A DNA stretch of 62,918 bases, filler included, from Choristocarpus tenellus KU-1152 (lineage: Eukaryota > Protista > Phaeophyceae), in the NCBI GenBank assembly GCA_964200185.2. It is 9 parts of 9 records of this genome, joined end to end, with 100 filler letters (N's around TTAATTAATTAA, not from the genome) between each part and the next. Parts side by side here need not be neighbours in the genome. Positions count along the whole stretch, not along the records: positions 20,901 to 35,808 come from CAXNAD020001098.1; 8 more parts are not named here. One strand, given 5' to 3'. A model generated the notes under the pieces. The model was not told the DNA's origin and made no database searches. It saw nothing but the letters and a program-made list of their open reading frames with translations. Positions 1 through 62,918 of the stretch are shown in pieces. The position numbers and the translations under genes were made by a program. Each line of letters opens with the position of its first letter. Position 1 is the first letter of the stretch.

Positions 1-764
1 CCCTCCTTTTTCCGATTTGTAAAATCATCTCCATTTGATTTGTGGCACGAGTACGCCCGTGCTCTTGATCGCCGTGCTTCTGTCACATGATGAAATCAAC
101 ACACCTATTACACGCACTCCTTTTGTTAAACTGCGCAGTGCCTGGAGAAGAGCAGCTGGCATGATGTAAACTGCCCCCTGAGCAATGAATGAAGTTCATT
201 TAAATACCCACAGACAGGCCTTAGTGCATTAGGATGACCCCTTTTTTTTTTCTTCTGGGACATCCCAAACCTCTACCGGAAACTGCAACCTCGGCACTAC
301 AGTCACTACAGTGCCACCTTTTTTTTCTGTTTTCCCTTAGTGCAGTGACTGTTGTATCTCAGCAGCGACTCTTTTTTTTTTCTTTTATTGAACGAGTATA
401 GCTAAAAGGTCGATTGAAGATTTGTTATTTGCGGTAACATGTATTAGATTCCTCTCACTTCGTTGAAGTAGTCTGCTATGTAGCCCAGTCCTCGTATCAT
501 GCAGAACTGTTCACAGTGACTATCCATACTGATTGATTCGGCGTATATTTTGTCCCTGTCCACTCTCTGTTAGGTGAAGAAAACAGTCCACTCCAGTGAG
601 GGTTTATTGCACACACTGTTTTATCCTGTTGGGGTAAACATGTGCATCCAAAAACGTGTAGTATATTTCATACAGCCCCTCCCAGAAATTTCACTGTGAC
701 TCACCCACACATGCAGTCACCTCACCACCATCACTTAATTTCTTTCAAAATGTATGTACATACA

Positions 765-1002
765 CAGTACTGTGCAAAATTTTTAGCAAATACAAAATTG
801 GAGTTCTAGACAGGACAACGATCCGAAGCATACGGCGAAGAATAACCTTGCCTTTGTGAAAGGTGACCAGTGGCCTGCGACCTTGATGGAATGGCCTGCA
901 CAGTCGCCTGATTTAAATCCCATTGAGAACCTATGGCATCATCTAGACTCACAAGTTCAAAAGTCAAATTCACGTTTGTACTAAACTTTTTGCACAGTAC
1001 TG
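765..1002 (+). mobile_element. Internally deleted Tc1/mariner element retaining the C-terminal part of the DDE domain (D36E)
   Basis: TIRs CAGTACTGTGCAAAA.TTTAG (765-) and CTAAACTTTTTGCACAGTACTG (-1002), followed by TA on the right. 811-984 translates QDNDPKHTAK...WPAQSPDLNPIENLW, the canonical Tc1 motifs. Confidence 0.9.
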
Positions 1003-1161
1003 TATATACATATATACTCCGAAGAATTGAACCACTTAAAAATATTTTGATGTTACTTCAAGAGGTATTTTTTTCTTGTTGCACACAAATATGAAAGCAC
1101 ACCTTATTCGCTCGCAGCTTGTGAACAGGCGTTTTTTTATGTGCGTGTCTCTGCTTTGCAG

Positions 1162-1374
1162 CGTGGGGAATATCCTGATAAGAAGTCGAAGCTACTGCAA
1201 CAACAGGCAACCGACTTCACAAAAGCCTGCGAAAAGGTTTCCAAGGCCTTGAAGGGAGGGAAGGGCGGGGGGGATAAGGAGGGGGCCCTTGAGGCCTATG
1301 TCGTTGCCAAGAAAATTCTGGTGGAGTACCTTGCTGGGGTGGAAATGGACCCCCTTGAGAGCAGCAGCTACTAG
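1162..1374 (+). CDS. Terminal exon of a probable plastid/thylakoid helical-bundle protein (PsbQ-like; identity uncertain)
   Basis: Acceptor ctttgcag at 1161, then open frame RGEYPDKKSKLLQQQATDF...ALEAYVVAKKILVEYLAGVEMDPLESSSY*. Amphipathic helices reminiscent of algal lumen proteins. Upstream exons not identified. Confidence 0.55.
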   Translation, partial: RGEYPDKKSKLLQQQATDFTKACEKVSKALKGGKGGGDKEGALEAYVVAKKILVEYLAGVEMDPLESSSY

Positions 1375-2849
1375 AAACCATGAGAGATATTGCCAACAAC
1401 GCCTGCCATGTACTAGGAAGTGGCCAATAAACACTCGACTTCATGGATGTAGATGATGCATTGACTGTGCTGCATGATCAAGGATTGGACCTTGCAGGGG
1501 GTGAGCCACAGTTTGTTGTCATTGTGGTGTCTAGAGTAGATGGTTCTGTTCTTACAGTCAAGTTGTTTTTGTGTGTTTGTGTGTGTGTGTACAGCAGTTG
1601 CTTTGTTGAGCTATTACTCCGGTGTTTTTTCTTTTTACACTAGGGTGTAGGGCTAGGGCTACTCTTGCTGCAACTTCAGTGTGCAGCGCAATTGGAATCG
1701 CACAGTCAGTGGGTAAAGAATCGTGCGTCTCGGATGGGTGGGCATGGTATGAGCGTTTTGTGTATGGGATGTTATTGTGGTTATCGTGATGTTGAGGTCA
1801 ATGGAAAGCACTTTATGTATACTTGCTGCCAAGCATGATGCAAATCTATTGTGAGGAGTGCATCATGAAGACACACATACAACATGCCTTGTGGAGGTAC
1901 CCCAGGGACTTACCTTTCTTGCTCACTACTGTGGCAGGGCCTTGGAGAACACTTCAACAGGTGTGGTCAAGGGGGCAATTGCATGTTCCATATGCACCCC
2001 TGGTCCTGCAATGGGGTTTGTGTGATGTGGATCTGGTCCTCTGGAACACTAGCCCAAAGTGAGAGATTCCTTAAAGTATGATGTTGCTGCTCATGGATTT
2101 GTGTTTTATTAGTTGGGGGGGTTTTGGCAACCATTCTCAGCACTACTGTCTCAGACTTGAAGGCTGCGAAGGCCTATGGTGAAAGAACAATCTTCCATGA
2201 ACAGCATGCACCAATAAACCCCAACGTCCCTTTTTTTAATAACAAACCTCCAACTATTGCTAACGCTCTTATTCATCTCCATGGGCAACAGTGTGGAGGA
2301 CAGTCCCAGGTGTGGAATTTCTCATCTCTCGCTGTAAGGCAGCAAACACAATATACTATTCTGGCAGCTACTCTACCGGAGTAAGGGCTTCCAACAAGTC
2401 ACAATCATATTCCTTGGTACCACAAGCACAACAAGCCCTCTCACTCTCTGTTTCCGGTACGAAAATTTTGAAACCCTTGAAACAGAGTCCATACTTGCTT
2501 GCTCCACACATGTTTAAAAGGAGGGTCCTCTCAGCAGAAACTATTCTCACTACCCACCCACTCAAGCACTCCGCCATAGTGGGTTGCTGATCACTACCGG
2601 CTGAAACTGTGGTAAATGGTACAGAGGTTTCAGAAGATTGCAATGCTGCGCCCTTAAATTAAACAAAATGTTGTACAAAAGTAAAGAAGATAAGTGATTA
2701 CCCCAAAAAGGCTCAAGGGAGGTCCGAGACTACCTACCCATCAAGGCCTAACTTGGAAGGCAATTGGGTGTGTAAATGTGTAGTATCTTTCATAGGATGG
2801 GATGTGGTAAGGAGGCGAGGTGAAAAACAATGCACAATAGGTAGGGGCC

Positions 2850-4600
2850 TAGTATAGGAGAATGAATCTGCCACTGTCAACAATGTGACTGCAATTTCTT
2901 GTAAAAAACGGAGGGACGAGGGGGGGAACTAACAAGATTGAACTACTAACTATGTACAGTAGCATGGGCAGGGGCCTCCTTCGAGAGTAAACCCAGACAG
3001 CAAAATCGTACTACCTTGGGCAAAGGAGAGTCAATGACAACTCCTTCAAAAAGTACAAAACAAAGCAAGCAAGCAATGTAAGGTTTCTACCACCTCAAAA
3101 GACTATTCCGTGTCCTATTCTTCAAAACATCATTGGAAATTCCTGGAACGTTGAACGTCTCATGGATACCTCCATTGAATCTCTTCTGCATGCCCTTCGA
3201 AGGTCCACCAGCAACACCACACCTCCTACACATCATACAGGACATCACCGTAACAAAAGGGAAGTAACACTACATCCACCTCCTCCCCCAGCCAACACCC
3301 CGTGTGAGTGTTCTGAAAGGAGACCACAGACACCAATTGAGGGTAAGAATGTTGTCGGCAGAATGTACGCCGCAAGAAGTATCCCACCCACTGCAAAGAG
3401 GTGGAATCACCTATGGCATGCCAGCAGCACCTGTTATTTCACAGATAAGAGTGCCCTCTTTCCCCTTCTCCTCTTTTCCTGGGGGCGGAGAAATTATGCT
3501 CCCACGACTACCTCCTCCTTCCTTGGGCACATCCTGATAGCATCATAGCGTGTGCTACCTTCTGGACTCATGGCGATACTGGGTGGAGGACATCATCCAC
3601 TGGGACTTCCTCCTCTTCTTCATCCTTTATGTCTTTTGTTTCATCCGCACCTTTAGTAGGACTGAAGGGAGGACAGTGTTTTTTGGAGGGGATACAGAAA
3701 ACAGTGAAGGTAACAACCTACTGCTTTGGTCTCCCAAATATTTCAGTAGGTTGTCAGGATAGCACAGAGCCGTATAATCAATACATGTCACACTGCATAC
3801 CATTAGTCAGCGGCAAACACTCCTCACATCCCTCCCCCCATCAGTAATAGCTCTTGTGGTGCTGCCTAAGGCGTGATTCTTCTGATTTATGTATAATAGT
3901 CAAATTTCAATGGAGACATCTTAAAATAAATTGCGCTTGGAAGTGGGGTACCCCTGAACCACAACTCCGTCTGTTTTGTTCCAGGTTGGTTGGTGAAACC
4001 AAGTGATGCATGTGGGTATCAGTAATATCCAAGGTGTGCATTGTGTAAACAGTATCATGAAGGCGTGACCCCTGCTGGACTAGCCCAAAAGAACCATACA
4101 AGTACAGCGAAGTCTCAAGACATATTCTAATCTGCACCGCTGGCAAAGAACTGGAACATAAAATGAATCAAAAACACGAACTATGGTAGCAACACCTTGA
4201 TTGAGCAAGGAAAAGGTGCATTACAAATCCAAAGCAACCGATTGAGCTTGGAATGCCTCGCCAATGCTGCTGTGATGTCAATAGCACATATCAGCAATTG
4301 TGGTGAGTGAATTGAGGAGTGTTTCGGTGAATGGGGGGAGCAGTAGGAAGTAGTACCTCGTGCAAGACCAAGGGTATGACTGTACGTGCAGACCCCACAG
4401 CTGCACAGATAAAATTGAAATGCCAGAATTAGGAAAGGTGCTAAGATCTCGTGAAGATCATACCATGACTCTCGCGCGTAGCCCACGAAAATATACAAAC
4501 GACAAGGTCCGTACTGCAAGCAAAATGCATTGGACAAAGATCGAGGTGAAAAATGAAGACATGTAATAGTCAAGATTATTGCACTATATCAACAACAAAG
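2850..4600 (-). mobile_element. Highly decayed non-LTR retrotransposon (LINE-type RT) remnant
   Basis: Minus-strand fragments in RT order resemble LINE motifs: LLWICNAPF (~D-x-x-NAF), LVQQGSRL (~GVQQGDPL), PVDDV (~YxDD), GVVIDSPL. Many stops and frameshifts; boundaries approximate. Confidence 0.35.
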
Positions 4601-4982
4601 TTTTACCGCGCGGGGCCCTTAAGTGCCCACATAAACTGAATTGGAGGTACGGTACGCCACTAGCCAAAATGTAATGACACAAAGGAGGGACAGCATTTGT
4701 GAGGTCCCAAGGACGCTAGCAAGAATGGTCACCAGGATGAGGTGAACTTGTGCTTTGAGAATCTGTGGCAATTACATGCCTAAATCAGAAGGAGAGTCGT
4801 GCACAAGTCACCTCCCAGTACTTCGACTTCACATGAACTGATTACTTCAACTTCACAATCGCATCCAGATTGCAAGGAGAGCAGGTGCAAGTCCCATGCA
4901 TGTCTACAATGGACAAGTACACAATGGAAAGCCTGAGGCAGAACAACTTAAACAGCTCAGTCAGTTACGAGTTCGTTTCTCA

Positions 4983-5525
4983 CCTTTGTTGATCAGATCC
5001 CAGGTAGGTCCGTAGGACGCGGTCTACGGCAGTAAGGGTGAATATTTTATTGCCTCGGCCAATTGAGTATACCTTATCCTTGTATCGGATCCACGAGCCG
5101 CCTAATGTTTGAAAGTAGGCAAACACGTGGAGGCTCTCACATCCACGGGGAAATTCCTGCGTTGTAACCTGAACGATCTCCCCTTTTCCATCTGTTGGGT
5201 CCCCTCGATAATCTGATACAAGGAAGATAGGTACCACCTCCTGGTGAGTGGCCGTCTTCGTCACCCTTTTCCCCTCGGATGCACAGACAAGGGGAGCGCT
5301 CACTCCGGCACTTAGTGCAGCAGACATGACCCTATGGGTCTTAGTGAGGACCGATCGAGTCATCAACTTGTCCTCTTGGACCACGAAATACGAAACTCTG
5401 AACGAGCTGGCATTCCGCAGGACCAAATGTGGAATGGAATCTATGCCAAAACGTGGGCAAAACTCTTGCTGAGTTGGTGCATCATCAGCATTGGTATCCT
5501 GGGCTGTAAGCCATCTTCGCTTCAT
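4983..5525 (-). CDS. Orphan 181-codon ORF, probably the first exon of an unknown gene
   Basis: ATG at 5525, long open frame of protein-like composition, strong donor AAAG|GTGAGA just before the stop. No recognisable domain and no downstream exons found. Confidence 0.4.
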
Positions 5526-5865
5526 CGCTAACCCCAGAGAGAGCCCATCAACGTTTCCTTTCCTATAAACCAGTTGTTACAACTCTAAGAGTGGAGAAGA
5601 TTCTTGGTCAACTGATAAGTGTGATAAACAGCCTTCGACAAAAGTGGAAACCTTCCTCCTCCATTCAACTTGATTGACCTTTGTTTCGGTGTTTTGAATG
5701 CAAGTTATGTGATTGGTCAAAGGTTGTCTGCAAAGGGGACAATAACAACCTCAGGGACGACTCACGACAAGATTTGGACCAAATGGACACCCACTACTGA
5801 TAAATATTGATTAGAGTGCTATTTTGTGGTTTGTACGAGCGGTGGTAGTGAGGGATTATTAATGG

Positions 5866-5965
5866 NNNNNNNNNNNNNNNNNNNNNNNNNNNNNNNNNNN
5901 NNNNNNNNNTTAATTAATTAANNNNNNNNNNNNNNNNNNNNNNNNNNNNNNNNNNNNNNNNNNNN
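5866..5965. other. Artificial scaffold gap linker (also 8887-8986, 12791-12890, 20801-20900, 35809-35908, 39344-39443, 48663-48762, 54794-54893)
   Basis: Identical 100-nt N-run with central TTAATTAATTAA (stops in all six frames) at eight positions. Confidence 0.97.
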
Positions 5966-7923
5966 AAGAAACCAACCCCACAAACAAAAACCACAAAAAA
6001 AAAAAAACCCCACCCCCCCGCCCCCCCCCCCCCCCCCCCCCCCCCCCAGATACTTTGAGCCTACATCATAAGAATTTAAAAAATAGATTCACACCCAATG
6101 TGTATATGTAGTCATGCCCTATCAAAAGACATTAAATTGTGATACTTCGAGGTATCACAAGAAGCTGGCACCATGATGAGAGTATCATGTCACAAATGTA
6201 TCTTTGTATATCTCCCCATATCTCTCAATCCGCAGGACTGGAGGGCACCTTGGTTGGCCTGTGGGTTGGCTTCCCTTCCTCCACAAGTACACCTTTATGA
6301 CTAGCAACGCCTTGGACTTCTGTCAGGCAGTGATTGAGGTCACCAAGGAGCAAAATCAAAGATAAGCAAGGAAACACTGTGGGAGGGTATCCCTATACCC
6401 TAGGAAAGTCGTCACAATCAACGCCACACTCACAAGGCTTGTGAGAACATCGAGAGAGTCAGAGACTATCAAGGAAACAGCCTGGAATAAATACGCACTA
6501 TCTCAAAGAATGTGACGAGGGTACTCCTCTATCATCAGTTGGGGTACAGTGTAATTTCTCGTAAATTATAATTTCATACCTACTCTCTCCCCTTATCCGT
6601 ATATATGCTACATGTATTCTACTTGCAGGCTGGAGAGGGTGTTTGTTAAATTGGTGTTCCCTTTATATTGCGCGCAAATGTGGTGGCATTATATCAAATA
6701 TCTTCTACATTGGACAAGCTTATCCAGTCAGGTTGAAATATCACAACAAATCGTCTTATCTGCTTCATACTGTGAAGCATGCTTCATCCAGTCAGTCATG
6801 TTATGTGTGCAGCTAACCATACTAGCTGCATCATCAGAGAGTGAATTGCGGGCAACCTCATGAGAGTTCGTATTGTCACTTGGCAACATATGCTGCGTAT
6901 TAGCTATTGATACTTCAGCACTTTAAAAATGATTTTAAAAGCTGTTGTTGTATGACATACGCACATCGTTTACTCATTTCGTATTCCTGGTCCTTTCCGC
7001 ACTCACATGGCCAATACCTGGAGCATATAAGATCACAACTGTGATAATGTTGAGGAAAAAATGTAGAATGTCATGGACCGGAAAGAATTTAGACGATTAT
7101 TGTAGATTATGGTAATAGAACTATACCTAATGGGAAGGGTTAAAATTGATTGAAACTGATTCACCCTTCTCACTTGTAGACTTAATTTTACCTTATCAAG
7201 CTAACCAAACTGCCCAAACTAATTCTGTTTGGTTTTGGGAAAATCAAATGGTGTTGACCAATTTGAATGCTGGATCAATTATAATCCAGTTCAAGTCTTA
7301 CAATTTAGTGTGTATGGTCGAATTTTTTTCCAGATAAGACCGGGCCAAAAACACCCACCAGTGCTACACAGGTACAATTATACGAAGCCATCAATTTTAA
7401 TCAGTACTATGATCAATAATCCACTTCTACAATTAACTTGACACCGCCCTGCATATACCTGCAGCCAACTGGCTGACACATAGGTTTGGGCAGAACAAAG
7501 TGATCAATTGATGTCTATTACTATATATTACTATACTATGCTCCCAGTCCGATGTTGTTGCATTACTGCTGTGTTTTCCAAACCTTGTTTGCCACAGTAG
7601 TGAGTCTCATAGTCTGCCCCACAGGCAGTATTTCTATTACAAATATATGTTTAGAAAAGTATACAACATGGAGTCAGTCTTGCATACCGGATTACTTGAA
7701 AATACATCCATCTTGCTAAATGGTCTTCACTTGACTTATTGATACCCCAGTGTGTTGAGCTTTGACATGTTTCCCTGCCTTTTATTGGCAGTGTTCAGCA
7801 AATCCCTGTATTAAACCTTGGATGCTCATTTGGTGGAGGTTGGCAGCACCTAATGGCCGACCTTTTTATCTCATTGGTGCTATTACTGCTGCTCTTACAA
7901 CAGCACAATTCATACACACACAC

Positions 7924-7954
<31 letters not shown>

Positions 7955-7983
7955 CATACATACATACATACATACATACACAT
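7924..7983. repeat. (TACA)n microsatellite
   Basis: Perfect tetranucleotide run; explains the HTYI-repeat ORFs. Confidence 0.95.
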
Positions 7984-8101
7984 CCTACTCTTGACTGCCA
8001 AGGATGTACACAGACATTTCGCAGATATTGTCATGGAGGGAAATAATAAGAAACTTCAAAAAGGCATTGTGCATCATCAGCGAATTCCTGGACAGATGAT
8101 T

Positions 8102-8277
8102 GGCTCAAAGTATCTGAGTGGGGTGGCGGCTGTACATTTGGGGTCAATTTTTTCATATGGTGATATTTGGGTGATTTGATTCCATACGTCGGATGGATAA
8201 TGTAAGTGCACTTTTCCTGATTTTGGTCCAAATAGACACTCTGGTATAGACCCCACCCCCCCCAGATGCTTTGGGTC
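8102..8277. mobile_element. MITE, short subfamily (PIF/Harbinger-Tourist-like)
   Basis: TIR GGCTCAAAGTATCTG...CAGATGCTTTGGGTC with G/C tracts inside; 3-bp TSD ATT on both sides. Confidence 0.85.
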
Positions 8278-8675
8278 ATTGGCTACCAGTTCCCGCGTAC
8301 TCACCGCTGATATATGTAGTGCCACAGCAACTACCAGCAGCAAGCTCCCTCACTGTGACAATACTATGCCAAGATAGTTGTTACTTCTCCTACATCTTGC
8401 AAGCTACAATTTGCAACTAATTAATATTCGTTCCACACCTTTCTTTAAATCATGAAGGGAAAACAACTCCCAAGTGCCTGTCGACTACTCTGCCAAAAAA
8501 AAAGAGGCCCCATCCCCTTGCACCATATCAAAAGCTGCAACTCTCTATTCATAATATCATCCACGTTTGTGTTCCTGGCGACCGCAGGACCAGAAGGACC
8601 TATTGCCACGCAACCCACAGACCACAGAAGCAGCTTAACCCACAACTCTTCCTCTCTAACCTTGAAGGGAACATT

Positions 8676-9011
8676 GAGTCAAAGTAACTTAGAGGGTAGA
8701 GCCGTGTCCGTTTGGGGGGCAAAATCCAATGGTAGTGCGAATTTGATGAAATTTTGGCTGTTATGTTTGTTAGGAAGTGTCAATATCCTAGTTCCGAACA
8801 CACTTTTTCATATTGTATACATTTTACTAACTCCAAAACATTTCGGAGAAGGGTCAAAGTATCTGGGGGGGGGGGGGGGGGGGGGGNNNNNNNNNNNNNN
8901 NNNNNNNNNNNNNNNNNNNNNNNNNNNNNNTTAATTAATTAANNNNNNNNNNNNNNNNNNNNNNNNNNNNNNNNNNNNNNNNNNNNCCCCCCCTCCCAGA
9001 TACTTTGGGTC
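8676..9011. mobile_element. Long-subfamily MITE (from 8676) interrupted by a short-subfamily copy (8851-9011, spanning a gap)
   Basis: GAGTCAAAGTAACTTAGAGGGT start, body matching 38748-39007. A second TIR GGGTCAAAGTATCTGGGG starts at 8851 and CCCAGATACTTTGGGTC ends at 9011. Confidence 0.75.
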
Positions 9012-9364
9012 AGTTCTAAAAAGGAGGAAACTTCATTTCAGAAATGCAAGGAGTGTGTGAGTAGCCAGGAAATAGGGTACCAAGTGCGAGGAGGCATAGC
9101 TGCAAGTGATAGAACCCAACAACGACCTCAACATACTTTATGCGAAAACATTAAAAATAACCCCAAAATAATTCGCATTAGCCTAGCTGGGTTGGGTGTG
9201 GTAATTCTTACTCCAAATCCACACAAAAGGAAAATTAGGTGGGTCAAAGGTCCCGCAAGTCTGCCTTGGGGTTTCATTTGGCGGCTGGCGTACCCGCTGG
9301 ACTTACGCCAGAAAAGGGGCTGTTTGGGTAGACTAGCAGGTAAAGGGGGGGGGCAGAAGGGATA

Positions 9365-9985
9365 GACATAGAAGTGTTATGAGACAGCTTGGGACCAATG
9401 GTCCGAGTTCTGTACATATAGAGGATTGAGTAGGTGTTTAGACCCCAGAAGTCGAGAGATAGAGGTAGTGAAGGCCCTAGCGGAGTTCATGCGTTTTGAC
9501 TGCGGGAGTAGGGAGAACCAAGTAAGCACAGTTAAGTTTGGTAAGATAGCGGCAATCAAATATTACCACAAACTCTTTCTTAACTTTTAACTTCCCACAC
9601 AACAATTTCAGGACTCATTCGGTGCTCGAAGGGGATAGGGAGGAGCCACACAAAAGTAGGGAGTGAGCCTAAGAGGAGGAGACCCTTGACATGGAGAATG
9701 ATTGTAGAAACAAAGCAGTGCACTGAAACGTTAGGTAGGGAAGGTAAATTGACAAGGCTAGCATTGGGTTTCTCGTTTTCTTTCTAGCCAGAGCATCCGA
9801 GTTGTGGGTCTATGATGAAGGAGGGGAGTACATGGAGATTTCACAGTAACGAGAGATATAGTTTGGAGGAGAGGAGTGGAAAGATTGAGGTGGGAGGATA
9901 TACACCAAGCAGAAAAAGTAGAGGTAACGTCCATGGGGTCAAAAGGGGACCAGGGTAGGAAGGGAGCACTGTTGATATGGCTAGG
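9365..9985 (+). mobile_element. DIRS/Ngaro-type tyrosine recombinase pseudogene fragment
   Basis: Plus-strand translation with frameshifts gives YETAWDQWSEFC...LAEF...KIAAIKYYH (SAM-like N-terminus), then RRRPLTW, FFFLARASELW (catalytic Arg) and VEVTSMGSKGDQGRKG (catalytic Lys). Confidence 0.75.
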
Positions 9986-9989
9986 AGGA

Positions 9990-10790
9990 GAATACCTACA
10001 ACACCTACACCATCACGTAGACCAACTTCCCCTTACCCACCTCATGAGACTGAAGTGGCATTTGTGCTTGGAGGAACAGCAGCAATCGAACTCGCCCAAG
10101 AGGGGGGGCTGGAGGTGTCAATTTCTCCCAGGATGAGGCTGGAGGTATCGACCTAGCCCACGGTGGGGCTACAGATGTTGATCTCGCCCAAGAGGGGAGT
10201 GGTGGGGATATTGACCGAGAAGGATTGATGACTGAGGCTACGTAGAGGATGTTGTAGCAATGCGTACGATTTCCCCTGAGGGGGTTGAAGTGAATGCCAT
10301 TGTGCCAGAGGGGATTGTTGAGGGGGAGGGACCTACCCCAAAGATGGCACCGCTAGTGTTTGATCCAGGGGGGTCAACTAGTCTGATTGCAACATCAGAG
10401 GTGGGTGTTGAGGAACTGGGCGGAAGTAATGCATATACCATCGTCCCAGGGGGGACAGTTAAGGGGGAGGAGCTCGCCTCAAGTATGGACACTAGTGATA
10501 CACAACTCGCATCAACATCACGCAATGATGGGCCTGATGAACTCGCCCAAGGTGGGGCTGGAGCTTTTATCACGGCTCCGTGGGGCCGGAGTGGTGAGAT
10601 GCGAGCTACTACTAAAGTGGATATCAACCAGATGCATATGCAACTCGGTCACTGACATGAAGCGATGGTATGCAGGTATGCCAAGGATCGTAGGATTTAC
10701 TTAACTGGGGAATGGCAACAATATTATAAGGAGTGCGCTATTGGCAAGGCCCATCGGAAACCTGTACCGAAGGTAATAGTAAGTCTACCG
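9990..10790 (+). mobile_element. Ty1/Copia polyprotein remnant (linker and GAG-pre-integrase region)
   Basis: VDINQMHMQLGH*HEAMVCRYAKDRRIYLTGEWQQYYKECAIGKAHRKPVPK matches the HxxLGH...CxxC pre-integrase pattern; contains an in-frame stop. Confidence 0.7.
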
Positions 10791-11285
10791 ACAGTCGGGA
10801 CGGGTGTCCATAAATTTGAACGGACCGAAGCCAAGGGCAAGTGTTATAGGCGAATAGCACGAGCATTTCTTTTCGTGTTCTAGCAAGCGCGAGCAGTATA
10901 CGAGATTCATGACACAATGGTGGCCTTGTAGAATAAATGCTGATTTCTTAGAAGTTGCAGGAAATATTGTAATTTGAGTACGTATACAACGGTTGGCAGA
11001 TGTCTTTCAATTTGTATTCTGTAGAATTCTGGTGGATGATGCACATAATGATTACTTTGGCTGCCACCAAAGTACATCTTGACCAACTCTTTTTATCTTG
11101 ATTGAAACTTCAAGTCAAGCATTGAGCTAAGCACTGATTGAAGCATCGAGAGAAGAGTAGCTGACATCCATTCGTGGGCGAAGGGGAATCGTGTGAGGCT
11201 CATAACCTGTTGAAAACTGAATCGAATGCATCTTACATGTAGGAAAAATGCGTAGACTACTAACGATGAGTAACATGCATAGTTT

Positions 11286-11692
11286 GAGCCAAGGTATCTT
11301 AGAGGGTAGGACCGCGTCCATTTGGGGGCCAAAATCCAATTTTACGATTTTGATGTAATTTTGGCTATCGTGTTTGTCAGAAAGTGCTAATATCCTTGTT
11401 CCGGACACACCTTTTCATAACGTACACATTTTACCTACCCCGACACAATTTGGAGTAGGAAAATGGCATGAAAAAAACATGGAGGGAAGCCAAGCCCCAA
11501 AGCAATACCCCATAAGAATCAGAAATATTTCCTTTTATATGAGAAAAATTCTCATACAACTAATCACTAGTAAAAGGTTCTCATAACTCAACCACTAATT
11601 GGTTGTTCCGTTACTCCATACATAATTTACCGTAACTGTCCGATAGAGTTCGAAGAGTCTAATCGAACACCCCCCTCCAGATATTTTGAGCC
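11286..11692. mobile_element. Composite long-subfamily MITE carrying a second dispersed repeat
   Basis: TIR GAGCCAAGGTATCTTAGAGGGT...CCAGATATTTTGAGCC. Internal 11510-11670 is similar to 38460-38605 (GATAGAGTT.GAAGAGTCTAATCGAACACCC). Confidence 0.7.
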
Positions 11693-12974
11693 CATCTTCC
11701 CTCCCACGTACATCTAGATTATCCGAGTTATTACATTTTTTGCAACATAGTTTGTCGGTCACTCGAATGCCTCAGAAGGACTATCATTATTGTGCACTAT
11801 CTGTTTTGCTAGATAGCCTAAACTCATTATCAAACCCACCATCACCAAGCTGACTTCGTGGACTTTTCTTTTAGTCGATCTCTTCGCGTCAAACTTAACC
11901 AAGCTCACTCTAATATGGTCCTGGGTGAATAGAGCGGGCGTCCTTCCATCCACCCATAGATGCTCACGCGAGAAGCGTATATCGTAAGTGAGGTATCCTT
12001 TCCCATCATTTGTCACCGATGTACACCACGAACTTTGCAAGAAGCGGGATAATTCGCTGCAGGCCCTCTCCTCCAGTCCTTGCACGGTCTGCAGTTCTCT
12101 TAACTGTCTCCTTGTGTTCATCACGGAAATCTGACTCGATGTTCTCATCAACGTCTTCAACTGCTGTTACTGGTGTCGTTCCTCTATACTTCTCGCACCA
12201 AGTCTTCTTTTACTGAGGCCAACTCCATCAGGACTTTTTCTCCAATCTATTCGAGCTAGCCTTGAAAACTGAGCACACTTCAGTAAGTAGTACTAGCTAG
12301 CATATGTTAAAGAAGTGGGTTTGGACAGGTTGTAGATGAACCAAGGAAGGAGAAAGGAGGAACAAGCCTTCAACCCCAACGGACGAGGTCCTTACCACCA
12401 AATCAATCCTATTCCGTGGATCACTGATCACTAATCACAGATTACTTGTTAGATTGTACCCTATCCCTAAAATCCTCCATTTCTAGCTCATCAATCTATA
12501 TTCATGTCTTATTCTTCAGAATACAAACCTGTTCTCTTCCACAAACTAATTGATTTTTACATAATCTACTTCACACAAGAATAGAAAGCATATAACAGCC
12601 TCTCAGCAAATTGAGGATGGAGCATACTATGGAGGTTGGGTTTGACCCAGAATTGTCCTAGTAAAAGTGTCGATATGTTTTTTTTTTGTAAATGTTGCGG
12701 CACTTTTTAAGGGCCCCTTTTTGAACGGGATATATTTTTGTTCAAAACTATTTCGGTGCTTGTGGAAAGCTAAATGTATAAGGACAGACGNNNNNNNNNN
12801 NNNNNNNNNNNNNNNNNNNNNNNNNNNNNNNNNNTTAATTAATTAANNNNNNNNNNNNNNNNNNNNNNNNNNNNNNNNNNNNNNNNNNNNGGGGGGGGAA
12901 GGTTTGAGAGAAGAAACGAAAAAAAAAATCAGCAAGAAAGAAGAAAAATAACTGGTTCAAGGAACCTATCCCTT

Positions 12975-13029
12975 TTTATTATCTCAATTTATTATCTCAA
13001 TTTATTATCTCAATTTATTATCTCAATTT
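12975..13029. repeat. 13-bp minisatellite (TTTATTATCTCAA)x4
   Basis: Direct tandem copies visible. Confidence 0.9.
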
Positions 13030-13406
13030 GTTGAGATCTCTTTGCGCTTGTATAACGTACCCATGTATGCCCTATATACACACATACACACATCTACGCA
13101 AGTACACCCAAAGTGCACACACTTGAGTTATACCCCCTGTGTGACAATACAACCAATGCTCATAGTAGCCAAGGCCCCTTTGTCTCCTGTAGCCTGCCTG
13201 ACACCGAACACGCCGGAGAGAGCAGAGCCTCGTGATCGATCGAGCCAAGACCCGCCTGCCAAGGTTGTGGCATCCTACTGTCTAAACTCTGGATTATTAG
13301 TATACCCTTTCACGCCTGGCAGACCTACCAGTAGTGTACAGGCTAAGCATATACCCAACATTCACACAACAAACCAAACAGCTCTGTGGGAGGTACTCCA
13401 GACTGT

Positions 13407-13587
13407 GGCTCAAAGTATCTGGGGGGGGGGATCTACACCAGGGTGTCCACTCGGGCCCTGACCAGGAGAAGTGCGGTAACATTATCCATCTACCGCATGC
13501 AAATCAATCACCTTAAAATCACAACATGGAAAAATGGACCCCAAATGGAAAGCCGCCCCCCCTCCCCCCCCCCCTCCAGATTGAGTC
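13407..13587. mobile_element. MITE, short subfamily
   Basis: GGCTCAAAGTATCTGGGG...CCCTCCAGATTGAGTC; TSD TGT on both sides. Confidence 0.85.
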
Positions 13588-14013
13588 TGTGGACACTCAC
13601 TAAAAGCCAAAACTGCGAAGTCACCCACACAATTCACTTCACACAACCCTGAGTCGTCCCCAACATGCTGGCAGAGGGGTCACCAACACGTCCACAGTCA
13701 CTGCATCCCCTCACCGCCAACACTTGATAAGCACTTTTGTTTTGTTTTTTCTATCTGCTTGCATTTCTTGCCACTGGTGGAGCGTTGTCCCCTCTCACCT
13801 TTAAATAGCGGTTTTGTTATTGAACTTCGAGGATTCGTGTATTAATTAATTAACCCTTCTTATCCTATAATAATTTAGGAAAATAATGCTCTGCTCTTGA
13901 GTACGTAGTGACGTGTATTATTATTTTGGGAATGGAAAAGAAGTATGTACGCCCTAAAAAGTGTCCTACCATATCATTAGGTGGTGATAAACTCATAGGG
14001 GAGAGTGTTCCCT

Positions 14014-14019
14014 ACACAC

Positions 14020-14069
<50 letters not shown>

Positions 14070-14071
14070 AC
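14014..14071. repeat. (CA)n microsatellite
   Basis: Dinucleotide run. Confidence 0.95.
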
Positions 14072-16549
14072 CGTGGCGAGACAAGGTTCAAGTCCATTTT
14101 TCAGAATGATCCCCAACCCCCCGCATAAGCTGGCCCAATCCAAAAACAACACAATCTCCTTTGTAACCAGCTTGCCATCCCCGAGAAGCTTCCTTCAACA
14201 TGCAGGATTGGATACACTGTGCAAATTGCACTGCAGAATAAAAAAAAAAAGAGAGGGTGTTGACACACTCAACATGCAGTCCACCCCAACGGTCAGCAGC
14301 CAGAGCAAGCAGCACACCTGAGGGAGAAGCAACCGTAGATAGGGGTATGAGCTCTGATTCCCTAGGCGAGCCCACATAGTGCCTATCAGGTTGAGCTTGG
14401 CTGACGAACCCCTGGCAGTAGTCATCTTCTCAAGGACATTTTTGCACACCTGAGTGTCAGCGGAAGTGGGGGAGGGAGTCAAAAGTCAATTGACATAATG
14501 GGGGCTTTAGAGGGAAGATGTATATGCCTTTAGATGCCTTGAGAGGCAGGGGCAGGGTACTCGTAGAGGCTGAAGTATGTACGATATTAGCAAAGTCCTT
14601 TTTAGTTCTATTTGTAGCGTTGCTGTAACAGTAGTTTCACTCAAACCATGCAACAAGAGTGGATACCATACTCAGAAGCAAAATACTTAAAGCTTGGTAG
14701 CTGCACACTTGCTTGACTGGAATGATTCCCTATTCCGCATTGTTAGAGTTGTGAGAACAACGACAATCACCATACATTGAGGGTCTCATTCACTCATCAC
14801 ACAGCACAACATACACCCGGAGAGTGCAGTTGGAGAGAACTAAGATGGATAACTAAGATGGATAACTAAGATGGATACTCTCAATTACTCTAATAGAATT
14901 CAAGGTGCCCTGGCCTACATGCTTTACATTTTCTGTATAATACTTGAGTCTTGCGATTCCACGCCTACCCTGCAAGGTGCACTTGCAGTTTTGCCTGTAT
15001 TGCCTGAGTACGATGGAGTGCTATATATCTACACTAGCAAAACTGGACAGGTTACCGCTCACCAAACATTCAGTAGAGGGTTCATCCACTTCAACCCCGT
15101 ATCAAAACCTTGAGTTTACAACATGATTGGATGCAGAAAAGAAGCTATGCGAGGTCAAATATTTGTCGCAACCCACAAGATTCAGTAGATTGTGTCTTTT
15201 CCAAGTCCTATATGGCCCCACTTAGCCGTGAGGAGAATGGACAAAGGCCTAACAAGATCCTATTCTAGGCGTGGGTGTTGCACGGCAAACTTCAAGCATG
15301 ACGTATCACCACCTGCGAGCAATTTCATCATGTCGCTACGCTAGGAGTCACATCTTGCGTCGAAATCCCGTCCAAAGGCGGGGCTATTCACATGATCGTT
15401 GCTCCATGATAGTGAAAATACCATATACGCGGGTGATCGTTGGGGATAAAAATGACAAATTCGTGTCATTTGGCCTAAAGAAAGTGTGGGATGGATAAGT
15501 TTTGATGATGTTCCTTCACGTCACCAACAGGAGAAAGTACTCCCAACCACTCTGTTACTTTTATTGATGAAGGTATATCATGCTCGAAAGACTCAAATCG
15601 ACACACGTAAAGGATAGGTGGACGGTAATAGTATAACTTCGAAAACCCAGGACCAGAGGAGACAGGAAGAATAGAAGTCTTGAGGGACAGTACTAGAACG
15701 GTAGGCCAACCATATACTAGGAATACAGAACGTATGCAAGCACAGTCGAACCTCATGAAAGCCAAAATCGTTCGCGTTGTCTTCCGGAGCATACTGGAAT
15801 CCATGATCTTCAGTTGTACAGGTCCCGGCACCTATTGGGGTTTGCAATATCAAGTCCATAGTGAGTAATACCAGTATGTCGAGGTGCTCGGGGTTAGCAA
15901 GGAATGGCAGTGGTCGTGATTGTGGAGTAAGCTGCTTCACCTAGTGTTATACTTCGTCCACAATGAACCTCGAATTATGGTCAGGGGCAAGTGGGGAGGT
16001 TGTCATGCCTGGGCTTTATATAGTAGGTGTCCTACTGGGTTTGGGGTCAGACAAACCCTACTAATTGAATATCATTTGCACCCACCTTCGGTGCCCTCCG
16101 TATGGTTCATTAGATTCATAACCACCAAGACAAAAGGCTCGTATGCGTGCACTCTCTGCACACCATGCACCCAATCCCCTCTAGGTCCCTATTTACTTAA
16201 TAGTGGGGAGGATGTGGCAACACGGTGCGGTGGATATGATAGAACATCACCAACATCAACTTCTCTTGTTTCAAATTTACAAATTTGTGTATTTTATATT
16301 ATTATGCCCTTTGACATTTTGCAAATGTGTCTGGAGAAAAACAAATGAAAACTATACGTATGTCAGTATAAGCCCTAAATAAATTTGTGTATAATTTGTG
16401 TATAATACCAACATACCAACCCTCTTCTATCTATATATTTAGTAGTAGTAGTAGTGGTAAAGTTGAGGACTGCTTTTGTATCACACCAAACTCTATTACA
16501 CCACCCTTAACAGACATCAGGAGAGAGGTAGCAGTTAGCCTGCGCCAGG

Positions 16550-18432
16550 ATGAAACCTTGGGCTGTGCAAGGATTAACCAACACTGTAAATCAAGCACGC
16601 CGGTACTCGCTTATAGCCCCAGCTTCGCGTGTAACGTTGTCTCATGACAGTAGTACTATCAACAAGGAGGATGGGGTAAAGCAACGACCACACCACCTTG
16701 TCCCGAATGTTTTTTTTACTGTCCATGCTCGAAGTCGTTCTCCTCGACTGGGGAGGGGTATCGTGAGTCGAGAAGTATGGATCTACCATTCTCTACCTTG
16801 CTCTCGAGCCCACCTCGGAATACGTGGTCTCCATATGGATCAGACAGCAAGAAAAGACGAAGACTGTAACAGGATGGTGGAGAAAGGGGACAAGGATGAG
16901 ACAACAAGGGAGGACGCAGGGTGCAACAGGAGCGGGGAGAAAGTTCAAAGGATCAGGTGCCCTTGTTGGAACTGCGGGGCTACTTTAGAGTACCAGGACT
17001 TCTTTTGCACCTGTGGGGCCGTACAACCTCTAGATGACAACGCTAACTATTTCGAGATGTTCAGCTTCCCCGTTGCGGTTGTCCTTGACGTCAAGCAGCT
17101 TGAGAAGAGTTTTATGCAAATGCAAAAGTTGTTCCACCCGGTGAGACAGTAGTAAACTTAAGTTGACAGGAGTATCACTCGGAGCGTTGGTAGGTGTGGT
17201 TAACCTTACACACAAAGTCCTAACGGTTGTGATCACTGTGGGTTTTTTGTTCCTCACCATCGATTTCCCATTGCACGTCAGTCAATCGCCCTGCACACAT
17301 CACGAGCAGGAGTCCTTAGCTAGTAACGATGACACGCTTGTGAGTAGCCTTCTTTTGCTCGCCCTGTGTTGACGTACATGCTTAGCCTATATCCTACTTC
17401 CTAGATAACTGTGTCATCTTTGGGGGGGAGAGAGAGTTGATGGCCCAAGTGACATATTCTAGGTCTTTTTGCTGATGACATTTCAATATCCTCACCCTAC
17501 CCTGTATGAAATTGCAAGGGTCTCTCGACCACACCTTTTGTGCCTCATGATTGATCTCTATAATGTAATTTGTAAATGTTTCGAGGTGTGACGGACCCCC
17601 TCTCAATACGACCCCTCGATTCTAAACAATCACTGTGACCAATTCGTTTGTTGTGCTTCCATAAAAGGACTTATTTGGTTCAAAGTCAACAGCGGAAAAG
17701 GAGGTGTCATCCAACAACTCCACAATAGTGAACCAGGCCTACCAGACACTTCTCAGTCCTATGCAGAGGGTCAAATACCTGGTGCGTTGGCGTGTCTTAC
17801 GCCATGCCCTCACCCAGTCTCAGTTCTGGACACCCCCACTCCACCAGTTTCCCCCTCCCAAGCAGTGTTAGCAAGAAGCACTAGGTTGCACATCCTGCAC
17901 TCTACTCGCCTGGTTGACTTTTAGTTCTGGGGAACCAGACAATGCCCTCAACTTAGTTGGCTTGGCTCGCCTGGACCACTCTAATATCAGTCAGCAACAG
18001 GTCCTTAACACTCCAATCCCTTGCGTACTTCCCTGACACCCTTGGCCGCCTTTTCCCCCCCCACCTCCTACCAACCTTTCATCCCTCTTGCCTGTGCCCC
18101 TGAACTGGGTACATGTTGAGTAGATAAAGTTACAGGGCATCCGTGTACTAGAAGAGGACACTCGAGTTGGTGTCCATCCAGACTTCCTTGTTGAGATCAT
18201 GGAGACCAGGGAAAGCTTGGAGGCGTGTGAGTCACAGGCTGAAGCAGAGGCAATATTGGCACAAACTCTGGTGTTGGAAGAGGAGTGCCTGGTTGGCTTG
18301 GAGGAAGCACTGCAGGCTGGGGATAGGGATGCGCTTGAGGCAGGGGCAGTACGACTGCGGTATTTGTGTCGGATTGAGGACGAGGCGAAGAGGGTTGGAC
18401 ATAGGCTGGAGGATGAACTAGCGCACCAATGA
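16550..18432 (+). CDS. HSCB: Mitochondrial Fe-S cluster co-chaperone HscB/Hsc20 (exons 16550-17140, 17668-17781, 18124-18432)
   Basis: R/S-rich N-terminus; CWNC...FFCTCGAVQP zinc motif; NYFEMF...LQ-like MQKLFHP|DLF J-domain with HPD; VNQAYQTLLSPMQRVKYL; C-terminal FLVEIMETRESL...RLRYL. All introns GT-AG and phase 0. Confidence 0.93.
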
Positions 18433-20551
18433 TGGAATTAATATGTTGATTCTTTGAAGGTTGTACTGCCAGGCAGTGATTGATGTCCTGCCAAGTAATG
18501 ACGCCAACTCCATGGGTAAATGATGTACATGCAGCTCATTTGCTCCAACAAATTTTTGTGATGTATTTTTGAGTCAATTTTACGTGTGTGTGGGCTGACC
18601 CAGTATCAATACTGGGCACATGCACTCTATTACTTTCCCGAGTGCTTGTCCTTCCGTGAGTCTGGAGGTAGAGATCAGTTATTTTCCCCATGTTGCTAGG
18701 CATGGAACAATATTATGAGTTGATCATGTTACACTGTAGGGTGGTTGCACTGCCTTAGTTATATTTTCCCTCTGCACTGTACTAATACCTCTCTACAGTG
18801 TGTAAATCTTTCACACGGAGCCTGTAATGATTTGCAAGTTTGTAATGCCAACCATGGTACATATTGTATGGACATACTGAACCCTGCACTAAAAAGGTGA
18901 AAATGCACTCTTCAGTTCCAATGTCAGAAAACCTCTACAAGACAGATGATAGTTGCCAAAGCAGCATTAAAAATCAGCGTTACATTGTTGTCCAAGTTCT
19001 TGAGATCTTCAATAATATGCTTTTGCTCAACAGATGTTACTGTACTTCTCAATGAATTGAAAAGTCAATGGATGGGTTTTATTTAGAGCTCAAGTACTTG
19101 ATTATAGCAGTGAGAAAAAATAATCTCAAGGTCATCCTGCTGTGCATTATGCATAGATGCTGGAGACCCTCAAACACGACTCAAGCTCTATCCTTCAGCT
19201 GCTGGAGTACATCAGGAAAAGTTCTTTCATTACATCAAGTATGTGATGGAAGGAACGTAAAAGGATTTAACAGGAGTCATAGGAAAATTCACATTTATTC
19301 CTTGATGATGAGGACCTGGATGTGCTGAAATTATTTCCCTAACTTGGTGAGAGCCTTTCTGATGTCCACTATGCACAAATTTTTTTTGTCATAATAGAGA
19401 TTGTGATCACTCCAGCTGATGAAGTTACTGCTTTGCCTGGCATCTGATATGTACGTTCTTGTGGCGGCCGGGCCTAGGGAGTTTTCACTCCTTGCCCATC
19501 ACATATGGTAATGAAACCGTAAGAGTTGAACAAAAGTGATCACCTGAGGTAACTCACAGCTTTGGCAATAATCCAATCAACACCTAGTATAATATATATA
19601 CTTTTGCCGTATCTCCAAGGCACAGCACAGTACAGTCAGCATGTTTAGAGTACAATATACAATATTTGAACCCTGTTGGTCGTTGCAATCATAATCAGAA
19701 GAGATTCTTAGTTCCTTCACATTGAGGTACGTACGTTATGTAATCCATACCTCCACTCCCTGTCGACAGTACAATCAACTTATCTATATATTGTACCTGA
19801 AATAGTAGATAAGTCCCTAATTTCTCTGTGGGTGACATATCATTGTGAAGATGTACAATCAACTTGAAGCTATTTTATGGCATTGATCTATGCCCTTGAA
19901 AAGTAAAATGACAAGTGTGTATGTGGCAGGAAATTAGCATGTCATTTCTATTCCAAACTTAATTGTGCATAAATCATATCTGACCTGCTGGGAGAAGCCA
20001 CATATGCAATGCCAGGATGTGTGCTCGCGAAATTTCGATCAACATCACAGAAGCAAACAACACCAGATGATAATCACGTCCAATTGGCCTCGAAGGCTGG
20101 ATAGATGAAGGGTATATTAAAATTTCAGCAGAACAAGCACCAATAGATCCATCAACACATGCTTGACGTAAGAATGATGCCCAGTACCAACAGTTCACTT
20201 TGTTTATAATTCAGCTTGTTAAGACTTGACACCACTGCAACATTGGGTGCAGTAGTGCACGGGCAGCACTCAGCCTTCCTCCCTCCCCACACATGATGGA
20301 AAAGGGCAAAAACTGTAACAACCAAACCCCACTTTGTGACCCACCACAGCCACACAAGGGCTTGTAGCCTTACAAGGAGAATTTTTTGGGTGTCAAGGTT
20401 CACCACCTGCAAGGGGATACAGCATATACCTCAACACCTTTTTCAGGATGGCTGGAACCAAAAAGAGATGGGATACAAAGTATCAATGGCGCTGGTCCTC
20501 TCCTTCAGTGACTTTCCTCCCCCGACCCCCAATGCCCCCGCTACACATGGT

Positions 20552-20749
20552 TTATCTCAGCCGACGTGCCTCACGCTCCCACTCCAGAAGGCACAGGATG
20601 TCACCCTCACGGACGGGTCCTTTCACGTTGCGGATTATAGACCGCGTGGGATCATCGAGGAACTCCACTCGGACCTGGGTAACATTACCAGTGTTGCCAG
20701 TGCGGCCTAGGACCTTGTTGACCTTAGCAAGCTTAATACCCTGGTTATC
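20552..20749 (-). CDS. RPS28: 40S ribosomal protein S28 (eS28), main exon; start exon not located
   Basis: After acceptor ttttcccag: [65 protein letters not shown]. Absent from the ORF track. Confidence 0.96.
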
Positions 20750-20934
20750 CTGGGAAAAAACAGGGGGGGGGGGGGCAGGGGGGGGGGGGGAGGGGTAAAA
20801 NNNNNNNNNNNNNNNNNNNNNNNNNNNNNNNNNNNNNNNNNNNNTTAATTAATTAANNNNNNNNNNNNNNNNNNNNNNNNNNNNNNNNNNNNNNNNNNNN
20901 ACATGGACAAAAAAAAAAGGATGAATCATAGCAC

Positions 20935-21657
20935 GAGCACCATAAACAGGTAGTTGGAGGATATAGGGGCAATACAAAACCCCCACTTGATCAAACCCAA
21001 CATTAAGCTGTGGCAAAAGGTACGGAGAACGGACTTCTCATGTGTGTGCACCTCAAACACAACAGATAGGACAAGCAAGAACCATAAAAAGGAGATTGTT
21101 TATGACCAGAACTATACATTACATCTTTTGTGGTACAGGAAGTGGTACACAGTGGAGATACTACCTCCAAAGTCTGGTGGCAGCACCTCCTCCGAGTACG
21201 ACTTCCAGTACCACAAATGATCTAATGCATAGCTCTGCTCATAGATAACTTTCTTTTTATGGTTCTAGCTTTCTTGCCTGCCATTTTTAGCACAAAAACA
21301 AATTAAACACTTCCCATCAGAGCTGCGAAGCACATCTCGACGGGCGTTGGCTGCAATGATTATGGTCTTGGGTGTATGACTCTTGACCAGCACAATAATA
21401 GGCCTCCCTGAAAAGTCACTATCATTCTCATGTGGTAATACGTCAATTCAACCCTTTCCCCATCAGCAATTACATAAAACCAGACGTCCGCCATTAAAAT
21501 TGTATTTGCCGTGGAGGCATACTGACCACATTTCAGATTAACTTCGTCGTAAACAAAGTTCAATCCCTGTACCTTTTGCCACAATTTAAGCTCGGGTTTG
21601 ATCCGGCGGCGATACGGCATAACCGCCATATCATCCAAGGACATGATTTTGGTGCTC
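20935..21657. repeat. Nested long inverted repeats: outer arms 20935-21037 and 21555-21657; inner foldback 21073-21271
   Basis: Outer arms align without gaps (shared GATCAAACCC...TGTGGCAAAAGGTAC). The inner palindrome is gapless around ~21172 with ~97-bp arms. Confidence 0.85.
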
Positions 21658-21929
21658 ACGTTATATAATTGATTCCCTTGGTGACCCATCTCCATTGCAA
21701 CCTGACCCACTGTGGATGACCGATTTTCACAGTTGATACTATGTATGACTGCATCTTAGCATGAGGTCTGAAGGCCGCCGACTAGGTGCCGCCACTCCAG
21801 AAGTGTGCGGCCATCGGCTAGCTAGTCAACAACGTTCCGCAAGAACCCTGGCATCTAACGCTCGGATACACCAAACTTCACAGCTCAACGTGTCCCAGCA
21901 GTTCATTTCTTCTTTACGAACAAATATAT

Positions 21930-24900
21930 TGAAGAATATTAAAAGAATTCTCACCTACCTCACCCCGAACTATCTCACACAAACCATTCATCATCCAAGA
22001 ATGGTTTTCCTCTGTGAACCAATCAGTACACGGTGAAGTTTGCCAGAGCAAATACCGGCGCAGCTCGGTGAGATGCCTTTCTGCAGAAGAAGATATTGTC
22101 ATACTCTCGTACCAACTATGAACACTGCCTCTTCGGTGTTTCACAATTAGGTTTCGTTTCCAAATTTGATGCATTGACCAAAGGAAGTTGGAAAGGCTTC
22201 AAAAAAAGTCCCTACTTCTCAATATTACTCCAGACAAGTCAGTCCGTACACAACGACATTAGCCTGTGCCAACAACGGTGGAGATTCGCCAGAAGCCTCC
22301 ATACAAACGAACACCTTATGATGCTGACATATCAAGGGTAACCTCTGTTCTATATGAAAAGCAAAGTTTCATGTTCCCATCACGATATCCTTTAGCAAGA
22401 TAAGTTGGACTTCCAACATCTCAGTTTTGCTATGAAAATAGACATCTTATCCAACTCAGTCGATGTTATCCCAAGCAGACCAGTCAGTACACAATGAGGT
22501 TTGCCTGTGCCCATACCGATAAAGATGGGTAAGATGCCTCTTCAAAGAAGAAGATAGTGCCATACTTCCGTACCAACAACGTAAAAAGATATCTTACCCA
22601 ACTGAAACGATATTATCTCACAAAAGACAGCCACTACAACAAGAGCTTTGCCTGTGCCTTTGCCTGATGAGCTGGGTAGGAAACGCCTTTAAGAAAGAAA
22701 AAAATATCATCATTTCCACCAATCTTTACCGGTAATGGTTTGATTTCTTCTTTTAATTAAGATATTCACTAACAAAGAATAGAAGCCATCAAACATATAC
22801 CTAGTTATACTCAGAAAACAGACATCCTTCTTAACTCAGCCAATATTATCCCAAGCAAACCAGATATTACACAGTAAGGTTTGCCATAGCTAATACAGCT
22901 GTAGTTCACCAGATGCATCGGTACGAAACCAATCTAATTAGACTGTTACACCAATCAAGAATACTGACTCTTCGGTGTTCGATAGATGGGTTTCGTATCC
23001 AAAATTAATATATTGACCAACAAAAGTTGGAAGACTTCAAACAACCCCTTAGTTGTCCTCTGCAAATAAACAGCTTCGAAAATAAATCGTACCTAGCTCA
23101 TCCGATATTATCTCGGACAAACCAGTCCTTACACAATGAATGAGGTTTGCCAGTGCCAATACCAGCGTAGCTTTCCAAGTGCCTTTACAGAAGAACAATA
23201 TCTCATCATGCTCCCATATCCAGCGTAATCATTCTTTTATGTGCAAGCTTACTGTTCTTTCTTTCACAACATCAAACAACTAAAGTATAAAACTTCCAAT
23301 ATATCCTCAGTTATGCTCAGAAAAAAGAGATTGTACCTAGCTCATCCGATATTATCTCCAACAAACCAGTCACTACAAAGTAAGGTTTGATATAGTCAAT
23401 ACCGGTGGAGCTGGGCAAGACATCTTACAAAGAACATCTAATTAGTCTTTACAATAATCAAGACTACTCACTCTTCCCTGTTCGATAGTTAGGTTTTGTT
23501 TCCACAATTAATATATTGACAAACAAAAGTTGGAAGACTTCAAACAACCTCCTAGTTGTCCACTACAATAGGAATATGACTTAGCTCATTCAATATTATC
23601 TCAGACAAACCTGTCCTAACGCAATTAGATTTGCCAGTGCCAATACCAGCAGAGCTTGCCAACATGCCTGTTTACAAAAGAACAAAATCTCATCATGCTC
23701 CCACATCCACCGTGACCATTCTTTATGTACAAGCTTAACGTTCTTCACTTCAAGATATTGACAAACCACCATTTAAAAACTTCCAACATATCCTCAGTTA
23801 TGCTCTGAAAAAAGAGATCGTACCTAGCTCAACCGATATTATCTCCAACAAACCAGTCACTACAAAGTAAGGATTGCCATAGCCAATACCGGTGGAGCTG
23901 GGGAAGACACCTTCTTACAAAAGAACAAAATCTAATTAGACTGTTGTACCAATCAAGACTACTCACTTTTCCGTGTTCGATAATTAGATGTTTCCACAGT
24001 TAATATATTGACCAACAGAAATTATAAGACTTCAAACAACCCCCTTCTTGTCCTCTACAAATAGACATCTGACCTAGCTCATCCGATATTATTTCAGACA
24101 AACCAGTCCTTACGCAATGAGGTTTGCCAGAGCCAATACCAGCGAAGCTTACCAAGATTCCTCTTTACAAGAGAACAAAACCTCATCTGTCTCCCACATC
24201 CATCGTAATCCATTCTTTATGTGCAAGCTTAACGTTCTACAATTCACGATATTGATCAACCAAGATTTAAAAACTTCCCCAACATTTCCTCAGTTATGCT
24301 CAGAAAAAAGGGATCGTACCAAGTTCAACCGATATTATCTCCAACAAACCAGTCACTACAAAGTAAGGTTTGGTATAGTCAATACCGGTGGAGCTTGGGA
24401 AGACACCTTACAAAATAACATAATCTAATTAGTCTTTACAATAATCAAGATTACTCCCTCTTCCGTGTTCGATAATTAGGTTTTGTTTCCACAATTAATA
24501 TATTGACCAACAAAAGTTGGAAGACTTCAAACAACTCCCTAGTTGTCTACTACAAATAGGAATATGAACTAGCTCATCTAATATTATCTCCGACAAACCT
24601 GTCCTTACGCAATTAGGTTTGCCAGTGCCAATACCAGCAGAGCTTGCCAACATGCCTGTTTACAAAAGAACAAAATCTCATAATGCTCCCACATCCAGAG
24701 TAACCATTCTTTATGTGCCAGTTCAACGTTCTTCCAACGTTCACATCACGATATTGACAAAACATTTAAAAACTTCCAACATATCCTTAGTTATGCTCCC
24801 GAAAAAGAGATCGTACCTAGCTCGTCCGATATTATCTCCAACAAACCAGTCCCTACAAAGCAAGGTTTGCTATAGCCAATACCGGTGAAGCTGGAAAAGA

Positions 24901-27900
24901 AACGTTCTTACAGAAGTACGAAATTTAGTTAAACATTTCTTCGATGGTTGATAGGTTTTGTTTCCACAGCTGATATATTGACCAACAAAAGTTGGAAGAC
25001 TGAAGACTACACACTATATGTGCTCTGCAAAATAAACATCTAATCTTGTTCATCCGAGATAATCTCAGACAAAGCAGTCCTTACGCAATGAGGTTTGCCA
25101 GTTCCAATAACAGCTGAACTTGCCACGATGCTTCTTTACAAAAGAACAAAATCTCATCATCCTCCCATATTCAGCGTAACCATTCTTTTATGTGCAAGCC
25201 TAACGCTCTTCCCTTCACAATATTGATCAATCAAAATTAAAAAAACTTCCAACATATCCTCATTTAAGCTCTGCGAAAAGTTATCGTACCTAGCTCAACC
25301 GATATTATCTCCAACAAACCAGTCAGTACAAAGTAAGGTTTGCCAATGCCAATACCGGTGGAGCTGGGGAAGACACCTTAGAGAAGAACAGAATATAATT
25401 GGACTTCAAAAACATCAATCCTACTCATTCTTCGGTGTTCGATATTTACTTTTGTATCCACAATATATCGATCAACAAAAATTGGAAGACTTCAAACAAC
25501 CCCATTGTTTTCCTCTGCAAATAGACATCTGACCTCGCTCATTCCATATTATCTCAAACAAACCAGTCCTTACACAAGGACGTTTGCCAGTGTCAATACC
25601 AGAGCATGTCAAGATACCTCTTTACAGAAGCAAAAAATCTCATCATGCTCCCATATCCAGCATAATCGTTCTTTTATGTGCAAGCTTAACTTTCTTCAAT
25701 GTACGATACTGACCAACAAAAATTAAAAATTTCCAACATATCCTCAGTTATGCTCTGAAAAAGGAGATCGTACCATGCTCATCAGATATTATCTCCAACG
25801 AACCAGTCACTACAGAGTAAGGTTTGCCATAGCCAATACCGGTGGAGATGGGCAAGACACTTTCTTACTGAAGTACAGAATCTAATTCGATGTTGGACAG
25901 TTAAGTGTTGTTCACACAATATATTGACCAACAAAAATTGGAAGACCTCAAACAACCCCATAGTTGTCCTCTTCAGATGAACATCTGACCTAGCCCATCC
26001 GATATTATCTCAGACAAAACAGTCCTTACACATTGAGGTTTGCCAGTGCAAATACAAGCGAAGAACAAAATCATATCAGGCTCCAATATCAAGCGTAACC
26101 ATTGCTATGTGCAAACTTAAGGTTCTTCAATGCACGAAATTGACCAACATTTAAAGACTTTAAATGTATCCTCAGTTACGCTCCGAAAAAAGAGACCGTG
26201 ACTAGCTCATCCGCTGGTGACTAGCTCATCCGATAGTATCTCTACCAACCCAGTCACTACAAAGTAAGGTTTGCCAGTGCCAATACCGGCTGAGCTGGGG
26301 AAGACACCTTACAGAAGAACAGAATCTAAATCAACTTTATACCAAGAATACTCACTCTTCAGTGTTCGATAGTTAGGTTTCGTTTCCACAATTAATATAT
26401 TGACCAACAAAAGTCAGAAGACTTCAAACAACCCCCTAGGTGTCCTCTGTAAATAGACGTAGCTTCAAAAAGAAATCGTACCTACCTCTTCCGATCCTAC
26501 CCTTAGACAAACCAGTACTTACGCAATTAGTTTTACCAGTGCTAACACTAGCAGAGCTTGCCATGATATCTCTTTACAGAAGAACAAAATCCCATCATGC
26601 TCCCATATCCAGCGTAATCATTCGTTTATATGCATGCTTAACGTTCGACAATTCACGATATTGAACAACCAAAGATTTAAAAACTTCCAACATGTTCTCA
26701 GTTAAGCTCTGAAAATAGAGATCGTACCAAGCTCAACCAGTATTATCTCCAAAAAACCAGTCACTACAAAGTAAGGTTTGCCAGTGCCAATACCGATTGA
26801 GCTTGGAAAGACACCTTCCTACAGAAGAACAAAATCTAGTAAGACTTTATAACAATCCATTCTACTCACTCCTCAATGTTCCATAGGTTTCGTTTGCACA
26901 ATTATATATTGACCAACAAAAGTTGGAAGACTTCAAACAAGCCCCAAGTTGTCCTCTGCAAATAGACATCTGACCTAGCTCATCCGATATCATCACAGAC
27001 AAAACAGTCCATAAATAATGAGTTTTCCCAGTGCCAATACCAGCAGAGATTGCAAAGATGTCTCTTCACAGAAGAACAAAATCTCATCATGCTCCAATAT
27101 CCAGCGTGATGAATCTTTTATGTGCAAGCTTAACGTTCTACAATTCACGATATTGACTAACATCAGTTAAAAAACTTCCAACATATCCTCAGTTATGCTC
27201 TGAAAAAAGAGATCTTACCGAGCTCAACCGGTATTATCTCCAACAAACCAGTCACTACAAAGTAAGGTTTGCCAGTGCCAATACCGATTGAGCTTGGAAA
27301 GACCCCTTCCTACAGAAGAACAAAATCTAGTAAGACTTTATAACAATCAATACTACTCACTCTTCAATGTTTGATAGGTTTCCTTTCCACAATTATATAA
27401 ACAAACAAAAGTTAGAAGACTTCAAACAAGCCCCTAGTTGTCCTCTGCAAATAGAAATGTGACCACGCTCATCTAATATTATCAGATTAACCAGTCCTTA
27501 CGCAATGAGGTTTGCCGGTGCCAATGACAGCAGAGCTTGCCAAGATGCCTCTCTACAGAACAACAAAATCTCATCTTGCTCCCACATCCATCGTAAACCA
27601 TTCTTTCATATGCAAGCTTAACGTTCGACAATTCACGATATTGATCAACGTAAATTTCATAATTTCCAACATATCCTCAGTTATGCTCTGAAAATAGAGA
27701 TCTTACCTAGCTCAACCGGTATTATCTCCAACAAACCAGTCAATACAAAGTAAGGTTTGCCAGTGCCAATACCGGTGGAGCTTGGAAAGACACCTTCCTA
27801 CAGAAGAACAAAATCTAGTAAGACTTTATAACAATCAATTCTACTCACTCTTCAATGTTTGATAGGTTTCGTTTGCACAATTATATATTGACCAACAAAA

Positions 27901-30330
27901 GTTGGAAGACTTCAAACAAGCCCCCAGTTGTCTTCTGCAAATAGACATCTGACCTAGCTCATCTAATATTATTTCAGACAAAACAGTCCATACGCAATGA
28001 GTTTTCCCAGTGCCAATACCAGCGGAGATTGCAAAGATGTCTCTTCACAGAAGAACAAAATCTCATCATTCTCCCATATCCAGCGTGATGAATCTTTTAT
28101 GTGCAAGCTTACTGTTCTACAATTCACGATATTGACTAACATCAGTTAAAAAACTTCCAACATATCCTCAGTTATGCTCTGAAAAAAGAGATCTTACCGA
28201 GCTCTACCGGTATTATCCCCAACAAACCAGTCACTACAAAGTAAGGTTTGCCAGTGCCAATACCGGTGGAGCTTGGAAAGACACCTTCCTACAGAAGAAC
28301 AAAATCTAGTAAGACTTTATAACAATCAATTCTACTCACTCCTCAGTGTTCGATAGGTTTCGTTTGCACAATTATATATTGAACAACAAAAGTTGGAAGA
28401 CTTCAAACAAGCCCCCAGTTGTCCTCTGCAAATAGACATCTGACCTAGCTCATCCGATATTATTTCAGACAAACCAGTCCATACGCAATGAGTTTTCCCA
28501 GTGCCAATACCAGCGGAGATTGCGAAGATGTCTCTTCACAGAATAACAAAATCTCATCATGCTCCCATATCCAGCGTGATGAATCTTTTATGTGCAAGCT
28601 TGATGTTCTTGATTTCACGATACTAAACAACCAAAATTAAAAAACTTTCAACATATCCTCAGTTATGCTCTGAAAAGATAGATCGTACCTAGCTAATCCG
28701 ATATTATCTCCAACAAACCAGTCACTACAAAGTAAGGTTTGCCAGTGCCAATACCGGCGGAGCTGGGTAAAATGCCTCCCTACAGAACAACAAAATCTTA
28801 TGATAGTCTCCCATATCAAGCATAAACATAGACATAGTCTATGTGTACGGTTAGGTTTATTCTTTAAATCACGATTTTGACCAACCAAAAATTGGAGACC
28901 TCCAACACTTCCCCAGTTATGCTCTGGAAATAGACATCTTGCCCGGTTCATCCGATATTATTCCAATAAAGCCAGTCAGTACACGATGAGTTTTGCCTGT
29001 GCCATTACCGTTGGATTCCGTTAGATGCCTCTTTATAGAAGAACAATGTATCAATACACTCCTTTAACGATCAAAAATAATTGTTCTTGGGTGTGCAATG
29101 GTTAGGTTTCTTTTCCAAAATTAATGTGATGTCCAATAAATTGAGGACATCCAACATATTTCTATTTCTCTGAAAAATAGACATCTACCTAGCTCATCAA
29201 ATACTATCCCAAGCAAACAAGTGATTACACAATGAAATTTGGCTCTGCCAATATCAGTGCAGCCTGGTAAGATCTCTTTGTGCAGAAGAAGATATTGCCA
29301 TACTCCCAGAACAGTCAAGACTTCTCGTTCTTCAGTGTTCGATGGTTGGGTATCGTTCCAACTATTAATGTGTTGAACAACAAAAGTAAAGGCTTCAAAT
29401 AATCCCCTAGTTGTCCTCTGAACTGAGATGTCTTACCAAGCTCATGCAATATTATTTCAAGCAAACCAGTCCGTACACAATGTTGTTTGCTTGCGCCAAT
29501 TCCAGTTGAGCTGGGTCTGATGCCTCTTTACAGAACAAAAGATCCGATGATACTCCCATATGAAGCATAATCATTACTGTATGTTCAAGGTTAGGTTTGT
29601 GGAATCACGATATTGACCAAAATTGTAACACTTCCATAATCTCCCCATATTTGCTTTGAAAAAAGACATCTTACCTATCTTATCCAATTTTATCCTTAGC
29701 AAACCGGGCAGTACAAAATGAATTTTGTCTGTGCCAATACCGGTGGAGCTGGTTAAGATGCCTCTTTACAGAAGAATTAAACTTTCGCATACGCCTCTGT
29801 CTAGTATTCCTATTATTTGAAGTTAAAGGTTACGTTTCTTTCTCAAATTAAGATACGGATTAACAAAATTTCTGAAGTCAACCATCTTGCCAGTTGCGCT
29901 CTGAAGAAATATATCTTACCCAACTCATCCAATATTATCTTAGACAAACCGGTCATTACACAATGAGGTTTGCCTGTGCCAATACGGGTGGAGCTGGGGG
30001 AAATGCCTCTTTACAGGGAATCAGATACCGTGAACCTACAATGCAAAGTTACTAACAAATTCAAGGTACATCATGTGGTTTTTAAAATACATACTTGTCT
30101 AACGAGATAAATGCTTGGTACAGTTCTTTCAATTACCCCCCTAGTAATTGAACTCTTTCCACCAGATACTATTCCAAACGCATCACTCATTTACAAGGAC
30201 GGTTTTATGTGCTAATACCTATCTTTTTTGGTAGTGCATCAAACTAGTTATGATAGATAAGGTTTGCCTGCGCCAATATTTTAGCTTTCGGCGATGACCT
30301 TGTACGGAAGAATTGTATCTTGTTAGGAGG
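21930..30330. repeat. Tandem array of ~34-36 monomers of ~245 bp (A/B dimer ~490 bp in the centre), each with an internal imperfect inverted repeat
   Basis: Recurrent core ...ACCTAGCTCATCCGATATTATCTC...CAAACCAGTC..TAC..A.T.AGGTTTGCC.GTGCCAATACC.G.GGAGCT.GG.AAGA... B-type loops recur at about 26761, 27252, 27741, 28231 and 28722. Confidence 0.95.
21930..30330 (-). ncRNA. Putative polycistronic pre-miRNA/hairpin-RNA cluster with LRR-antisense arms
   Basis: ~50-bp stems with a short terminal loop in each monomer; A.C mismatches on + become G.U pairs on -; one arm spells PIPxELGK with wobble-position variation. Function is inferred, with no expression data. Confidence 0.55.
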
Positions 30331-30729
30331 TCACCCATGCTGAACCGGAGTAGCGACATTGGTACTTAACTCTTTGACACTAAAAGTATATAGAGCAATT
30401 TAACTTAATCTTGAGATTAGCAAGTAGATGATCACCACCTTTTTTTGTAGGTGCATTTTAGATAAATTGAGCAGTAACATGATGGGTCAAAGTTGCACTA
30501 AACAAACCTCATGGCACTGGATAGGTTTAAGATCATGCAAAAGAGTTCTTACATTGGAGATTCCTGTGACAGTCAGACGGTTATGACCAATGTTTTACTG
30601 CTGTTCTTGAGCAATCAAAAATATGTGCAAGTGATATTAAGAAAAGCTGCACTTATTTTTACCTGTTGGTAACACGTCTGAAGATAATCGTCCATAACAT
30701 TCACACTAAGAAAGGATGTACATGCTCAC

Positions 30730-33038
30730 CTTGGTAACATCTTCCTCTTTCTGGAAGACCACGTACGCATTTACAGTATCTTTCACCTCTTGGGCCACCT
30801 TCCCTTTGTTTACACAAACCTTTCGAACAAGATCCTGATTTAAAACAGGCGCAGGGAAACACTTAGAAAAAAATAATTTTAACATTGCATCCACAAGCCA
30901 TCTTTATTTTAGGTCAAAAAAAAAATCATTTGAGGGTTGAAATGAAATGTTACATTTGTTTTTATATGTACTTACTACCCAGTCCATACGAAGAGAAGTC
31001 TCAGATCCAAGCACACTCATCAAAAATATCTAAATGTAACACCTGATTGCCAGCTTTATCCACAGCAAGTCCATCCACCGCAACAGACCGTATCCGAACA
31101 GACACTATCTTTCCGAAGCCCTTGAAGAATGAGCGTATCTTCTTGGGGTTGACACTTGCTGGCAGATTGCCCACGAAGATGGTATGATTCAATTTAACCT
31201 GGTCTGTTGTTACGTTTGCCTCCACAGTCTCAACACCGTTTTTGTTCACCTGTTGATCCATGACTTCTTTTGAACTTGCATGTCTTGTTCCTAGCTCCTT
31301 TACCATTTGCCGAAACAAAGAACAAGAATGACAATACCAAGATAGAAGGAAGGAGGAGGAAGGAGAGAGAGCTGGGAAAGGCTGATAAGAGTTTTCTAAA
31401 ATTCAAACGTCACATTTTCAATCCTTCTGCAAACCATGTTGATATTTCCTAGTTCAAAGCAGGTACCAATTTTTCTCACTTCTGGAAGTTAAGCATATAC
31501 AACTCATATTCCACAAGCCAGTCACTGTTTACTACTTCGTTGAATATAGTCAAACCTCTTCATTGAAGCTTTCATTGCCCTTTCCAGAGACAACGCTTTC
31601 TGGTTCACTTTCAAGATCCCCGTTGTCTTCGTCGGTTCCCTCAGACCAATCACCTTCCTCTTCCTTTAAATCACTCGCCCCGCTGACCCCACTGACTGGA
31701 CACTCTTTTTCTTTTAATTGATTTCTTTTCTCGAGCTCTATCTGCTTCATTAAAAGCTCCATGCTCTTAGTCTTTCTTTCTGCCGCCTGTTTTGCCCTTC
31801 GTGACAAAAAAAACAATGTAGGGCAAGTGACACATGAATCAGTTACAACCACAAGGGATGCCTTGCACCAAAAATTATAGGCAATTCACCATGAACACAT
31901 GGGATTCAACACACAGTTGTGTGAAGAAAAGACTAAAGTACAAGGGGAATATACCACCAGTGCAAGGCACTTACCTTGTGTTATGAAAATTTAAAAGAAA
32001 AATATAGTCGGACAAATGCACACTTCTGAGGAATTAAAAAAGGAACTAGAAACCTGGAAAACTGGGGAAATTCATGACCAAAGCGGAGGAAAAGGTAAAC
32101 CTAGAAAACGTCCTGGTCAGGACTATTGGCAAAGCCCCTCCCTTGCAAAGAAGAGTCCAGTGCAATTTTAAAAAATGTAGCATCTTCACCCTCTACGTAT
32201 GTGTGAGAGTCATATCTCACCTGATCTCCTGAAATTCAACCTCTCGTTTCTTAGCTTTCTTGTTCTTTTTTTTTATTCCCATAGTTTCCTCCTCCTGCCT
32301 CTTCTCTCTCTCTCGAGCGTCCTTAGTTATCCGTTCAACCTGCGGGATGGAACGATGTATCGAAAAAAGTTAATTAGCACACATTTAGGTAAAGATCGCG
32401 TTAACAAACGAACACCTTGCAGGACCTCGATCATACGAAGATTTCCCCGTAGTAACACCCGCACAGGGGGGAATAGGCTTCAGCATTCAACATCTATCGT
32501 AATTGTCCTGTGACTGAACAATTCACCAATTCAAATGAAAGATATTCTTCGGTGTGAGGCAAGAGGTACACGCAATTATAACCATATCCTCTACAAGGAC
32601 ACGAGACCATATTCGCATGTACCTTTCGTCTCTCCTCCCAAGTCTCTACAAGGTAATAACAATTGAACCCAACCCATCACTATAGTGATTATTCCCCCCA
32701 CCAGACCCACCCACCTCCACAGCATCAGACTCCTTATCCTCGCGCTCCTTCCGCTTGAATCTATTCAAATTCTTCGTGGAGAAAAGGGACGTCAAACCTA
32801 TCGGACTCGAACCATACACCACATTTTTCTTAGGTTCTCCAGCTGCGGAGAGCTCTCCGTCGTCATTCGCTTTCGAACGTGAAGAATGGTACTCCGGAGT
32901 TACAGACATTTTTGACTGAACAGATGTTACCGCAGACTCTCCAGAAAAGGTCCCGGCATTATAATTTTTCCCAACCTTATCATCTCGAAGAAGAAAGGAG
33001 GACAGGAGACCTGGACGATATGTCCCATCTCCAGCCAT
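30730..33038 (-). CDS. RBM34: RBM34/Nop12-like nucleolar RRM protein, 5' part (exons 33038-32715, possible 21-nt microexon ~32643-32623, 32339-32221, 31796-31556, 31297-31043, 30834-30730)
   Basis: K/E-rich N-terminus, then RRM1 TIFVGNLPASVNPKKIRSFFKGFGKIVSVRIRS...VRKVCVNKG...TVNAYVVFQKEEDVTK with the Nop12-type insertion. Intron phases are consistent. The end of RRM1 and RRM2 were not found. Confidence 0.85.
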
Positions 33039-36000
33039 GAACTCCTTGTCGCGTGAGGTTAATCTGTTCGTTAACGGATTGTAATTTGATGGACACGACT
33101 CTGCCCTACTATATGATAAGCGCCAACATCCCCTCCCTCACCTACCACCACCCATCACAACATTGTCTCATTTTTTTTTATCAAAGTAATCAGCCAATAA
33201 ATCTATCGACCATTCACAAATATCCATACATTTCTGTTCGGGAACTACGTGTAATAATTGATTAAATTGAAATCAAGACCAAGAGGTACAGTAAAGTTGT
33301 ACTATATCAAAATTGGAACACTTTGGTATGTTTGTGCGATACTTGTAAGTGGGTTTAGAAATCAATGATTAGTGTGTTTGTACAAAATGAAATTCATTTC
33401 TGCTATTTTTCTAAACTCACTTAAACCTTACATTACAAACACAGTCACCTCAACCTGGTTTAATGAAGCTCAATGAATCTATTCTTCGTCCTACTTTGAC
33501 CTTACCAGATCTTGATGATTTAGAATCCCCGGTATCCATTGGTCTTTATATTACAATTGTTGGATACAATATTGGTCATGGACCTAGTTCTATAAACATA
33601 GAATATAGGTTACACCTTCAAATGTATTCTATCGTTCAGGTGATTTGCTACAATGTACAGAAATGATTTCTGTTACATTCACTTGTTATCAACTCTGATC
33701 TATTAAAAGTTTCCATATACACTACCTTCCCCGATTTCGTTCACCCATGGGCATGCCGAAAAAAGCTGCACAGAATTGATGTGGTACAATATCATTTTTG
33801 TAGTCATTCAATCGTGGTTAGCCGAATACGAGAATTCCGGTACAAAAGCCTATTTTTTGAGCATGTCGAAAAAAGAGGTACAAAATTGAATATTTTTCGA
33901 TTTGGTTGATAATAGTTGGCACAACATCGGGGTAGGTACTGTACTTTTGTTTCATTCAATGAATTGGGGTTGTGTTGTTAAATATCAATATTGTTTTTTA
34001 CATAGATGTTTGTTCTGACTTATATCAACTTATGTCAAATGATTTTTTTTTCCTTTTTATATGTCCTCCTATGAATAAACGAAGAGCGAAGTTCATTTTT
34101 CAAAATAACTCTGCACACTAATTTAATTTTTTATTATTTCTTCGGGAAAACTGTTCTGTTCAACAGTTATTTATGGGCAATCCAATCCCCATATTTGTCC
34201 ACAGAATAAAACCTTTTCCAACTTTATTTATTACTGATTGATTACAACAAGTACATACTATTTGGTGTTGCAACTAAACAGCTCTAATTTGATCACGATT
34301 TCTGGGTAGGAGTCTCCCATGATTTTTTTCCCCTTCTCATTGGAGATGATGGTCCATGTTTTTGCATCTGTATCAACTTGATGGAGATAACAGGACTTCA
34401 TGCTAAGACTACCTTGTCCCTTCTTGCCCATGCCCCTTTTCACGTTGAAGATTTGACTAGACGTAATCATATCCGATGCATCGAAATCGTGATCTTTCCA
34501 TGTGCACAGATATGTTTATTATCTCTCCCCTAATCAAATTGAAGTGACACTGATTTGGTTGCCACCGAATCGATCTTAGTGATAAGTGCTAAGCTGTTAG
34601 GCCTCACGAAAAACTCTTTTTTGTTCTACATTTTTGGAAATATCCAGATATTTTTGTGTGCACAACCGTCTTGCAAAACATTATCTCCTTGTTAATATAC
34701 TTTTTTTTTTCCTTCAATGGTCAGGTCAGTTTTTCTGGACACACACTTCCTCCATTTCCCATTGACACCTGTGTTCTTTTGATACCTAGATCAAACCACA
34801 TACAGGGGGGGGGGGTGTGATGTGAGAGCCATCTTCAAAGAGGATATACTTTGAAGGTAATGTATCTTGAAGAATCTGATATTCTTCTGGATTTGTTTTT
34901 GCATGTTGAAGGTAGCATCTGCTTGAAGTAAATAGGGGGTGGTTTGAGGGGACCTTATAAGGCTCCCTCATTCCCTTTGCCACTTGTTAACTCTTTTCCT
35001 GAATGATGTTCTGAGGGATTGCTCCCCCTCTTGTCTTGTCTCTCTCCTTTTCCTTGCCTCCTATGCGTCTTCCCGCTCCCCTTCAGTACGAAGAACCTAT
35101 CAGCTTGTTTCCATCTGTTTCACAAACCCCTGTAAAACTCTTGTCGTAAATGTAAAGTATATCTTTTTATAATCAATTTACTATTTTGACTACCAGGTAT
35201 GTTATATCACTGTGATAGGAGAACACTCGGCCCCTTGAATACCTCCGTGGTGGTGATCAAGTGCTGCAGCTCGTTCCTGGAAAGATTTGGGGTCATCTCC
35301 GGTGTCTCCCGATGCTTGGGGTCATTCTAAATAGTCATGTTACAAACTCCTGGATGCTCCCTCCATGCTACATGGGCGAACCTTTCCTCCCTCGATAACT
35401 TTCCATCACTGTCCAGTAGAAGGCCAGAGACAGGTGAAGGAGCTTGGACGCTCTGATAGCCTATTATTAGGGTCGCCCCTTCTAGACTTGGGGTGGTTAC
35501 TTCATGCATCAGGAGATCCACTGTGTGCATGAGGGTGATCACATGGGCGCTGCAAAGCATACCAGGGACCTTTGTAACCGTGGTGATGTTTACCCACTCC
35601 AGGATCTCCACCTGGACTTGGTCAAGGACAGAAGCAACACTTGGTGTATGAACGCCCCATGGCAGACACGAATGTGGGGTTAGGTGACCTAGATTTTCTG
35701 GGAGGAGGGGAGTGGGGTAGTGGGGGGGCGGAGGTGGGGGTGGTGGTGGTGGTGGTAGTGGGTGTTGGGGTGGGGAGGAGGGTGGGGGGGGGTGGGGTGG
35801 AGGGAGTGNNNNNNNNNNNNNNNNNNNNNNNNNNNNNNNNNNNNNNNNNNNNTTAATTAATTAANNNNNNNNNNNNNNNNNNNNNNNNNNNNNNNNNNNN
35901 NNNNNNNNGTGAGGACGGTCAATGGAAGGTGGGCCTTTTTCACAGTACATTCCTTGCGATCATAAGGTGATCGAATACGGCGTGCACCTGTTGCTTGAGT

Positions 36001-37499
36001 GCCCTGAGTGCAGCACTTCATTTCTTCAAGGAAAAAAAAAGGCGAAAATATACATACAGTTCGAAGAGATGATGAAGCTATTTGGCATGGCAGGTGGCAT
36101 TACACACTTGCAGTAGGGAAGGAGGGCATTTGACCTGACTGTAAATCCGGCAGAACGCAATATCTCACTCCCATTTTTGCATAAGTGTAGTATGTCATAC
36201 TCAATCCATACACTTACCATACGTCCAATGTGCGAAGTAAGTCTGTTGCACCACATCGTCGAAATTACATCATTTTGGAGAATGAGCAAGGGGAAGGCAA
36301 GAAGCGAAGTCAGCGGTGAGTCGTCTAGTACAAGTGATGTAAAATGGTGAAAGCCTCCCAAAGGTTTGAGCCACCGCAACAAGCAAGATTGTACACTATC
36401 AGGATGCATTCAATCGTTTCGGCAAAGAGAGGTAAATGTGTGATGTTGGCTAAGGTTTGCAGCGCATGGGGTTACGTAGCTACAAAATAGATACAAAGAT
36501 TAGTGGGAATGTTAATCGAATTAGCGGTGGTCTGCTAAGATTGTGGAATTGCGAGGCGTGCTGAAGTGAGCAATATATGCACAAGCACGTACCAGCCACG
36601 TGAACTTCCGGAAGACCACCATGGACCGCAATAGCCAGTACAAAGAATTCAGCGCCAGAGCCAGACGTACCACCACAAATATTTGCTGCTGCAGGAGATG
36701 GGAACATACAAAGAGCACAGGCCGGTCATGGTCGAGGCTCAGCGAGAAACACCTTGAGAACGGGGAGGCGAGAGCGGAGATTAGAGGGTAGGGTGATGTC
36801 TTCACCAAAGATATTTGACGAAGCCTTTCGTTAACAGAACGCGAGCAAAGATGTATATATGGAGGTATTTGCATTAATATAGGGCAGTAGTCTCGCACTT
36901 CTAACGACTTTAACCATATAGGTGGTGTATGCGAAATGCCATCCATGGCGAACGATATCCCAATGCTCACACAAGGCAAAGCATTCTTTGCGGCAGGTAC
37001 TTGGGATGGGAAAAAGGCATATTTTCAAGGACAGAAGGCTAGGTGTGCTCAGTACATCACACACTATGATGAAAACTACCTATTCTGTACCTCTCCATAC
37101 CATCACCATGGTGTGGCATAGGAGTCAGAAAAGATTCTGCAGGATAATCGAAATGGTAGAGTGCGGCAGTATTATTAAGGAGCTGTACCTGTTGTGGGGA
37201 AATAACCCAGCAGAGAAAAATACAGGTATTGACGGGAACACAATTTGATACGCCTCGATATTGGGAACAACAAAGTCATACCGTCTTACCTCTCAACTTT
37301 GTTCCCGTCCTTTTCTTTCCTCAAGATATTCTTCCAGGGCGGCATAGCTCAAATCCTTCTCCACGTAACCCCCCGAACACAAGAGATTGTCGTCACTGTC
37401 CTCGTTACAGTTGTAGAAGCAATCGGGGAACATCCCCAACCAATTAAGGTTTCACCCAAACTGGTCCGATTTTTGGCTGGACCGGTCCCACGATGATCT

Positions 37500-37790
37500 C
37501 ACATGGACTTGTCTGAATTCATGTCCTCCATAAAGACCAGCTGTAAGATTCTATACATATCACAAGGTCTAACATTCTACAACATTGCAGGACCTGGACC
37601 AGGTCCAACATTGTACAACGTATAGGGACCATGTCCACCATGATTTTTCTGGTCCAGGTTCGGTACCAGACTGGGTCTAACATTCTGTACCATGTCCAGA
37701 CCATGTCCTCTGACAACTTGTGTGACATGTCCAGACCATGTCTAGTACGTGTTGTATTAGTCCTGTCCATAAAATAGGTCTGCAATATCC
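37500..37790. repeat. Degenerate minisatellite of GGTC(T/C)AACATT and GGACCATGTCC motifs
   Basis: Several direct and palindromic copies (e.g. GGACCTGGACCAGGTCC); possibly subterminal repeats of a TE. Confidence 0.6.
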
Positions 37791-38747
37791 CCGAACCACT
37801 CCGACTCCAACACACCTGTCCAATTCGTTTGGTCAGTTCATCATGCGAAAAATGCGCACGAATTGTCGAAGGTGAGTTTACATGTTTACAGATAGATTGT
37901 CGTCATGTTGGGTTATATAGTTAAACTTGTGTAGGACCTGTTGTGGGTATTCTTTATTATACTGATGATGATGCGGTTATTGTCTCCAATACCCAAGAGG
38001 TTTTACCAGGATGATGGCAGTGCTTGTGAACGGGACCATGTCATCCAGTCTGTTTTATGTTGGTATTAACACCCTAGAGCACACCTAAATATCAACATCG
38101 ACATCCTAGGATAGGTAGGTAGGCACATAGGATAGATAGGTAGGTATTCTTATATTGTGAAAAAAAACTCAATTTATTGATTCTTTCATCAATTATCACA
38201 CATTAGTCTAATGAAGCATGCAATAACCCTGGAACATCTAACAATTATTGTCGTGGAGAACAGGAAGACAAAGAACATGTCTATCTTCGCTCTTCTCGTA
38301 CATATATTGTAGCCTCCCAAAACCATACAATATTTCTTATTGTAGTGATTTTTGTTTCAGTATCACCCAAGTCATGAAAAATAATAAAATTGAAACACCC
38401 AAGGAAACTGCTTGATGTCTGTAGAGTGAGAGATTAACGTTAAGTGGGGAATGAAGCACCCAATAAAATCAGAAATATTTCCATATAGCTAATCACTAAT
38501 AAAAAGTTCTGATCAAACTTAATCACTAATGATTCTTCTCTCACCCAATATAATTTTTTCCACAACTGTTTGATAGAGTTGGAAGAGTCTAATCGAACAC
38601 CCTCCCTAGCTCGAACAACTCTTGAGAACTGACAAGGTACAACTATGGATCCTAGGAGACCCCTCAGAGTCAATCCTGTATGAGAAGAATAGAACCAGCT
38701 ACTGAACTCACTGAAAAAATAAATCCAAACAAACACAAAGAAATTCA

Positions 38748-39007
38748 GAGTCGAAGTATCTTAGAGGGTTGGATCCACGTCCATTTGGGGGCCAAAATCC
38801 AATGTCGTGATTTTGATGTAATTTTGGGTATCGTGTTTGTTAGGAAGTGTCAATATCCTTGTTCGGACACACCTTTTCATAACATAAACATTTTATTTAC
38901 TCCGAAACATTTTGGAGTAGGGAAATGTCATATACACCCCATAGGAAGTCAAGCCCTAAACGGACAAACAGGAAAAAAATCGTACACCCCCTAAGATACT
39001 TTCACTC
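38748..39007. mobile_element. MITE, long subfamily (complete)
   Basis: GAGTCGAAGTATCTTAGAGGGT...CCCCCTAAGATACTTTCACTC. Confidence 0.85.
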
Positions 39008-39055
39008 TTCAAATTCAGCAAGAAAAAAAACACTGGTCATGCTCCACATCTAGGT

Positions 39056-39343
39056 GAGTCAAAGTATCTTAGAGGGTAAGGCCGCGTCCATTTGGGGGCC
39101 AAAATCCAATGTTGTGATTTTGATGTAAATTTTGGCTATAGTGTTTGTTAGGAAGTAGTGTCAATATTCTTGTTTAGGACACACCTTTTCATAACGTACA
39201 CATCTTTTACCTACTCCAAAATGTCTCGGGGTAGGTAAAATGTATATGTTATGAAAAGGTGTGTCCGGAACAAGAATATTGACACTTCCTAACAAACACG
39301 ATAGCCAAAATTTACATCAAAATCGCAAGATTGGATTTTGGCC
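39056..39343. mobile_element. Foldback derivative of the long MITE
   Basis: MITE left half followed by its own reverse complement around ~39222; runs into a gap. Confidence 0.8.
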
Positions 39344-40633
39344 NNNNNNNNNNNNNNNNNNNNNNNNNNNNNNNNNNNNNNNNNNNNTTAATTAATTAAN
39401 NNNNNNNNNNNNNNNNNNNNNNNNNNNNNNNNNNNNNNNNNNNCCATCCCAACGCAACTATAAGTAAATGCCTTTTTTTTTTTTTTGGGCCAAAAAAGCC
39501 CCCCTGTTTCGCCCCCCCCCCCCCCCCCCCCACAGATACATTGGGTCTCTGGTCCACTGTAAATGGGCTACCGTCCTCCACAGTGCAAGGGATGCCCGTT
39601 CCTTTGCAGAGTTGACCTAGACGCTTCACCATCCGATTCGGTGTGTGTTGGTGAACCTGTCCTACTGCCTTAGAGCAGGTATGTGCATGTCTTGTATGCA
39701 CATTTTACCTCCTGCTCCCAGCCACCGGGCACCTGTTCGATAGGCCTGAGGGTGATCTCGTGTTGTTCCCTCCTCGTGATCCTGGCATCATGGGCTGCTA
39801 GAGTGTGGACCTCTGGGGAAGGTGTATGGGTTGTTGCTTCCCCCCAGGTTACCCAGTATAAGGGAACTAATTAATATGGAAGGCAGGGTTGTCGGTTATC
39901 ATACCGTTATTGCTGTATGCCATATACCGAAATACCGACTGAGAATCTTTTCTGAGAACTTCGGTTCAACTATGGAGGATCTTCGGAAGGATAGGTTTCC
40001 CTGACTTCCCGTAACATCTTGAGCACGTCTTCTGAAGATGGATCTCCCTGTCTGAGGGGTTTCTTTTTTGAACCCCATCCGAATCGTGCTCCTCCCCACT
40101 TCCTCAGTCTTTGTCCTCGTGTCTAACCTTAAACTTGTCCTCTTGGTTACGGTTCGTCTCGGTTCGTTTTGTTCAGTGATTCTCTTCACACTCTTTCCTA
40201 AGTGACAATGCCACAAAACCACATGTTCACATGAATAATAGTATGGTGTAAGTTATTGTCTAAACATTTTATATCACAATAAACAACGTACATAATCTGT
40301 ACAACTATACAATATTTCATTCTGACCAATTAGAACGCACCACGAAGTAGGTACTGGGTACTTCTTTGTTTCTTATTTTTCCCCACTCATAATATGTTGT
40401 TCTTTTGTTCTCCCTCATGAGAACAATAATATGTATGTATAATATGTATGTGTTGATTCCTATATCAACAAAATTGTGTAAAAAAAGCATGTATGCGTTC
40501 CCATTTTCTGGTTAATAACATAAACATAGTTGGCCTCGTCTTCCACTTAATCTCCTTTAAGTTTCGTGGTTCAGGATACGGTGCGCTCCAGATTACGACA
40601 CCCTGACCACAACAAAATTGGTGATCAATCACC

Positions 40634-43600
40634 ATGATGTCTTTGCGATGGATGTTTATGGTGACTGGATTGATCTCGCTCATCCTTTCGCAGTTATATT
40701 CTGTATCGTTGGCTCAATCAGCTCCCACAGACGAACCCACCGACTCTCAAGTCCTTGTGGTGACCGGAGAGACCATTGAACAGGCTGTATTGGACAACCC
40801 TTTCCTAGTGGTCGAGTTCTACGCCCCCTGTGAGTGATGTAGTTGCCAGGATGTAGTGTCTGGGTGCTGGCTTTACCCTTTGGTTGTTCCCTTGTTCTTT
40901 TCTCTATTCGTGTCCATCGATAGCGCAGATGTCGGGGTCCCTATAACAAAGAAAATCCTGTACTCCCTGTAAGTTGGGATATTTTATCTAGATTACTATT
41001 GACTCTAACCAAGTCTACGACTAAGGCCTGCTTATCTTTTGGCTTTTCCTTGTTTCAGGGTGCGGGCACTGCAAGAACCTCGCCCCCATATACACCGAGG
41101 CTGCCGCCAAAATCAAGGAGACAGATGATGGTATTGTCCTCGCCAAGGTTGGTAGTCCTTCCCCTTGCGTCAACTCCATTCGCTGTCCAGTTTACACCCC
41201 ACCTCTGCCCTCGTTCTAAAAACTCACATTATTCCTGCGAAGGTGTATCTTGAGTCACTGGGATTATTTTTGTTGTCACGAAAAGGAGGAAAGAATGTCT
41301 TGAACGCTTGGATGGTACATAGAGACCTAGGAGGTTGTAATTCCTTGCAATTGAAACTGAAGAAAAGTTGGCACTCAGATTGGTTTCCTTACAACATCTG
41401 CCACTTATCAGCAGGATGGGAGAGTAGTCTGTGGAAAGCGTGTTCTACTGCTAACTTAAAGTAGCGTTGAAAATAGTGAAGACAACCACCTGATGTATTT
41501 CTTGTCGGACTCCCACATCGAATGAAGAAATAAAGCCGAGTGGAGGACCAAGCGCACCTTGTGATAATCTTCGATAAGCCTCCAAGGAGCACCTTTCCTA
41601 ACACTGAGACTAGAGGACTACCTAGACGCTCCATCTAGATATCCGAGTTAAGAGAGACATGATAATTTTTGAGCATTCTCGTGGAATGTTGGATTTCCTG
41701 CTCCTTTGGTGCCTTCTAGGATGCTGCCATCCTAATAGCTGCCATGATATACTCTTTTCCCCGGTTTTGTCTGCCCATTGCTGCTGCGATTTTCCCTGTA
41801 ATGGGAGAGCAGATGGATGCCACGGAGGAAATCAGCATTGCATTCCGGAATAAAGTGGGCGTCGGGAGCTTCCCCACATTCAAGGTACAGGAACAAAAGG
41901 CAATGTTGGGCAAAATGGGGAGTCCCCTTTTGGTAAGGGTTACATAGAAAAGAGGGCTGTATCAAAGCAATACTTCACTGCCTTTAATAGTGACCATGGT
42001 GCAATCCTCACCTTCTTGCCACCTGTCAAAATGAACAACTAACGCTGAAGGGGATATTATATTTTTTAGCCTGAAACTGTGATGGATGCTCTCTCCCTGT
42101 GCTCCCTTGTTTGCTGTTGGGTTGCAGATATTCAAAGGAGATGTCAATGAACCCGTTGAAGTCAGACCTCCGAGATATGTGGACGGTTTGACAAAATACT
42201 TCATAGATATCAAGGTCAGGAGATGAGTTTCCTCAACAAGCAATCAATATCCTTGTATTTTTGAGTAATAGCTGGAATTGAAAGGAAATTATTGACTTGT
42301 GTGTTGTCCCTTCAAAAGGTTGGAGGTTTTTCACTGGTGACTCAACTACCTGTCAGAGCTCTGTGAGTGACGTACCTACCTCATGGGTCTCTTTTTGATT
42401 TCAAGTCCCACTTGCCATGTTTTGCTTGCTTCTCTAGTTGCTTGATAACCTTGTCTCTACTGTTCCTCTGGAGAGAAATAAGCATTTTGGGAGTCAAGGT
42501 TGCCCTTGCCATGCAGTGACCATCGCACTAAATTTAGACTGAACAAACTCCCTTTACGTGTGTTATTGTGAGTCTGCACCTCTACTTCCCCAAATGAAAG
42601 CAGATGGATGCAACGGAGGAAAGGTTTACCCTTTCGTTACTCACAAAAAACTTGACTCCATGTACACTGACTACCAATTCTGACTCGTCTCAATCTGAGT
42701 CAAATGATCTCCCTATTGTAGACATATGTCACATTCTTCTCAAGCCTAGAAAGGGTACAAACTGAAAAAGGACACATGCTTATGTTCAAATGCCATGTCC
42801 CTCTTTCTCTTCTGAGTCCCTCTCTTCAACACAGGCCGGTGTACTTATGAGCAAGTTTTGTATTAACTGTTCTGTATCCACCTCCCTATCCCTGTGATAC
42901 GCAGAATGGTGGGGAAATCCCTGTTGTTGAAGCTGCAAAAAAGGCACGTGAGGCTGAGGAAATTCCTGAGCCGGAAAACAGTGAGGTGAGTAGACCTCTT
43001 GTGAGGGAGGTGGTACTTTACTGAGAAATGAGTTAGTTTGTTGCCTTGCCAAAGTAGGAGACATGTATCTTGTAAGACTTACGATAACAAGAGGCGATGA
43101 AGTCTCTGGTAGGGGGTGGAGTTATGAGAGGATTTATTTACTCTTTTCCTATTTCTATATCATGTTGTATTGTGACATATTTGTATTTTTTGGCATCAGC
43201 AGGGACTGCTGTCGATTTTCCAATGCAGGAAATGATGCGTCGGAATAGATGGCTAGTGTATAGGTTGGTGGTCGATAGGAAATGTTCCCATATGTTTTTT
43301 TGTTTGTGGAGTAGTGTTGTGGGACTTACTTCATGAACAGGGTAAGAAACATCAAGCACAAATGTATGTACAGAATATCAGGAAACTAATATTTTGTACA
43401 GGGGTGTATGGATACCTGAGGTGGGGAGGACTGCAGAGATAGATGCTGGTGATTTTTGGGAGGGTGCTTGAATCAACAAGATGATTTTGAGGGGCGCATT
43501 GATGAATATGTAAATGGTAACTGATTGATGGGAACCCCCTTCTCCTCCTTTCCTGAAGAATGTGTTAGGGTTCCTGTACAAAGGGGTTCTGACTCCCGTG

Positions 43601-46600
43601 TTGATACTTGTTTTTACCCTTCAGCCAGTCAGTCATGCTTAGAATGTGTTTTTTTTTTGAGAAGTGTGCTTTGAGGTTGGGTCTTGACTGATTTTTTTTG
43701 GAGTTGTGGATGAGCGACAAAGGGTAGCTTAGTCACCTGTTTTATTTCGATTAAACTGAAAAGTACATGAGGGGTACAGAAGGATGGGTAGCATATGCAG
43801 TATTATTGAGTTTACATGAACAAAGAGAAGTGCATTATCTCATGCTGTACTCGATGTGTATAGATAGAGAGAATACTCTTGCGCCTCATGGCATGGTATC
43901 TACCTCCGGTAAGGTAAGAAGAGTTACAAGAAGCTTCTGCTAGGAACAAAGCTTGGACACGATTTCAACCAATTACAGGCCTCCATTCCAAGAATAGAAT
44001 AGTTTTTGTACCTTCCAGTTTCTGATCAGTTCTTTGTCGTTGATCCATAACTGAAGTTTCTTTCCCAAAAAGATCCAACTTCCTAGTTCATTCATTCTGT
44101 CAGCTCTATTTCATAGTTTTGTGTAGACTTTCCTACCCTGTTCTTGGAAAGCAATTGATTCTGAGAGTGTTCCAAAATCTCTTTTCTGGGATGTTAAAAA
44201 TTGTTGGCTGTTGTATATTCAGCAAATATTATTCCGATTCGTCTGATTTGTGCTCACTGTGAGATTTGGTGTCGATCTTTTTTTGTAATTTTTTTTCTGT
44301 CTCATCTGTTTTTTCTTGGTGTTTTGTAATTTGTATGCTTGTTGCAGGTGACGGTTCTTAACTCCGACACTTTCAGTGCTTTCATCCGGAGTAATCCTTT
44401 TGTGGCAGTGGAATTCTATGCCCCCTGGTGTAACTTCTGCAAGGACCTGGCTCCTGAGTGGACAAAGGCATCAATTACCCTCAAGGAGTCTGAACCAACT
44501 ATCAAGATGGCCAAGATCGATGTAGACGCCCCGGCCAATGAAGAGCTTGGCGAGGACCTCAGTATCAACCTCTTCCCTACCATCAGGGTCTTCCGTGGCG
44601 AGGATGATATGAAGGAGTACGATGGCCCACGATCAGCGGGTGGGATTGTGGAATACCTCACTGATGTGCTGCATGGCAAGGTGAGCGGTACCCTGTCAAG
44701 AACGTTTTATCCACATCTTGCTCCTTGCTTCTTTTTCTCAAGTCTATGTAGACGCCGCTGATGATAATGTGTGCTTGTGTGTGTGTTTTATTTTGTGTTG
44801 GGAGCTTGTCGTGTCTTGGTCCTCGATGTTATGTTTTTACTTTATTTTATTGGATTTGGTGTTATATATATTTTTTAGAGTGTGGGGTGGTGTGTATGTA
44901 GTCGGTTGGTGAGGTGTGACTGTTGCCTGGTTAGGTTTGATTCTTTTGCTGTCTGAATAATTGCAGGGGATGTTTTGGTTGTGTAGAAATATTACCCAAT
45001 TTGAACTGAGGCCTGAGAGAGGTAGATGGCGAGTGATGGTTACTTGTCACTGTACAGATACACAAAATGTTTTCCCATTCTCTCCAGTGAAGAGTATGCT
45101 TCTGAGTGGCATGGGCCCCTGGTTTGAAAAGTTGTGACACTTTTTCAAACCCCTGCATCCTCATTTTTTCCATCCATGGCACCACCTATCGTAGGCTTGC
45201 TTTTTCGCTGTTGTCAGTATGTATGGACCTGAGAGGGTATTTCTCAAGATATTAATGTAGAATGGATGATGGGACGTGTGATGCCTTGTTTATCCGCTGG
45301 CACGTTCTGTTGCCCCCACATAGTTGTGGCAGTCTTTGCGCTGCTAAAAGAATCAATTTCTGCAATTGATCAGCTCAGGCATGATGAATCTCCTCCCTGT
45401 AACTGCCGGGTACTTTTGCTTTACTGTATCAGCTACAGCTTCCATAGGTGGTCAGGCCCAGAAGTGATCGGAAGGTCTCTCACCAGGACATACAAATAAA
45501 GGCCCTTGTTTGCCCCTCCTTTGATACTTGCTGGACCAGCCCTTAACTAACTCCCTTTTTTTATTTCTGCACTCTTCTAATTCTGTCAAAACAGTCTAGA
45601 GTTTGGTGTCTGGAAACTCTTCAAACAGTAGGAAATACAGTGTTTTCTATTGATTTGTCCCATGTGATAGTGACGAAGTGAAGCGATGAGGATCAGGGAA
45701 CTTGGGATGAGCGGGTTGGGATGTTTTCCATTTTGTTTTTTTACCGCAGGTGCCATCACAAGTAATATATGAACAACCAATGCAATCAACTGGATGGATG
45801 GCGTCTGCTTTAAAATTGCTCCTCATCAGGATTGACCCTAGCTCTAGTTCTAGCTCTAGCCTTAGCCAGAATTGTTCTTGATGTTTTTGATGTGAACGAT
45901 CCCTTACGTGAAGGTGTTTGTTGGGTTCAACAATGAATCACATACTTTTTTATCTTGCCATTGCTTCTGTGTGTGCGGTCAGATTGTTCTTGAGGAACCA
46001 AGCGATGACGATGATGACGATTGGGGAGATGATGATGATGATGTGGAGGTGGTGACAACGGTGGTGACAGAAGGAACGCCTGAGCCTGCAAAGGGGGATG
46101 ATGATGATGACGATGTGAGTGGTTTCTAATTAGGACGTCAGACAAGGCTACTGCGGGGAGATGAGTTTTGTTTTGATTGGATATTGCTTGCCGGAAAACA
46201 ATTACACGCTGGAATAGGAACCCCTTTCCTTTCCTCGTGTCCCAGTACTTCAAATCAGTCCTGGGCATTCACGTTTGCCTGCTTGCTGTTGGATATGTTG
46301 ACTAGAAGCAGAGATTCCAGGAAGTGGCAACATGAGCAAATAGTTAGGGCTTATCTCCTGGGTCAGAAATATCTTACTGGTCTGGTTCCAGGCTGCATAG
46401 GTTTTTGAAAGGTGCAGCTATTGGACCAGCCCACTATCCTTTGTGGAAGGTCTGTTTCCCCAGGTTACCAACTATTTCTGTAGTCCAGTCAGGCCATTAA
46501 CCTCATCCCGTCCCTTCCCTTTGCCCGTTCCAGCAAAATCAGAACGTGAAAAAAGTAAAAGTGAAAAACCCCCCATAAATGGCAAGGTTAATCGCTACAT

Positions 46601-46821
46601 CCAACGTTTGATGCTTCATTTTTGACCAAGTGCACTGTACAAATGAGGAGTTGTGTGTTTTCCTAGCAGTCCTACTCCCTCCTTGACACCTTTCTTTGCG
46701 TTACGCTGCAGTAATATACGCCATAACTGACACCAATTTCTTTTGCTTCTTCTCCCACTGGACATGACTTGTGGAACATGTGCAATGCAAGGAGGACCTT
46801 ATGACAAAGGCAGAGCTGTAA
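40634..46821 (+). CDS. PDI-like ER thioredoxin protein, ~339 aa (exons 40634-40829, 41059-41147, 41813-41884, 42128-42214, 42905-42985, 44348-44680, 45983-46114, 46792-46821)
   Basis: Signal peptide; Trx1 VEFYAPWCGHCKNLAP; Trx2 VEFYAPWCNFCKDLAPEW...FPTI...YDGPRSA; Asp-rich tail; C-terminal EDLMTKAEL*. GT-AG introns with consistent phases; total 1020 nt. Confidence 0.9.
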
Positions 46822-48587
46822 GCTCAAGGGTCCAATGTATTAATCACTGGGCCAGAGTGGCTGGTTGGCAGTTAGATTTTGGATTGTGTGACCGGGAGAG
46901 ATGTTCCTAGTTCATGGGTTGTTTGTGTAGGCACTGTGGCTATAGAGTACTTTTGACCTCACCATTTGGTAGTAATTCAAGATGAATAGGACTTTATCTG
47001 GAGATGAATGTCTCTGGTTAACGTTTCATTTGGGACCAGGGTGCCTTTGCTGTATTGTATTGGTTCGTGCTGTCCAGATTCTGTGCCTGCTTGGTTTGGT
47101 TCATGTCATAAACTGCCCACATGGAAATTTTAGGTGTGATGGTAAGTGTATGCATGGTTTGGATGGGGGATTATTATATTTAGTTCCGTGCCCACAATGT
47201 TCCATTAACCAGATGCCAGATGATCTGCCAGCAATGATTCGATTACAATGTTGCGATTATATTTATGTGTCTTATGTATACTTAACAGAACATCTTGTGT
47301 GGTGGTTGGTCCATGTGCTTGTGTATTGTCTTGCATTGACTCTTTAATGTAGCAATGCAAGTTCACTGGATAGATAGTCTTCAGATTACAGTGTTGGTGG
47401 TGGTGCTGATTGCTCAGGTTGCCTTAGTTGATGCTTTAGCATGGTGTACATCAGCTATCACAGCTTCATCGGAATGTCGCTCTGCCATGAAATTCTATCA
47501 CAAACCTCGCACTCACTCCACCCGTCTGTGTTCATCAGTTGCCCTTCTTGTGCTCCATCCATCAACAGTAATCCCAAACTTCTCGAGTTCATCTTGCAGG
47601 CATATTGACAGGTTCTTCTCCTGTTCGCCTTCTATTTTCATCTGCAAGCTTCCCAAAATCTACATCTTCGCAAGATGTATGTGTACAATCGACTCTGCAA
47701 ATAATAGGGGTCTATTTGGGGGTCAAAGATGTATGGTCTCTGTCTTCAACTCTGGAACGATCAGACCAACTGACTTAACAATCACAATAGTCATCCTGGC
47801 CAAACTTCTGTGGTTTTTAAGTTGAATGCTTCATATTGTCAGCATAAGGCATACCTCTCAGGAATTGCTTGAGTATCATTTCACTCCCTGTTGCTCCTCC
47901 TCATCTGACCTGATTGTTTGTGACCACTCTTTTGATGACAAAAAGATCCTTGATAATGGTCGGACAAAGGTGAACTCCTTACTTTCTATACTTCACTCTT
48001 CTATGAAGATTTCTGTAGTTGACGTGGATACGAGCAAGAATATACCCTTGTCAAAGGCCCTCCCTTTCCAACCTCAAACCGATCTGTACCCTCTCAATCA
48101 TCCAAGTCAATCCATGCCCTCACTTGATGCCATGGAATTGGAAGGACAACTGAAAAATATTCTCAGGTACTCCAAATTTGGCAAGCACAGAGCTTACAGG
48201 AGATTGCCACAGCCAACAGAGTCATATGCTTTCATAGCTCATTAAAACAGATGAATAGAGGTTTGTGCTTTTCCTGGTCGAAGTCTTGGAGTGTATATTT
48301 CAACCCCTTTTCTACACACAAAACTTTGCCAGCAAGAACGTCACCGCCACTAGAGCAGGCACCAAGGTCCTAGAATTGGCAACCCAACAGCTAGGATTCA
48401 ACTCTTGGGTGTACACCCAAAGTAAGCATGGAGGTTCTTTTTCCAATCAATGAGTCAAGCATGTAACTTTTGGTCAGTGGTCGTCGGAGAGTGTTCCCTA
48501 ATTGGACTTTTGGGGTTCAAACCCCACTGGTCCCATATTTTTTATAATGGAAAATCATGTTTTCATTATCCGATTCGAAGTGGCTAG

Positions 48588-48808
48588 GGGGGGGGGTCTA
48601 GACCAGGGTGTACATTTGGGGCAAAACCGGGAAAAGTGCACTTCCCCACTTACATTGCAGAANNNNNNNNNNNNNNNNNNNNNNNNNNNNNNNNNNNNNN
48701 NNNNNNTTAATTAATTAANNNNNNNNNNNNNNNNNNNNNNNNNNNNNNNNNNNNNNNNNNNNGGACACCCTGGTGTAGACCACCCCCCGCCCCCAGATAC
48801 TTTGGGTC
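48588..48808. mobile_element. Short-subfamily MITE pieces flanking a gap
   Basis: GGGGGTCTAGACCAGGGTGTACATTTGGGG before the gap; GGACACCCTGGTGTAGACC...CCCAGATACTTTGGGTC after it. Confidence 0.7.
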
Positions 48809-51800
48809 TGTGTGGATACTATATAAGTTACTTCATAGTCCTTCCCGAATGGGCCGAATCATACCACATGAGTTGCTTCCTGAGTAGACATTGTTTATCC
48901 CTAATGGATCAGCGTATCCCCCCAAAACCCCAAACCCCCCTCAAATATCAATATTGATTTGTTGCAAACACTTATGCTTTGAGCCAGGTGTCAGAGGGAC
49001 GTCCATACAACCCAGGTCGCCTAGCTCGTTATCCAAACGTAAACTCAGTCCCTTTCCCTTTCCGTTCGGTGTGCTCATACCAAGGTAAGACACCTCACAT
49101 GCAGTCATGTTGCAAAGATGGGGGGGTAGGAGGCATACTAAGAATATAAAGTACAACAGCCAATTTGTGAATGCGCAGTGTATTAAGCTATCAGGGTTGA
49201 TTCATTTTTCATTATTCCCTACACCTTTGATCTTATTTGCTACATTTTATTATCATCACTCCTAGTGTTGGTTTGAATTACTCATTATACCTTCTTTTTA
49301 ATATCCGCAGAACGATCCCCATGGCCAGCCTGAGGATCGGCTGATGACAACAGTCAAAAGACACGTGTATCGCCAACTCAATTCACACATGCTCCTAGTG
49401 GGCCAAAATTCATCAAGATAGATAGAGTGAATACTTGAATAAAGTGAGAACCTTCCCACCATTTTTTCCTACAAATCTACACACATTCTTATCCACACAT
49501 CATACCTCTCCTCACAGCTTCACTTCACCATGTGTACAATGCAAAACAGCTCCAATGGCCGCTCACTATGGGTATGGGAATAATCATGCCTGTGGTGAGG
49601 TGTCTGTGACTGATCTGAAACCAAGCGTCTGGTACAACTTTCGACACCGACTCTTCTATGGAGCTGGGCAGGAGGTAGATTCAAACCCAGTCAATTATCA
49701 GAGGATGTGCTCATTATCAAAAATAAAAAAGATTTACAATTTTTTTCCAATAGGGTTTGAAGGGTCATTAATACCCACCACACCAGTGCTGTACGTACAT
49801 CTGCTTGAAGTGCTTGAAGTGCTTGAAGTAGTTGTTAAACAGTGGGCTTGTAGATGCTTAGCACCACCAGTACGCAGTTGGGCAGTTCCACCCATAGAGG
49901 TGAACTACAGACATAGCACATTCATTCATCATCTTTGTCACACCATTTGCGAAGCCTATCCCTATAGAGGAGGTGGGCAAGTAATGGTGCCATGGTGAGA
50001 CATACCAGAAGAAGATAGAGTAACTTATATGTGCCATTTTTAATTGGCAATAGTACGTCCTTGTAGAATGAACCTCTCATGCATCCCAAGGCATAGCCTA
50101 TTCCTCTCATCTGGGACAACTTGAGACATGGTGGGGAGCGATAACTTGAGCTGTGCTTGATTTACAAGGCATGTACAGTATTCTTAGTCAGTTTCTCAAG
50201 GGAAAATGCTCTCATCCTCCAGCCTTACCTGCAGACTGTCCTTCCGCACCTTGATTCTGCTTCAAACTCAGGCAGTCTCACCAGTCACCTCTGTTCACAC
50301 CAAGGCAGCGCCTCCCTCCATCATATCCACGCCCCGAGCTTCGCTTGAGTTTCTCCTCCTAGATTCAGGTCGCCTACGGTTTCAGCTGCGGATACGATGG
50401 GGGGCTACTACCACTCGGAGTGGGGAACTGATTGAGCAGGTCAGAAAGAGAAAGAGAGAGAGAGAGAGAGAGATGCCAAGGGGAATGAAAAAGGGGTTGG
50501 GGAGAAGATAAAGGAAATAGACCAGTATAATTGGTGTGATGGGGTGGCAATAAAGAGCAGGTGGGGATGCAGGTTGGTGGGATATGGGTGAGTTGAGGTG
50601 TGTATGAGGGGGGGGAAAGAGAGATGCATGTGGTCAAGACCTTGTATTCAGAGCAGTTCTTAATATTCCTGCTTGGGACTAGTTTCCCCAGCAGGTCCAG
50701 CCAAGACGACGGTCAACCGATCAAGGGACAACTCCAAGTTAGATTGAGGTTTGTGAAGCTCTCCTGGTCTACTACAGTGTACGGTAACCGAGCCCCACCC
50801 GAGACCCAAGTTACAAACTTCCAGAGGATGCAGAGTTTAAGGAAAAATTGTCACAAAAAATTCCCAAATAACAACTTGAAACTGCTTGAAACTGCCTATA
50901 CACTTGTTATTACCTCCTCTCCATATCTTTTTCTGGACAGCATCTCTCTCCACTACCGCCTTGCTTGATCTGCCCCTGCCTATCTCAGGAAAGTTGCCTC
51001 TCCTTCAACTCTTCCCGAACCATACTTGCAGATATATATCTTACAACAGCGCAAACAGGTGGCATCTGTGAGCGAGGCTGTATCCTCGTCTCCCAACACA
51101 ATCAGCCATAGGGGAGGAGAATGGCCTAGAAGAGAGGTTTTACCTAAGGGCAATGGGATATGGAAGTCATGGAGAACGATATACTCCAACCAGAGACCAG
51201 AGCACCTGGTTGAGCTCCCGTTTCAGCCTTGTATCAGGATGAAGTTCCGCATAGCAACAAGGACGGAGACCGGGCAATCTCCATTCAGGTGAAAGGGACA
51301 AGCAGTCCGTCTGGTAGTCATTCCGATTGTTTAAAGAACATTGAATTCTGTTTCAGAAATGGGTCGTCCAGATACTACAAATATCAACAGCATGAGCATG
51401 AAAGAGCATGCCAAAACTCTATGATGTAGGGGTTGCCTTCAGTGGGCAACATTTGGAGGATTCACTGCTCGCTGGTGAAAGTAGCCACTCTGAATATATT
51501 GGGGTTAAGCTCAACGCACCTGTGACCAGCCTTCCCCACCTTCCCACCTTCCCACCTTCCCACCTTCCCATCTCTTACTGTGTCGAGGAAGTAGAGTGTA
51601 TACATGCAATAGTCAATGCCAACGACCTAAATAAATTGAGAGGTAGTAGGCCAGGTTGCATTTTAAGGTTAAGGTTACTGAGAAATAGCAAAGGATGTCA
51701 TCCGGTACATCTTGACAAATTGAGAAAGATACTTTGCTGAGTTGTGGGGTCACTGTGCATTATCAATCTTGTCTACAATATTATGGTTTAAAGCAATGAA

Positions 51801-52077
51801 ATGGAGTGTATTACACAGGGTAAGAAGGATGACTTAGAATGCAAGAGGGCCTAAAACTGCCTACCTCTCAATTGGTTTGTCTCAATACTGCCTTTGATTC
51901 CCCACCGACCTTTGAGTGATCGATCAGCATGTTCATCTATGGTGACGGCTTGCCTCGCAACGAAACAGGAAGACACTCACAATAAACATAAAGCAACAAA
52001 TATTGGAAGCTTGAACAGGACCATCTCAAGCACGTATCCCCATTGAACAGTGGACACCTCCCTCCCCCTATCCTCAG

Positions 52078-52449
52078 CACATTAACACAAAAAAATGCCG
52101 TTGTTCGATCACTCCTTGCCCCTCAGCAACACCTCCCTTCAACCTGGCGCCCCTCCCCCCATCCCGCCCCAAAACCCTGCTCCACCACCCCACCCAACCA
52201 AGCAGCGAGGAGCTTCTCATCCCCCCAGATCTAATCCAGCGACTATACGAAATAGAAGACATGGAGCGGCCTGAGGAGTGGTGGGGACAGAAACCTGAAA
52301 AGGAAGGTGCGGCAGGGTCAACTTCAACAACTCTTGACAAACTCAAACGGTTTGAGACTCGCATTAGAACCACAAACTCCTTGGTAAACGACATCCCCAC
52401 CTTGGAAAGGCGGGTGGAGTCAGAGCTGCAGCCTATGCTGTGGAGGCAG
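52078..52449 (+). CDS. Probable upstream exon of the Tubby-like gene (unknown domain)
   Basis: Open frame ...LLIPPDLIQRLYEIEDMERPEEWWG...LERRVESELQPMLWRQ ending at donor CAG|GTGAAG. Linkage to downstream exons (possibly via ~53728-53927) is not resolved. Confidence 0.5.
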
Positions 52450-53089
52450 GTGAAGTTCGGGTTGGGGTTTACAGGCGGTGTACAATGTACTCACTACTGC
52501 TTGGGTATATATATATATATATGCATATGTGTATATATATACACACATGGGGTTGAATGTCAACAGCAAACGAGAGAGTTCTTCGGAGTTGAAATTTGAA
52601 GGATACACTGGAAAATATGTACAAAATTGAGATATATATATTTTTTTTTTCACAAAAATGTGTGTAGGATATTTTCGGAGTTGTGTTGGAAAATTTTCAA
52701 AACAAATAGAGAAATAAAGGCTCTTGAGTCAAACTCAAAACTTCACCCATAGAAACATATGGATGATTTTCAAAATATTGAAGAGCAGGTGTAACATGAA
52801 AAATGCTCCAAATCCTCTCGGTGACTTTGTCTCACCGTGCGTCCTTCAACAGTATGTTCACTACCCTTGCATGGAACTCTCAATGTGGCCACATTCATTA
52901 CTACTGTGTGTTAATCCCCACACCACCCACAGCTGGAAGAGTAAAATAATATTTCGTGTACATATGTATATACATACATTCATATATATATATATTTATA
53001 AACATACTTACGTATTTTTTGGCAGGGTGCTGTTGAATGCTCCAAAGCATGGGATCTGCATGTGCTCACAATCAAAAGTGTAATGTTGT

Positions 53090-53113
53090 ATGTACATATA
53101 TATGTGTGTGTAT

Positions 53114-53151
<38 letters not shown>

Positions 53152-53160
53152 GTACATATT
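53090..53160. repeat. Compound (TA)/(TG)/(CA)n microsatellite
   Basis: Dinucleotide runs. Confidence 0.9.
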
Positions 53161-54158
53161 TATGTATTTTCAACAAGGTGCTGTTGGGTGCTGCACATGG
53201 GCTCAAAATCAATAGTTTCTTACAACACAATGATTTTGTACAAAACAGAATTCTATGCAGCATCTTTGTCGGGGTCACACTTTAGTCAGGTTTTTGAAAC
53301 ATTTTCTGCGTCTGTAAGTGCCTTAAAGATTCAACAGCGATCAGAATGTGTCATGCACCATCACACTTCTGCCATGCCATACGTATGTTACATGGGGATG
53401 GGTCCTTGTGCAAGTACCCACGGTTCACATTTTTTTACGCTGAGGCATACTGAGAAAACAAAAAACTATTGGAAGTTTACTTTTTTGATGTTGCTCTAAC
53501 GACACCAATTTAGTGCTTTTGGGTAGTGTATGTATTGTGAACAGGGGTTAAGAAAAATCAAACTCATACTCTGGATTACAAAAGCGAAACAGTCAAATCA
53601 TGCACAGTGTCTCAGTTAGTGTGACTGTTGGTGTGGTTCCAAACCTCTGTTTCAATCCTTCACTGACAAGAAGGCATTATCTTGCACGTACTACAAGTCT
53701 TGTTCCTGGGGATGCATCGATCTGTTAGAAAAAAATGGCTGAAAATGACGACTCGGTCCCCCTTCCCCCCCCCCCCCCCTCTCCCCGTTGCCTTCCTACT
53801 CGGCGGCCAATGATATCATGCAACAGAACCAAGACCTCCATCGGAGTAAAGATGTAGTTCAAGACGTTGAAGCAGAGAGCATCCAGAGATCGTTTTCTTT
53901 CCCTATAGCTCTGTCTGTCATTAGAGGTGAGCAGTATCATCCCAAAAATGGGATCGGGATCTATCGTCCCACAGTAGTAGCAATAGCCTTTGGTGGGTGC
54001 TGCCAGATATTGGAGACTGTTGCAATGATTTTTGAAGCGTGTTTATAGTGTGTGCCCTATTGTCTACAGGCTCATCTTCAAAACACTGACATTTTCACCA
54101 AACAGGAAGAGGGGGTAGGGGGGGTATAGGGGGGTAGGGGGTAAGCAAGGCTTGCCAT

Positions 54159-54407
54159 GAGTCAGAGTATCTTAGAGGGTAGAAGCGCATCCGTTTGGGG
54201 GCAAAAATCCAAGGTTCTCACTTTGATGTAATTTTAGCTATCGTGTTTGTTAGGAAGTGTCAATATCCTTGTTCCAGACGCACATTTTCCTACTTTAATA
54301 CATTTTACCATTTTGGAGTAGGAAAAGTGTCATAAAAAAAACATGGGAAGCCAAGTCCCAAACAGAAAAACAGGGCAAAATTCGTACCCTCTAAGATGCT
54401 TTCACTC
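54159..54407. mobile_element. MITE, long subfamily (complete)
   Basis: GAGTCAGAGTATCTTAGAGGGT...ACCCTCTAAGATGCTTTCACTC; TSD CAT. Confidence 0.85.
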
Positions 54408-54653
54408 CATACATACATGGCCCATTCAACCGAGATGGAAATGACTGCAAGGTTCTGTCACTACATATATGCAACTTTTTTTTAATCCTTATTTTTATAA
54501 TTTGAAACTTCACGAGACTTGAGTTATATGGACCTTTTGGTTGGTGTAAATCCATGCTGAGACCAATGGTTCAGATGTGCTATCCTGTGTCGCCAATAGT
54601 TGTGCTGTATAATTGTAGTACTATATAATTGTAGCACTGTATAATTGTACAAA

Positions 54654-55017
54654 GGCTCAAAGTATCTGGGGGGGGGTGGCAGTTGTCCATTTGGGGTCAA
54701 TTTTCTCATGTCGCGATTTTTGTGTGATTTGGTTGCATACGTCGGATTGATAATGTAAATGTACTTTACCTGATTTTGGTCCAAATGGACACCNNNNNNN
54801 NNNNNNNNNNNNNNNNNNNNNNNNNNNNNNNNNNNNNTTAATTAATTAANNNNNNNNNNNNNNNNNNNNNNNNNNNNNNNNNNNNNNNNNNNNCCAAGAA
54901 AAGTGCACTTACATTATCCGTCCGACGTATGCAACCAAATCACCCAAAAATAGCGCCATTAAAAAAATTGACCCCAAATGGACAGCTGCCACCCCCCCCC
55001 CCCAGATACTTTGAACC
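54654..55017. mobile_element. Two short MITE copies in opposite orientation across a gap
   Basis: 54654-54793 and 54894-55017 are reverse-complement homologues, each ending in the family TIR. Confidence 0.75.
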
Positions 55018-56192
55018 TTTTCCCTTTTTAGCCTCAGTCTACATACCAACTTCTCAATCATCACCCACTTCCCATCACATGAGTAAGACCATTGTGCCAC
55101 CCGCCCACCTTCCTGTTTTACACTTCTGCGATCTTCCAATCACCCCCCACCTCTATCACCATGGTACTTATTCTATAAACCAAACCATGATGCATGTCGA
55201 CTGTCACATCACACTTAATGTCTGGGCGTGACAGTGTAACATTAATGTGTAAATTCACACACACATGCACATAAGTACAACTCACTCATCAAGGCTGCCC
55301 AGACTGGCGCATATTCAATATATTCTCCTTCTTCACTTACCCAACCTACTCAGCCACCCACTATAAGCAACACCTAGTATGGCCCTGTCCTCTACTATAT
55401 GAAAAGGGAGTACTTGTGTGTGTGCGGTACTCCTGCTGTTGGGGTGATGGCATTTTTCACACTGCACTGTAGAAGGACTGGGTCTTGCATGTCCAACCAT
55501 TGCTCTGCTTTGATATTCTGTCTTGATTCTGTCAAGGCATTGTGGGTCTTATGTCATTCTCAACTAGCTGTGTGGAACAGAGCTAATTCATGTTGCATTA
55601 TACAGCTGTTTACCCAGTCGCCACACCTCACATGTTTTGCATGTCTACAACACTCGGGATACGAGTTCAGTTGCCAAATCGTATCTCTCATAGAATGAAT
55701 TCAAACCCTAAAACTTGTTTTGAATGAAAAAGTGCGTAGAGAACAGGAGGTAAGAAAAATAGGTGTGATTAATAGATGCTTTACCACACCACATGATATT
55801 TGGGAATCTTAGACGGGTATCTTTGATACCGTTGAACATCAGAGCATGTGCCCTAACCCTAAAGTGCCATAGTATCTTAGAGGGGGGAGGTGCTTAGCCC
55901 AAGTTGTCCATTCGGGGCTTGATGGCGTGTTGTAGGATACTCCGTATTGATGCCTCTAGTGTGAGTGATTTCCCTTCGGATTTGGTTCAGGCAGGGGGGT
56001 GGAAAAGGGGGGTGCATTCAGATGAAGGAAACTGCCCTTACATGTGACACGTTTACTCAGAAGATATAAAAATCACTATAGGCTCACACCAGGCTCTAAT
56101 GGACGCCTGAACCACCCCTTAGGATACTATTGGTCAAATATAGGTACAAGTGAAAGCATAAGCACGTGCATTGTATATCGCTTCCTGTTCAG

Positions 56193-59100
56193 GCACTCAC
56201 CCACGCAAGGATCAATTCATGCATCCTCTGACGCTCTAAAACATGTGAACCAGGCAGCTCGATCTCTGTCGAAGTCTTCCCCTGTATCTGCCCAACAAGC
56301 CCTCCCCCCTCACTCCACAATGGCGACACCGACTGGATCCTGTGGACATATCGCCCTTACCCCCAGCCACCACCTAAGCGGTGATGCCCTTTGTCTCCTA
56401 GCACCTGCCCCTGCGTATCCTAGTGGTGCTTGTGGGCATTTGATGGTATTGGGACCCCGGAGACAGTTCCACAGCCTTGAGAAGGTGGGAGGGGGAGATG
56501 TGGAAGGGTCAGAGAAGGAGAAAGCGATTTACACCTTAGAGATAGATGTGGGAACTGAAGGGTTAGGGTTAGGGTCAGGGTATCATCTTCAAGCCTTTTG
56601 GGATGACGGAGTCCTTTGTGTGTGTGTGGTGAGCCCTCAGCCTCTCCTCACTGGGAGCTCAGAGGGAGAGGAAAGAGTTTTTGTGGCAGATACAGAAAAA
56701 AAGGTCATTGCCCGGATCATAACGGTTCCAGAACCTTCTCAAGAGTTTGGAAACGCTGGTGGTGATGGGGGTTGTGAATGCAGGTATAGTGTGCTACTGG
56801 AAGAGCCTGGCAAGGAAAGTTTAGGGGGGACAAAGCTGGAGGTGGCAGCATTCAGGCTGAAAACTCACCCAGAAAGAATGGAAGAGCCACGGGAACTTTG
56901 TGGGTTTCTGGTGCCTGGTGGGGTTAGGAGGGATGATACTGAAGGGTAAGTTTGCTTTAGAGAGTATCCCAATCTTATGATAAACTCTGGCGCACGTGAG
57001 GTAGTGCAGAAGGACAAAGGAATGTGCTCTGATATGTCATATACAGCAATAAATTCTAGACTCACTCAAAGAAAATAAGCCTCTCCTAGTCCAATTGTGC
57101 CAAACTACATATTGTTTCCAAGGCAAACCTAATCACTGTAGTCTACAGTGTCTGTGCTTGACCATATCAACCACGGCCCAAAGCACTTAAGAGGGTAGGA
57201 GTTTTGCCCTGTTTGTCCGTTTGGGGCTTGACTTCCCACGGGGTTTTTATGCCCTTTTTCGATTTTCTGTGTGAACGCAGTTATCTAAAATCCATACAAC
57301 TATGAAAGGTGTGTCTGGAGCAAGGATATTGACACTTCCTAACAAAGACAATAACCAAAATTCATCAAAATCGCAACATTGGATTTATGACCTTGAACGG
57401 ACGCGCCCGTACCCTCTTAAATGCTTTGGGTCCCACCTCTTTTCCTCATACCTAGAATTAAAATGAGTCATCAATCCATCCATTCAGTTTGTCCGACCCT
57501 TTCCAGAAACTTTGGTCAATATAGCATCCCAGCATGGGATTCAAATGGGAGCCCCAGAAGAGACCTTTGGTCCTCTGCTAGTAAGGACCTAGCAGGAACT
57601 GCAATTGTTGGGATCCGCAACAAGAAAGCAGCTTGGTCGCAGTCTTCTGGGATGTTTGAGTTGGACATGTTAGAGGTGAGGACTTTAGGGAGGGTTCACG
57701 AACAAGGGATTGGAGCTGGAAGGGAAGGCTAGAGGGAGACAGAGGACAGACTGCCGCAGTGGCGTATTTTCACATACAATGGTGTCCTCGTTACAGAATA
57801 TGATAGGAAGGATAATTAGTGGAGATACAGACAACAAACGATAAGTGGGGTGCAAGCAAACGTTATGGTTGGAACAATAGAGATAGAGTGGTGGGTAGAC
57901 GTGGGAAGGTAAATTATTGTTCATCACAGGAGTCACTCAATGTTACAGTGATGTTCTATGCATCAGAGGACTCTGTATCCCCACAGGTAGAGACCATGTT
58001 GGCCATGTCTAATCCGGCACAGTTTTTCAAATATTCAACATGTGGCAAGTGGTGTATGTGTATACCTTCACCACAACAACTGCATTTTGAAGTGTCTTCT
58101 GGTTTGATATTAAGTCCTGCAGAAAGTTACTATGGTTGGCAAGGTGCAAAGGAAAATTCCTGAGATACAGGGAATATTCGGGTCTAGGCATTCAAAATCA
58201 GCTGTCATTAGAAATAGCCTTGCGATTTAGTGCACTACACTATACATATAGAAGTATATTTCTAGACTAATATGGATGCAAAGTCATTGTGTATATTCCT
58301 AGCATGATGCATCAAATCAAACACAGAAATTCTCATTTCCATTACAAGAGGACCCTCCTTGCTTGTTGCATTGACTATTTTCGCAGAACGGTGCCTATGC
58401 TGAACATGGCCTCCTCTCCTTGTCCATGATAACTATTCTTCGTTAAGGAGACAACCCCTATTGACTTTCAGCCAGAAGTATTAAAAAAAAAAAAAAAGCA
58501 TTTTAGGCCTATCTTCTAATTGCTCCCAAAATGCTGTATTTTATACATGCAGGGTCCTTTGTTCGCCAAAACGTGTAGCATTTGCCACTTCAGCACTTCA
58601 GATTAGTCCAGAACGTTCATACTCTGCAGCATTCACTATTTACCTGCAGTACCATCCTGGGCTTTGGAAATTTGCACACCTTGGAAAACTTGATGCTCGC
58701 ATTACACAGCATCATATTTTTTAGGTTCCTTCACAATAGCGTAGAGTAAAACATTGCCCATACAACGGATGATTTATAGCAAATAGTCATGAAGGCTATC
58801 CTGGAACTTTGAGGAGAAAATGGAACGGAACTTTGCCCTAACAGCAGATGTCAAGCACAAGCGTGACGATGGGCATTCTAGGACATTGGTACTTGAGTGT
58901 TGTATGTACAACAGACGTTTTAGAGCAAGTGGGCCTTATACATTTTCCTGTTGACAGGTACTGCAGAGCAAACTGTCCCTAATGTTGTCGTAGATAATGG
59001 GCATTATGGATTGAGTATGACCAAGCTTTCTACAGTAAAGATAGGGTTGGGCATTATGTTTTCCGAGGGGAGGACTTTTACCAGTGTTTAACGCTGGCTT

Positions 59101-60164
59101 TTCATTGCTTTGTTCGCAATATTGCTGGAGTGTTGAACTAGAGTTACACGAGCAAAGAGGGGCGCTGTTGGATTTCAAGTGCTCCTGTGACTGCCTTGTG
59201 GCGCATGTGCTTAGAGTGTTTTGAGCGCTTTGTATTGTTTTGTCACCCAAGGGGATGATCTCGTCTATACCTCTCTTCTGCAGGAACACGTTCCCTAAGA
59301 GGGTTGACTACATGTGGGTCAAAGTATCTGAGGGGGGGGTGTCGGCGTCCGTTTTTCACCCATTTTTCGATTTCTACTTTTTTGGTGTGATTTGGTCGCA
59401 CTTGTCGGATTTGAAATGTCAGCAAAAAATATATATGTTTGACCTAAACAGACGCCCCTTCACAAACCACCCCCCCCCCCCCCAGATACTTTGACCCTGT
59501 CAGGCATGGGCATGATGTATATTACACAAAGTTTAAAGGGCTAACAATTCAAAAGGGTCAAAACATATCCCTCCTATCAGAATTTGTGACTGAGCCAGCA
59601 TGGTTAGGTAGATGAAGCTGAAATATTTAATGTAATGCTGGGTGATTGCCCCAACTTGTAGCAGTTCTTGACTAAGAACCTTCAATCTCCAATCGTGATT
59701 TTCTCCTCCGTTTGAGTCCTTCATGCTAACTTTCTTGCTTCTCTTCTCCATCACAACAAAAGGCATGGCGTCCAAGCTGTATTCCTTCTGGGCGAAACAG
59801 ATCCCTTCCCTCAGCAGAGACAGTCCAGATTGTGGTCACAGTTGGAGGCAAAAGCTGTGTTGATGACACGGAGCTCAGTGACAGGGCAAGTAGTCGGATT
59901 CCCCTCATGCAGCTCACGAATAATGGGACAAAGCCAAACGCTGGCAGGGCAGGGAGTTCTCAGTACCCGGACAATGTGGTGGAGAGTGCAGAGGTATGGA
60001 GACTGGCGGTGGCAGCGCCTATGTCAGTGTTGCAGGGTTTTGCGCTTGCAGTGGCAAGCTTGGAAACAAGAGTTGCGGGGGCTGCGGTTGCAGTTGTGGA
60101 TCGCATGGCTGCTGCAAGCCAGGCAGAGCTGTCAATGGGGTTCATGGGCTTCGCGAAGGTATAG
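56193..60164 (+). CDS. Divergent Tubby-domain (TULP-like) protein (exons 56193-56945, 57507-57675, 59763-60158/60164)
   Basis: GIRNKKAAWSQSSGMFELDM (~LxNKxPxWxxxxxxYxLNF), GRNRSLPSAETVQIV (~GRVTxASVKNFQL), PLMQL, WRLAVAAPMSVLQGFALAVASLETR (~FxMDYxYPLSxxQAFAIxLSSFDxK). Phases 2 and 0 are consistent. Confidence 0.7.
57175..57432. mobile_element. MITE, long subfamily, reverse orientation, intronic
   Basis: GGCCCAAAGCACTTAAGAGGGT...ACCCTCTTAAATGCTTTGGGTC; body is the reverse complement of the 38748 copy. Confidence 0.8.
59316..59497. mobile_element. MITE, short-type variant
   Basis: GGGTCAAAGTATCTG...CAGATACTTTGACCC; TSD TGT. Confidence 0.85.
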
Positions 60165-60447
60165 TGATTGGGTTAGGGCTGGGCCTGGATTAGGGTGGGT
60201 TAGGAAAGGATAAACTTGGTTCTTTCTGAGCAAAACTGCCTATGTATGAGAGGGGGATAGTACATGAGCTGTTCCTTCATATGGAAACTGTGGCTTGAGA
60301 CATATGTTGGTGGCATGGGTCATGGGGAAGGTTATTCTTATTTTGCCAGCTCACACATTCCGTTGAAGGTTGGTAAGGATGGAAGGGCATGAAAGGAAAA
60401 TGTGACATGCACCCTCAAGTACATTAAAGTTCTCACTACCCCCAGAG

Positions 60448-62846
60448 AGGGCCTATATCTGGCACAGAGTTGAAGAAACCCTCGTCCACACACCCCAGGA
60501 GCCAGAGATGACTCAGAAGCAAAGGCTTTCTCAAGATTACAATAACATGGATGAAACTAGCGTCACAAGTGCTATTGGCGAGAAGAACAGGAGAGAAAAG
60601 CTGGGGAGGAATAACCACAAGAATGCCCATAATGTTGGTGACAGGAAACTCAGCTCCCGCTCCCATTCCATAAGCTCCTCAGGACCACCCTCTACTCGTT
60701 CTCTTGGGAACCGAGCAAAGGTGCATGTGATTGGAGGGGAAGGGGAAGATGTTGATGGGGATCCAGCAAGGGGAAAATTCGCAGGATTGCAGCTGGGGCG
60801 CATGTCCATACCAGGACCGCATAGTTCTGCTGCAGCACAGGTACACAGATGACTGGAACCCTGCCTACATGGTGGTGTGAGTGAACTTAGAATTCAACTG
60901 AAGTGCTTTGACTCAAGACATTCTGTGCAGGGTAAATGTGTATCAGACACCAGCTGCACCCGACCCTCTCACTAAAATCCTGGTTCAGGAATATACCAGT
61001 CATAGCTTTATTAAGTGGGTTTGCATTCACGTTGAGGAGATGCACTACAGGCATCTGAGTGAAAGGAAAGAGATCAAACTCTGACCCAACCGTGCATGAT
61101 CCAATCCTGTACTAGCCTTTTGTCACCTCCCCTCTTCCTCTAACCTAAGCCTGTAGCCCTCTCACCCCTAACACTCCTATCAGTCTACCCTACAATAGCA
61201 ACAACTTTACCACTAATCAACCACTTTCATCTACTACCAAAGCCCTGATCCTCCTCACCCAGGTCCCCTCTCTGCTTAACTCACCAACCCCAAAAGGTTG
61301 TCGATGGAGAAGCCAGTTCCGAAGCATCCCTCTCTCCTCCTCTCCAAGCCCCCAAGATAGGAGGGAGCAAAGTTTCTCCCTTAACCACATCAATGCCCCA
61401 ACATTCCCTCAAAGCTAATTCTTCTCATGCCACATCTGGCATGGGGGGTGACAGCATTGGGACTGGAGATGGAGGTCAGGGTGAGGGTGAGGGTAAGGGT
61501 ATCGATGGAGACCACGGGAGCAAGCATGGTGGGGGGACTGGACAAAGCATGAATGCTCTGCCGGTAGCAGGGAGGAGACGCCAGTCTATTCAACAAGTAG
61601 CGGCAGAGGTAGCTAGCAAGGTGAGTATGAGGGTTCAGGACCGTGTTGTTTCGAGTGGGATAAAGCACACCTGAAGCATGGAAGGACAATACACAGCTGG
61701 ATATTTTATATTCCTACAAAATTTAAACTCTCAGGAGGGTTGGCAGTAAGCCACTGTGAAGCATGTGTCTGGGCAATTGGTACCTGGTATGCCCAACTAT
61801 ATATTGACAAGCATTGACTCACCCAAGTACTCTGCTCAAAGACTTGCACTTCTCTAATTCGATTGTGCATGTCAGTACTCCCATGCATTAAATAGGAGAT
61901 CTGCGTCAAAAAACACCAAGATCTCTTGCAAAGGCTAAAATATCAGTGAGCCAAGATCCCCCGGTTTGGCGCTTAAATAGGAAGATGACATGTTGAAAGA
62001 GTATTTTTTCCCGGAGATGAGAGCAAGCAATCTTGTATGACCTCCAAAAAGACAAGTTAATTCAAGAATCTGAAGCTCAGAATTGACAGGATAGGTCCCT
62101 CAACTCTGAGCTTTGATGAAAGGCACTGCTATTGGTGGTGCATTGCTCAGGTCTGGCATTGACCCAAAGTATTTGAGGGGGGTGAGGGGTCTACACCAGG
62201 GTGTCCATTTGGGATAAAACCAGGAAAAGTGCACTTACAATATCCATCCGACGCATGCAACCAAATCACCCAAAAATTGCGACATGGAAAAAATGGGCCC
62301 CAAATGGACACCCGCCACCCCCCCCTCCCAGATACTTTGAGCCATTGCTATCTACTTGCAGAGTTGTTGATTCCCTCCAAAAGTTTCCTTCAAAATTCTG
62401 GGTAAACTTTCACGGGGCAGCTTCAACAGTCTTCTTTCCACCATTGATCCCACTTCACTCACACATACGTCCATGGGATGTATGCTGCATTGCTTGTGTC
62501 GTGAAGTATGTGCCCAAAAGACTGTTGCTTTCCACTTCCCCACTATGTGCAACAAGACCCTATCACAATCCACAAAACCTTAATTTTTGACTTATTGTAC
62601 CCCTAGGTGTATCGCAACTCCAAGGTCTGCAACGTCTGCCTGGTAACCCTTGCCGTCTCCTTTGCCCTAGAACTTTATCCTGGTGGGCCAACTCACAACA
62701 CAGCCTTTGCTGTATCTCTGCTATGGGCCGCGAACAACATCGATGACGTGCGTCCCCTTCGCAGGCGAGGGTTTTTCTACGCCCTGAGCCTCCTTGGATT
62801 ACTGACCCTCTGTATGGATTTAGACTTCCTCGCCTCGGACCTCAAG
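60448..62846 (+). CDS. Exons of a low-complexity plus multi-TM protein (60448 or ATG 60508 to 60840, 61297-61620, 62607-62846); continues beyond the window
   Basis: Phase-0 GT-AG exons. The last reads VYRNSKVCNVCLVTLAVSFALEL...NTAFAVSLLWAANN...FFYALSLLGLLTLCMDLDFL with three hydrophobic segments (loosely AGTRAP-like). Confidence 0.6.
62161..62343. mobile_element. MITE, short subfamily
   Basis: GACCCAAAGTATTTGAGGGG...CCAGATACTTTGAGCC; TSD ATT. Confidence 0.85.
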
Positions 62847-62918
62847 GTTTGCCAATAGAGCGGGTCAACAATGGGACCAGGGATTTGGGGGGGTAAGGGA
62901 GTAGGAACAGGAAAAGCG

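Follow-up and report, generated by a model that had tools for sequence, protein, structure and literature searches.

A 35-copy tandem array of hairpin repeats, with arms resembling part of an LRR motif, in a long intron of an RBM34/Nop12-like gene of Choristocarpus tenellus

A tandem array of 35 head-to-tail monomers of ~245 bp each was found at positions ~21940-30330 of the window (the whole stretch of 62,918 nucleotides of Choristocarpus tenellus DNA that was analysed), within a long intron of a minus-strand RBM34/Nop12-like RRM gene. The array structure is real and unusual; production of miRNAs, or control of LRR genes, is only a candidate role suggested by the sequence. On balance we favour the view that the array is a locus-specific non-coding tandem repeat within a long intron of an expressed gene, and as an intronic hairpin repeat it would be at most a nascent siRNA or miRNA source. 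The array and its surroundings can be divided as follows:

20901 to 30729, minus strand: part of the long intron of the host gene, with the whole array inside; cut off on the left where the piece ends
21940 to 30330, no strand: whole tandem array, 35 monomers of ~245 bp
21940 to 23100, no strand: degenerate left edge (m01-m05), including one short unit of 147 bp; 50-70% identity to other monomers
23101 to 28790, no strand: homogenised core of ~12 A/B dimers, a ~490-bp higher-order repeat (Tandem Repeats Finder periods of 495 and 491, and the identity pattern)
28791 to 30330, no strand: degenerate right edge (m29 tail to m35), where the arm readings are the most LRR-like of all copies

Monomer starts were called with a 20-nt right-arm anchor, which matched at 35 starts running from 22037 to 30261, mostly 240-250 bp apart, and at one stray position (23170) within a monomer. 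Tandem Repeats Finder reported a period of 495 at 22931-25887 (79% matches) and one of 491 at 26223-28798 (86% matches). Anchor search, Tandem Repeats Finder and alignment thus bear out the ~34-36 monomers described in a first-pass annotation of this DNA. Two monomer types (A and B) alternate along the array, with identities of 75-97% within a type and 60-67% between types; in the core, copies two units apart are 76-97% identical and adjacent copies 58-67%. The end copies were rightly called degenerate in the first-pass annotation, since m01-m04 and m29-m35 share only 50-70% identity with the other monomers. The left edge aligns to the right edge over 500 nt at 60-66%, and the leftmost partial arm (21942-22014) aligns to 29907-29978, a mutual likeness of the two edges that agrees with unequal crossing-over. 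All features expected of a tandem repeat generated by unequal crossing-over are present: head-to-tail copies, a higher-order unit, a homogenised core and degenerate edges. The dimer consensus has stops in all frames.

An assembly artefact is ruled out by exact independent contigs. Two DNA runs reproduce the array sequence with 0 differences each (for example an X1 contig over 28729-31999 and an X2 contig over 28729-29473), and the right edge (28791-30330) is represented by exact DNA contigs in both of them as well as by exact contigs in X3, a cDNA-containing run, one of three runs of unrecorded kind. The depth of DNA contigs over the array is 20-33, compared with 23.1 in the unique flank, which corresponds to a single copy, and only 1% (0.01 in X1) of the array-matching sequence continues into unlike DNA at >=80% likeness. 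The repeat is therefore confined to one locus, and the genome-wide satellite that the first-pass annotation had named as an outcome speaking against its proposal was not found. Metagenome contigs scanned for two patterns, the palindrome core and the right arm, gave 0 matches, and the array is absent from the 1.5-5 kb past the orthologous RRM exon in contigs of two relatives (L001 and L002; GC 56%). No homologue of a full-monomer ORF appeared in a word-indexed protein search, and ARAGORN detected neither a tRNA nor a SINE head in the array.

The host gene was delineated from splice joints in X3 and from similarity to its closest named relative, which is from Ectocarpus and therefore makes a brown-alga context plausible:

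30730 to 30833, minus strand: host exon, middle of RRM1; joint 30833^31042 at depth 791 in X3; tblastn to Ectocarpus CAB1110081.1 residues 362-391
31042 to 31296, minus strand: host exon, start of RRM1; joints 30833^31042 and 31296^31555; Pfam RRM_1, E 1.1e-7; tblastn 57% to Ectocarpus
31555 to 31798, minus strand: host exon, acidic region; joint 31296^31555; tblastn residues 228-263
32712 to 33038, minus strand: first coding exon, ATG at 33038; ORF; tblastn to Ectocarpus residues 6-128, E 3e-10

The first coding exon shares the motif YRPGLLSS with the Ectocarpus relative. A contig has a loose end at 31798, where the following letters match the window from 32223. In X3, exon 30730-30833 is spliced to an exon that is absent from the piece: the contig runs past 30729 with 27 nt encoding AICANGMEF, homologous to Ectocarpus ALAANGTDV, and these 27 nt occur nowhere within the window. 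A relaxed tblastn search of 20901-30750 for the second RRM gave nothing credible. Since the edge of the piece truncates the intron on the left, its length is a lower bound (at least 9.8 kb). A further nested foldback element sits in this intron, at 20928-21664.

The host mRNA skips the whole array, and the X3 contigs that cover it are collinear with the genome and unspliced, at a depth of 4-35 versus 400-830 on the exons (~1-3%). The array thus travels as a passive part of the host pre-mRNA; the lack of transcription that the first-pass annotation had named as speaking against its proposal was not observed. Unlike the array intron, another intron of the host gene showed no RNA depth in the one bin covered (31800-31999), a difference that hints that the array RNA persists or is made independently.

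Folding was predicted in windows of 124 nt centred on the inverted repeat, with z-scores relative to dinucleotide shuffles. On the minus strand, which is the host sense strand of the transcribed intron, the predicted energies range from -24 to -63 kcal/mol, and z is at or below -2 in 20 of the 35 monomers, versus 13 of 35 on the plus strand; control spacer windows of about the same size (n=26) reached this value 0 times on the minus and 3 times on the plus strand. The imperfect inverted repeat noted earlier in most monomers, and the RNAfold comparison of both strands proposed with it, hence yield predicted stem-loops that form better on the minus strand. Representative hairpins are:

27194 to 27317, minus strand: m23, the best hairpin, a nearly perfect stem of ~50 bp; -63.4 kcal/mol and z -9.5 on minus, -39.8 and z -7.1 on plus
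27682 to 27805, minus strand: m25 (A type); -48.9 kcal/mol, z -5.4 on minus
27929 to 28052, minus strand: m26 (B type), with large internal loops; -38.4 kcal/mol and z -3.3 on minus, z -0.7 on plus
28173 to 28296, minus strand: m27; -57.3 kcal/mol, z -7.0 on minus
~29895 to 30020, minus strand: m34; -40.2 kcal/mol and z -3.5 to -3.7 on minus, -33.7 and z -1.4 to -1.7 on plus

The last of these had been singled out as the clear example (29899-30016), and it does fold (-40.2 kcal/mol on minus); the 21-mer that had been quoted as a possible guide is the exact reverse complement of 28751-28771. The stems measure 45-55 bp and the total foldbacks ~110-125 nt. A 21-nt window with at least 17 paired bases, the pairing asked of a canonical miRNA locus (Tarver et al. 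2015), is present in 26/35 units on the minus strand and in 12/35 on the plus strand, and in the host sense orientation up to ~26 of the 35 units are thus predicted to form stem-loops. The same scheme also asks for reads of both the miRNA and its miRNA*, for 2-nt 3' overhangs, and for a 5' end shared by at least 66% of reads. Nine of the 35 copies have no such window on the minus strand, z lies above -2 there in 15/35, and between roughly one quarter and one third of all copies no longer fold.

The comparative evidence on these hairpins is divided. RNAalifold returned an empty consensus structure for 31 hairpins, and when the hairpin was imposed on the alignment the pairing was 82.0% versus 80.4% in column shuffles. 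Cells changed on both sides numbered 37, compared with 19 in the shuffles (0/500 of which reached 37), and one clean compensatory pair (C-G to U-A) separates the A and B types. Comparison of the diverged types by phase-shifted pairwise alignment gave conservation values of 0.76 for the inner arms, 0.69 for the loop, 0.67-0.70 for the outer arms and 0.60 for the spacer. The much stronger contrast in the multiple alignment (arms 0.8, spacer 0.2-0.5) was rejected as partly an artefact of alignment and anchoring. Conservation varies little along the young dimers (0.8-0.97) and is highest in the loop. A search of Rfam 15 with E up to 1 gave no family at gathering score; the best match within the array was MIR1508, at 27.7 bits versus 70 required, and the sub-threshold matches are miRNA-like noise. 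The hairpins are not mirtrons: an acceptor-like site lies 5' and a donor-like site 3' of each, which is the reverse of the order needed.

The right arm reads LPVPIPVELGK(M/T) on the plus strand and the left arm reads GLSEIISDELGQM on the minus strand, in agreement with the first report. The arms match the LRR half-motif L-S/T-G-x-I-P-x-E-L-G-x-L at 7/9 positions (P ~0.001-0.005 versus shuffles), a match that seems unlikely to have arisen by chance. The proposed likeness to the plant-type LRR therefore holds for the GxIPxELGxL half, but not beyond it: Pfam searches of eight arm-containing ORFs with E up to 10 found no LRR or other domain, and the LxxLxLxxN core was not found in any frame. Among the contigs that share the arms at >=80% likeness none came from another locus or from an LRR gene, and a donor LRR gene was not found. 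The possibility that the plus strand holds a functional LRR gene was rejected because an in-frame TAA or TGA directly precedes the arm in the copies read by hand. An array of 72-nt type I (ROCO-type) LRR exons was rejected as well: splice-like sites on the minus strand are 87-91 nt apart, and the plus-strand candidates span 54 or 74 nt, with a stop just upstream of the arm according to hand counts.

The origin of a passive intronic repeat of this kind may be envisaged as follows. A fragment of ~55 nt, plausibly LRR-coding (L-x-G-x-I-P-x-E-L-G-K-M), would have been duplicated in inverted orientation, and the palindrome together with ~125 bp of spacer would then have been amplified by unequal crossing-over, so that the edge copies would be old and diverged and the core young and homogenised. 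At the molecular level, most likely nothing would follow, or the longest stems would be diced heterogeneously and at a low level, in a way comparable to the 'weak miRNA candidates' of palindromic Ectocarpus regions and not to a precisely processed polycistronic miRNA cluster. The array anatomy, the single-copy depth at one locus, the intronic position, the unspliced RNA, the flat conservation of the dimers, the well-kept loop, the empty RNAalifold structure, the near-shuffle level of pairing, the copies without a well-paired window, the stops in all frames of the dimer consensus, the pN/pS of 0.74-0.87 in the one open frame, the negative Rfam search and the rarity of miRNA clusters in Ectocarpus count in favour of the passive repeat, which as a whole we consider somewhat probable. 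Five observations count against it: the inner arms exceed the outer arms, the loop and the spacer in conservation, which a purely neutral repeat does not predict; double changes are in excess and include one compensatory pair; the host sense strand folds consistently better even after the dinucleotide-shuffle control; the array intron shows RNA depth where a bin of another host intron shows none; and the half-motif match of the arms is unlikely to be a chance event.

In a rival reading, which we regard as doubtful, the array would be a functional small-RNA cluster: Dicer would release miRNA-like or hairpin-siRNA species from its hairpins, transcribed either with the host intron or separately from the minus strand. 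Array RNA is present in X3, 26/35 units have a sufficiently paired window on the minus strand, and the stems and foldbacks fall within the range of the long foldbacks of Ectocarpus (mean 170 nt; PMC4513859). The inner arms are better kept than the spacers, with some covariation, the arms resemble the LRR half-motif, and Ectocarpus small RNAs predicted to target LRR exons have been reported (PMC3341825). However, a consensus fold was not found by RNAalifold, Rfam gave no match, the loop is conserved to the same degree as the outer arms, large internal loops interrupt the B-type stems and decay has affected many copies. Moreover, families or clusters are hardly ever seen among bona fide brown-algal miRNAs (for Ectocarpus, where they are rare, see PMC4513859), and the majority of earlier candidates have since been dismissed as siRNAs, most of the original set among them. 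In Ectocarpus, complex palindromic regions yield many heterogeneous small RNAs (PMC4513859).

The first-pass annotation went further, and proposed that 5p-arm products antisense to IPxELG-coding sequence repress LRR/ROCO mRNAs in trans. Among the contigs at >=80%, none was seen to carry an LRR gene similar to the arms in nucleotide sequence. The 'bank of LRR-antisense guides' is kept here as a hypothesis, because of the empty RNAalifold structure, the pairing close to shuffles, the loop conserved like the outer arms, the decayed copies, the negative Pfam result, the rarity of miRNA families and clusters in Ectocarpus and the fact that no donor gene was found. That ~20-26 hairpins of a polycistronic cluster in the RBM34-like intron give rise to 21-nt guides antisense to the IPxELG part of LRR receptor genes seems to us quite improbable.

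Equally little credence is given to a MITE-like element, in which the right and left arms would be terminal inverted repeats around ~125 bp, tandemly amplified with 16-nt linkers. The unit can indeed be read as TIR-internal-TIR, a nested foldback element (20928-21664) lies in the same intron, and MITE-derived satellites and MITE-derived miRNAs are known. However, no dispersed copies were found (contigs mapping at >=80% come almost entirely from the array), the metagenome contigs gave no matches, target-site duplications are not evident in the alignment, and no transposase or related ORF was found.

Least likely of all, in our judgement, is an exon-per-repeat coding region, or a pseudogene of one, like the brown-algal ROCO LRR or NB-ARC TPR exon arrays. 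On the minus strand it would consist of hairpin cassettes of 87-91 nt between an acceptor-like polypyrimidine-AG and a donor-like AG/GTAAGA, separated by 'introns' of ~158 nt and encoding 29-residue repeats. An AG at -39 and a GT at +48 with an open frame occur in 17/34 units, the length of 87 nt is divisible by 3, a single frame is open in 29/34 units versus 1 and 3 for the other frames (28/29 simulation-kept units, where ~21.4 would be expected under random substitution), and Ectocarpus is known to have exon-per-repeat arrays whose introns contain inverted copies. Yet the pN/pS of 0.74-0.87 in the one open frame and the variability by codon position (0.157/0.155/0.191) amount to no real coding signature, Pfam domains and the LxxLxLxxN core were not found, the units are not 72 nt, the RNA contigs are unspliced across the array without a ~158-nt joint, and the host mRNA skips the array entirely.

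Among known systems, the 'weak miRNA candidates' of Ectocarpus (Tarver et al. 2015, PMC4513859) are similar in being extensive palindromes, often intragenic and on the host strand, that can give hairpins with the required pairing; they are viewed as nascent miRNA or siRNA sources. They were defined by small-RNA reads, whereas the array is known from its sequence and predicted folding, and they are not described as a regular 35-copy tandem array with a fixed period of 245 bp. The type I LRR exon arrays of brown-algal ROCO genes (Zambounis et al. 2012, PMC3341825; Teng et al. 2024, PMC11378527) likewise combine a regular repeat with a spacer over tens of units, with a GxIPxxL motif and LRR pieces in both orientations. 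Inverted non-coding LRR exons lie within introns of these genes (PMC3341825; PMC11378527), and targeting of LRR exons by small RNAs was at one time predicted (PMC3341825). In contrast to the ROCO arrays, our units are not 72-nt exons and lack the LxxLxLxxN core and a Pfam LRR, unit splicing is not seen, and the host encodes an RRM protein, not an LRR protein. As outlined for Arabidopsis MIR161/MIR163 in the inverted-duplication model (Allen 2004, cited in PMC4513859), the arms are inverted copies of what looks like a coding fragment (LxGxIPxELGKM) and the youngest copies have long, nearly perfect stems; unlike in that outline, the similarity is at motif level only (7/9), a founder gene was not found among contigs at >=80%, and the hairpin is amplified ~35-fold in tandem.

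Satellite and minisatellite DNA with dyad symmetry shares with the array the head-to-tail monomers, the A/B higher-order unit, the homogenised centre and the decayed edges, but the array is restricted to one intron at single-copy depth and its hairpin part is somewhat better conserved than the spacer. The tandem miRNA clusters of animals (zebrafish mir-430, primate C19MC) contain dozens of regularly spaced hairpins per transcription unit, sometimes intronic, and give abundant discrete mature products. They resemble the array in hairpin number, regular period and single transcription unit, although the lineages are unrelated; their arms are more conserved than their loops, whereas the loop of the array (0.69) equals the outer arms (0.67-0.70) and is exceeded by the inner arms (0.76).

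The array is of interest against a background in which brown-algal miRNAs have been reported with almost no families or clusters, and in which no settlement was reached on earlier claims for small RNAs directed against LRR exons. If the guide hypothesis were true, a stramenopile would possess, for its LRR repertoire, a bank of regulators that has been amplified and evolves fast, an independently arisen parallel to the control of NBS-LRR genes by plant miR482/2118. If nothing is processed, the array is a clear example of a palindromic higher-order tandem repeat restricted to a single intron, and it warns that a hairpin and a motif likeness are no evidence of a miRNA. It offers a test case for the birth of hairpin genes from coding fragments, and for tandem amplification as a route to a bank of regulators.

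The tandem array at ~21940-30330, composed of 35 monomers (m01-m35) of ~245 bp, is a real and locus-specific structure that is intronic, lies in the sense orientation of its host gene and is carried in RNA. A 20-nt right-arm anchor placed the 35 monomer starts between 22037 and 30261 in the piece 20901-35808, with a spacing of mostly 240-250 bp, and Tandem Repeats Finder returned periods of 495 (22931-25887) and 491 (26223-28798). Multiple alignment separated two monomer types, A and B, in alternation: units of the same type are 75-97% identical, units of different types 60-67%, and the outer copies m01-m04 and m29-m35 50-70%. The regular array with degenerate end copies described in the first-pass annotation is thus borne out. 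Since identities are high within the types and low in the end copies, the A/B dimer core (~23100-28790) is young and homogenised, and both ends consist of old, degenerate copies. The left edge of the array aligns with the right edge over 500 nt (60-66%). Such an anatomy is what unequal crossing-over should leave when it widens an older array from its centre. Along its whole length the array is rich in C and A on the plus strand (GC skew ~-0.2 to -0.3). Unit m19 holds an internal 19-nt duplication of left-arm sequence at 26200-26240 (GTGACTAGCTCATCCGCTG GTGACTAGCTCATCCGAT), an example of small-scale slippage inside the array.

The locus is present in three sequencing runs of one study, two with the behaviour of DNA (X1, X2) and one that contains cDNA (X3). 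Contig depth in X1 is 20-33 over the array versus 23.1 in the unique flank, only 1% of the X1 sequence matched to the array region continues into unlike DNA (likeness threshold 80%), and other monomers of the array itself account for almost every loose end and 'go back' joint. The repeat is therefore neither a genome-wide satellite nor a dispersed element; the former was among the findings that the first-pass annotation had named as speaking against its own proposal. A contig of X2 follows the array from 26999 on, but the 30 nt before that point (TTTCATGCCCAACATCCCCAGAGATCTCTT) are absent from the window; the X2 sample may carry a structurally different version of the array, or the contig may stem from one related fragment at another place in the genome.

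The host gene and a second palindromic structure near the array have the following coordinates.

Features beside the array in the piece 20901-35808
30730-33038, minus strand: RBM34/Nop12-like RRM gene (tblastn, Pfam, X3 joints)
30834-31041, minus strand: host-gene intron supported by RNA (X3)
31297-31554, minus strand: host-gene intron supported by RNA (X3)
31799-32222, minus strand: host-gene intron supported by RNA (X3)
20928-21036 / 21556-21664: outer inverted repeat of a foldback element, 109 nt, 71% complementary
21073-21169 / 21175-21271: inner long hairpin of the foldback element, 97-nt arms, 79%, 5-nt gap

A tblastn search with the Ectocarpus protein CAB1110081.1 matched the locus at 33023-32712, 31660-31553, 31204-31037 and 30840-30751, and Pfam recognised RRM_1 in the ORF 31004-31318. 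The closest named relative is from Ectocarpus (56-57% in the RRM exon); Logan contigs with a GC of 56% reach 72% and carry no array in the 1.5-5 kb beyond the exon. The X3 joints 30833^31042 and 31296^31555, at a depth of ~800, read CT..AC on the plus strand and hence GT..AG on the minus strand, and an X3 loose end at 31798 picks up again at 32223. Past 30729 a further X3 contig runs on with 27 nt encoding AICANGMEF, where the Ectocarpus homologue has ALAANGTDV at the same point of RRM1. These 27 nt are absent from the whole window, and a relaxed search of 20901-30750 did not find the second RRM of the gene. Because the next exon of the spliced contig is absent from the window, the array sits in a host-gene intron that measures 9.8 kb or more; the exon after 30730 and the entire second RRM fall outside the piece. 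This implies an unusually long intron beside others of 208-424 nt. X3 contigs that run collinear with the genome cover the array, as well as the intron's unique part, at a depth of 4-35, or 1-3% of exon depth; the bin 31800-31999, in another host intron, has none. Array-containing RNA thus exists, but it is unspliced and not enriched over the neighbouring intron.

The foldback element (20928-21664) lies in the same intron and is unrelated to the array in sequence; its inner hairpin gave the best Rfam match, to mir-606, at a sub-threshold 30.2 bits (80 needed). Two stretches are of low complexity: at the piece's right end, 7 copies of a G-rich simple repeat (GGGGTGGTGGTG; 35714-35797), and a poly-G run near 34806 (34800-34815).

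Every monomer has an imperfect inverted repeat, its arms ~45-55 nt long and its loop ~16 nt. Windows of 124 nt centred on it were folded for all 35 units on both strands and compared with dinucleotide shuffles, which substantiated the hairpins that the first-pass annotation had seen in most monomers and added that minus, the host sense strand, is the better-folding one. Minus-strand hairpins range from -24 to -63 kcal/mol (z <= -2 in 20/35 units) and plus-strand hairpins from -13 to -45 kcal/mol (13/35), whereas z <= -2 was reached by 0/26 minus and 3/26 plus spacer windows. The best folders are A-type (m23, -63.4; m27, -57.3; m25, -48.9 kcal/mol); B-type hairpins have large internal loops and z ~-3, and in about a third of all units the significant fold is gone. 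A 21-nt window with at least 17 paired bases is present in 26 of the 35 units on minus and 12 on plus. Searches of the array returned no Rfam family at its gathering score and, with ARAGORN, no tRNA.

Support for a conserved RNA structure is weak and mixed. RNAalifold returned no structure for 31 hairpins. When the m27 hairpin is imposed on the alignment, 82.0% of cells pair versus 80.4% with partners shuffled within columns, so pairing stems mainly from the palindromic consensus that the copies share. Cells altered on both sides number 37 versus 19 expected (0 of 500 shuffles reach 37), and one clean compensatory pair of the apical helix, C-G to U-A, separates A- from B-type; kinship of the copies alone can yield such an excess. 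In the young dimers identity is nearly flat, with the loop as the best-conserved part. The MSA-based comparison had pointed to strong arm conservation, in part through an artefact of anchoring. When diverged units were aligned pairwise with a shifted phase, identity was 0.76 for the inner arms, 0.67-0.70 for the outer arms, 0.69 for the loop and 0.60 for the spacer; the excess in the hairpin is therefore modest but real, and it does not display the arms-over-loop pattern that established miRNAs have. On the minus strand of 23100-28790, several B-type spacers carry a C-box-like AUGAUGA heptamer ~90 nt upstream of CUGA; as the pair is missing from some copies, lacks a terminal stem and has no Rfam snoRNA match, it is probably due to chance.

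Translated on plus, the arms give LPVPIPVELGK(M/T), with an in-frame stop immediately before the arm in the copies read, and GL(S/L)(E/G)II(S/L)DELG(Q/K)M on minus. The best copies score 7/9 on the strict half-motif L-[ST]-G-x-I-P-x-E-L-G-x-[LM], which 0/1000 dinucleotide shuffles of those units reach; for a looser half-motif P is ~0.003-0.005 in the same best-scoring units, the motif having been picked after reading the arms and the copies amounting to one effective observation. The left arm keeps the G and the right arm the P, a split that fits a common ancestor nearer LxGxIPxELGKM. Pfam found no LRR in any arm-containing ORF, the LxxLxLxxN core is not present in the array, and at 80% likeness or more the arms are common to no contig from another locus. 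Chances are about even that the arms originate from an LRR fragment. A brown-algal type I LRR exon array, defined by 72-nt phase-2 exons (PMC3341825, PMC11378527), was considered and rejected, since the array does not have this organisation.

That the array is a functional small-RNA cluster we consider possible but rather unlikely. The bona fide miRNAs of Ectocarpus (64 loci, 63 families) are mostly intronic, on the host strand and in long foldbacks of ~170 nt, and almost never clustered; another 65 loci, situated in 'complex, extensive palindromic sequences', each give rise to numerous sRNA species and count as weak or nascent candidates (PMC4513859). The array is far closer to this latter class, and to the inverted-duplication model of miRNA birth, than to an established polycistronic miRNA cluster of the kind that the first-pass annotation proposed. 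A cluster specifically targeting LRR genes is very improbable. Candidate miRNA families from the genome paper had at one time been predicted to act on reshuffled LRR exons (PMC3341825), but only six families of that original Ectocarpus set survived re-examination (PMC4513859). A minus-strand coding reading, with each hairpin an exon-like unit, has a low probability. The hairpins are preceded by a polypyrimidine tract and AG and followed by AG|GTAAGA, GTACGA or GTCAGA, the commonest such sites delimiting an 87-nt unit, and one frame is open in 29/34 units; of the 29 units retained for a simulation, 28 have it open, versus ~21.4 expected under uniform random substitution. Against it, pN/pS in this frame lies at 0.74-0.87, codon-position variability is 0.157/0.155/0.191, Pfam found no domain, and RNA contigs pass across them unspliced. 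A protein word search with a full-monomer ORF found no homologue, and both metagenome scans, one for the palindrome core and one for the right arm, were negative; the exon-array reading and a MITE derivation are minor alternatives.

The most probable reading, which we hold at somewhat better than even, is that of a non-coding, hairpin-bearing tandem repeat. An inverted LRR fragment may have been its seed, unequal crossing-over would then have expanded it, and its hairpins would at best be nascent Dicer substrates.
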